A stretch of DNA of 64,000 bases from Eledone cirrhosa (Eukaryota): the NCBI GenBank assembly GCA_964016885.1, contig OZ024743.1:83266001-83330000 (forward strand), given 5' to 3'. Shown piece by piece: positions 1 to 64,000 of this stretch. Made by a program: the position numbers and the translations under genes. Below the pieces are notes generated by a model that was not told the DNA's origin, ran no database searches, and saw only the letters and a list, made by a program, of their open reading frames with translations. Each line of letters begins with the position of its first letter. Within the stretch, counting starts at the first letter, position 1.

Positions 1-88
1 ATGTCGGTGAGCATGTCCAGCTAACCTTAGTCTCCTCTGTGCTACATTTCAGGTGACTTTAGGGAGGCTCCCATACAGCTCTGAGTTC
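1..88 (-). mobile_element. RTE-X-like LINE C-terminal fragment (longer copy at 42243-42515)
   Basis: Minus-strand translation NSELYGSLPKVT*NVAQRRLRLAGHAHRH resembles the end of RTE-X ORFs. Confidence 0.6.
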
Positions 89-238
89 ATATATATATAT
101 ATATATAATATATGTAGTAATAAAGAGTAAATCGTATGTCTAATATTATGAGGGTTGAACCACATTTGTTTGAAATATTTAACCATGAAACAGACAGAAA
201 GATAAAAATATATACAGACCACCTAAATAACTATTATA

Positions 239-320
239 TCTCCCAGACAGATTAGTGATTAATCTGTTTCGCCCTGGGTGTGTTTGTAACAGATAATCCA
301 CGGGCATCATCAGCGAGAGA
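239..320 (-). ncRNA. Type I hammerhead ribozyme, intact core
   Basis: Minus strand: TCTCTCG-CTGATGA-T-GCCC..GGGC-GAAAC-AGATT..AATCT-GTC-TGGGAGA. Stems I, II and III can pair; GUC cleavage triplet. Confidence 0.8.
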
Positions 321-390
321 ATCTGATTAAATGTGAAATATTCATTTTGTGTGACTGTTAACATTAGGTGTTTGTCGCATTTAATCAGAT

Positions 391-476
391 TCTCTCGTTG
401 ATGATTCCCATGGATTAATTATTTGTTACAAAGACACTCAGGGTGAAACAAATTAATCACTAATCTGTCCAGGAGA
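391..476 (+). ncRNA. Hammerhead ribozyme, degenerate copy (core TTGATGA)
   Basis: TCTCTCG-TTGATGA-..-GAAAC-..-GTC-CAGGAGA; inverted partner of 239-320. Confidence 0.6.
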
Positions 477-534
477 TATAATAGTTATTGAGGCGGTCTT
501 TACTGTGTTTATTACTACATATATTATTATTATA

Positions 535-705
535 ATTGTTTCTACTTTAGGCACAAGGCCAGCAATTACTCAGTGCATGACTGGTACTTTATTTTATCGA
601 CCCCGTAAGCATGAAAGGCAAAGTCAACCTCGGCGGGATTTGAACTCAGATTGTAAAGGGACGTAACTATGCTGGAAAGCATGGCGTCCGACCCTCCACC
701 GCCCT
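535..705 (-). mobile_element. tRNA-derived SINE, family 1
   Basis: B-box-like GAGTTCAAATCCC plus core GCCTTTCAT..ACGGGGTCGATAAAATAAAGTACCAG; at least 10 copies in the window. Confidence 0.85.
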
Positions 706-1107
706 TTTATTATTATAATGTTCAGTATTTATACTTTGAGCTTGCTAATTACAGGGTTTCAGTATGAGTTATTAACTCTACCTTTCATTTATATATATAT
801 ATATATATCTATATAAAAACAAATAACGAAACGAAATTAAATTTCGTTTCGTTTGTAACTCACTTTTGTATGACTGATGCTTAAACAATTAAGTTAAAAA
901 TGTACATCTACATATGCATACTGAAATACTAGTATGCATATGAATACACACACGTATACATATGTAGATGTACCAAGTCTTTCACTGGTTACTTTACTGT
1001 GAGTATCCAGCTATTCTGTATGTAAACACACAGACAAGCCGGTTTTTAGAGTCATACTGGTTTTTGAGGAAACACCTTTCCTCTATTCTCCAGAAAGCCA
1101 GACAAGG

Positions 1108-1152
1108 AATATTGAACTAGTTTCGTTGTTGTTACAACTCATCAGCAATATT
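1108..1152 (-). ncRNA. Minimal type I hammerhead ribozyme (palindromic stem III)
   Basis: Reverse complement of 1661-1705. Confidence 0.9.
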
Positions 1153-1660
1153 TACCTATCTACCGGCCTTTCTGGAGAATCGTAAAAGCACATATCGTTA
1201 TATGCTTTTTCTATGAAAATTAGTAGTGGGCAGACTAATTTGCATAGAGTGTGAGTACGTACCGGTTCAACGGAGACGATAAAAACAAATAACGAAACGA
1301 AATTAAAGTTTGTCTGTGTGTTTACATACAGAATAGCTGGATACTCACAGTAAAGTAACCAGTGAAAGACTTGGTACATCTACATATGTATACGTGTGTG
1401 TATTCATATGCATACTAGTATTTCAGTATGCATATGTAGATGTACATTTTTAACTTAATTGTTTAAGCGTCTGTCATACAAAAGTGAGTTACAAACGAAA
1501 CGAAATTTAATTTTGTTTCGTTATTTGTTTTTATCGTCTCCGTTGAACCGGTACGTACTCACACTCTATGCAAATTAGTCTGCCCACTACTAATTTTCAT
1601 AGAAAAAGCATATAACGATATGTGCTTTTACGATTCTCCAGAAAGGCCGGTAGATAGGTA

Positions 1661-1705
1661 AATATTGCTGATGAGTTGTAACAACAACGAAACTAGTTCA
1701 ATATT
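1661..1705 (+). ncRNA. Minimal type I hammerhead ribozyme (palindromic stem III)
   Basis: AATATTG-CTGATGA-GTTGT(AACA)ACAAC-GAA-ACTAGT-T-CAATATT. Perfect core, 7-bp stem I, 5-bp stem II, ACTAGT palindrome, GUU triplet. Stem I is extended by ATTCTCCAGAAAG/CTTTCTGGAGAAT (1633-1645/1716-1728). Confidence 0.9.
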
Positions 1706-1945
1706 CCTTGTCTGGCTTTCTGGAGAATAGAGGAAAGGTGTTTCCTCAAAAACCAGTATGACTCTAAAAACCGGTTTGTCTGTGTGTTTACATACAGAAT
1801 AGCTGGATACTCACAGTAAAGTAACCAGTGAAAGACTTGGTACATCTACATATGTATACGTGTGTGTATTCATATGCATACTAGTATTTCAGTATGCATA
1901 TGTAGATGTACATTTTTAACTTAATTGTTTATATCTATATATATA

Positions 1946-2480
1946 TATTGTTATACTTGGAGAGGGTCATATTGTTAAAATATTGCAAGAAATAATAACA
2001 GAATACACTCACTGTTTGGTTTGGGTTGGTTTTCGCTTCTGTGTCTTATATATCTCCATAGTTAATTTATCTGGCAATCAATGTTTATCATTGATTGACC
2101 AACGGTTAAAAATACAGATATAAATATATATATAGTCTATCGAAGTTCTTTCGACACACATCCGTGGCTCCCGATTCTATCTCTTTGGTTGTAGCCAGAG
2201 AACTGCATGCAATTGATGAATTGTTGGATGTGTCTTTCCATTTCAGTTGGGTCACACATGCGGGACACATTCTTCAACACTCTTACCAAGTCTGCGATCA
2301 GAATATTAAACTTAGCACTATTGGACATTGCAGAGTTTTGAGTATCAGGTATTTGGAGGCCATGGGTTTAGCATAGTGTGAGTGGAGAATTTGGGCCATC
2401 TTGTATGTAGTGATTAACAAGAGTTCCGTGTCTAATACTGGTAGTCTATTGTTAGGATGTTTGGAAGGGTAGTTAAACAT
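1946..2480 (-). mobile_element. Internally deleted PLE remnant (RT thumb fragment fused to 3' pLTR), same family as 17488-19696
   Basis: PSKHPNNRLPVLDTEL..HSHYAKPMASKYLILK matches ORF 18470-19456; 1946-2152 matches 17488-17707. Confidence 0.85.
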
Positions 2481-3124
2481 TATATAACCTCCTCAGTGAC
2501 AAGGCTGTTATTTAGTGTCTCTCCTTTGTTCTGTCCGACACCATCTAGTTTTTGTGAACTCACAAAAACAAGAGATTATTTCTTGTGTTAATTTTTACTA
2601 AACAACAAAACACATTGATTACATCTGAAGGAGCTAAGCTGACAAAGATTTACTTAATGTCTATATTAATGTATGTAAATAATAGAATTATGTGAACCCT
2701 TCAACGATACAGTAATTATTTACAAGTGAAAATATAACAACATTGGAAAAATATATTTCTTCAATATAGTCAATGTTAATCCTAACTTTGCTGACTGTTT
2801 CTCTATACATGGCTTTATGATAATGTCTCCAAAACATGTACCAGACAGTGTTTCAGGTAGCTCTTTACAGTATTAGAACCTTATGTCACCAACGAAACCC
2901 TACACCAACAAATGTCCCTTCAATATCAAAACAGGTCCCTGAAATACAGTTACTCAATCTCTATTTCACAGGTTGACCCAGACATAGTCCTAATGAAAGG
3001 AAATCCTTGTGGAATCATAGGGGTACCTTAGTGACATATAACATTTATTGGGTATTTTAGACCTGGTGGAGACAACACCCTTCTTCCAGATTTGAATACA
3101 CTTGATTTCTTCCAGAGAAAGGGA

Positions 3125-3164
<40 letters not shown>

Positions 3165-3678
3165 ATGGTCCTGTAAATCTTGGGGTAGTCGTAGGGGTAC
3201 TCTAGTGGATTTCAGTCTTTGTTGCACATATTTTAAAACCTGATGGATCCCATCTCCTCTCTCCAGGTCTGAACACAATTGAGATCTGAATAAAACTTCA
3301 AGGGAAATCAGATATTGTATGAATTCATATAAATTCATTAGACTCCTGGTCTAAACTCAACTGATTCCTCCTGGAGAAGGAGAGAGAAGTGAGAAAAAGA
3401 TATTGAGAAAGAATTGACTCCTACTAATAAAAAGGTGGAAGTTAAACTGGTGTTGACATGTCATCAGGAGAGGAGATGATACCTATGTTACAAAGTCCTA
3501 TAAGAATGAATTTGTCTTTGGTTGTTTAATAAAAAGTAACACAACTCATTGATTATATGTAAAAAAAGTAAGTTGACAAAGATTTACTTAATGTCTATAT
3601 TAATGTAAATATTATAATTATGTGAACCTTTCAACGATACAGTAATTATATACAAGGGAAAACATATATAACAACATA

Positions 3679-3949
3679 ACCACTAATACTAAATACTATA
3701 CTGTACATTAGATAATGTAGTCCTAGATACACTATGTCTGATCGCCACTAATACTAACTACTGTACTATACTGTACATTAGATAATGTAGTCCTAGATAC
3801 ACTATCTGATAGTCACTAATACTAACTACAGTAGTGTACATTAGATAATGTAGTCCTAGATACACTATGTCTGAAAGCCACTAATACTAACTACTATACT
3901 GTACATTAGATAATGTAGTCCTAGATACACTATGTCTGATAGTCACTAG
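3679..3949. repeat. ~65-bp minisatellite, ~4 units
   Basis: Unit CCACTAATACTAACTACTGTACTGTACATTAGATAATGTAGTCCTAGATACACTATGTCTGATAG. Confidence 0.9.
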
Positions 3950-4164
3950 TATATACGTAGTTCTCAGGGAGATTCAGCGAGACAAAACGTGTGACATGGC
4001 CTCCTTTTTAAATACATATAGAACCCATCTTATATTATAATGTGTCGGTATTTCATTGACACGTTTAACGTTGACATTGTTCTCAGGGAGATTCAGTGTG
4101 ACAATTCTATGTAACAACGTCCTCCTATAATGACTGGTACAACTTATTATTTTTGCCAGTTGGG

Positions 4165-4250
4165 TGAAATAAAACAATGAGAAATAAAGTGTCTTGTTCA
4201 AGGCCCCAACGTACAGACCACCCGGTATGAGATTCGAACTCACGAACCAT
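4165..4250 (-). mobile_element. tRNA-derived SINE, family 2 fragment
   Basis: GGTTCGTGAGTTCGAATCTC..CCTTGAACAAGACACTTTATTTC; related copies at 23857, 31712 and 46445. Confidence 0.65.
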
Positions 4251-4809
4251 ACGTTCGTTTATTACGTGCTATCACCGCGTAAACCCAGTTTCCTCCACAC
4301 AAAATACACCAGAATAATTTAATCCGGATTAATTCACGAACAAGATTTACAATAAGTCGCTGAGAGTGATCTCCCTTGGCTGACTTTCAAATCTTTTCTC
4401 CCATTAGAAATTAATATGTTTCATGTCCGACTGAAAGACTATGGAGTTTTTACCTGTCTTGGGTTTAATTAATGAGGAATTTTGAGGTATTTATAACAAT
4501 TATTAATTATTTCATTACTGAGATATCATTTGAAGGATTTACTGAAGTTTTTACTTATTAATTATTATATTAGTAACTTAATATGTGGTTCTTGTATAAA
4601 TTATGCTGGAAGATTTTAGGAAGAAGCTATGTAGCCGGTCCCGGTAAAATAGACGCCCAGGCTATGTAGCCGGTAAGAGTGTCAGACTCCATGTGTTGTG
4701 GCCCTTTATGGTCTGAGTTAAGACAATTTAAAATCTTTTCCACCATCAAATGTTAAAAAACAAGTTAAAATCATTTAGTCATCCATTCGTAACGTACGTT
4801 ACACTTTAG

Positions 4810-5935
4810 CTACATATACATCTACTGTGTTACATATACACACATCTACTGTGTTACATATACACACATCTACTGTTTTACATACACACATCTACTGTGT
4901 TACACACACACATCTACTGAGTTATACACACACACATCTACTGTTACATACACACACATCTACTGTGTTACATACACACACATCTACTGTGTTACATACA
5001 CACATCTACTGTGTTACATAGACATCTACTGTGTTACATACACATCTACTGAGTTACATGCACACATATCTACTGAGTTACATACGCACACATCTACTGT
5101 GTTACATGCACACACATCTACTGTGTTACATGCACACACATCTACTGTGTTACATACACATCTACTGAGTTACATACAGACATCTACTGAGTTACATGCA
5201 CACACATCTACTGAGTTACATACACACTTACTGTGTTACATGCACACACATCTACTGTATTACATACACATCTACTAGGTTACATGTACACACATCTACT
5301 GTGTTACATAGACATCTACTGTGTTACATACACACACATCTACTGTGTTAGATACACACATCTACTGGGTTACATAGACATTTACTGTGTTACATACACA
5401 TCTACTTAGTTACATACGCACTCATCTACTGTGTTACATGCACACATATCTACTGGGTTACATAGATATCTACTGAGTTACATGCACACACATCTACTGA
5501 GTTACATACACACACATCTACTGTTGTGTTACACACACATCTGTGTTACATACATATCTACTGAGTTACATACACACATCTACTGTGTTACATACACACA
5601 CATCTACTGGGTTACCTAGACATCTACTGAGTTACATGCACACACATCTACTGAGTTACATATACACACATCTACTGAGTTACATACACATCTACTGGGT
5701 TACATACACACACATCTACTGAGTTACATACACACACATATACTGTATTATATACAGACATCTACTGAGTTACATAGACATACATCTACTGTGTTACATA
5801 CATACACATCTACTGAGTTACATGCACACACATCTACTGGGTTACATACACACACATCTACTGTGTTATATACAGACATCTACTGAGTTACATAGACACA
5901 CATCTACTGGGTTACACACCCACACATCTACTCAT
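4810..5935. repeat. Satellite CATCTACTG(A/T/G)GTTACA+(CA/TA)n, 20-24-bp units
   Basis: Directly visible tandem array; 2.4 kb in the paralog; short inverted patch at 32078-32186. Confidence 0.95.
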
Positions 5936-6789
5936 ACATATTCATAAATAGACACACAATACAAAATAATTATTACATCATACACATTTATGTAATGATT
6001 GTGGGAGGAATTGGCTGGTGAAACGCTATAGCGATGTCTGTGTTGCGTACCTTTAAGGTTTACCGGCTTCGTAACCTTTTCGAAGATTTTATTATAATTA
6101 TGAACCTTGAACTTCAACTAATTATGAATAATTTTGAGCTATTTATCACAATTGTTGGTTAATTACTAACATAGTAACTTTACATATGGTTGTTACATAA
6201 AATTTCGTTGGAAGACTTTAATTTAGATAGGAACCATTTCCATAGAACGAGAATCAATTTTGGCTGGGTTTCTACCAAAAGGGTTAATGAAGAATTTTGA
6301 ACAATTTACTAAAATTATTAATTATTTCATTACTAAGATAATGTGTGAATACACAATTATATATATATATATAAACAGTATACATATAGTATACAAAAGA
6401 TGTAGTGGGATAATGAGTAGTCTTAAGACAAGTCTGTCTAGATAGCTGCGCTGTAACTTACACTTATTGGGACTGTGTTGGCTAGCAGGCCTGTATTTTG
6501 GAGTCTAGCTGGTCCATTATGAGGGAGGTGTGGTTAGTTGGCAGCACCATGCCTTACTTGTGGTATATGTATGTATAAATTATTGCATATATATAACGGT
6601 CCATGTATGTTTACGTATATGTTTGCATACATATATACATTTTCAGATGTATACACGTAAGAGTATATATATCTTTATATATATATATGTATATTTATAA
6701 ATATATAAACATAGATATGAGTGTATATATATATTTATATTTATATATCAATCATCTTTTAATATATATATGTATATATAAAATATATA

Positions 6790-6866
6790 CAGGGTCTCTC
6801 TCAAAATGTATACACACTTCAACTACAGTCTATGTAAATATGTATACATATTTTAGGGACACCCTG
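6790..6866. mobile_element. Tiny Tc1/mariner-type MITE
   Basis: TA-CAGGGTCTCTCTCAAAATGTATAC ... GTATACATATTTTAGGGACACCCTG-TA; imperfect TIRs with TA flanks. Confidence 0.6.
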
Positions 6867-7367
6867 TATATATATACATATCATGTAACGTGACTCCTAC
6901 TATTATTGGTTGTACAGATCGTCACAGATGAAAATATTTATTTCGACCAAGATTGAATATTTAATGGAATTAAGTGGAATTAGGAAATAAGACAATAAAA
7001 GAGTGAAATGAAGACATAAGAGGTACATAGAGTAAAAGAAGAGAGGGGAGAGAGAATTAACACAGTTTTGTCTTTCTATCTCTCTCACTCCTTCCATATT
7101 TTATTGTCTCTTACTACTCCTCGTAAAAGCAGGTCTGACCTTTAGTGTGAATTATATCTACTCATGTAGGTTTAACTTTACCAAGATTACCGAATAACTG
7201 CTCGAACTTGGGGCTTCTGAAACTAACTTATTGTGTTCACAGATGTTGGATGATAATCTTCACCAATAAAAATGTGAAGAAGCAAGGTAATAGATCTTTC
7301 TTTTTGTTTGTATTTGAATTAATTTTTCCGTGTTTTCTTTTCTTTTGCTTGTAAATAGAAGCCACGT

Positions 7368-7752
7368 GTTGTAAGAGTGGTTGAGTTACTGCAGTGTTAA
7401 TGCTTCAGTGTGTGAAAGCCAGGTTAACAGAGAATATGTACGGAACCATGCAAATGCTCTCCCACAGATCTTTCTTTGATTCACGGAGCATCATGCTGAA
7501 GAAGATTGAAAATAAGTTTGGGGCAAGGACACAGCCTTGTTTCACGTCATTCTTGATGAAGAATTAATCAGAGACCATCATTGTGCTTTACCTGTCCCTG
7601 CTGTCCTGTGTGGAGTTGTTGTAGCATGGTCTGGAATTTTAACGGACATCCAAGTCTTCTGAGGATCTTCCACAGTCCATCCCTAGTAACTGTATCAAAT
7701 GCCTTCGTCAGGCCAATGAAGGCAGCGTACAAGGCCATATTTTTCTCTCTAG
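7368..7752 (-). mobile_element. RTE (BovB-like) LINE RT fragment
   Basis: Minus strand reads LYAAFIGLTKAFDTVTRDGLWKILRRLGCPLKF..VKQGCVLAPNLFSIFFSMML; paralog at 50160-50543. Confidence 0.8.
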
Positions 7753-8119
7753 TGGCTATCAGACAGAGTGTATGACGTACGTTTGTCGTCCTTAAAAAAA
7801 GAAATAATGTTCAAGGGCAGATAATCCGACCTACTATATATCTCGATTACCTCCCTTGTCCTACAAATTTAAAACACAAAAATATTTTCGCAAACAGAAT
7901 AAAAATGAAAATTTATTGAAAGACGTATTTATACATACTGGCATAGAAATATAGGTAAATGATATAAATATAACTAATTAGAAATATAGGTAATTCATTA
8001 TATATATATAGGTATGGTTGTGACAGGGGACGAGGCTCCGTATTGAAATATACGCTGACTACAGCAGATTTCTTCCAGAGAGAGATAGAAAGTGAGAGAG
8101 AATAAGAGAGATATAGAGG

Positions 8120-8283
8120 AAGTATCGACCCCAGTATTGGACTGGTACTTTTTTTTATCGACATCGAAATGATGAAAGGCAAAGTTGACCTCGGCGGGAT
8201 TTGAACTCAGAGAGCAGAGAACCGGAATGAATCCCTTAAAGTATTCTATCTGACGTTCTAACGACTCTGCCAATTCGCCGCCT
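8120..8283 (-). mobile_element. tRNA-derived SINE (family 1-related)
   Basis: GGCGGCGAATTGGCAGAGTCGTTAGAACG..GAGTTCAAATCCCGCCGAGGTCAACTTTGCCTTTCATC. Confidence 0.8.
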
Positions 8284-8291
8284 ACCCCCCC

Positions 8292-8329
<38 letters not shown>

Positions 8330-8381
8330 GATTCTTTCTCACGTCGTGTAGACGCGTTCTTGAGACTAGTAAAATGAGGTA

Positions 8382-8469
8382 TCCTCTTGATAAGTCGGCA
8401 GACCTCGCAAGGACTCTATATCTTTGATATATTGTTTTTGTTTATGCCACGAAACTACGTAGTCGAGGA
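8382..8469 (+). ncRNA. Degenerate hammerhead ribozyme within a ~375-bp insertion (8328-8702)
   Basis: TCCTC-TTGATAA-GTCGGCA..TGCCAC-GAA-ACTACGTAGT-C-GAGGA. Palindromic stem III, GUC triplet, two core substitutions. Confidence 0.65.
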
Positions 8470-8703
8470 ATTTAGGAACAGTTTAGGTATGATACATTTT
8501 ATTACTAATTATATCTAAATGTTTCTTCTCTCTTCATAATGTATTTTTAACTCTGATACTGGTTCAGTCTGGTTCAAACTGAATTGGTCTGTCCCAGTCA
8601 TTCATTGAGCAACATCGGTGAAGTTGGCACCCTTAACTCACAGTTGGGCGCGGATGCATTCATGTATATATGTGTGTGTCCGCGTGTATCTGTGTGTTTC
8701 TAA

Positions 8704-8736
<33 letters not shown>

Positions 8737-8739
<3 letters not shown>

Positions 8740-9540
8740 GCAGTGTATCCCGCGTTGTACGGGTAAGAACATTAGTAATAGCACCTCCAATGAGAAACGT
8801 TTATTTGTGAGTGCCTGTTAAAAACTCACGAGAATATACCGACAGGAAGCTTGTTTTATTTGGAGAAAATTAAGAAGTTGAAAGTACAGTTTAGCTGTCT
8901 ACGTGCATTGTTCATAGAAATATTGTTGAGCCCCTTCTTTTCATACTCCTCTGTTTTGGCCTTTTGGTGTAAATGTGAAAGTGAAAGTCACAGATTAAGT
9001 TGGCAGAAGGTTCCAGTGTCATAGCAGTAAGGCGTAGCCTACTTACCTCAAAAGTTCATTCGCACTTTTCCACTAAGTTACTCTTTCTCTCTATCTCTCT
9101 CGGTGCAGTCCCTTGTGAATTTCTCACGTAGGCCTGGTGTAAATTTGCACCCAATCCATCTGCCCGATGCATAGGTCCACTTTGTACGGCTTTTGGAGGA
9201 AGGAGTGACCAGCAGTACGTTGTTCGGTATTATTACGAAAAGGTGTAGCAGAGAATCCCGCGTGAAGTAACAGCTCGGGAGGAAACTGCTTACCTCGAAG
9301 ATTCATTCGCCATCGTTCTTGTCAACGCTCCGTTTAGTTGGTATTTGTTGGTCTACAGTTAGATGAATGGCGCACAGAGGGTTAATGTTTATTGGCAAAA
9401 AGTTTTTTGAATAATAAAAGACGGGTTAAAGCTACCTACAATGTATTTGTGTGTGTGTATTTGGGATGAGCAGAACAAGCAAACATTAAACAATCTTTTA
9501 AATAAATTAAAATACGATTTAATCTCATTTTATATATATA
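8737..9540 (-). mobile_element. Non-autonomous Helitron-like element
   Basis: Minus-strand 3' end ACCCGTACAACGCGGGAT hairpin + ACACTG-CTAG-T; 5' boundary approximate; paralog at 51130-51970. Confidence 0.65.
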
Positions 9541-9668
9541 TATAGTTATGTAATAAACAACATAAGATAATTATTTCATTTACTAGTGGTTTCTTGAAAG
9601 CAAATAAGCTCTGTAACTTACTTAGAGCACTCTTTTTTCCTCTACCTTTCCGACGGAATTACTTCATT

Positions 9669-9750
<82 letters not shown>

Positions 9751-9980
9751 AACAAGTAAGACCCCGACGGCTGAGCTCAAGCCGTTTCGAATGTTTATAT
9801 ATATGTATATGTGTATATATGTGTGTGTTTATGTATATATATGTATATATATATGTATATATAGGTATATAGGTATATATATATGTGTGTGTGTGTGAAT
9901 GTAGCGAAGATAATACGTCAGCAATGACGTGCTCGACAGAATTTAATGCAGACAGACAGACATACAGACAGATATTATAA

Positions 9981-10172
9981 GGGCGGTGGATATTGAGAGT
10001 ATCGGTAGAGGGTCGGACGCCATGCTTTGCCGCAGAGTTACGGCCCTTGTCATTCTGAGTTCAAATCCCGCCGAGTTTAACTTTGCCTTTCATCCTGACG
10101 GGGTCGATAAAATAAAGTACCAGTAATGTACTGCGAGATAATTGCTGGCCTTGTGCCAAAAGTAGAAACAAT
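9981..10172 (+). mobile_element. tRNA-derived SINE, family 1
   Basis: Full-length match to the other copies. Confidence 0.85.
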
Positions 10173-10300
10173 TATAAGGGCTCGAAGTTTGTTTTTTCAT
10201 ATATGAGTGTTTGAATTTCTTTTTACTTAAAAAAAAGGGGCTCATGAAGGTTTTTTTTTTAATAAACGTAATTTGATTGGTTATATATGAAATTATGGCT

Positions 10301-13232
10301 ACCAGACACGACACCACTACCACACACTACACCACTACCACACACTACACCATTACCAGACACTAAACAATTACCAGACACTACACCACTACCAGGCACT
10401 ACACCATTACCAGACACTACACCACTACCAGACACTACAACACTACCAGACACTACACCACTATACCACTACCAGACACTACACCATTACCAGACACTAC
10501 ACCACTACACCATTACCAGACACTGCAACACGACCACGCACTACACCACTACACCACTACCAGACACTACGCCACTACCAGGCACTACACCAGTACCAGA
10601 CACTATATCCTTGAAGATGTCACACCAATTGTACTGTTGACACATTCAAACTCAGTCTGTGACACACTGACAGTACATATGAAGCAACTACAGACAGTAA
10701 TATGTGTCACATATCGGCCGCCTGATGCCCCCAGTCATGAGGGTAAATTTGAGGATAGCCTCAGTAGGACAGAAGAGGTCCTTGACAAACTGGACCAGGG
10801 TCTCAACATTCTACTGCTGGGAGACTTCAACCTGCCAAAGGTCAAATGGCCTGAGGGCCACCTCCTCCATGGAATGACGTCAATAGAACAGAGACAGACG
10901 GAATCCCTGCTGGCCCTCACACACAGGCTGTTCATAGAACAAGCAGTACTCCTCCCAACAAGAGGCGAACATGTCCTGGACATCTGTTTTACAAACAACG
11001 AAGTGCTCATCCACAATGTAAGGGTGACACCAATAATTTTCTCGGATCATAACTGAGTAGAACTAATGATATGTGGTACGAGAGAACCAACAGAGACACA
11101 ACCATCAAGAAGCACCCGGACGTTATCCGGCCTTCGCTTGTACAAGGCTAACTGGAAAAAGATCAAGAGATAAATCCGGAAGCAAATATGGAGTGAAAAT
11201 ACCGCCACACAAGACACCAACACACAATTTCAACACTTAATGACAACGGTACACACTATATGCTAGAAGTTTGTCCCGGAGAAAAAGGCAAACAGGCACA
11301 AAAATCTTATTCCCAGAGATAGGAAAATCCCCATGAGACGTAGAACCAAGCTCTCAAACCAGTTGAATGCACAACTAGAAAACAAGAACAAGAAGGAACC
11401 CTATTTGAAACGTGCACTACTTGACACCGAGATTGCACTCAAACTTCCCCATGAAAATGAGAGGGCAAAGAAAGAAAGCAGGGCCATAGAAAATATTAAA
11501 ACAAATCCTAAGGCCTTCTTTAAATTTTAATAAGACACTGCCTCGTTACACTGCAAGACGGTTCATTAACCGATAATCCCCAAGGGATATGTGAAATACT
11601 GAACGAACAGTACAGAGGTGTGTTCACATGTCCACTGAGGCGCATGCAAATAACAAAGCCAGAGGAGTTCTTTGATGCCACAACACTACATGAAGATATG
11701 GTGACCATCAACCACATAGAGATAACGGAGGAAGATGTGGTATACGTCATAGATGAAATTAGAACAGACTCAGCTGCTGGACCTGATGGATTCCCAGCAG
11801 TCCTCTTAAAAACGTGTAAGCGGCCCTTAGCAACTCCACTGAAGATGCTCTTCAGAAGCTTCGTGGCTAGCGGTATATTACTCAGGGAGCTGAAAGAAGG
11901 CACAATATGCCCTATCCATAAAGGAGGTAGCAAAGCGGAGGCCAACTATAGGCCAGTCTCCCTGACGTCGCATATCAGTAGGGTCATGGAGTGAGTTGTC
12001 AGAAAGAAACTGATCACTTTCCTCGAGGAAAATGACCGCCTGACTAGCACGCAGCTTGGATTTCACACAAGAAGAAGCTGCTTTACACAGCTGCTACATC
12101 ACTACGACTGAGTACTGAAACAACTGCTAGACAGCTCACATGTGGACGTGATATATCTTGACTTTGCGAAGGCCTTTGACAAGGTCGACCATGGAATGAT
12201 ATGTCACAAACTACACGGACTCAGCATAACTGGAAAAGTAGGTGAGTAGCTGCACGACTTCTTAAAGGACAGAAACCAGACAGTCGCAGCAAACGCTGGC
12301 CTTCTCAAAGGAAACATTAATAACAAGTGGAGTGCTCCAAGGGATAGTCCTGGGACCACTACTGTTTTTGGTGGCTCGCTCAGACATGCCCTCTGTAGTA
12401 CATACAACAACATCCCTCAATAGCTATGCTGATGACACTAAGGTAGCACAGGCAATCAAAAACCCACAAATGTGCGGAAGAAAACAACATGCAGTTTAAT
12501 GCTGGCAAATTCCAAGCCCTACAATACAAACCTCCAAACAAACCTGCAAACACAAATACACTACAACACAGTTACGCAGGACCAGGATGGACCGTTATCC
12601 CCGAGTCAAAATCTATACGAGACCTGGGTATAGACATGAGCGATGATGCATCTTTTTCCTCACACATCATGAAAGTGGCGACAATGTGCAGACGACTCGC
12701 TGGCAGGATCTTGAGGACTTTCCGAACAAGAGAGCGTGACACCATGTTGACACTATGGAGGACATTTGTCCTAAGCCGCCTGGACTATTGCTCCCAGTTG
12801 TGATCACCCCATAGTGTCAAACTAACCACGGAGCGTGAGGCAATCCAGCGAAGCTATACCAAGAGGATTGCCACGATGAAGGAGATAAGCTACTGGGAGA
12901 GGCTAAAAGAACTGAACCTCTACTGCTTGGAACGAAGACGTGAGAGATACGCAGTGATCTACATGTAGAAAATCCTGGAGGGACTAGCACCAAACTTTGG
13001 CATTGGGAGCTGGACCCACCGTCGAACAGGACGTCACTGTGTGGTGCCAAAGGTCCCGTCTTCCACATCTAGAATAAGGAGCAGATACTGTAATAGCCTG
13101 GGATTCAAGCTGCCGAGGGATCTGAGAGATCTGCATAGTGTGGAGGTGGATGTCTTCAAGAAACATCTCGACACCTTGCTATCCAGAATCCCGGATAAGC
13201 CCACAGCAAGGCATGAGGGAAACCTAGGGGCA
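10301..13232 (+). mobile_element. Degenerate CR1/L2-group LINE (APE endonuclease + RT) with a 5' CCACTA-rich minisatellite
   Basis: YRPP, LLLGDFNLP, LDICFTN, SDHN (APE); AAGPDG, NYRPVSLTS, YLDFAKAFDKVDH, YADDTK, RLDYCSQL (RT); many stops and frameshifts. Confidence 0.9.
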
Positions 13233-13234
13233 CA

Positions 13235-14800
13235 TTATATTATATTATATTAATTATATTATATTATATGATTTTAATTAGATTATATTATATTAATTAT
13301 ATTATATTATATTAATTATATTATATTGTATCAATTATATTATAATCTATTATATTATAATATATTATATTAATTATATTAATTATATTAATTAAATTAT
13401 ATTATCGGTGGATTAGCAATATCGGTAAAGAGTCAAACGTCATGCTTTGACACATAGAGTTACGGCCTTTTCTATTCTGAGTTCAAATCCCACCGAGGTC
13501 AACTTTGCCTTTCATCCTTACGGGGTCGATAAAATAAAGTACCAGTAATGTACTGGGTAATTGCTGGCCTTGTGCCTAAAGTAGAAACAATTATATTATA
13601 TTATATTATATTAATTATATTAAAAGGGCGGTGGATTGGCAGTATCGGTAGAGGGTCGGACGCCATGCTTTCCAGCATAGTTACGTCCCATTACGATCTG
13701 AGTTCAAATCTCGCCGAGGTTGACTTTGCCTTTCATCCTTACGGGGTCGATAAAATAAAGTACCAGTAATGCACTGGGTGATTGCTGGCCTTGTGCCTAA
13801 AGTAGAAACAATTATATTAATTATATTAATTATACTAATTATATTATATTATATTATATTAATTATAATAATTATATTATATTATATTAAATTATAGAAA
13901 CAATTATATTAAATTATATTAATTATATGAATTATATTATATTATATTATATTATATTATAATATATTATATATAATAATTCAATTAATTCAATTAATTA
14001 TATTAATTTATTTATATTATATTAATTATATTATATTATAGTAATTATATTAATTATATTATATTATATTAATTAAATTAATTATATAAATTATATTATA
14101 TTCTATTATATTATAATATTTTATATTATATTATATTATATTATATTATATTATATTATAATATATTATATTATATTATATTATATTATATTATAATATT
14201 TTATATTATATTATATTATATTATATTATATTATATTATATTATATTATATTATATAGTATTAATTATATTATATTAGATTAATTATATTATATTATATT
14301 AATTATATTATATTATATTATATTATATTATATTATATTATATTATATTAACGGGGTCGATAAAATAAAGTACCAGTAATGTACTGGATAATTGCTGGAC
14401 TTGTTCCTAAAATAGAAACAATTATATTAATTATATTAATTATATTATATTATATTATATTATATTATATTATATTATATTATATTAATTATATTATTTA
14501 TATTAATTATATTAATTATATTATATTATATTATAATAATTCTATTAATTCTAATAATTCTATTAATTCTATTAATTTATTTATATTATAGTAATAATAT
14601 TAATCATATTAATTATATTTTAATATATTATATTAAATTATATTAATTATATTATTTATATTTATTATATTATATTATAGTATATTATATTATATTAATT
14701 AAATTAATTATATTATTTATAGTCATTATATTATATTATATTATGTTAATTATATTAATTATATTATATATTATATTTTATTAATTATATTAATTATATT
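13235..14800. repeat. (ATATT)n low-complexity tract containing SINEs at 13406-13591, 13626-13812 and 14351-14422 (partial)
   Basis: Directly visible. Confidence 0.9.
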
Positions 14801-14818
14801 ATCTTCTATCTTCTATCT

Positions 14819-17112
14819 TCTATATATATAAAACCTAGGATGTGTGTGTGTCTGTATACAGCTTTGGATACCTAAGGCTTTTAGAATTACCAAACGAATT
14901 TGACCAAATTTTCTGTGCACGTTGCACAGGTCGCTAAGATTGTCACATCACAAACATTTTTCGAAGCGACCCATGTTGAGCAATAAAAAATAGATATCAA
15001 AATTATCGGTAGCAAAATTGATGTAAGGGAGATAACGAACTTTATTGACAATCCTTATAAAAAAGGGAGATAACCAACTTTATTTACAGAAATATAAACA
15101 TCAGATTCATTTGAAGATAAATCACTAATATTATCGTTTGTTTCTTGTTTATTCTTTGTTGCACTTTCAAAGTTACAAAAAACAATTGTTGTTTTAACTT
15201 GTTTCACTATATTAAGTGTTAATTTTCGCGTTAAGGGCCTAATCTCTCAGCAGTCTCGAATTGGCTTATACCACCATTACTGAATTGGTATTTCAAAGAA
15301 GAGGTGGCATATTTTTCCTCGATGCTCCAGGGTTGACAGGAAAAACTTTTGTTACTAAACTTCTTCTTGCAAAGGTTAGACAGAATAAGGACATAGCAAT
15401 AGCAGTTGCGTCCTCTGGAATCGCAGCAAATTTGCTCCCTGGTGGAAGGACGGCACATTCTGTTCTTAAATTGCCTCTTGATTTGGCAAAATGGAAATTC
15501 CTACTTGTCATATCACCAAAGTGTCCGAAAGGGCTCATCTGCTACGAAGGTGTCACCTTATTCTTTGGGATGAGTGCACAATGGCGCACAAAGGTGCTCT
15601 TGAGGCACTAGACAGGTCTTTGCAAGACATACGGGATTGCAGTGATGTTATGGGGGGTGTCACCCTTCTGCTATCAGGAGACTTCAGACAGACTCTTCCT
15701 ATAATACCGAAAGGAACAAGAGCAGATGCGGTAAATGCATGTCTTAAGTCTTCACCATTGTGGCGACAAGTGACATCATTAAGAATAACTACCAAAATGC
15801 GTGCAAGGTTACATGGGGACCCTCTGTCATCAACATTTTCTGGAGTCATTCTTACAATAGGAGATGGTAACATACCACCGGATACAGATGGACACATAGC
15901 AATTGATCACATCTGCAATGTAGTTGAAACTGTCGATGATCTCAAGGCGAGTGTATTCCCGAACTTGCATGATAACTATACGAATCTTGATTGGCTATGC
16001 GAAAGAGCCATTCTTGCACCCAAAAATATCACGGTTAGCTGTATTAACGATCGGCTTCTTCAGCTTCTTCCTGAATGTCCACGGATATATAAATCTATTC
16101 ATACTGTATGTGATCCACAGGATGCGGTCAATTATCCAGTTGAATTTCTAAATTCTTTAAATCCTCCTGGTTTACCGCCCAATACATTGGTTCTGATAGA
16201 GGGAACGCCAGTTATTTTGCTGAGAAATATCACTCCTCCAAAACTATGCAAGTAAAAGAAGAACATTATTTGTCCCCAACCTGTCAAAATAACAGAAGTC
16301 TTCAATAATTAATGCAAGCAAATATTTAGTACAATCTTTGAAAACATAAAACTATGCTGATAATGAAGGAAAACACTGAACAGGATGTAGTTATACAAAT
16401 GATTAAAGACAATACACGTTGCAAATCTCTAAAAAAAAAAGGCAGTTTTGCTAAAATACAAAAAGTTGTAATGAAAGCAGAGTTGTATACAAACAAAAAA
16501 AAAAAACAATGAGTGTAGAATAAGAGAAAATCTATTCTTTGAGAGCATCCTTTGCTGTGGATGGTTAAATTTTGAACTTATAATCATAAATATCCTGCAT
16601 GACATATTCATTGGTATGTTTTGTAATGAGTAAGATGAAGTCAAGGCAGAGCTGTAATAAGTTTTTTTTGTTAACACTAAAGCACTTCAGGATAGAGGAT
16701 ATTCTTTGGGGTTTTTTTATGGAACAAACGCAAAGAGATTATCTTTACTGTGGATAATTCGGAACAAACGCAAAGAGATTATCACGCCTTGTGGTTAAAA
16801 AACTGTCTCCACTTAGTATTGACGCTACCATTCTATCCGGATGTGGAAAAGGCGGGGATGTGATAATAACAAAAATTAGCCAGGCGTGGATACTCCCTTC
16901 TCCTTTCGCTGAACCCAATTTCCCCTTCGTGTTGCCTTTGCGATGTCCATAAACAAGTCGCAAGGTCAAACTCTGTCCGTCACTGGAATTCACTTGGATG
17001 AACCTTGCTTTTCGCACGGACAATTCTACGTTGCCTGCTCACGAGTTGGCAGTAGAGATAATCTCTTTGCGTTTATTCCGAAAAAAAGACCCAAAGAATA
17101 TCGTCTATCCTG
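14819..17112 (+). mobile_element. Deleted Helitron: 5' terminus plus PIF1-family helicase region, interrupted at ~16252-16750
   Basis: 5' TCTATATATATAAAA; motifs [66 protein letters not shown]; frameshifted. Confidence 0.9.
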
Positions 17113-17146
17113 TGTGTATATATATATATGTGGGTGTGTGTATATA

Positions 17147-17410
17147 TCATCATCACCGTTTTACGTCCGTTCTTCCATGCTAGCATGGGTTAGACGGGTT
17201 GTCCTGTTGTGGGCAGTGTCTGGTCGGCTGACCATGCCTTGCTCATACAGGAACTGATTTTGGCTTGATTTCTACAGCTGGATGCCCTTCCTAACACCAA
17301 CCTCATTTACAGTTAGTGCTGGGTGCTTTTTTCCGTGGCGCCTACACGTCAACTTTACAGTGTGGGCTGGGTGCTTTTTTGCCGTGGCACCCCCACAACC
17401 ACTTTGCAAT
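17147..17410 (-). mobile_element. RTE 3'-UTR-derived short element ending in (GAT)n
   Basis: GGTGTTAGGAAGGGCATCCAGCTGTAGAAA..AACCCATGCTAGCATGGAA..GATGATGAT; related copies at 28340-28537, 31885-32040, 32695-33240 and 39983-40344. Confidence 0.75.
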
Positions 17411-17427
17411 ATGTATATATATGTATA

Positions 17428-17487
<60 letters not shown>

Positions 17488-17493
<6 letters not shown>

Positions 17494-19696
17494 TACTGGG
17501 GGAGGGTCATATTTGTGTAATATTGCCAGAATTAATAACAGAACACACTCACTGTTTGGTTGGTTTTCGCTTTTCGCTTCTGTGTCTTTTATATCGGTAA
17601 TCTAATTTATTCGGTCCTCAATGTTGCCATTGACTGACCGACGGTCAAAATTAATACAGATACAATATAGACACAAACACATATATATAGTTTATCAAAG
17701 TTCTTTCGTTGCACATCTGCAACATCGTCAGTGGTGCTATTGTTTCCTCCCGTTACATTGTATGTCTACGCCATTTTTATTTAGTCTGTCTATATATTTA
17801 TTTATTTATTTGTTTGTTTATTTTATTTTGTCTTCTTTGCGAATGCGTTTGCGTGTGTGTATAGTGTTTTGTTTGATGTGTGTTCGTGATTGGGTGACTA
17901 GTGTGTGTTTATATGTGTTTGTTGTTATTGTGCTTGTGTATGTATTTATTTATTCATTTATCTATTTATTTATTTATTTATTTATACTTCTCTTAGGTCA
18001 GTGTTGTTTGTTTGGGTGTTGTTGTTATTCCATTCATTCTTTCTGTTTAGTCTTGGCCTTCTAAGTTCTATTTCACTGGCCTCTCTGATTTGCCTATCTG
18101 CTGGGTCATTTCTATGTTTAGATATTATTCTAATTTCTATGTTATCTATGTTACCGTCGTGTTGTTGTTTGGCATGTTCGTATAGTACTGACCCGTTTTT
18201 TCGTCCTTTTAGTCCCCCCCCCCCCAGTGTTGGTCTATCCTTTCACCTATGCTACGAGCTGTCTCGCCTATGTATGTTGTTGTCATGTTTCTACAAGTAC
18301 CCTCTGTACATCTTATGCTACAGACTACGTTTCTAGTTTTACAGTTTATCCGGGGGTTTACCTTACATATGATACATTTCCTATTAGTACAGTGGGTTTT
18401 CTTAAAAGGGTAGGTTTTGCTGATCAGGGATTTTATGGTGGTTCCTGGCTTTTCTACCACCTTAATCTTTCAGTGGGTCTTTCTCAGGGCCTTTCTACAC
18501 TGGTTCGCTAATTTCCCTCCAGGGGTAGCGTCCACAAACATAACACTCTGGTATCTCTGGTTGTCGTACCATGAGGTGGCTTTCCCTATCTTATGTCTAG
18601 CCCTATCTAAGCTATTCCATGATTTGCTCCTGTATAATGGGAAAATTCCTTTCATGTCCAGTTCTATGAGGGTCTTATACTTCTCCATGGCTCCTTCGTA
18701 TACTCTGACTCTGTCTCTTTGGTTGTAGCCAGAGAACTGCACGCGGTTGATGAAGTGTTGGATGTGTCTTTCCATTTCTGTTGGGTCGCACATGCTGGAC
18801 ACATTCTTCATCACTCGTACCAAATCTGCGATCAGAATATTAAACTTAGCACTACTGGACATTGCTGAGTTTTTGAGTATCAGGTATTTGGAGGCCATGG
18901 GTTTAGCATAGTGTGAGTGGAGAATTTGGGCTCTCTCGTCTATAGTGTTAATCCAGAGTTCCGTGTCTAATACAGGTAGTCTATTGTTAGGGTGTTTGGA
19001 AGGGAAGTCGATAGTTACAGTTATACTCTGGTGTATGGAATTAGCTATCTGCTGGATGCTTTCCATTGGGCTACGTTCTAAATCAAACTTGTTAGTGCTC
19101 TCTAGTGGGGATGTTCTTATAACTATATTGATATCGTCTACGTAACGAGAGTACATGATGAGGTCTATGGAGCTCTCATTAAGGAGATCTTTAAGTCTCC
19201 TTTCCCACCATACCATGAAAAGGTTGGCAACGTCACCAGCTATGCTGACGCCAATGGCTGCTCCCTCATTTTGGGTGTAGATCTTCTCGTTGAACTTGAA
19301 TATGTGGCCCTTTAGGGTAGTTTTGATACTAGCCCCTATTGCATGTGCGACCATTTTTCTTACCTGATCATTGTTTTGGGAGTCTTTTTTAATATTGAGG
19401 TTATGGTGGGGGGGTCTACCTCTTATGGGTCTACTAGGGCAGACGTCTAAGGTCATGGCTGTCTAGGTAGTCAGAGTCGAAGGTAAGTCTAAGTAGGAGG
19501 CCCAGTTCGTCTGTGTCAACGTCGCAGAACTCCACCTCACTCTCAATGATCATCTCCACACATTTTTCCACAGCAAAAATCAATGTTAATGGATGGGTAC
19601 AATGATACCACATCCATGCTGCCTATTATGCAGTTGGATAGGTTCCTGTTTTTGTTGCACTCACTGATTATGCTGAGGAGGTCCTCTGTACTGTCA
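17488..19696 (-). mobile_element. Penelope-like element (RT + GIY-YIG endonuclease + 3' pLTR), frameshifted
   Basis: [29 protein letters not shown], then CKTRNVVCSIRC..TYIGETARSIGERI. Confidence 0.9.
17687..17740 (-). ncRNA. Minimal hammerhead in PLE pLTR
   Basis: ATAGCACCA-CTGACGA-T-GTTGCA(GATG)TGCAAC-GAAAGAACT-T-TGATAAACTAT; stem I imperfect. Confidence 0.7.
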
Positions 19697-19708
19697 CATA
19701 CATCTATA

Positions 19709-19825
<117 letters not shown>

Positions 19826-20166
19826 ATATATATATATAGATGTATATGAAGTATATGAAGTGTTATGTATCTCACCTGGAAAAACACCTGGAACTTTTTT
19901 GGTATATTGCCAAGATGTAATTAGTAGGTTACCCAAAGCTCTTGATACCAGACCTCCTGAAACCAGTCATGGTTCTATGATACAAATCTGTTTCTTTTAA
20001 AATGTTTATATTCATCTAAATACTTTCCATCATAATTTTATGTAAGAACTTTTGTTTAGTTACGCTCCATTTACCAACTTAGTAATGAAAAAGTTAGTTA
20101 AATGACTAAATCCCTTCAAATATTTTATTATTGTTTTTATTATTTTTTTATTATTTTTTTATTAGA

Positions 20167-20353
20167 GGGTGGTGGATTGGCAGTATCGGTAGAGGGTTTG
20201 ACGCCATGCTTTCCAGCATAGTTACGTCCCTTTACGATCTGAGTTCAAATCCCGCCGAGGTTTACTTTGCCTTTCATCCTTACGGGGTCGATAAAATAAA
20301 GTACCAGTAATGCACTGGATAATTGCTGGCCTTGTGCCTAAAGTAGAAACAAT
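20167..20353 (+). mobile_element. tRNA-derived SINE, family 1
   Basis: Full-length match. Confidence 0.85.
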
Positions 20354-20620
20354 TATTGTTTTTATTATTTGAAAATTTTAAGCAGTGTCTTTTACTAAAA
20401 ATATGGTAACAAAAAGGTTAAAGTGTATATATTTATCTAAAGCCATTCCATTTTATGTAATCTTTATGTTCCAAACACCAGCTTAATAATGAGAAAGTTA
20501 GTTATATTATTAACTCATTCTGAAATCAAAATTATTTGAAAAATATAAGCAATATTCTTCATTAGAAATATAGTAACAAAAGGGTTAATGATATAAATAC
20601 ATTCTCTGTATTTATAAAAG

Positions 20621-20853
20621 GTTTTGAAGATGTCAAGAAGGCATGTTTGAAGAACAGGTTCATGGAAAATCATCTGACTGTGGATAAGTGTAAAGAAATA
20701 AACAGTATCCTGATGAAAAATCTTCACAAACCACCTCTTCCATTATTCAATGCTATTTTGAAAACAAGAATAAAAGTTCTGGTGGACTCTTTGCTTCAAA
20801 ACCTGTAGAAGTAACTAACAATACTTATAGGGTAACTTTTCAAGAGAAATCAG
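20621..20853 (+). pseudogene. Isolated frameshifted exon resembling a PARP14/PARP10-type RRM-like repeat
   Basis: AG acceptor and GTAAGT donor. Reads FEDVKKACLKNRFMENHLTVDKCKEINSILMKNLH / TTSSIIQCYFENKNKSSGGLFASKPVEVTNNTYRVTFQEKS. Length 233 nt is one base short of a symmetric phase-1 exon. Confidence 0.55.
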
Positions 20854-21205
20854 GTAAGTTGTTTTCCCCTCTCTTTTTATCTGGTTTCCCACACGGTACT
20901 GGGTGTTGTTGTTGTTAGGGCAATTGTTTGGCAGAATCATTCTAGTGTTGGACAAAAGGTCTTGTGGTAAGGGCCAGTGCTACCATTAAGGTTAACTAAG
21001 CAGCCACATGGGGTACAGACCCAAGGCCAGGTTCAGACTTTGGGGGTCCTGCAGCACTTCAGGTTTCGTGTCTTCCTTTTTCATACACTAAAATAGAATA
21101 CACAGCAAACCTTCAAATTTACATATCAAAATCCATTTAGTTCATGTAAATGGAATTGACAAGTTGTACATACAAATGTTAAATGAAAAAAAACTGACCA
21201 GTTAT

Positions 21206-22285
21206 ACATCATCATCATCAACGTTTAACGTCCATCTTCCACGCTAGCATGGGTTCAGATGGGAATTGTCTCACTTGAGGCAAGATTGGTCGTCTCGCTC
21301 GTATAGGACTGTCTGGCAGGTTTTCTATGGTTGGATGCCCTTCTTAACACCAACCACGTCTACAGCGTGGACTGTGTGTTTTTTTGTTTTTTTTTGTGAC
21401 ACCTACACGACCTCATTTATTTAGGACTGGATGTTGTGGTACCAACATAACATTACAGAGAAAGGGGTGGTGTTGATGGGGGTGGGGGAGTTGGGTTAGT
21501 GGGATGGGGGTGTATATTTGATTAAGAGGTGCCTACTGACTGTAGGTTTCGCTATGTACTTAGGCAAGGTGGGTCTTCTGTATTACTGCATAGCGCTAAA
21601 GATCTCGGTCCAGTGACATTGTCTTAGAGAATTGTGTGTAAGGTCAGAATTTATCAAATCGTCCCAGGTTTTTCTGGGTCTGCCTACTTTGTAACTTAAC
21701 TTCCATCAATTTTGATCGCCCTACACTTTTTTTTTATACAGCTGTCGTCTTTCATGCTCATCGTGACCATACCAACGTAGTCTTCTCTCGAGTAAACAAC
21801 ATCTGATCCCTCTTATTTCTAATTTCTCACTTAGTTCATTTATGCTTTGCTGTTCACGTATATTACTATTACACACCCAGTGGAGTATGCATGCTTCATT
21901 CCTCTACAGTCTGCGCAGATCCCCTGCACACAATGCCCATGTCTCACTGTCATGTAACATTGCTGTTCGTATGTCGCCATCATACAGTCTGCCTTTCATT
22001 TTTAGAGGGAAACCTTTAGTGGCCAACAGTGGTATAAGCTCTCTGAACTTTTCCATCCCGTTCTGACTCTGGCTACTATACTTTCAGAGCACCCTCCACC
22101 ACTGCTGATTTTGTCATCCAGGTAACGGAAGGTGTCCACTATTTCTATAAAGCTGTCTAGGCAATAGAAGGAGCTAGTATCCAGTGGGCTCATGCTACTT
22201 ATTGCACCTGAGCACCGGCCACATATAAAATCTACGTTCTTAGATAGCTTACCTGTGATCCCACTACATCTTTTATGCACCCCAA
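21206..22285 (-). mobile_element. 5'-truncated RTE LINE with (GAT)n tail
   Basis: VHKRCSGITGKL..ICGRCSG..FRYLDDKISSGGGCSESIVARVRTGW; same family as 24751-26070. Confidence 0.85.
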
Positions 22286-23491
22286 GTTCGAGCAGTGATT
22301 CGGTAATCTTGGTAAAGTTAAACCTCCATAAGTAGATATAATTCAAACTAAGGGTCTCGAGCTTATTCTAAAGTCTGTTTTCGAGCTTATTCTAAAGTCT
22401 GCTCAAAAGACTTGATTGTTTAACTAAACGTAAGAGTTTAAAGAAAAAAAAGTCTGTAATGGATAATTTCACTGCTATTTCTAGCAGGGTGAGAGACTAC
22501 GTAGATATGTAATTGATATTTTACTGAGTGATACTTTTTGATTTGTCATCGATTAAATACGATTGGACTGTGTCTGAATGTATTAAATTTTATCAGGGAC
22601 TTTTAACGAATGACACCGGTAAGGGAGTTAAATCATTTCTAACGACACCGAGTACCTGCTGTCTTCATTATAACTTTAATTAATCTAATTATATCTTGTG
22701 TAAAAATTATATATATATATACTCACATAATTTTCTTTCCCCGACACTGTTATATCTATTCTTACTTTACAATTGTGTCTACTAAGAGTTCCATTACAAT
22801 CTGTAGTAGTAAAACTACTATTTCACCAGAACATCTGCTAGCAGTCATTTATAGACAATATATATATATTAGACCACATATCAACCTAATATATATATAT
22901 ATATTTCCTATCAAATCTGTAGCTAAAGTCATAAAGTTAGCTTCATTCTGACAAGATATCAATTTATGACTGAAGATGAAGATACGCCAACGTTAATGTC
23001 GTGAAATAAAGCTGATAACATCTTTGAAACTTCTAATTTGATAACAGAGATTATTTCTTTGGTTGTTTAGTAAAAACTAACAACACAACACATTGATTAT
23101 ATCTGAAAGAGGTAAGTTGACAAAGATTTACTTAATGTCTATATTAATGTGTGTAAATAATACAACGATCCAGTAATTATATACAAGTGAAAATATATAT
23201 AACATTGGAAAAATATATTTCTTCCTCCACTTTTATATATAGAAAAAAAACTTCCAAACTGAAATGTTGATGTGATATTTTTCAATCACCAGATTCCACT
23301 GTTACATGTGATATAAAATATATTGTTATCATGACTGTCTTTATTATTTAAAATACCTCCGTCTATATTTCAACCACTGGAACAACCTCAAACAAGAAAC
23401 AGTTGCCGCACCCTCAGTCAACATTTTAAAGTAAAAAATCGAAATAAATATGAGTGTATATAGATAGATGTATGTTGTGTGTGTATATATA

Positions 23492-23830
23492 CAGTAATCC
23501 CCCGCTATATCGTGGTTCACTTTTCGCGGTCCCGTTACATCGCGGATATTTCTTTGGAACGTATCTAATTTCCTATCGCGGTAATCCTCGCTACATCGCG
23601 GATTTTTCGTTAGAACATATCTATTTTCTTATTGCGGTACGTCTGAATAAAAAGTGTTTAAATTTTAAACTTATTAAATAAGTTTCAATGTGATTAAAGT
23701 GTATATCGTAAGGAAGGGGCAACTTAAGGCTTTAACTATGAAAAATGTTTATATTTTTATTCTATTACTGTTTTACTGATTGTGTTTTGCTCTAATCTAC
23801 TACAAACCCTTCATAGATTGGTCTCTCTGT
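23492..23830 (+). mobile_element. pogo/Tigger-like MITE fragment
   Basis: TA-CAGTAATCCCCCGCTATATCG terminus with subterminal ATCGCGG repeats; right end not found. Confidence 0.55.
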
Positions 23831-23856
23831 AACATGGTTGTTTCTGGAACGTATCA

Positions 23857-24050
23857 TGGCTTAGTGATTAGAGCATTGGGCTTGCAATCTAAAGGTTGTG
23901 AGTTCGATTCTCGGACTGTGTGATGTGTTGTTTCCTTGAGCAAGACACTTTATTTCACACTGTTTACTCAGCTGTAAAAATGAGTTGTGTTGTTACTGGT
24001 GCCAAGCTGTATCAGCCATAGCCTTTCTCTTGGACAACGTCATATATAGT
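23857..24050 (+). mobile_element. tRNA-derived SINE, family 2
   Basis: TGGCTTAGTGATTAGAGCA (A box) .. GAGTTCGATTC (B box) .. CCTTGAGCAAGACACTTTATTTC. Confidence 0.8.
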
Positions 24051-24180
24051 GTATAATATATACTGTACACAGTATATATATATAGTATATATGTTGTGAT
24101 GTTACTGGTGCCAAGCTGTATCAGCCATTGCCTTTCTCTTGGACAACATCATATATAGTGTATAACAAATACTGTATGAA

Positions 24181-27100
24181 TGACATGGTTTTACTTTACA
24201 GAAGTCAAATAAATTGTTATAAAGAATTGTTACCACATGTTGGTGTTCAGGTGGTCACAACTCCCAGACTGGAGTGTGTGGAGGAGAACAGAAAATCTTC
24301 TCTTGGTAAGGTTCAAGTGTTTCTTTAGGCTGCCGGTGTTCTTCTTGGGTGCGAAGGAAGTGAAACAGGTGTGTGAGCATCTGTGTGGGCCCGTTTAAGT
24401 CTATCAACCGCAATGGTCTCTCTGGATCCCTTAATGTCTACAGTAATACACGGTAGGGTCCAGAGTACGGTTGTGTGAGAGGTGGTCTCACGGCATCGTT
24501 TCTTACAAACATGTGTCCACGAGGCAATATCCCTCGGGACTGCAGTTTTAATAGTTTGTTTCCTAGTATTCATGGGCGGTAAGTCCTGAAAATAGGAGCG
24601 CAAACGAGATAAGTAGGAAACAAGGTCCAGGAAAGCAAGATCAATAGGGGCAAGCATTTGCCCAGGCAACGCTAGAGCAGCACCATACAGTAATACAGCC
24701 GGGGAGAACCCAAGGTCCTCCTTTATTGATGACCGAATTCCTAACAACACAACTCCTATACGCAGATGATCTAACGCTCATAGCTGAATCAATGGCCAAA
24801 CTAGAGAAGAAATTCCAAACATGGAAGCATGGCCTAGAATCAAAAGGCCTTAAAATTAACCTGTCTAAGACTAAAGTTCTAGTTTGTACGAAGGAAAATA
24901 GGGCGCCGGTCCCATCCAGAAAATAGCCATGCTCAGTGTGTAGGAAAGGAGTAGGTATAAACTCCATTTTATGTCCCAAATGCAAAGTATGGGGGCATAA
25001 AAGATGTAGTGGGATCACAGGTAAGCTAACTAAGAACATAGATTTTATATGTGGCCGGTGCTCTGGTGCAATAAGTAGCAGCAAGTGCCCACAGAATATG
25101 AGCTCATTCCATTGCACAGATGGTTCTATAGAAATAGTGGACAGCTTCCGTTACCTGGGTGACAAAATCAGCAGTGGGGGAGGGTGCTCTGAAAGTACAG
25201 CTAGAGTCAGAACTGGATGGAAAAAGTTCAGAGAGCTTATACCACTATTAGCCGCTAAAGAGTTCTCCCTAAATTGAAAGGCAGGCTGTATAATGCCTGC
25301 ATATGAACAGCAATGTTGCATGGCAGTGAGACCTGGGCATTGTGTGCAGAGGATATACGCAGACTGGAGAGGAACGAAGCTTGCATGCTCCGCTGGATGT
25401 GTAATAGTAATATACGTGAACGGCAAAGCATAAACGAGCTAAGGGAAAAATTAGAAATAAGAGGGATCAGATGTTGTTTACTCGAGAGAAGACTACGTTG
25501 GTATGGTCACGTGATGCGCATGAAAGACGACAGCTGTATAAAAAAGTGCAGGGCAATAAAAATAGACGGTAGCCTGGGACAACTTGATAAATTCCGACCT
25601 CACACACTTACACCTCTCCAAGACAATGTCACTGGACCGAGACCTTTGGCGTTACACAGTAATAGAGAAGACCCGCCTTACCTAAGTACAAAGTGAAACC
25701 TACTACAGTCAGTAGGCACCTCTAACAAAATACACCCCACCCCACTACCCCCACCCCATCCACACCACCCCTTTCAATGTAAAGTTATGTTGGTACCACA
25801 ACATCCAGCCCGAAACAAATGAGGTTGTGTAGGTGTCACGACAAAAAAACACACAGTCCACGCTGTAATGTGGCCGTGTAGGTAACACAGTAAAAACCTC
25901 CCAGTTCCACACTGTAAATGTGGTTGGTGTTAGGAAGGGCATCCAGCCGTAGAAAACCCGCCAGACAGTCCTATGCGAGCAAGACAACCACTCTTGCCTC
26001 AAGTGGGAAAACTCCCGTCCAAACTCATGCAAGCGTGGAATATGGACGTTAAACGATGATGATGATGATGACAATACGAAGGTACTTGCTCCAACGTTGA
26101 GAGTCTGGATAGGCGCGAAGAGCGGCCTTTAATTGGCGGTGGAATCGTTCCACCATTCCGTTTGAAGCAGGGTGATAGGATGTGGTCCGAATCCGTTGAG
26201 CGCCAATGATCTTTGAGAGCTCAGAGAAAAGATGAGATTCAAATTGTCTACCATGGTCTGTGGTGACTGTAGTTGGTACCCCAAAGCGGGTAAGCCACCC
26301 TGATACCAGGGCACGCGCTACAGTCTCGGCAGTTATATCTTGTAAGGGGATGGCTTCAGGCCATCGTGAAAAACAATCAATACAGGTCAAGAGGTACGAA
26401 TATCCACTGCTGAATGGCCAAGGTCCAACGATGTCAATGTGGATGTGTTGAAACCGAGCATCTGGAGTACTGAAAGTATCAAGTGGAGTCCAGATGTGTC
26501 TGTGGACTTTAGATTTTTGACACTGTGTGCAGGAACGGCACCAGACAGTAATTTCTCGCCTCATATTGGGCCAGAAAAATCTAGCCGTTATAAGCTTTAC
26601 TGTGGCAGAAATTCCTGGGTGAGAAATGCTGTGCAAAGCAAGGAACACAATTCGACGGTGAGTCTCAGTATCAAATGGTCGTGGTGAATCCGTAGATACA
26701 TCACATAGAATCTGCTTGTCGGTGGTCGACAAGGGCAGATATTTGAAGATGTAAGTCGCAAATTCGGCAGAAAGAGTATCCAACGATTGGAGTGCAGGTT
26801 GGTCTGCAGCTAAATGACCTAAGTCGATCTCCTGGGATGACGAGATGGAGCTGATTGGCAAACGTGACAATGCGTCTGCAGTTATGTTATGCGAGCCAGC
26901 AATGAGGTGGATATCATTTGTAAATTGCGAAATGTAGTCCAGGTGCCTTGTCTCTCTGAGCGAATATCTGTCAGCTTTAGCCCTCAAAGCGAAGGTCAGA
27001 GGTTTGTGGTCGGTTAAAACAGTAACATCCCTCCCCTCAAGAATATGAGAGAAATGTTTCACCGACAGATATATGGATAATAATTCCCGCCCAAACGTGC

Positions 27101-27540
27101 TGTAACGCGTTTCTGCTGGTTTCAGCTTCCTCGAGAAAAATGCTAAAGGTTGTTGGTTTCCAGCATTGAACTGCTGTAAAACTGCTCCCAGAGCGGTATC
27201 AGATGCATCATCACAAAGCGAAAGCTTGGCCTCTGGTACCGGGTGGGCTAGCAAAAATGAACTAGCGAGTGCTGTCTGGAAGTCTTGAAGCTGTCTTTGT
27301 GTCAAGGAAATATCCTCATTCTTCTTACGACGATTTTTCAAAATGTCAGTAAGGGAAGATAGCAAATTAGCACAATGAGGAATGAAACGCCTATAGAAAT
27401 TGATAAGGCCTAAGAAGTGACACAACTGGTGAAGTGTAGTAGGCGGAGGTAAATCCTGTATGGCTTGAACTCGCTGAGGGAGCAGCCTAATAGCTTCGGC
27501 GTCGATGAGGTGGCCTAAAAAATTGCGAAACATAGTCCAG
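24181..27540 (-). mobile_element. Gypsy/Ty3 LTR-retrotransposon pol remnant (RT C-terminus, RNase H, integrase), split by an RTE insertion
   Basis: [34 protein letters not shown] zinc finger, IHIDIVG/TTDHG/GMVER. Frame resumes as LLGIRSSIKEDLG at 24750. Confidence 0.92.
24751..26070 (+). mobile_element. 5'-truncated RTE LINE nested in the Gypsy integrase
   Basis: LLYADDL..RRLRWYGHVMR; (GAT)n tail; ACAA at both junctions. Confidence 0.9.
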
Positions 27541-27959
27541 GTGCGGATTGGAATTGGAAAAAATGTCTTTAGATAAAAATAACAGGTCCATTCATGTTGA
27601 CATCTCTTGCAAAACTGTTGGTGCTGGCGTTGTGTGTAAGATTTATTTTTTAGAAAAGTGGATGATGGAGCATGTCTACCTGAAATGGAAAATAATATTT
27701 TGTAAAAAGATCTACACTTGAGCACATGCGTAAGCATGTGTGTGTGTATGTGTTATACATCTGTACGAAGCTAAGAAGAAATGTGTGTGTATATGTGAGT
27801 AAAAGTGTGTATGTGCATGTAAGTATGAAGCTATGAGCAAAAGTATGTTAATATAAGGGTGTGTATGTATACAGAGCAGTGAAGGGAAAAGTGGAGTGAG
27901 CATATATAGTCGGCCTGTATTAGTTTGAAGAGAAGTCGTTAATGATCAAGAGAAAGTGA

Positions 27960-28158
27960 TAGGAATCTAGGGGTGTGATAATGGACGGAGTATTAGAGAA
28001 ATTGGGGAGGTGAGTTGAGGGGAATAGGACCCAAGGCGGTGAATCAGACTTTGTTCAGTCCTGGTGCGCGAAGCCTGTGATCCATGATGTAAAAGGACAC
28101 CCAGGACTGAAACATGTAGGGAAGAATGACCAGGAGAACAGAAATGACGGGCGACAGT
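27960..28158 (-). mobile_element. PLE GIY-YIG C-terminal fragment
   Basis: VARHFCSPGHS..VLG..RTRTEQSLIHRLGSYSP resembles PLE endonuclease ends. Confidence 0.6.
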
Positions 28159-28863
28159 GTATATATACTGTACATAGTGTATATACATAGTATATATGTT
28201 GTGATGTCACTGGTGCCAAGTTGTATCAGCCATTGCCTTTCCCATCATCATATATGCACAGTGTATATGTAATATATATAGTGTATAAGTAATGTATATA
28301 TAATATATATAGTGTATATAAATAGTATATATAAAATAGGCGCCACGGAAAATAGCACCCAGCACTCACTGTAAATGAGGTTAGTGTTAGGAAGGGCATC
28401 CAGCTGTAGAAATCAAGCCAGAATCAGTTCCCATATGAGCAATATATGGTCATCCGACCTGGCACTGCCAACAACAGGAGAACCCGTCTAACCCATGCTA
28501 GCATAGAAGGATGGACGTAAAACGGTGATGATGATGAGTTGTGTTATTACTGGTTTCAAGTTGTATCATCCATTACCTTTCTCTTGGACAACATCATATA
28601 TACTGTACATAGTATATATATAATATATATAGGGTATATATACTGTGTATAGTGTATATATACTGTACATAGAGTATAGTTTTTAACTGGTTGAAATCCT
28701 TCATTCTCAGTTGAAGAGAGGTAGTCACGGTTCTCGGACAGCATTCTTCACTGTATGAGATGTCATCTGGTGTACCACAGAGATCTGTTCTTGGACCCCT
28801 TTTGTTTGTTGCATATGTAGTGGATAAATGTATTCTTTTGTGGATGAATGATAAAAAAGAATA

Positions 28864-28985
28864 ATTGTTTCTACTTTTTGGCACAAGGCCAGCAATTACC
28901 CAGTGCATTACTGGTACTTTATTTTATCGACCCCGTAAGGATGAAAGGCAAAGTTAACCTCGGCGGGATTTGAACTCAGATCATA
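28864..28985 (-). mobile_element. SINE family 1, partial
   Basis: Core match. Confidence 0.8.
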
Positions 28986-29683
28986 AAAAAGAATAATGCC
29001 AGAATTGTGATGTTGACAATGCTTATTTTACAATAACAATATTTACTTGTTGCTACATTGAATATCGAGTAATAAAAATTGTGACAGGAATTATCACTAC
29101 ATCAATTTGCTGACTAGCTACTTCGAGCTAACGTGTATGTATGTATGTATCAATACAACAATACAATAGAAGTGATTCAACAAGAAGATAAAAGAATAGA
29201 TAAAACACAGAAGTAAACAGTATAATGAAACCTACTGAGTGTGTGTGTATCCTTAGTATTTGTTATTTTGTTATTCCTCTCAAGGACTGGTGCTTCGTTC
29301 TCTCTTGTCTGAGAGATAGAGTAAAAGGTCCGTAGATGTCAGTAGAAGTCTGCAGACCCCAAGAGGTCTGTAGAACGTGAATGTTTCACATCGTTATTCT
29401 CTCAAGGGCTGCTGCTTCATGGTCTGGCTGCTGGATTCCTTTTGTACTTGTATTTATAATAACCCTATAGCTAGAAGGATATGTATACAGGATTGATTTG
29501 AGTAGCCATGTGTGTTTCATCTATCATGAAGCTGGGGTCACAGGTCAAGTGGTATGTACTTTTATCATTGTTGTCTCTTGACAGGACAATGGTGGGAAAC
29601 TCCCTACGATAGGTGGTCCCAGATGCGAGAACTCTTAGATTCGGTTTCGAATCTTTGCCGGATAATTTATAGGAGAATTCCAT

Positions 29684-30500
29684 TACACATATATTAATGA
29701 CATAGATGCCAACTTAAAGAATGTCACAGTACTAAAATATGCAGATGACATCAAGCTGTCCCTTGAGATAAAAAGTACAGATCCTGAACACTTTAGATCT
29801 TTCCAGCAATCAGATCTTGATACAATGCAGCAATAGATCACAGACTGGCAACTGAAGATGGCTGTGTACAAATTTACCACCATGCATTTATCTATCTATT
29901 TAAAGCTGTATATAGCTATGGTGTGACCACACTTAGAATTTGCATCACCAGTCTGAAACCGCTATCTTGCTCAGAACATTGACCTCCTGGAAATTGTTCA
30001 GGGACGAGCAACCAAGTGAATACCCTCCATCTACCATACTCTGAACACCTTGCTTCCCTGGGCATGGATACATTGAAGCTCCGACGTCTTAAAACTGACT
30101 TGGTAAACACCCACAAAATTATTAACCATCTTTCCAACAACAATCCTGAGCACCTTTTTGAGTTCCATGTGTCTAACACACGTGGACATGCCTACAAAGT
30201 CAGAAAACAGCACAGCTCCTATGACTTTCAGAAACATTTGTTCATGCCCAGAGTTGCTGAAGCATGGAACAAACTACCTGCATCAGTTGTTAACTGTTGG
30301 GACACTGCATCCTTTGAAACTTCCATACTTCCTGAAATTCACCAACACTACACCTGGTATCCCCCCTCCACACACACACATGTATATCATGACTCATACA
30401 CTGTTTACTTTCCTGACATTTATACATTATTCTATGTACTATACATGCACCTTTGATGAGTTGTAGTGCACCTGAGCACTGTACACAATAATTTCATTCA
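29684..30500 (+). mobile_element. CR1-type LINE 3' fragment (a further RT piece lies at 28670-28815)
   Basis: KYADDIKL, LKLRRLKTDL, NTRGHAYK, RVAEAWNKLP; TTCA tail. Confidence 0.85.
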
Positions 30501-30595
30501 TTAACCAGGAATAAAATTATTCTTGAGATATTATTCACTTTGAACCTGTACTTTCTCTATTTCTTGTTCGGGCCTGGTCTATCTATCTATATATA

Positions 30596-31480
30596 TCATC
30601 ATCAGCATCGTTTAACTTCTATCTTCCACGCTAGCATGGGTTAGATGGGAATTGTCCCACTTGAGGCAAGATTGGTCGGATGACCGTGTCTCGCTTGTAT
30701 AGGAGTATTTTTGACAGCTGGATGCCCTTCCTAACACCAACCACATTTACGGTTGGACTGGGAACTTTTTACCGTGTCACATTTCGGATATTTTATAGAA
30801 TTTATGCCAGTTCCTTTTCTGCATATCGAACATGGCCATTTCCCTGATAGATTCAGAGTATTGTCCTCTCTTCTACTTATCAACACTTTTGTCTTAGCTA
30901 GGTTCACTCTCAGTCCTCTTGATTCCAACTGCTGTTTCCATAGCCAGAATTTATTCTCTAGCTCCTCTACTGATTCTGCTATAAGAACCAGATCATCAGC
31001 ATAGAGAAGTTCCCATGGACAGCCAGTCTTAAACTCCTCTGTTATGGCTTGGAGGACTATAATGAACAAGAGTGGGCTGAGGACCAAACCCTGATGAACA
31101 CCTACTTGTATCTGGAATTCCTCACTAAACTCCATACCTACTCTCACTTTACTGACAACACCCCTGTACAAATCTTGCACTGTCCTCACAAGCCATTCCT
31201 ACACCTAGTTTCCTTAGGGACCACCAGATGCCAGATCAGGGTACCCTATCAAAGGCCTTCTCTAGGTCAACAAAAGTTAAGTATAGTGGCTTATTCTTCT
31301 CTAAGAACCTCTTTTGTAATTGTCTCACCAAGAAGAGGCCATCTGTTGTACTTTTCCCAGGCATAAAACCAAACTGCATCTCATCTAGTTTGACCCTTTC
31401 TCTAATTAGTTGCGCTAATATTCTCTCTGCCACTTTCATAACCTGATCCATCAGCTTTATGCCCCTATAAATGCTCCTCT
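30596..31480 (-). mobile_element. RTE LINE RT fragment
   Basis: QFGFMPGKSTTD, FVDLEKAFDRVP, GVHQG, ELLYADDL. Confidence 0.88.
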
Positions 31481-31711
31481 CCAGGGTTCTTATATATTTT
31501 ATATATATTTATCCTTATCGAGCCCTCTTTGGATTTAAGTCTTCAAATTTATTATTCTTACTATATATATATATACACACGCTCATCCACACACTCACAC
31601 ATATATATAAATATATGTGTGTATAGTACAATTTCCTTCTTATATATGTATTAATATATATGTATATATATATATGTGTGTGTGTGTATATATATGTATT
31701 AATATATAAAT

Positions 31712-31855
31712 GGAGGCACATGGCTTAGTGGTTAGAGCATTGGCCTTGCAATCGAAAGGTTGTGAGTTCATATCTCAGACCGGGTGATGTGTTGTTTCCT
31801 TGAGCAAGATACTTTATTTCACATTGCTCCAGTTTACTCAGCTGTAGAAATGAGA
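31712..31855 (+). mobile_element. tRNA-derived SINE, family 2
   Basis: GGAGGCACATGGCTTAGTGGTTAGAGCA..GAGTTC. Confidence 0.8.
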
Positions 31856-32189
31856 TGATAGGACTGGGGTCCCTATCATTCCACTGCAAAGTGGTCGTAG
31901 AGGTGCCACGGCATAAAGCACCCAGCCCACACTGTAAATGAGGTTGGTGTTAGGAAGAGCATCCAGCTGTAGAAATCAAGCCAGAATCAGTTCTCGTCCC
32001 ACCCTTGCAAGCAGGGAAAAGCGAACGTATGATGATGATGTATGTATATATATATATATATATATATATGCACCTCCATAGATGTGTGTATAACTCAGTA
32101 GATGTGTATGTAACTCAGTAGATGTGTGTATGACTAGTAGATGTGTGTGTAACTCAGTAGATGTGTATAACTCAGATGTGTATGTAATG

Positions 32190-32371
32190 CAAATAATCGT
32201 CCCCCACCCTTGCTTTGGTCTCAAATAATCATCCCCCACCCTTGCTTTGGTCTCAAATAATCATCCCCCAACCTTGCTTTGGTCTCAAATAATCATCCCC
32301 CAACCTTGCTTTGGTCTCAAATAATCGTACCCTACCCTCGCTTTCATCTCAAATAATTTTCCCCCACCCTC
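32190..32371. repeat. 32-bp minisatellite, ~5.5 units
   Basis: CAAATAATCATCCCCCACCCTTGCTTTGGTCT at 32190, 32222, 32254 and onward. Confidence 0.9.
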
Positions 32372-32694
32372 ACTTATTTATTTTTCAGATTTTTTACACC
32401 GCCACCCTGCTCTTGATTCACCCCACCCTCTGTTTATTCAATTTTTCTTATCTCTTGTGAAATATTATTCTATGTGGTCGCATTCCTGCGATAATATTCT
32501 TTAGACATTAAAAAACATTATACATGACATAAAAAATAAATTACTAGAAATCCCATATGTTATAAAATAAATAAGATGGGTTGGGGTCTTATTATGTAAA
32601 CTAAATGACTAATTCTGGTTTTCAATCTGCCGTGAAGTTTTACCGATTTACCACACACCCAACGCTTCTTTCTGTGTTGATGTATTTAATTTAA

Positions 32695-33100
32695 CAAAAA
32701 GTGCCTAGCCCACTATGTAAAGTGGTCATGTAGGTGTCATGACAAAAAGCACCTAGCCCTCACTGTAAATTGATCTTGTAGGTGTCACAACAAAAAACAA
32801 CCCAGTCCACACTGTAAAGTGGTCGTGTAGGTGTCATGACAAAAGCATCCAGCCTCACTGTAAAGTGGTTGTGTACGTGTCACTACAATAAGCGCTCAGT
32901 CCACTATATAAAGTGGTCATGTAGGTGCCATGTCAAAAAACACCCAGCCCTCATCATGTAGGTGTCAGAACAAAAAGCACCCAATCCACATTGTAAAGTG
33001 GTCATGTAGGTGTCATGGTAGAAACACTCAGCCCACATTGTAAAGTGGTCGTGTAGGAGTCACAGCAAAAAGCACCCAGCATACTGTAAATATGGTTGGC
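32695..33100 (+). repeat. ~48-bp tandem array within an RTE 3'-UTR-type element
   Basis: AAAAAGCACCCAGCCCACACTGTAAAGTGGTCGTGTAGGTGTCATGAC x ~8-9. Confidence 0.8.
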
Positions 33101-34646
33101 TTTAGGAAGGGCATCCCTCCGTGTAAACAAAGTCAAACAGTTCTGTATGAGCAAAAGATGGTCACCTAACCCAACTTGCTTCAAATGGGACAACCCATCA
33201 AACCCATGCTACCGTGGAAAATGACCGTTAAATGATAACGATATATGTATGTATATGTATATGAATTTTTTTTTTCTTTTACACCTGGGAGTGAAAGGCC
33301 CCCAGTTGTGGTCACAACACCTTTCAAGTAGAGGGAATCTCTGAAAGAAAACCTGCGGCCTCAGAAGCATCAGATGATGTTGACCAGTTTTCCTTTTCGG
33401 GTACTGTTTTTGATGTTCAGAGAGTGGGATTGGTTGAGTGCAAGGTCATTCCTCACTTAAAAAACCTTCAAAACACAGGCATTGCTTGTTCAGGATATGT
33501 TACAGGTTCGTGTGGCTGGCCTTAGCCTAAAGTTGCACCATTTCCTGTAATCTGACAAGTGATTGCAATAGCAGATTTGCAGCCATCACACACACACATA
33601 TATATATATATGTATGTATACACATATGTATATATTTGTATATATATGTATATATCCTCATCTTCATTGTAGACACTCATAATAGAAACTGGTACAGGGT
33701 AGAGAGCTCTTAAGTCCAGTAAAATAACCTCTCTAGTGCCATGAACAATACATCCAGTCCTTGCTGTAAAGGGGTTGATGAGAGGAAGGACATCCAACCA
33801 GAAAAGAAGAAAAAACGCCAAAATTATGGAAAGCCCTGCAAATAAAATTCCCACTAATTGTGTCTACAGGACTAACACAAGTCCTGTTGGTGGGGTGCCT
33901 AGGGTAGCCATGTGTGAGTATCCTTTGACTGTTATCAAGCAATCGCTCAGCATTTTTCCCTTCCAGGTAGAAAGAACTGTTACTCAAGGAACTGTCAAGT
34001 TACACATCTCAGGTCTCAGACAATTACCATGTTAGAATGTCATATAAGAATGAAGTTCCTGGGTAAAGACTATAGGGCAGACCTCCCAAGAGTTAGAAGG
34101 ATAACATTTACAGAGCTTGCTGGAATACCACTACTTACATTGGAGAGAATAACTCTGGACAGGAAAGTTGATATCTACAGATTATCAATATAGAAATATA
34201 AATTTCCAATGTTAAATCTATCTCTGTTTCTAAAGTATTCTCTATTATCTCATACTGTTTCTTTCTTATTTCAGAATATCGGATGACATTGGAATATATT
34301 TACTTTTTAATCTTGAATACATCCCCTCTATTATCATCATTTCAAGACTAAAGATTTTCATACAGAACTCATATAACACTGTTTATATAAATCTATAGCA
34401 GAATTACTGTGAAATATTTCCTCAGAACTGTTTCTTGGAAAAATATCATTTCGTCACCATCTGAAATATTTACAAGATGATTTTGAATCTTAACTAAACT
34501 TGGATCAGAAAGAAGTTTGCATCATCTTCAGATCTTGACTGAGGTCACAGTTGGGGGAAATATAGTAGAAGAAATATCTTCAGGAATATAATATATAAAA
34601 TAAGACAAGAATAACATCTGTAAATTTTGGCAAGGGAAGAAGAAAC

Positions 34647-36113
34647 ATGGAAAATAAATTGAGTGAGAAGAAGATTAAATGCGAAACATTGTCTAAAGAT
34701 ATGGCTATTCCAGAAGAGATACCAAAGTCTAGAGGAGAGAAGCCATTTCACTGTGATGTCTGTGGTAAATCATTTGTTGTAAGTAGTCACTTAACTAAAC
34801 ACTTACGTACCCATACAGGAGACAAGCCATATGTCTGTGATATCTGTGGTAAATCATTCTCTCAAATTAGTACCTTAACTACTCACAAACGTATACATAC
34901 AGGTGAGAAGCTATACCACTGTGATATCTGTGGTAAATCATTCTCTCAAAGTAGTAACTTAACTTCTCACATACGTACCCATACAGGAGACAAGCCATAT
35001 CACTGTGATATCTGTGGTAAATCATTCTCTCGAAGTAGTAACTTAACTTCTCATATACGTACCCATACAGGAGACAAGCCATATGTCTGTGATATCTGTG
35101 GTAAATCATTCTCTCAAATTAGTACCTTAACTACTCACAAACCTATACATACAGGAGACAAGCCAAATCACTGTGACATCTGTGGTAAATCATTCTCTGT
35201 AAGTAGTCACTTAACTATTCACAAACGTACCCATACAGGAGACAAGCCATATCACTGTGATATCTGTGGTAAATCATTCTCTGTAAGTAGTAGCTTAACT
35301 AGTCACAAACGAATACATACAGGAGACAAGCCATATCACTGTGATATCTGTGGTAAATCATTCTCACAAATTAGTACCTTAACTACTCACAAACGTATAC
35401 ATACAGGAGACAAGCCAAATCACTGTGACATCTGTGGTAAATCATTCTCTGTAAGTAGTCACTTAACTAGTCACAAACGTACCCATACAGGAGACAAGCC
35501 ATATCACTGTGATATCTGTGGTAAATCATTCTCTGATAGTAGTACCTTAACTAAACACAAACATATACATACAGGAGACAAGCCTTACCACTGTGACATC
35601 TGTGGTAAATCATTCTCTGATAGTAGTACCTTAACTAGACACAAACATATACATACAGGAGACAAGCCATACCACTGTGACATCTGTGGTAAATCATTCT
35701 CTGCTAGTGATACCTTAACTAGACACAAACATATACACACAGGAGACAAGCCTTACCATTGTGACATCTGTGGTAAATCGTTCTCTGTAAGTAGTCCCTT
35801 AATTTCTCATAAACGTATACATACAGGTGAGAAACCATACCACTGTGATATCTGTGGTAAATCGTTCTCTGTAAGTAGTGCCTTAATTTCTCACAAACGT
35901 ATACATACAGGTGAGAAACCATACCACTGTGATATCTGTGGTAAATCATTCCCTCGAAGTAGTACCTTATCTAGACACAAACGTATACATACAGGAGAGA
36001 GGACATATCACTGTGATATCTGTGGGAAATCATTCTCTGTAAGTAGTCACTTAACTAAACACTTACATACCCACACAGGTGAGAAGCCATGCCACTGTGA
36101 TATCTGTGGTTAA
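34647..36113 (+). CDS. C2H2 (Kruppel-type) zinc-finger protein, 16 complete fingers, 488 aa
   Basis: 84-bp period, [10 protein letters not shown]...HTGDKPY. Likely splice acceptor TTTCTTATTTCAG at 34274 opens the exon. Confidence 0.92.
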
Positions 36114-37525
<1,412 letters not shown>

Positions 37526-37815
37526 TCATCCAAAACAGTGCTAGCAATGTTGTTAATATTTTGAATAAAACTTGTTTATTCTGAAATTATTCTCCTTTAA
37601 TTTTATTTGTAGAAGTTGTAACCAAGACTTGTGCTGACAAAACTTTATGCTACAGAATTTACAAACACTATATATATATAGTAATAATAATAAATGGGAA
37701 GAATAAAATCCGAAGAGGGCTCGATAAGGATAAATATATATCAAATACATAAAAACCATAGAAGAAAGATTTATAAAAAAAAAACAGATTAAAGTTTAAG
37801 CAAAGAATATATATA

Positions 37816-38261
37816 CTAGACCTTTAAAATGTGCAAGCTCAAAAGAGCCACAGAATGTTATGATAAACCTTCAAAAGTGTGGGACTAGAGTTGTTGCTCA
37901 AAAATATTGTAATCATTATCTATCATACACTCTGTGGCATCCTTTTATAAAAAAGAGACTCATAACGAACTCAAGACGACACGATCATTATTTAAGCTAA
38001 TGTTCAATATCTCATATTAGATGTTTAGTAATGATTAATACAAAATGCACTTCAACCGAATTCTATATTATAAATTCACTTAAATAATTATCATATCGTC
38101 TTGAATTCGTTATGAGTCTCTTTTTTATAAAAGGATGCCACAGAGTGTACGATAGATAATGATTACAATATTTTTGAGCAACAACTCTAGTCTCACACTT
38201 TTGAAGGTTTATTATAACATTCTGTGGCTCTTTTGAGCTTTCGCATTTTTCAGGTCTAGTT
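37816..38261. repeat. Inverted repeat, ~165-bp arms with ~115-bp spacer
   Basis: CTAGACC..CTCAAGACGA (37816-37980) vs TCGTCTTGAA..GGTCTAGT (38096-38261). Confidence 0.9.
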
Positions 38262-39455
38262 TAATATTTTTTTAAGGCAACGCTTGTAATAGCTCTAGTT
38301 AAACATGATATATGTTAATAATAAATTATAGTTGTAATGTAATTAGATTATATAATTGTTATTCTATAAATGATCTTATAAATATTATTGTAAGATGTAT
38401 TAAAATATTTTCAGACTTTTAATATAAACAACTACAAAAAACAATCAATATTAAATAAATATATTTTACATAATAATTGTTATAGTTGAATTAATAAAAA
38501 TTAAATATTACATACAAATAGTCTTAACATAATAATAAAAAAATAATCTAACATAATAATAATAAAATAATCTAACATAAAACGAACAATAATATGGACA
38601 TATATACAAGTAAATATAATACAACCAATATTATAAGCATGTTATAACGAACTGAAAAAAAATAGTTAATATAAATTTAAAAAAATCATATATAAATTAA
38701 CAATACAACTTACCAAAACGAGAAAAATATTTTGATGATAAATGACGAAATACAGGAAGATTCGAAAGTGAAACGATAAATAAGCGTGCAAACAAAGTAG
38801 CGGATGCTTTTGAGCAACAATTACTCTCATTGGTTGATTAGCCAATAAAACGATGAAATTAGCCAGTAAGACGATATATTACAAAACATGTTTGGAAGGG
38901 ATCACCACAGCCAGCGAAACCCCTTGAATTTTTTATTCACAAGCTATGCATATATGTCAGACATGCAAACTTAAAACATTCTGTTGTTAGTAACTGCGTG
39001 TCTAACAGATATATTTATGAGTGTATATGTATGTGTGTAGAAATTTCTGTCCATAAATATGATTGTATCTTTATTTGTGTATATGTATATCTATATGTGA
39101 GTATGTATATGTACGTGTGTCTGTATATTTATATGTGTTCTTATATACATGTGTGCACATCTGGATATATTTTCAGTGTCTGTTCTAGATCTCTCAGTAC
39201 AAATCCCACTGAGGTGAAGCTGCTTATATATTTTGAGGTCCATAAATGAAATACCAGTGAAATACTGGGGTTGATTCTTCCTGTTTGTCATTGTCTGTCT
39301 GTCTACTCTTCTCCCTCTCTCTCTCTCTATATATATATATATGAGCGCGACACTTGCCTCTAAATTGGACAAACCCGTCTAACCCATGCTAGCGTGGAAG
39401 ATAGACATTAATCGATGATGATGATATCTAGGGATTGTAACATTATTACCACAAC

Positions 39456-39536
39456 AGCAGTCTGATGAGCTATTGATTTTAGAGTCAGGCTAGATCGAAC
39501 CTTGAGCTGATCGATAGCAAAACGTGCTTCACTGCT
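39456..39536 (+). ncRNA. Degenerate hammerhead ribozyme
   Basis: AGCAGT-CTGATGA-GCTATTGAT..ATCGATAGC-AAAAC-GTGCTTC-ACTGCT. Stems I and II are good; G12 and stem III are mutated. Confidence 0.65.
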
Positions 39537-39631
39537 CAATAAACGTAATGAAGACATGACAAACCTTCCTTTATATATATGTATATATACACACATATAT
39601 ATTTCTATTGGTTCTTTAAGATAGCGACGTA

Positions 39632-40392
39632 TATATATGAATGTACGTATTGTATATTTAATAATATACTGTATGTTTATTTAAAAACACTTTGAAGGCC
39701 TTTTGCTATGAATTTAAGGTATTGACTATAGTCACACACCTGGCTTCAGCAAAACCAAAGGGAAATAACCAACGATTGTTTCTCACTTTTTAATGGTTAG
39801 CAAGGTTATATATCCCCTACTTTTGCTGTGAGCTGTAGAAGGTGGATTCTTATAGAATTCCAATTATTTTTATGCACTGTTTAAACTCATTAACATACAG
39901 ATTGCCTGAAGCTAGGTATGTGACGTCTGTCAATACCTTAAATTCATAGCGCAGGGCCTTCAAAATGATTTTAGATAAACATGTCATCATCATCATCATC
40001 ATCGTTTAACGGCCATCTTCCACACTTGCATGGGTTTGGACGGGAATTTTCCCACTTGAGGCAAGATTGGTTGTCTTGCTCGTATAGGACTGTCTGGCGG
40101 GTTTTCTACGGCTGGATGCCCTTCCTAACACCAACCACATTTACAGTGTGGACTGGGAGGCTTTTACCGTGTTACCTACACGGCCACATTACAGCGTGGA
40201 CTGTGTGTTTTTTTGTCGTGACACCTACATGACCTCATTTTTTTCGGACTGGATGTTGTGGTACCAACATAACTTTACATCGAAAGGGGTGGTGTGAATG
40301 GGGTTGGGGTAGTGGGACGGGGGTGTATTTTTGTTAGAGGTGCCTAAACATACAGTATATTATTAAATATACAATACCTACATTCATATATC
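39632..40392. mobile_element. MITE with ~120-bp TIRs; right TIR split by an RTE-tail insertion (39983-40344) with TSD TAAACAT
   Basis: 39632-39752 is inverted relative to 39903-39982 + 40345-40392; TAAACAT at 39976 and 40345. Confidence 0.8.
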
Positions 40393-41006
40393 TATAAAAC
40401 TGAGGGTCTGTGTGTGTGTGTGAATCCCTAAAACTCGAGAAGTACCCAACCGATTTTTTCAAACTTTACATGTGTATTACTTATGTTTCAGGGAGTATTA
40501 TGCACATGAATTCAACTTTTTGATCCCCTAGGGCCCGCACTAGGTGAAAAACTGCGTTTTTAAAGTTTTTTAAGGTTATTTGAGGCGTTACGTCATACTG
40601 ATTTCCTTGAAATTGTAACTATGTATTAGTCAGTCTCTTCTTCATACCGTGAGCAAAGAAAATCCAACTTTTTTATGGCCTAGGGCCACATTAGGTGAAA
40701 AACTTCATTTTTCAGCTTTTTAGGGCTTTTTGGAGGCGTTACGTCTAGCCAATTTTCCCGAAATTTCAAGGCATATTATGCGCATAAAAAAAATTCATTT
40801 TCTTGATCCCCTAGGGCCCGAATTAGGTGAAAACCTGCATTTTTCGTTCTTCATCGAGGAAAATCTTAAAGATTATCCAGCCATCAGAGTATTCAGTTTA
40901 TTTTCTTTACATATTGTCCAGGCATGCAGTTTTTCCACGATTAGGTCTGTTGGCGGCCTGCATTCCAAAATACCTTCTCCCGTGCAACGCCGGGTACTAC
41001 TGCTAG
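40391..41006 (+). mobile_element. Non-autonomous Helitron
   Basis: 5' TCTATAAAAC..; 3' CCCGTGCAACGCCGGG hairpin + CTAG followed by T; internal ~120-bp repeats. Confidence 0.8.
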
Positions 41007-41553
41007 TATATATATAAACTTAAGAAAATTAACAAATTGAGGACCAGACAAATGAAAACATGGCAAAACGAAAAACCATTTTTTTAAGGGGAAACCGCAA
41101 AAAATAATTTTTTGAAAAGCAAAATACAAATGAAAAACACAGAACTCCAGGTTCATCAGCTGTTGAGATGGACCTTGCCAGTTTCAACCCCTACCAACGG
41201 TATTGCTTGTACACCCGAGGTGAGAGGAGGTCACAAATATTAAAATACGTTCATCAGATCTCAGACTACCTGCAGTTTCAATCTGGGATTACTGCGAAGA
41301 ATGGGAGGCTCGTAAGAATGGAGAAATAAATATCTTTGTTGGTACCCATTCTATTTCTTCCTATCATTTCTTCAAGTCAACTCACAGCCGCTGATTTCTG
41401 TCCTTCGAGGTAATGTTTTACCCAACACCACTTCGATGGTATTTTACTATTTTAACAGCTTCCTTACGCTGAGTTTTTCTACTTTCCTACAAATTCTACA
41501 TTCATATATCTATGTTTCAAAACTCGATATTCGAGTTAATATTCTTTATATAT

Positions 41554-42222
41554 AAAAGGAAAACGAACACAGACATATACATATGTGTTCAAATCGTAAG
41601 GGACTAGATTTGCTAAGGTGAAAAGAATACTAACTATAGACAATAGGGTTTGTAAGACTTAATTTAAGAATAAATCAAGAAAATAAATACAAACCATAAT
41701 TGCGGTAACTACCAATCAGCCGGACAGTTTTGATAATACTGTTTCGCAATATTAATTGTGAAAAGGACTACCATATTCTCGCTGATCAGCGGGTGAAGAA
41801 ATGTTAGTATCCTGGTCACTTCTAAAAAAATACTGGATAGTGTGTTTATATATAACGCACCTGGTATCAGAACTTAGCGTGTCTCACAAACTCACACCAC
41901 TAAAAATAGCAGCCGGGTTTACTCGACATTTGAATTAGCTTGACAAATTAACGGAGCCGAATATATTCAAGACATATATTGAGTTAGAAACTCAAAATAG
42001 TCTCTTACAATAAATTAACTCTGGGAAATTGTCTATAGTTATTATTCTTTTCACCTTAGCGAATCTAGTCCCTTACGATTTGACCACATATATGTATGTC
42101 TGTGTTCGTTTTTCTTTTTGTTCAGTTATATTATACGGCTCGGAAAAATCTCTTTCCTAGAGCTAATTTATTGTAAGAGACTATTTTGAGTTTCTAACTC
42201 AATATATGCTTTGAATATATTC
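41554..42222. mobile_element. Second retrozyme/pLTR-like circularly permuted element (~507-nt monomer) with inversion
   Basis: A(41554-41644)..B(41959-42028) | rcA(42028-42119)-spacer-rcB(42153-42222); TATTCTTTATATATA on both flanks. Confidence 0.75.
41716..41796 (-). ncRNA. Hammerhead ribozyme with one core substitution
   Basis: TCACCCG-CTGATCA-GCGAGAATAT..ATATTGC-GAAACAGT..ACTGTC-CGGCTGA. Confidence 0.65.
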
Positions 42223-42660
42223 TTTATATATATATATATTTAGGGCAGGTAAATTTCCCGAGATCCATGGACGTGTTCTCTCCATCGGTCTCTGTCCCTT
42301 ATCATCACTGCCATGTCCTGCGTCTCCAAGGGACTGGTGTCTGTCCTTAGGGCATCAATATATGTCAACCTCGGTCTCCATCTTCTAGTGTGTCCCACAG
42401 GAACACTGAGTGCAGTGTCAACTCTGAATGTCGGTGAGCATGTCCAGCTAACCTTAGTCTCCTCTGTGCTACATTTCAGGTAACTTTAGGGAGGCTCCCA
42501 TACAGCTCTGAGTTCATATATATATAATATATGTAGTAATAAACAGTAAATCGTATGTCTAATAATATGAGGGTTGAAGAACCACATTTGTTTGAAATAT
42601 TTAACCATGAAACAGACAGAAAGATAAAAATATATACAGACTACCTCAATAACTATTATA

Positions 42661-42742
42661 TCTCCCGGACAGATTAGTGATTAATCTGTTTCGCCCTGGG
42701 TGTGTTTGTAACAGATAATCCACGGGCATCATCAGCGAGAGA
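42661..42742 (-). ncRNA. Type I hammerhead ribozyme, intact core (paralog of 239-320); TTGATGA partner at 42813-42898 (+)
   Basis: TCTCTCG-CTGATGA..GAAAC..GTC-CGGGAGA. Confidence 0.8.
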
Positions 42743-43264
42743 ATCTGATTAAATGTGAAATATTCATTTTGTGTGACTGTTAACATTATGTGTTTGTCGC
42801 ATTTAATCAGATTCTCTCGTTGATGATGCCCGTGGATTAATTATTTGTTACAAAGACACTCAGGGTGAAACAGATTTATCACTAATCTGTCCGGGAGATA
42901 TAATAGTTATTGAGGCGGTCTTTACTGTGTTTATTACTACATATATTATTATTATAATTGTTTCTACTTTAGGCACAAGGCCAGCAATTACTCAGTGCAT
43001 TACTGGTACTTTATTTTATCGACCCCCGTAAGGATGAAAGGCAAAGTTAATCTCAGTGGGATTTGAACTCAGATCGTAAAGGGACGTAACTATGCTGGAA
43101 AGCATGGTGTCCGACCCTCCACCGATACTGCCAATCCACCGCCCTTTTATTATTATTATTATTATGTTCAGTATTTATACTTTGAGCTTGCTAATTACAG
43201 GGTTTCAGTATGAGCTATTAACTCTACCTTTCATTTATATATATATATATATATCTATATATAT

Positions 43265-43800
43265 ATTGTTATACTTGGAGAGGGTCATATTGTTAAAATA
43301 TTGCGAGAAATAATAACAGAATACACTCACTGTTTGGTTTGCGTTGGTTTTCGCTTCTGTGTCTTATATATCTCCATAGTTAATTTATCTGGCAATCAAT
43401 GTTTATCATTGATTGACCAACGGTTAAAAATACAGATATAAATATATATATAGTCTATCGAAGTTCTTTCGACACACATCCGTGGCTCCCGATTCTGTCT
43501 CTTTGGTTGTAGCCAGAGAACTGCATGCAGTTGATGAATTGTTGGATGTGTCTTTCCATTTCAGTTGGGTCACACATGCGGGACACATTCTTCATCACTT
43601 ACCAAGTCTGTGATCAGAATATTAAACTTAGCGCTATTGGACATTGCGGAGTTTTTGAGTATCAGGTATTTGGAGGCCATGGGTTTAGCATAGTGTGAGT
43701 GGAGAATTTGGGCCCTCTTGTATGTAGTGTTTAATAAGAGTTCCGTGTCTAATACTGGTAGTCTATTGTTAGGGTGTTTGGAAGGGTAGTTAAACATTAT
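43265..43800 (-). mobile_element. PLE remnant (paralog of 1946-2480)
   Basis: ORF 43570-43797. Confidence 0.85.
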
Positions 43801-44438
43801 ATAACCTCCTCAGTGACAAGGCTGTTATTTAGTGTCTCTCCTTTGTTCTGTCCGACACCATCTAGTTTTTGTGAACTCACAAAAACAAGAGATTATTTCT
43901 TGTGTTAATTTTTACTAAACAACAAAACACATTGATTACATCTGAAGGAGCTAAGCTGACAAAGATTTACTTAATGGCTATATTAATGTATGTAAATAAT
44001 AGAATTATGTGAACCCTTCAACGATACAGTAATTATTTACAAGTGAAAATATAACAACATTGGAAAAATATATTTCTTCAATATAGTCAATGTTAATCCT
44101 AACTTTGCTGACTGTTTCTTTATACATGGCTTTATGATAATGTCTCCAAAACATGTACCAGACAGTGTTTCAGGTAGCTCTTTACAGTATTAGAACCTTA
44201 TGTCACCAACGAAACCCTACACCAACAAATGTCCCTTCAATATCAAAACAGGTCCCTGAAATACAGTTACTCAATCTCTATTTCACAGGTTGACCCAGAC
44301 ATAGTCCTAATGAAAGGAAATCCTTGTGGAATCATAGGGGTACCTTAGTGACATATAACATTTATTGGGTATTTTAGACCTGGTGGAGACAACACCCTTC
44401 CAGATTTGAATACACTTGATTTCTTCCAGAGAAAGGGA

Positions 44439-44496
<58 letters not shown>

Positions 44497-45002
44497 ATGG
44501 ACCTGTAAATCTTGGAGTAGTCGTAGGGGTACTCTAGTGGATTTCAGTCTTTGTTGCACATATTTTAAAACCTGATGGATCCCATCTCCTCTCTCCAGGT
44601 CTGAACACAATTGAGATCTGAATAAAACTTCAAGGGAAATCAGATATTGTATGGATTCATATAGATTCATTAGCCTCCTGGTCTAAACTCAACTGATTCC
44701 TCCTGGAGAAGGAGAGAGAAGTGAGAAAAAGATATTGAGAAAGAATTGACTCCTACTAATAAAAAGGTGGAAGTTAAACTGGTGTTGACATGTCATCAGG
44801 AGAGGAGATGGTACCTATGTTACAAAGTCCTATAAGAATGAATTTGTCTTTGGTTGTTTAATAAAAACTAACACAACTCATTGATTATATGTGAAAAAAG
44901 TAAGTTGACAAAGATTTACTTCATGTCTATATTAATGTAAATATTATGATTATGTGAACCTTTCAACGATACAGTAATTATATACAAGGGAAAACATATA
45001 TT

Positions 45003-46235
45003 ACCACTAATACTAAATACTATACTGTACATTAGATAATGTAGTCCTAGATACACTGTCTGATAGCCACTAATACTAACTACTGTACTATACTGTACAT
45101 TAGATAATGTAGTCCTAGATACACTATGTCTGATAGCCACTAATACTAACTACTGTACTGTACATTAGATAAGGTAGTCCTTGATACACTATGCCTGATA
45201 GCCACTCACACTAACTACTATACTGTACATTAGATAATGTATTCCTAGATACACTGTCTGATAGCCACTAATACTAACTACTGTACTATACTGTACATTA
45301 GATAATGTAGTCCTACATACACTATATCTGATAGCCAGTAATACTAACTACTGTACATTTGATAATGTAGTCCTAGATATACTATGTCTGATAGCCACTA
45401 ACACTAATACTATACTATACATTAGATAATGTAGTCCTAGATACACTATGTCTAATATCCACTAATACTAACTACTGTACTGTATAATAGATAATGTAGT
45501 CCTGCATACACAATGTTTGATAACCACTAATACTACCTACTTCAGTATACATTAGATACTGTAGTTCTGCATACACAATGTCTGATAGCCACTAATACTA
45601 CTGTACTGTACATTAGATATTTTAGTCCTAGGTACACTGTCTGATAGCCACTAATACTAACTACTGTAAAGTACATTAGATAATGTAGTCCTAGATACAC
45701 TATGTCTATTAGCCACTGATACTAACTACTGTACTGTACATTAGATAATGTAGTCCTAGATACACTATGTATGATAACCACTAATACTAACTACTGTACT
45801 GTACATTAGATAATGTAGTCCTAGATACACTGTCTGATAGTCACTAATACTAACTACAGTACTGTACATTAGATAATGTAGTCCTGCATACACAATGTCT
45901 GATAACCACTAATACTACCTACTTCAGTATACATTAGATAATGTAGTTCTGCATACACAATGTCTGATAGCCACTAATACTAACTACTGTACTGTACATT
46001 AGATATTTTAGTCCTAGGTACACTGTCTGATAGCCACTAATACTAACTACTGTAAAGTACATTAGATAATGTAGTCCTAGATACACTATGTCTAATAGCC
46101 ACTAATACTAACTACTGTACTGTACATTAGATAATGTAGTCCTAGATACACTATGTCTGATAGCCACTAATACTAACTACTATACTGTACATTAGATAAT
46201 GTAGTCCTAGATACACTATGTCTGATAGTCACTAG
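45003..46235. repeat. ~65-bp minisatellite, ~19 units
   Basis: Same unit as 3679-3949. Confidence 0.95.
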
Positions 46236-47097
46236 TATATACGTAGTTCTCAGGGAGATTCAGCGAGACAAAACGTGTGACATGGCCTCCTTTTTAAATA
46301 CATATAGAACCCATCTTATATTATAATGTGTCGGTATTTCATTGACACGTGTACCGTTGACATTGTTCTCAGGGAGATTCAGTGTGACAATTCTATGTAA
46401 CAACGTCCTCCTATAATGACTGGTACAACTTATTATTTTTGCCAGTTAGGTGAAATAAAACAATGAGAAATAAAGTGTCTTGTTCAAGGTCCCAACGTAC
46501 AGACCACCCGGTATGAGATTCGAACTCACGAACCATACGTTCGTTTATTACGTGCTATCACCGCGTAAACCCAGTTTCCTCCACACAAAATACACCAGAA
46601 TAATTTAATCCGGATTAATTCACAAACAAGATTTACAATAAGTCGCTGAGAGTGATCTCCCTTGGCTGACTTAAAAAATCTTTTCTTCCAATAGAAATTA
46701 ATTTGTTTCATGTCCGACTGAAAGACTCTGGAGTTTTTACCTGTCTTGGGTTTAATTAATGAGGAATTTTGAGGTATTTATGACAATTATTAATTATTTC
46801 ATTACTGAGATATCATTTGAAGGATTTACTGAAGTTTTTACTTATTAATTATTATATTAGTAACTTAATATGTGGTTCTTGTATAAAATTATGCTGGAAG
46901 ATTTTAGGAAGAAGCTATGTAGCCGGTCCCGGTAAAATAGACTCCCAGGCTATGTAGCCGGTAAGAGTGCCAGACTCCATGTGTTGCGGCCCTTTATGGT
47001 CTGAGTTAAGACAATTTAAAATCTTTTCCACCATCAAATGTTAAAAAACAAGTTAAAATCATTTAGTCATCCATTCGTAATGTACGTTACACTTTAG

Positions 47098-49495
47098 CTA
47101 CATATACATATACACACATCTACTGTGTTATATACACACACATCTACTGTGTTACATACACACATCTACTGAGTTATACACACACACACATCTACTGTGT
47201 TATACACACACATATCTACTGTGTTACATAGACATCTACTGTGTTACATACATCTACTGTGTTATATACACACATCTACTGTGTTACATAGACATCTACT
47301 GAGTTACATGCACACACATCTACTGAGTTACATACGCACACATCTACTGTGTTACATGCACACACATCTACTGTGTTACATACACATCTACTGAGTTACA
47401 TACACACACATCTACTGGGTTATATAGACGTCTACTGAGTTACATGCACACACATCTACTGAGTTACATACATACACATCTACTGTGTTACATACACACA
47501 CATCTACTGTATTACATACACATCTACTATGTTTCATAGACACATCTACTGAGTTACATGCACACACATCTACTGGGTTACATACACATCTACTGAGTTA
47601 CATGCACACACATCTACTGAGTCACATACACACATCTACTGTGTTACATACACACACATCTACTGTGTTACATACACACACATCTACTGGGTTACATAGA
47701 CATCTACTGTGTTACACACACATCTACTGAGTTACATGCACACACATCTACTGAGTTACATACACACACATCTACTGTGTTACATAGACACATCTACTGA
47801 GTTACATGCACACACATCTACTGAGTTACATATACACACATCTACTGAGTTACATACACATCTACTGAGTTACATACACATCTACTGAGTTACATACACA
47901 TCTACTGGGTTACATACACACACATCTACTGTGTTACATAGACATCTACTGTGTTACATACACACACATCTACTGTGTTACATACACACATCTACTGTGT
48001 TACATAGATATCTACTGAGTTACATGCACACACATCTACTGAGTTACATACGCACACATCTACTGTGTTACATGCACACACATCTACTGTGTTACATACA
48101 GATCTACTGAGTTACATACACACACATCTACTGTGTTACATACACACACATCTACTGTATTACATACACATCTACTGAGTTACATACACACACATCTACT
48201 GGGTTACATACACATCTACTGAGTTACATGCACACACATCTACTGAGTCACATACACACATCTACTGTGTTACATACACACACATCTACTGTGTTACATA
48301 CACACACATCTACTGGGTTACATAGACATCTACTGTGTTACACACACATCTACTGAGTTACATGCACACGCATCTACTGAGTTACATACACACACATCTA
48401 CTGTGTTACATAGACACATCTACTGAGTTACATGCACACACATCTACTGAGTTACATATACACACATCTACTGAGTTACATACACATCTACTGAGTTACA
48501 TACACATCTACTGAGTTACATACACAGACATCTACTGTGTTACATACACACACATCTACTGTGTTACATACACACATCTACTGTGTTACATAGATATCTA
48601 CTGAGTTACATGCACACACATCTACTGAGTTACATACGCACACATCTACTGTGTTACATGCACACACATCTACTGTGTTACATACACATCTACTGAGTTA
48701 CATACACACACATCTACTGGGTTACATAGACATCTACTGAGTTACATGCACACACATCTACTGAGTTACATACACACACATCTACTGTGTTACATACACA
48801 CACATCTACTGTATTACATACACATCTACTGAGTTACATACACACACATCTACTGGGTTACATAGACACATCTACTGAGTTACATGCACACATATCTACT
48901 GAGTTACATACACATACATCTACTGGGTTACATACACATCTACTGAGTTACATGCACACACATCTACTGAGTCACATACACACATCTACTGTGTTACATA
49001 CACACACATCTACTGTGTTACTTACACATCTACTGAGCTACATACACACATCTACTGTGTTACATACACACACATCTACTGGGTTACATAGACATCTACC
49101 GTGTTACACACACATCTACTGAGTTACATGCACACACATCTACTGAGTTACATATACACACATCTACTGAGTTACATACACATCTACTGAGTTACATACA
49201 CATCTACTGGGTTACATACACACACATCTACTGAGTTACATACACACACATCTACTGTGTTATATATAGACATCTACTGAGTTACATAGACACACATCTA
49301 CTGTGTTACATACATACACATCTACTGTGTTACATACATACACATCTACTGTGTTACATACATACACATCTACTGAGTTACATGCACACACATCTACTGG
49401 GTTACATACACACATCTACTGTGTTATATACAGACATCTACTGAGTTACATAGACACACATCTACTGGGTTACACACCCACACATCTACTCATAC
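47098..49495. repeat. CATCTACTGNGTTACA satellite, 2.4 kb
   Basis: Directly visible. Confidence 0.95.
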
Positions 49496-51094
49496 ATATT
49501 CATAAATAGACACACAATACAAAATAATTATTACATACACACACATTTATGTAATGATTGTGGAAGGATTTGGCTGGTGAAACGCTATAGTGATGTGTGT
49601 GTTGCGTACCTTTAAGGTTTACCGGCTTCGTAGCCTTTTCGAAGATTTTATTATAATTATGAACCTTGTACTTCAACTAATTATGAATAATTTTGAGCTA
49701 TTATCACAATCGTCACAGATGAAAATATTTATTTCGACCAAGATTGAATATTTAATGGAATTAAGTGGAATTAGGAAATAAGACAATAAAATAGTGAAAT
49801 GAAGACATAAGAGGTACAAAGAGTAAAAGAAGAGAGGGGAGAGAGAATTAACACAGTTTTGTCTTTCTATCTCTCTCACTCCTTCCATATTTTATTGTCT
49901 CTTACTACTCCTCGTAAAAGCAGGTCTGACCCTTAGTGTGAATTATATCTACTCATGTAGGTTTAACTTTACCAAGATTACCGAATAACTGCTCGAACTT
50001 GGGGCTTCTGAAACTAACTTATTGTGTTCACAGATGTTGGATGATAATCTTCACCAATAAAAATGTGAAGAAGCAAGGTAATAGATCTTTCTTTTTGTTT
50101 GTATTTGAATTAATTTTTCCGTGTTTTCTTTTCTTTTGCTTGTAAATAGAAGCCACGTGTTGTAAGAGTGGTTGGGTTACTGCAGTGTTAATGCTTCAGT
50201 GTGTGAAAGCCAGGTTAACAGAGAATATGTACGGAACCATGCAAATGCTCTCCCACAGATCTTTCTTTGATTCACGGAGCATCATGCTGAAGAAGATTGA
50301 AAATAAGTTTGGGGCAAGGACACAGCCTTGTTTCACGTCATTCTTGATGAAGAATTAATCAGAGACCATCATTGTGCTTTACCTGTCCCTGCTGTCCTAT
50401 GTGGAGTTGTTGTAGCATGGTCTGGAATTTTAACGGACATCCAAGTCTTCTGAGGATCTTCCACAGTCCATCCCTAGTAACTGTATCAAATGCCTTCGTC
50501 AGGCCAATGAAGGCAGCGTACAAGGCCATATTTTTCTCTCTAGTGGCTATCAGACAGAGTGTATGACGTACGTTTGTCGTCCTTAAAAAAAGAAATAATG
50601 TTCAAGGGCAGATAATCCGACCTACTATATATCTCGATTACCTCCCTTGTCCTACAAATTTAAAACACAAAAATATTTTCGCAAACAGAATAAAAATGAA
50701 AATTTATTGAAAGACGTATTATACATACTGGCATAGAAATATAGGTAAATGATATAAATGTAACTAATAGGAAATATAGGTAATTCATTATATATATATA
50801 TATATAGGTATGGTTGTGACAGGGGACGAGGCTCCGTATTTAAATATACGCTGACTACAGCAGATTTCTTCCAGAGAGAGATAGAAAGTGAGAGGGAATA
50901 AGAGAGATATAGAGGAAGTATCGACCCCAGTATTGGACTGGTACTTTTTTTTATCGACATCGAAATGATGAAAGGCAAAGTTGACTTCGGCGGGATTTGA
51001 ACCCAGAGAGCAGAGAACCGGAATGAATCCCTTAAAGTATTCTATCTGACGTTCTAACGACTCTGACAATTCGCCGCCTACACCCCCCCCCCCT

Positions 51095-51130
<36 letters not shown>

Positions 51131-51841
51131 TAGCAGTGTATCCCGCGTTGTACGGGTAAGAACATTGGTAATAGCACCTCCAATGAGAAACGTTTATTTG
51201 TGAGTGCCTGTTAAAAACTCACGAGAATATACCGACAGGAAACTTGTTTTATTTGGAGAAAATTAAGAAGTTGAAAGTACAGTTTAGCTGTCTACGTGCA
51301 TTGTTCATAGAAATATTGTTGAGCCCCTTCTTTTCATACTCCTCTGTTTTGGCCTTTTGGAGTAAATGTGAAAGAGAAAGTCACAGATTAAGTTGGCAGA
51401 AGGTTCCAGTGTCATAGCAGTAAGGCGTAGCCTACTTACCTCAAAAGTTCATTCGCACTCTTTCCACTAAGTTACTCTTTCTCTCTATCCCTCTCGGTGT
51501 AGTCACTTGTGAATTTATCGCGTAGGCCTGGTGTAGATTTGCACCCGATCCGTCTACCCGATGCACATGTCCACTTTGTACGGCTTTTGGAGGAAGGACT
51601 GACCAGCAGTACGTTGTTCGGTATTATTACGAAAAGGTGTAGCAGAGAATCCCGCGTGAAGAAACAGCTCGGGAGGAAACTGCTTACCTCGAAGATTCAT
51701 TCGCCATCGTTCTTGTCAACGCTCCGTTTAGTTGGTATTTGTTGGTCTACAGTTAGATGAATGGCGCACAGAGGGTTAATGTTTATTGGCAAGAAGTTTT
51801 ATGAATAATAAAAGATGGGTTAAAGCTACCTACAATGTATT

Positions 51842-51892
<51 letters not shown>

Positions 51893-52101
51893 GGGATGAG
51901 CGGAACAAGCAAACATTAAACAATCTTTTAAATGAATTAAAATACGATTTAATCTCATTTTATATATATATATATAGTTATGTAAAAAAAACCCATAAGA
52001 TAATTATTTCATTTACTAGTGGTTTCTTGAAAGCAAATAAGCTCTGTAACTTACTTAGAGCACTCTTTTTTCCTCTCCCTTTCCGACGGAATTACTTCAT
52101 T

Positions 52102-52144
<43 letters not shown>

Positions 52145-52145
52145 G

Positions 52146-52198
<53 letters not shown>

Positions 52199-52562
52199 GT
52201 ATATGTGTATATATGTGTGTGTATATGTATATATGTATATATATATATATATGTATATATAGGTATGTGTGTGTGTGTGTGAATGTAGCGAAGATAATAC
52301 GTCAGCAATGACGTGCTCGACAGAATGTCGTAATGCAGACAGTCAGACATACAGACAGATATTATAAGGGCGGTGGATATTGAGAGTATCAGTAGAGGGT
52401 CCGACGCCATGCTTTGCCGCAGAGTTAAGGCCCTTGCCATTCTAAGTTCAAGTCCCGCTGAGTTTAACTTTGCCTTTCATCCTTACGGGGTCGATAAAAT
52501 AAAATACCAGTAATGTACTGGGGTATAATTGCTGGCCTTGTGCCAAAATTAGAAACAATTAT

Positions 52563-53870
52563 AAGGGCTCGAAGTTTGTTTTTTCATATATGAGTGTTTG
52601 AATTTCTTTTTACTTAAAAAAAAGGGGGCTCATGAAGGTTTTTTTTTTAATAAACGTAATTTGATTGGTTATATATGAAATTATGGCTGTCAAGTGAATA
52701 AGTTTTCATTAAATTTCGCGCCCGTATTTTGAAATTTATTTTGTAGCCTGTTTAGAGAATTTTATGACAAGCAAACATAATTGTCAAGAGAAATGGGATG
52801 GGAGAATTGTTCTGGTTCAGTGAATATGGTTAGATCGCTGAGGTGTTAGAATTCAGATTTTTTATTGATATAAAGAAAATAAAGATATGTATGTTTATTT
52901 GTGTGCTTGTGTGTGTGTATAGGAAGATGATTCTATTAGTAGAAATGGGGGAGGGAGTTGTGTGTGTGTATGTGCGTGTGTGTGTGTGGGGGGGGGGGTA
53001 TGTTAAGATGGAGAGAATATATATATTTTGTGTGTGTGTGTGTATATGTGTAGGAAAGTGATTCTATTAGTAGAAATGGGGGAGGGAGTTGTGTGAGTGG
53101 GGGTGGGGGTTGTTATGTGTGTGTATGGGTGTTATGTGTGTGTGGGAGTATGGTTAGCATGTTAAGATGAAGAGAATATATATATTGTGTGTGTGTAGGA
53201 AAATGATTCCGTTAGTAGGAATATTTTTGACTGAACATATTTTCCTTACTTATTCGTATTTGTTCTGTTTTATTGTCAGCGCAAACGTATGTTAAGGTTT
53301 ATTTAGTTCGGGTTTTTATTTTCTAAAGTAGCAGGTGTTATGTGTGTGTGTATGTGTCTGTTTGGATGGTTAGCATGTTATGGTGTTGACATAATGTATA
53401 TTAAACCATATTTAATGCTGGTCTATATTTTTGAATAAACATATTTTCCTTATTTATTCGTATTTGTTCTGATGTTTTTTCAGCGCAAAGGTAAAATGGG
53501 AAGACTTGGAATTTGGGTGTCTTATTACTTGCGCATATGTCTAGATGTGCGCTTAGTGGTATCTGTCTCGTGGTTGGATCTCGTAATTGTTGGCGATGAA
53601 CTGTCATTCTGTTTCTGAGTGTGAGTTTAGTTTGTCCTATATGATCTTCATTGCATCCTTTACATTTAATGGCATAAAGTAGACTTTTTGATGAGCAAGT
53701 GAAGTGATTTTTTACAGCAAAATTTTGTCCTGATTTATCACTTGACAGCCATAATTTCATTTATAACCAATCAAATTACGTTTATTAAAAAAAAAGCTTC
53801 ATGAGCCCCTTTTTTTAAGTAAAAAGAAATTCAAACACTTATATATGAAAAAAAAACAACCTGAGCCCCC
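52563..53870 (-). mobile_element. 5'-truncated PLE (GIY-YIG ORF 53401-53760) bounded by ~135-bp inverted repeats
   Basis: FTCSSKSLLYAIKCKGCNEDHIGQTKLTLRNRMTVHRQQ..KENMFIQKYRPALN; 52563-52697 is inverted relative to 53738-53869. Confidence 0.85.
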
Positions 53871-54315
53871 CCCCCCCCCCCCGCCCTGTTTGAAGAACTT
53901 TGTAACGCGAACTGGCGCGAAATTTATTATACTTATTGACCAACCAATCAAATTACTTCTCTAAAAACCTGGCGTTTCGAGCCACTTTTTTCCATATAAA
54001 ACAAGTAACATTCAAAGACCAACCAGATGTGAGAAAATCCACAGACCCTCCATCTCAACTCTACTTTTGAAAAGCAGAAGAACTGCGAACCCGGTAAAGG
54101 AACCAAATAAATATATATATCTTTTTTTAAAATAAGATTCCAGTTGCATTTTCGATTTCATCTTTTTTTCTTTATACTTTCACTCGTGTAAGACACCTCG
54201 GTTATTTTTCATTTTGTAAAAAAAAACCTCACTTTCTAATATATATATATATATTATAAAGTGAAATGACAGGAGGCCAAATATGTTGAATTTCCTTAAT
54301 TTTTTATTACTGTAA

Positions 54316-54373
54316 ACACTATGAAGATTTCAGTGGCCAGGTTGTGTAAGAACCCGGTGACATCATCAGGTGT
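54316..54373 (-). ncRNA. Putative hammerhead ribozyme
   Basis: ACAC-CTGATGA-TGTCA-CCGGGTT..AACCTGG-CCACT-GAAAT(CTTC)AT-A-GTGT; the base of stem II is mismatched. Confidence 0.5.
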
Positions 54374-55557
54374 ATATTACATAATAGATGTATACCACTG
54401 GAATGATGGTCAGCTTTAAAGAAATAAGCAAAGAAAAAACAGAGAGGAAAAAGTGTGTTATGTTTTTGACCAAGAGACGGACATAGTGTCATGATGCCAC
54501 ATTGCTCACCTGTCTCTGAGTACCTCAGTCATCGGCATTGGGTAAAACATTACCTCGAACGACAGAGATCACTGGCTAGAAGTGAGTTGACTGGAAGAAA
54601 TGATAGGAAGGAAGAAATAGAATGGATGAGAGGAGCTATATAGAGAGGGCTGAGAGCTATATAGAGAGGGGTGAGAGCGTTATCAGAGCAATATAGAGAG
54701 GGGTGAGAAAGTAAGTAGAGATATATAGAGAGAGTAATGAGAGCTATATAGAGAGGGGGAGAGACTAATGAGAGCTATATAGAGAGGGGTGAGAGAGTAA
54801 AGTAGAGATATATAGAGAGGGGTAACCTGATCGCGCTGCATGATTCCTTGGTTGTTCACGGTTTATAATGTTACCATTAGAGGAAGTGGTATTTATGTAT
54901 CACGTCTCCTCCTGGGCACTGGACCCCCCCCCCCCGGAGTCGTGGACATTTCTCAATCTACTTCAGTTGAAGGCTTCTATATTTTGTGCTAGGTTTCTAG
55001 TAGTGGAGTAGGACAATTTAATGGTGTGCCTGTTGACAATGGCGTGGTAGCTGTGCTAGGGAAGTGTTTATCTATTATAAATCTATAGTTGTTGGTGTTA
55101 CCGCTGTCTGGCTCTCGGGTTAGATACTAATATCAGTGATAATACCACTACTACGGTCACCGGGGTAGGTGATGGCTGTTGTTACTGTTGTCGTTACTAT
55201 TGTTGTTGCTGTGGTCATGATGATAGATGTCATCAAGTCTGTGTAACAAACTACCTCACAGTCCCCTTTATTGCTGTGGTTGTCGAAAGGGGGTGGTTCT
55301 GTCACTACCACTACTACGGCCAATGTAGGCCACGTTAGTCTGTCAAACACACACACACACATATATATATATACACATATATATATACATATATATGTGT
55401 GTGTGTATATATATATATATATTTATATATAATTATATATATATATACATACATATATATATGTGTGTGTGTATCTATAAATATATATATATATATGTAC
55501 ATATATATATGAAATGTTATTAAATAAATAGAAACTATATTTATGAAACCATATTTA

Positions 55558-55612
55558 TTCTATTATATATATTTCAAGCGTACCAAAACTTTGGTACACT
55601 TTCATCACAGAA
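55558..55612 (-). ncRNA. Relic hammerhead (2-nt core deletion)
   Basis: TTCTGT-[CT missing]GATGA-AAGTGTACCAAA..TTTGGTACGCTT-GAAATATATAT-A-ATAGAA. Confidence 0.5.
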
Positions 55613-55781
55613 AACACGAAGTGTGTTTTATAAATTTTGACATAACCAAGGAAAATACCTTAAAGGTTCAAGTTTTCCAAGTTACATACGAAACTATATA
55701 TATATATAGTTACGTATGTATAATTGTGTGTCTGTCTTCATATATATGAATATGTATATCTATAAATATATATATATATAA

Positions 55782-55855
<74 letters not shown>

Positions 55856-55858
55856 GAA

Positions 55859-55898
<40 letters not shown>

Positions 55899-56066
55899 TA
55901 TATAGATATATATATATATATAGATATATATATATATATATATATATACGGGGTAACAATTAATAGTTAATAGCGATCTCTAGACCTACCAGTTCAGAGA
56001 AACAATTGTCAGCTATGAGATTAAAAACCTTTTTTGTATAGCAAACCATGTCAACCTTCTTTCCTG

Positions 56067-56115
<49 letters not shown>

Positions 56116-56316
56116 GTATTAAGGATACTATTTATGGTTATGTAGATAATAAAACCTTTTATGGTTATATATATTTAAACTCTAAATAGTGAAAGACAGT
56201 AATTCATTACTATCTTATTACCAGTAAGATAAATAGCTCAATGTAATAACATCAGTTGTTTTACAGAGCAGTTATATAGAAATTACATGAATCAAAGTTC
56301 AGTTTAAATCATTTAT

Positions 56317-56365
56317 TTTCTTACAATTGTTTCCTCCAAACTGAGGTTTGGATTCTTCGGAGCAA
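56317..56365 (-). ncRNA. Hammerhead-like motif at the left palindrome end
   Basis: Mirror of 62657-62705, with one stem I mismatch. Confidence 0.55.
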
Positions 56366-57599
56366 CTATTTAGTGATTTTTAACATACTTGACCTCTTTA
56401 TCAACACAAGAGACATACAAAAACATATGTATATATTGACCCACAGTGGGTTGACATCCATCATAATGATATAGCATGGCAATTTACATACAAAGGTTAC
56501 ATTCATATTAAAGGACAAAATTAAAGTTAAAATTAAAATAAAAATTAAAATAAAAATAAAAATAAAACATTGGCAGTTTATGAAGATAAAGCAAGAGGAA
56601 AGTTTAGAGTAGTCAGTGTATGAAACAGTCTCACGTGTGGCATGCACGCGTGTCTTATTTATACAGGATTATAGTGCGGCAGATTGTTACATGTAAAAAC
56701 AAGCAGTAAAAGCAGGCAATCAATAGCATCATGGGTGCTGTATTGTTAAAGTATTTTTCACACACACCTGTACGATATATAAGCCCGTTTGTAGAGAAAC
56801 ACCAAAAATATCAAAAATATTACAAATGAGAAGCAAAACAGCACCACTGTCCTCGCACCCACCACCACTCACATAATCCAGGAAACGCAATTTATAGATT
56901 ACATGTCCATCACTCAATCCACGATGATTCAAGATTGGGTGTCTGTTGAATCATGATATAAATCATATCTTGTCGTTTCTTAATTTGATTCATAGATCAG
57001 GATGTTTTTGTTGTGAGAGATGACATTGTATTATATTCCGGAAGTGTGTGTGTGACTAAGGAGAGTTAATGCGTAAGGGGAGTTAATGCGTAAGGGGAGG
57101 TAACTAGCTGATTATCATAGTTAAATTTATTATCCTAAAGTACATTAATGGTGTTTCAAATGAGTCCCTATCATATAACGTTATAAACAATTTCTAAATT
57201 TAAGTATCTTATCTATAAATTACAGTGTAGTCTATTAAGAAGTACTAAAGGTGTTCATATCCGTATGATTACCTTCTATCATGGAGTGCCACAACCGAAC
57301 ATTCTACAAGAAGAGTCAGACCTCCAAATCAATGATCTTTGTAAGTGTAGTCCACCCGCAGAACCTGGCAGGGTCTTATTACTATATATGACTCCCGGTA
57401 AGCTCTGAGTCATTGTATGTCTGAATGCATGGCAAAGTTAAATATCACCAGGGTGGTCCAGAGATCAATTCTCTCATATAAAGACACTAATCTGGCCATC
57501 AAGCCATACATATACTCATAACTCATATATCACCTGTATATAATTCATTGTACTCAGCATATAGAATATATAGCCCTTTTAATAAATTCAATACTTAAT

Positions 57600-60500
57600 C
57601 TTCTATCTATCCTATGGTGGCACTCCATGCACAGGACAATGTTAGCACAACCAATTCAGTGCCTACAGTTTACATTAATTATATATTAGTGCAATGTAGT
57701 CCAAGTAATTCAATATAGCAAAAGTAGAAGTACATGGGGATATCTCTAGGGTAAAGGTACTATTAGGGTTAAAGTGGACTAATGGGTGTGGAGCTGAGGT
57801 GTAAGGTGTGCCCCTGATGCTAGTTGCTAGAGGTGGTGTCGGGTTCAAGTCTGACATTGTTATATTTTGGGTTTAAAGTTTTGGAAAGAGTGTCGGAAGC
57901 GGTGTTGGCAAGACGCGAACACTTCTGATTTTTTATTAAGGAGGTTATGGTTAGAGAAGATGATAGTATGGGTCTCTAGTAGACAGAGGTTACAAAATGT
58001 ATTAGGTGGTTTGTACGATGTCGCATTACCTATCACTTCCCATTTAAGTGTATATGGTTTATTTTTAGTTTTTAGATATGTATGTAGCTAGATAGTGAAG
58101 TGGAGTTGGCTAGACTGTGTTTTTTGAAAGAGTGGAGGGGCGAATTGTATCTAGTTTTGAAGCAGTTAGAAGTAGAGCCTATATAGGTTTCAGAAGAGTT
58201 GGTAGTTGTGACTGTGCATGAGTATATGATATCCTTGATTCAGCATTTTTTATCTAAAGGGCAGGTTCTATTTTATCTACAGTTACAATTATTCTGGGTG
58301 TTAGTCTGCCGGTTATTATGTTGTGTAGAAGTCTGGATGGTAGCTATAGGGTTATGGTTATGTGGGTTGTCGTTCCCAGCGTTATTGTTTACACTAGTGC
58401 TATTACTATTATTTCTATTGATATTAGGGTTAGTTGCTATAATGTTATTTTGAAGGTTTATCGTCTGCTGTGATTTAGTTTGTTGGAAGTAAGAATTAAT
58501 TTTTCTTTTATTGCTACTAGCTATGTGGTATGCTATGTTAGGCGTAGTAGAGTAGGAGATTTTAATAGTGTTTTTGTTCTAAAGGCTATGGTACTTGTGG
58601 CCGGATAGGAAGTTTTTATCTAGTAGTGAGAAGAAAGCCCTAGGTAGGTTGGTAGAGACGTTTAGATTGAAAGGAGGGTTGAAAAAAGTATTACTTCTTT
58701 TTCTATTTTTGTTTTTTATGTCTGGTGAGTTGTTTCCTCTTATGGTACTATGGTAATTTCTGTGGTGTGGGTTACTTTTGTTGGTATCATCTCTATTAGT
58801 GTGTGTGTGGTTGCTATTCCTATTACTAACTTTTCTCATGCACATGTTGTGCGAAATAATGTTGTAGTTATGTGTTTTTGTAGGTAGGAACTGATTTAGT
58901 CGGCCTATATTTACTTAACGAAATCCATAAGGACCTTCCATACCTCAACGGTGGTTTGTAGCGCGATGATGCACTTCTACCTATAGATTATAAAAAATTC
59001 AATATAGAAAGAACTAGAAAACTATTGCACAAGACATTCAAAAACTATAACCTTAGTATTACCATGGACAAAAACACTAAAAACGTCAACTTCCTGGACG
59101 CCACCCTCTACCTAGACTCTATGATATATGCACCTTTCCACAAACCTAATAAAAAAAACTCATTTACGTAGATACCATGTCTAACCACCCTAGATCTATA
59201 TTAAACTCTATCTCTAAGGGAGTATCTAATAGAATCTCTAATCTATCCTATGACGTAAACATATTTAACAAAAACTCCCAATATTATAATCAAGCATTAG
59301 CTAGATCAGGCCATAACATAGAGATCGAGTTCCTACCTACAAAAACACATAGCTACAACATTATTTCGCACATGTCCATGAGAAAAGTTAGTAATAGGAA
59401 TAGCAACCACACAACACTAATAGAGATGATACCAACAAAAGTAACCCACACCACAGAAATTACCATAGTACCATAAGAGGAAACAACTCACCAGAGTTGC
59501 TTCTTGTTCTATTTTTGTTTTTTATGTCTGGTGAGTTGTTTCCTCTTATGGTACTATGGTAATTTCTGTGGTGTGGGTTACTTTTGTTGGTATCATCTCT
59601 ATTAGTGTTGTGTGGTTGCTATTCCTATTACTAACTTTTCTCATGGACATGTGCGAAATAATGTTGTAGCTATGTGTTTTTGTAGGTAGGAACTCGATCT
59701 CTATGTTATGGCCTGATCTAGCTAATGCTTGATTATAATATTGGGAGTTTTTGTTAAATATGTTTACGTCATAGGATAGATTAGAGATTCTATTAGATAC
59801 TCCCTTAGAGATAGAGTTTAATATAGATCTAGGGTGGTTAGACATGGTATCTACGTAAATGAGTTTTTTTTATTAGGTTTGTGGAAAGGTGCATATATCA
59901 TAGAGTCTAGGTAGAGGGTGGCGTCCAGGAAGTTGACGTTTTTAGTGTTTTTGTCCATGGTAATACTAAGGTTATAGTTTTTGAATGTCTTGTGCAATAG
60001 TTTTCTAGTTCTTTCTATATTGAATTTTTTATAATCTATAGGTAGAAGTGCATCATCGCGGTACAAACCACCGTTGAGGTATGGAAGGTCCTTATGGATT
60101 TCGTTAAGTAAATATAGGCCGACTAAATCAGTTCCTACCTACAAAAACACATAACTACAACATTATTTCGCACAACATGTGCATGAGAAAAGTTAGTAAT
60201 AGGAATAGCAACCACACACACACTAATAGAGATGATACCAACAAAAGTAACCCACACCACAGAAATTACCATAGTACCATAAGAGGAAACAACTCACCAG
60301 ACATAAAAAACAAAAATAGAAAAAGAAGTAATACTTTTTTCAACCCTCCTTTCAATCTAAACGTCTCTACCAACCTACCTAGGGCTTTCTTCTCACTACT
60401 AGATAAAAACTTCCTATCCGGCCACAAGTACCATAGCCTTTAGAACAAAAACACTATTAAAATCTCCTACTCTACTACGCCTAACATAGCATACCACATA

Positions 60501-61420
60501 GCTAGTAGCAATAAAAGAAAAATTAATTCTTACTTCCAACAAACTAAATCACAGCAGACGATAAACCTTCAAAATAACATTATAGCAACTAACCCTAATA
60601 TCAATAGAAATAATAGTAATAGCACTAGTGTAAACAATAACGCTGGGAACGACAACCCACATAACCATAACCCTATAGCTACCATCCAGACTTCTACACA
60701 ACATAATAACCGGCAGACTAACACCCAGAATAATTGTAACTGTAGATAAAATAGAACCTGCCCTTTAGATAAAAAATGCTGAATCAAGGATATCATATAC
60801 TCATGCACAGTCACAACTACCAACTCTTCTGAAACCTATATAGGCTCTACTTCTAACTGCTTCAAAACTAGATACAATTCGCCCCTCCACTCTTTCAAAA
60901 AACACAGTCTAGCCAACTCCACTTCACTATCTAGCTACATACATATCTAAAAACTAAAAATAAACCATATACACTTAAATGGGAAGTGATAGGTAATGCG
61001 ACATCGTACAAACCACCTAATACATTTTGTAACCTCTGTCTACTAGAGACCCATACTATCATCTTCTCTAACCATAACCTCCTTAATAAAAAATCAGAAG
61101 TGTTCGCGTCTTGCCAACACCGCTTCCGACACTCTTTCCAAAACTTTAAACCCAAAATATAACAATGTCAGACTTGAACCCGACACCACCTCTAGCAACT
61201 AGCATCAGGGGCACACCTTACACCTCAGCTCCACACCCATTAGTCCACTTTAACCCTAATAGTACCTTTACCCTAGAGATATCCCCATGTACTTCTACTT
61301 TTGCTATATTGAATTACTTGGACTACATTGCACTAATATATAATTAATGTAAACTGTAGGCACTGAATTGGTTGTGCTAACATTGTCCTGTGCATGGAGT
61401 GCCACCATAGGATAGATAGA
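57600..61420. mobile_element. Naiad-type PLE coding region, duplicated and inverted (RT 58891-59495 + and 59527-60131 -; linker and GIY-YIG 60131-61160 + and 57862-58891 -)
   Basis: GGLYRDDALL, NFLDATL, SNHPRSI, FFNPPF, CNCR*NRTCPLDKKC (CxCx5Cx5C), IIYSC..TYIGST..FKTRY, CNLCLLE, LLNKKSE. Confidence 0.85.
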
Positions 61421-62656
61421 AGATTAAGTATTGAAGTTATTAAAAGGGCTATATATTCTATATGCTGAGTACAATGAATTATATACAGGTGATATATGAG
61501 TTATGAGTATATGTATGGCTTGATGGCCAGATTAGTGTCTTTATATGAGAGAATTGATCTCTGGACCACCCTGGTGATTTTTAACTTTGCCATGCATTCA
61601 GACATACAATGACTCAGAGCTTACCGGGAGTCATATATAGTAATAAGACCCTGCCAGGTTCTGCGGGTGGACTACACTTACAAAGATCATTGATTTGGAG
61701 GTCTGACTTTTCTTGTAGAATGTTCGGTTGTGGCACTCCATGATAGAAGGTAATCATACGGATATGAACACCGTTAGTACTTCTTAATAGACTACACTGT
61801 AATTTATAGATAAGATACTTAAATTTAGAAATTGTTTATAACGTTATATGATAGGGACTCATTTGAAACACCATTAATGTACTTTAGGATAATAAATTTA
61901 ACTATGATAATCAGCTAGTTACCTCCCCTTACGCATTAACTCCCCTTACGCATTAACTCTCCTTAGTCACACACACACTTCCGGAATATAATACAATGTC
62001 ATCTCTCACAACAAAAACATCCTGATCTATGAATCAAATTAAGAAACGACAAGATATGATTTATATCATGATTCAACAGACACCCAATCTTGAATCATCG
62101 TAGATTGAGTGATGGACATGTAATCTATAAATTGCGTTTCCTGGATTATGTGAGTGGTGGTGGGTGCGAGGACAGTGGTGCTGTTTTGCTTCTCATTTGT
62201 AATATTTTTGATATTTTTGGTGTTTCTCTACAAACGGGCTTATATATCGTACAGGTGTGTGTGAAAAATACTTTAACAATACAGCACCTATGATGCTATT
62301 GATTGCCTGCTTTTACTGCTTGTTTTTACATGTAACAATCTGCCGCACTATAATCCTGTATAAATAAGACACGCGTGCATGCCACACGTGAGACTGTTTC
62401 ATACACTGACTACTCTAAACTTTCCTCTTGCTTTATCTTCATAAACTGCCAATGTTTTATTTTTATTTTTATTTTTATTTTTATTTTAATTTTAACTTTA
62501 ATTTTGTCCTTTAATATGAATGTAACCTTTGTATGTAAATTGCCATGCTATATCATTATGATGGATGTCAACCCACTGTGGGTCAATATATACATATGTT
62601 TTTGTATGTCTCTTGTGTTGATAAAGAGGTCAAGTATGTTAAAAATCACTAAATAG

Positions 62657-62705
62657 TTGCTCCGAAGAATCCAAACCTCGGTTTGGAGGAAACAATTGTA
62701 AGCAA
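62657..62705 (+). ncRNA. Minimal hammerhead-like motif at the right palindrome end (core CCGAAGA)
   Basis: TTGCT-CCGAAGA-A-TCCAAAC(CTCG)GTTTGGA-G-GAA-ACAATTGT-A-AGCAA; palindromic stem III, GUA triplet. Confidence 0.65.
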
Positions 62706-62743
62706 ATAAATGATTTAAACTGAACTTTGATTCATGTAATTTC

Positions 62744-62853
<110 letters not shown>

Positions 62854-63024
62854 CATATATATATACATACATACATATATATATAAATACATATATATAC
62901 ATATTTATATTTATAGATATACAGATTTTCTATTATTGCATGTATTTGTATAACTATATATATATATATATCTATATATATATATAGTTATGGATGTATA
63001 TACAGACACACAATTATACATCCG

Positions 63025-63074
<50 letters not shown>

Positions 63075-63149
63075 TATATATATATATATATAGATATATA
63101 CATACATTCAAAATATTAACAAAAATAGAACTTCATTGTGATCAAGTAA

Positions 63150-63214
63150 ATTTTATTATACATATTTCAGAGGTACTGAGCTAACTTCAACAGTACGTCC
63201 TCATCAGATAAAAT
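63150..63214 (-). ncRNA. Minimal type I hammerhead ribozyme, intact core
   Basis: ATTTTAT-CTGATGA-GGACGTACTG..CAGTACCTCT-GAA-ATATGTAT-A-ATAAAAT; 7-bp stem I. Confidence 0.8.
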
Positions 63215-64000
63215 ACGATGATGCATGACATACCCTGACATAGTAGATGGTTAAGATCCAGTCATGGTAGTGAGTAAGATATGACAAAACTCAATATTTA
63301 TATACCTTAAGATTGATACATAAAAAAACTTACATATAATACATATAATACAGAGGGTGCGTGTAAGAAAGCTTAAAAATACATAACACTAATTTACATA
63401 ACTGTTAGAGATTCAAATAATTATTGAAGAAAGAGGAAAGAAAAAAGACAGAGAGAAAACATATGAGAGGAAAATATAGCTAGAAGAGGTATAGAGAGCA
63501 AAGGAAAATTGATCAAGGAAAGGGAGAAAAAGAGGAATAATTATAATTATAGGGAGCGATGTATAGTTATGTATGATATATATCCATACACAACTATACA
63601 TTTGGGCATATGTATGCGATAGAGTAAACTCGAATCATTGAATTATTGAATTATCTGGAAATATTCATCAATCTAAATCCTAAATATAACTGGGTGTAAT
63701 CAATAAAGGTTAATTTCCTCAGTTAATTAGTTATATATACTATCCAAATGTGTCCGGTTGACCGTTAACTTTCAAATCATTTAAGTTAGTTCAGAGTAAT
63801 GAATTAATTAAAGTGTATAATATTTCAGGCTATAAAAGTTTATAAATATCTGTATTAATATTAAAGTATACTATCATATTTAATTTATAAAATCCTATTT
63901 TATGAATTCATATTTAAACTATTTGTAAAACATGCTATTTTTCATCCTCTCGAAGGTAGTTTTTATTTTCAATTATTTAAAATCAATTAGCGAGTCTTCT

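What the first reader, a model, noticed from the sequence alone, without database searches (positions are those of the whole stretch)
813..1930. Young retrozyme or viroid-like element: 466-nt circular monomer with an intact hammerhead, integrated as inverted partial multimers
Seen: both arms read through the same 466-nt unit and wrap around it at different phases (814 to 1280; 1308 to 1774), so the template was circular or tandem. Each unit has one perfect minimal type I HHR with the palindromic stem III ACTAGT. The HHR sits in a long extended stem (1633-1728), and the unit has further strong hairpins (GTACATCTACATATG..CATATGTAGATGTAC; AACGAAACGAAA..TTTCGTTTCGTT). There is no credible ORF. The arms differ at only a few bases, and the paralogous (TA)n site at ~43250 is empty, so the insertion probably post-dates the duplication. 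Known: metazoan non-LTR retrozymes and PLE pLTRs carry such minimal HHRs, cleave as dimers and yield circRNAs; PLE insertions often have an inverted 5' part. Inference: a recently active cephalopod-type retrozyme family producing ~466-nt circRNA, mobilised in trans by PLE RT/GIY-YIG.
Basis: partly seen in the sequence, partly recalled or inferred. Interest (0 to 1): 0.92.

Follow-up and report, generated by a model that had tools for sequence, protein, structure and literature searches.

The report
Octopus-type retrozyme inserted as back-to-back arrays
This is one of over a thousand young copies of a 466-base non-coding repeat that carries a hammerhead ribozyme motif and sits in TA microsatellites as two back-to-back arrays with two fixed, different ends, the mark left by Penelope-like jumping genes, so it is likely a small circular RNA that hitchhikes on their enzymes.

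Summary
Observation confirmed. Window 813-1931 is a head-to-head pair of arms (495 nt minus, 624 nt plus) of a 466-nt non-coding unit, flanked by a 7-11-bp target duplication in (TA)n. Each arm has one canonical (not minimal) type I hammerhead with a palindromic helix III. The genome holds 5,114 exact ribozyme copies (about 1,400 insertions), often long tandem arms (up to 29 units); no colinear Penelope ORF in 56 stretches checked. New here: insertion ends fall at two fixed sites (unit 152-158 and 227), and 36 of 37 two-ended insertions pair one of each (1 ambiguous). Young coding Penelope-like elements (PLEs) of this genome follow the same rule. Both arms of an insertion are near-identical (0.18% versus 3.4% between insertions). 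A homologous sister family shows compensatory changes in the ribozyme. Best reading: a non-LTR retrozyme mobilised in trans by a PLE enzyme that primes from both DNA ends, probably on a circular RNA. Not shown: transcription, cleavage, circularity, and the helper family (no homology to six PLE families' ends). A new member of a known class, with unusually clear genomic evidence on how retrozymes integrate.

The parts
813..1307 (-). Left arm, 495 nt = 1.06 units; outer (3') end is the LONG end, unit position 227
1308..1931 (+). Right arm, 624 nt = 1.34 units; outer (3') end is the SHORT end, unit position 158
1308..1773 (+). One full 466-nt unit (reference monomer, arbitrary phase)
1656..1708 (+). 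Type I hammerhead: helix I with bulge, CUGAUGA 1668-1674, helix II 1675-1688, GAAA 1689-1692, palindromic ACUAGU 1692-1697, predicted cut after 1698
   Evidence: Rfam HH9; covariation across three families
1105..1157 (-). Same hammerhead in the left arm (predicted cut between 1115 and 1114)
1633..1728 (+). Extended stem that carries the hammerhead
   Evidence: MFE folds
813..881 (-). 'Tail': 69 nt (unit 159-227) between the two inferred priming sites, present at this end only; holds a 13-bp hairpin
1374..1445 (+). Long AT-rich branched hairpin, structurally conserved in sister family R2
1557..1602 (+). Block most conserved with sister families R2/R3; role unknown (promoter or protein-binding candidate, inferred)
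806..812 (+). Left copy of target-site duplication (7-nt core, up to 11 nt with end microhomology, 804-814)
   Evidence: comparison with empty site
1932..1938 (+). Right copy of target-site duplication (up to 1930-1940)
43236..43266 (.). Empty paralogous (TA)n site in the next segmental-duplication unit

Best explanation
This is a young copy of a high-copy, non-coding, hammerhead-bearing repeat (a non-LTR retrozyme) that was likely written into a TA microsatellite by a Penelope-like element's enzyme priming on both cut DNA ends, probably from a 466-nt circular RNA. Shown: unit, ribozyme motif, copy number, tandem arms, target, target duplication, two fixed ends paired one of each. Inferred steps: (1) tandem source arrays are transcribed; neighbouring hammerheads pair through ACUAGU, cut as dimers, and monomers are ligated into circles; (2) a PLE RT/GIY-YIG protein binds the RNA in trans and makes a staggered double cut in (TA)n leaving 3' overhangs of about 7-13 nt; (3) each 3' end anneals by 2-5 nt to one of two U-rich sites that flank a hairpin (unit 152-158 and 227) and is extended, rolling round the template for 0.1 to more than 20 units; (4) the two cDNAs are joined at unrelated phases by blunt, microhomology or short-insert end joining, giving head-to-head arms. 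The window copy has one ribozyme per arm in opposite orientation, so it would be a dead end that cannot release a monomer.
For: 5,114 exact 33-mer ribozyme matches, 0 for the reversed control. Ends fixed at 152-158 or 225-228; of 56 rows (57 less the duplicated L022) 37 had both ends classifiable: 36 long+short, 1 ambiguous (L123); binomial p about 3e-10 against free pairing. Same rule in coding PLEs here: family A 4 of 4 palindromes, B 1 of 1, F 8 of 10 pairs; R2 sister family 11 of 14 two-armed copies clear, 1 short stub, 2 long/long. It matches the head-to-head pLTR, one-sided tail and 8-10-bp TSD described for PLEs (PMC3846280; PMC8557442) and the two RT start sites and both-strand extension shown in vitro for PAc (PMC11167929). 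Differences: 0.25% within arm, 0.18% between arms, 3.39% between insertions; L073 0 differences over about 20 units on both arms. 35 of 82 arms cross two or more cut sites and only 1 of 82 arm 5' ends lies at the cut site, so cleaved linear monomers are not the template. Arms of 17 units and 29 units. Helices I and II: 92.5% of cells paired, 6 pairs with two-sided changes across R1/R2/R3, slid controls 31-53%. Intact young PLE ORFs exist: family A 104 scored hits at 98-100%, family F 887 aa.
Against: No RNA evidence of any kind was obtained. No helper identified: R1/R2 show no similarity above shuffles to the 3' ends of six PLE families, apart from one 15-nt antisense match to family B among 24 comparisons. 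Two tests for insertion-private variants failed: the variants belong to small lineages (69 matches at 7 loci; 287 matches), and that 7-locus lineage is nearly clonal, so a monomer bottleneck is not proven. Arrays also grow after insertion (block repeats in I086 and L083), so length alone does not prove rolling circle. Arm samples were chosen for full units or ribozyme matches, which inflates the crossing count. In Xenopus only 1 of 9 predicted retrozyme dimers cleaved in vitro (bioRxiv 10.64898/2026.07.22.740005); for PAc, cleavage was not needed for insertion.
Confidence: 0.72

Rival explanations
1. Same non-autonomous PLE parasite and same two-end priming, but the template is an uncleaved linear multimeric transcript of a tandem source array; the hammerhead is protein-gated or dispensable and long arms come partly from later unequal exchange.
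For: Internal initiation needs no RNA end and PAc inserts unprocessed RNA (PMC11167929). Perfectly homogeneous long arrays exist as possible sources. Post-insertion block duplications seen. Private-variant tests did not show a monomer bottleneck.
Against: Needs 8-13-kb transcripts with 17-29 uncut ribozymes; ribozyme helices are kept by compensatory changes across three families; the whole unit folds far better than shuffles (z -10); lineage substitutions in helices mostly keep pairing (12 of 19, against 11 of 34 singletons); related retrozymes accumulate as circles in coral, mussel and axolotl (PMC7229834).
Confidence: 0.2
2. The unit is the pLTR of a coding PLE not sampled here, and these are truncated solo-pLTR insertions.
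For: Architecture is indistinguishable from truncated PLE insertions; GIY-YIG search scored only 150 of 10,593 candidates; Xenopus retrozymes often match PLE pLTRs.
Against: In 56 stretches no PLE ORF is colinear with the unit; 3 have PLE fragments nearby, the one touching it (L063) is a decayed antisense 190-bp piece. Long arms repeat the unit itself, never run into an ORF. None of the 42 PLE loci compared with the unit has it as pLTR.
Confidence: 0.05
3. An endogenised viroid-like replicon or a plain satellite/foldback DNA element that moves without reverse transcription.
For: Size and strong folding resemble viroid-like RNAs; tandem homogeneous arrays resemble satellites.
Against: Ribozyme in one polarity only; fold is branched, 68% paired; 0 matches in viral and metagenome contigs; fixed 3' ends, variable 5' ends, TSDs and dispersal over many contigs are retrotransposition marks; arms end at different positions, unlike terminal inverted repeats.
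Confidence: 0.03

Closest known systems
Metazoan non-LTR retrozymes (Cervera and de la Pena 2020, PMC7229834; Li, Clavereau and Pollet 2026, bioRxiv 10.64898/2026.07.22.740005)
   Same: Non-coding tandem units with one canonical type I hammerhead each, low GC, thousands of copies, strong self-pairing, weak palindromic helix III like axolotl HHR_Amex1, TSD longer than 4 bp, co-occurrence with PLEs.
   Different: Unit slightly longer than the 170-400 nt circles in PMC7229834 (within the 51-972 bp range of the 2026 preprint). Head-to-head arms with two fixed paired ends were not described in the parts of these papers that I read. Unlike 24 of 57 Xenopus families, no homology to a TE end was found. 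Expression untested.
EN+ Penelope-like element insertions (PMC3846280, PMC8557442) and PAc in vitro mechanism (PMC11167929)
   Same: Inverted 5'-truncated copy, tail at one end only, 8-10-bp TSD, (TA)n targets, two RT start sites.
   Different: No ORF; tail 69-75 nt versus 30-40 bp; canonical rather than minimal hammerhead; arms are multimers of one small unit; ends show 2-5 nt target microhomology whereas PAc initiation was reported as non-homologous.
Non-autonomous Chlamys PLEs such as MRC1 (PMC8557442, passage)
   Same: Non-coding PLE parasites with multicopy head-to-tail insertions.
   Different: Those resemble their helper's 3' end and belong to a clade without canonical hammerheads.

Membership tests
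Non-LTR retrozyme | Type I hammerhead in each repeat unit | tested here: met
Non-LTR retrozyme | Short non-coding unit in tandem arrays with two or more consecutive ribozymes | tested here: met
   family-wide; the window copy itself has only one per arm
Non-LTR retrozyme | No protein-coding capacity; no LTR structure | tested here: met
   longest ORF 19/50 aa; ends are not long direct repeats; PBS/PPT not searched
Non-LTR retrozyme | Dispersed mobile insertions with TSD larger than 4 bp | tested here: met
   empty site; TSD about 7-13 nt where the target is not pure TA
Non-LTR retrozyme | Self-cleavage in vitro (monomer or dimer) | not testable with these tools
   cofold predicts an intermolecular helix through ACUAGU; monomer helix III pair probability about 0
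Non-LTR retrozyme | Expressed as monomeric circular RNA | not testable with these tools
   no RNA holder listed
PLE-mobilised element | Head-to-head arms with tail at one end only, AT-rich target | tested here: met
   36 of 37; same in resident PLEs
PLE-mobilised element | Sequence shared with the 3' end of an autonomous PLE | tested here: not met
   six families tested; other families may exist
Autonomous PLE / solo pLTR | Unit continues into an RT + GIY-YIG ORF in some copies | tested here: not met
   0 of 56 stretches
Viroid-like replicon (Avsunviroidae-type; definition recalled) | Ribozymes in both polarities, no genomic DNA template | tested here: not met

The most novel reading that the evidence does not exclude
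A PLE dimer grips one small circular RNA at two sites flanking a hairpin and launches two rolling-circle reverse transcriptions from the two ends of a double-strand cut, writing palindromes of up to about 18 kb from a 466-nt circle that shares no sequence with its helper (recognition by structure); RNA-stage A-to-G changes are carried into the genome on the way. This would be direct genomic evidence for how animal retrozymes integrate and for how PLE head-to-head structures arise without antisense self-priming.
Probability: 0.35. Interest if true: 0.75.

Novelty: new member of a known kind. Interest (0 to 1): 0.5.

Why it matters
Retrozymes are a known class, but their mobilisation by PLEs has rested on co-occurrence and pLTR similarity. 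Here the insertions carry the PLE end signature at scale, in a genome with intact young PLE ORFs and near-clonal retrozyme lineages, so a small defined RNA, two mapped priming sites and two candidate enzymes make the open questions (circle or linear template; one RNP with two start sites; role of the hammerhead) directly testable. It also flags about 1,400 ready-made long inverted repeats as a source of double-stranded RNA and of assembly difficulty.

Tried and rejected
RNA evidence: no RNA holder listed. Four runs of unrecorded kind were laid: X1 shows very deep cover and loose ends into (TA)n at 1460, 1534 and 1926 but may be the source sample; X4 has a single 496-nt contig at depth 4.5 (466 + 30, what a closed 466-nt cycle gives at k = 31), which a tandem array or carry-over would also give, so I do not count it. 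Insertion-private variant test: failed twice. Helper search: GIY-YIG scan, two protein searches, local alignments (55, 75), a degenerate pattern for other ACUAGU hammerheads gave 1 unrelated hit. L061's 1040-aa ORF is an APE-type LINE that splits one insertion, not a helper. L063's adjacent PLE piece is an old antisense fragment. Rfam miRNA hits are hairpin noise far below gathering scores. ADAR explanation of the A>G excess: no neighbour signature (5' G at 3 of 19 sites versus 22 of 147) and no excess in small samples of R2, PLE-A, PLE-F. Fold-back self-priming as the general origin of the inversion: rejected, since the two arms' inner ends usually lie at different unit positions (near-symmetric in L014, L075, L079, L082). 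Literature: 'retrozyme + head-to-head' 0 papers; 'octopus + hammerhead ribozyme' 5 papers, none by title on such an element. The supplement of PMC7229834 and those of the 2026 preprint could not be seen and may list similar elements; PMC5785218 is not held.

Full report
1. Observation. The described structure is in the sequence. Taking window 1308-1773 as the unit, the right arm (1308-1931) reads unit 1-466 then 1-158 on the plus strand; the left arm (813-1307) reads unit 199-466 then 1-227 on the minus strand; they meet blunt and differ at four positions. Both arms point outward in ribozyme sense (head-to-head). Rfam HH9 matches both arms (38.6 bits, E 1.9e-7, below gathering 52). By inspection the core is complete: helix I of 7 bp plus a bulged extension, helix II of 5 bp, palindromic ACUAGU helix III, cut predicted after 1698. 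By the definition in PMC4209133 (passages) this is the canonical metazoan type that needs dimers, not the minimal PLE form. The unit folds at -158.9 kcal/mol, z -10.0, has no ORF over 50 aa. The empty paralogous site gives a 7-11-bp target duplication. A filled paralogue lies about 44.5 kb upstream (L022).

2. Family. The 3.0-Gb genome has 5,114 exact copies of the 33-nt ribozyme core, control 0. The first 100 matches fall in 27 loci over 56 Mb, which extrapolates to about 1,400 insertions (my estimate). I examined 30 best-scoring loci, 26 of those 27 loci and 6 further loci of one young lineage. Nearly all lie in (TA)n. Outer ends fall at unit 152-158 ('short') or 225-228 ('long'). Of 57 rows, 19 had fewer than two recognisable ends and L022 duplicates the window copy; of the other 37, 36 pair one short with one long end and L123 is ambiguous (a 14-nt stub). 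L061a and b are one more short+long insertion split by a LINE. Inner ends are scattered and joined blunt, by 1-8 nt of overlap or by short inserts. Where the target is not pure TA, duplications of about 7-13 nt with 2-5 nt of end microhomology are visible.

3. Template. Units differ by 0.25% within an arm, 0.18% between arms, 3.39% between insertions. 35 of 82 arms cross at least two cut sites and 1 of 82 stops at one (sample enriched for ribozyme-containing arms). Arms reach 17 and 29 units. So both arms come from the same sequence variant, and the template is a circle or an uncut multimer. I tried to separate these with insertion-private variants and failed: both candidates mark small lineages, and later block duplication also occurs. 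L127 switches in register between two subfamily variants.

4. Selection on RNA structure. A colinear 442-nt sister family R2 (2,011 candidates) and a variant R3 share layout and end positions (11 of 14 two-armed R2 copies clearly short+long, 1 stub, 2 long/long). Across 15 chosen R1/R2/R3 copies helices I and II show six pairs with two-sided changes, 92.5% pairing, slid controls 31-53% (sequences are related, so shuffles are not probabilities).

5. Helper. The genome holds at least six PLE families. Families A (98-100% identity, many open frames of 775 aa or more) and F (887 aa) are young. They insert in (TA)n with the same short+long rule (A 4 of 4, B 1 of 1, F 8 of 10, with one unclear and one inverted duplication). 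No copy of the unit is colinear with a PLE ORF (0 of 56 stretches) and no PLE end resembles it beyond chance. The enzyme class is therefore well supported, the family is open.

6. Known work. Read: PMC7229834 parts 2-4 of 6: retrozymes are expressed as circles in coral, mussel, axolotl, and PLEs are proposed as mobilisers of rolling-circle cDNA. bioRxiv 10.64898/2026.07.22.740005 parts 1-3 of 5: co-occurrence and pLTR homology in vertebrates; mechanism left open; 1 of 9 dimers cleaved. PMC11167929 parts 1-2 of 4: both strands cut and extended, two internal start sites defining the tail, predicted dimer. Passages only: PMC8557442, PMC3846280 (head-to-head, one-sided tail, 8-10-bp TSD, explained there by antisense self-priming), PMC7761336, PMC4209133, PMC9977147 (61, little bearing). 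Searches found no description of this family or of head-to-head retrozyme insertions; subscription papers, Repbase and two sets of supplements were not seen. Earlier scan notes report PLE-type ends on other non-coding tandem units, so the pattern is probably widespread; I did not test them.

7. Verdict. A real, very young non-LTR retrozyme family: new member of a known kind. The added value is the genome-wide pairing rule and shared variants across both arms, which tie retrozyme mobility to two-ended PLE priming. Class assignment about 0.9; full mechanism including circular template 0.72.

Noticed in passing
L104:1501-1942; L071:3590-3960; L003:501-700; L055:2857-3056: Sister retrozyme families R2 (442-nt unit, 2,011 candidates) and R3, colinear with the 466-nt unit, same palindromic helix III, same two-end architecture.
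   Followed up: partly
R1 family, unit positions listed: Variants inherited through the element's cycle are 17 of 44 A>G on the ribozyme strand versus 9 of 131 among unit-private changes (Fisher p 2.5e-6). Could be RNA editing, RT error or mis-polarisation by majority; no ADAR neighbour preference seen.
   Followed up: partly
L073, L121-L127: Near-clonal 468-nt lineage at 7 loci, about 70 units almost without differences, probably still active; L127 changes subfamily in register.
   Followed up: yes
L089:3809-6622; L179:1748-4408: Two very young, abundant coding PLE families with intact RT + GIY-YIG frames; four further families (B-E) share related tail or ribozyme motifs.
   Followed up: partly
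window 1650-1664 (unit 343-358) versus family B long end (L099): A 15-nt exact antisense match between the ribozyme's 5' flank and the end of PLE family B; probably chance among 24 comparisons.
   Followed up: no
window 1-3100 versus 42428-44414, and L022: The region is a tandem segmental duplication of about 42-44 kb (flanks 93-99% identical), with a C2H2 zinc-finger-type 84-bp array at 34733-36769.
   Followed up: partly
window 213-502: A separate 290-bp imperfect inverted repeat (MITE-like), also present in the duplicated unit.
   Followed up: no
L061:3788-6907: 1040-aa APE + RT + PHD LINE frame inserted inside a retrozyme palindrome.
   Followed up: partly
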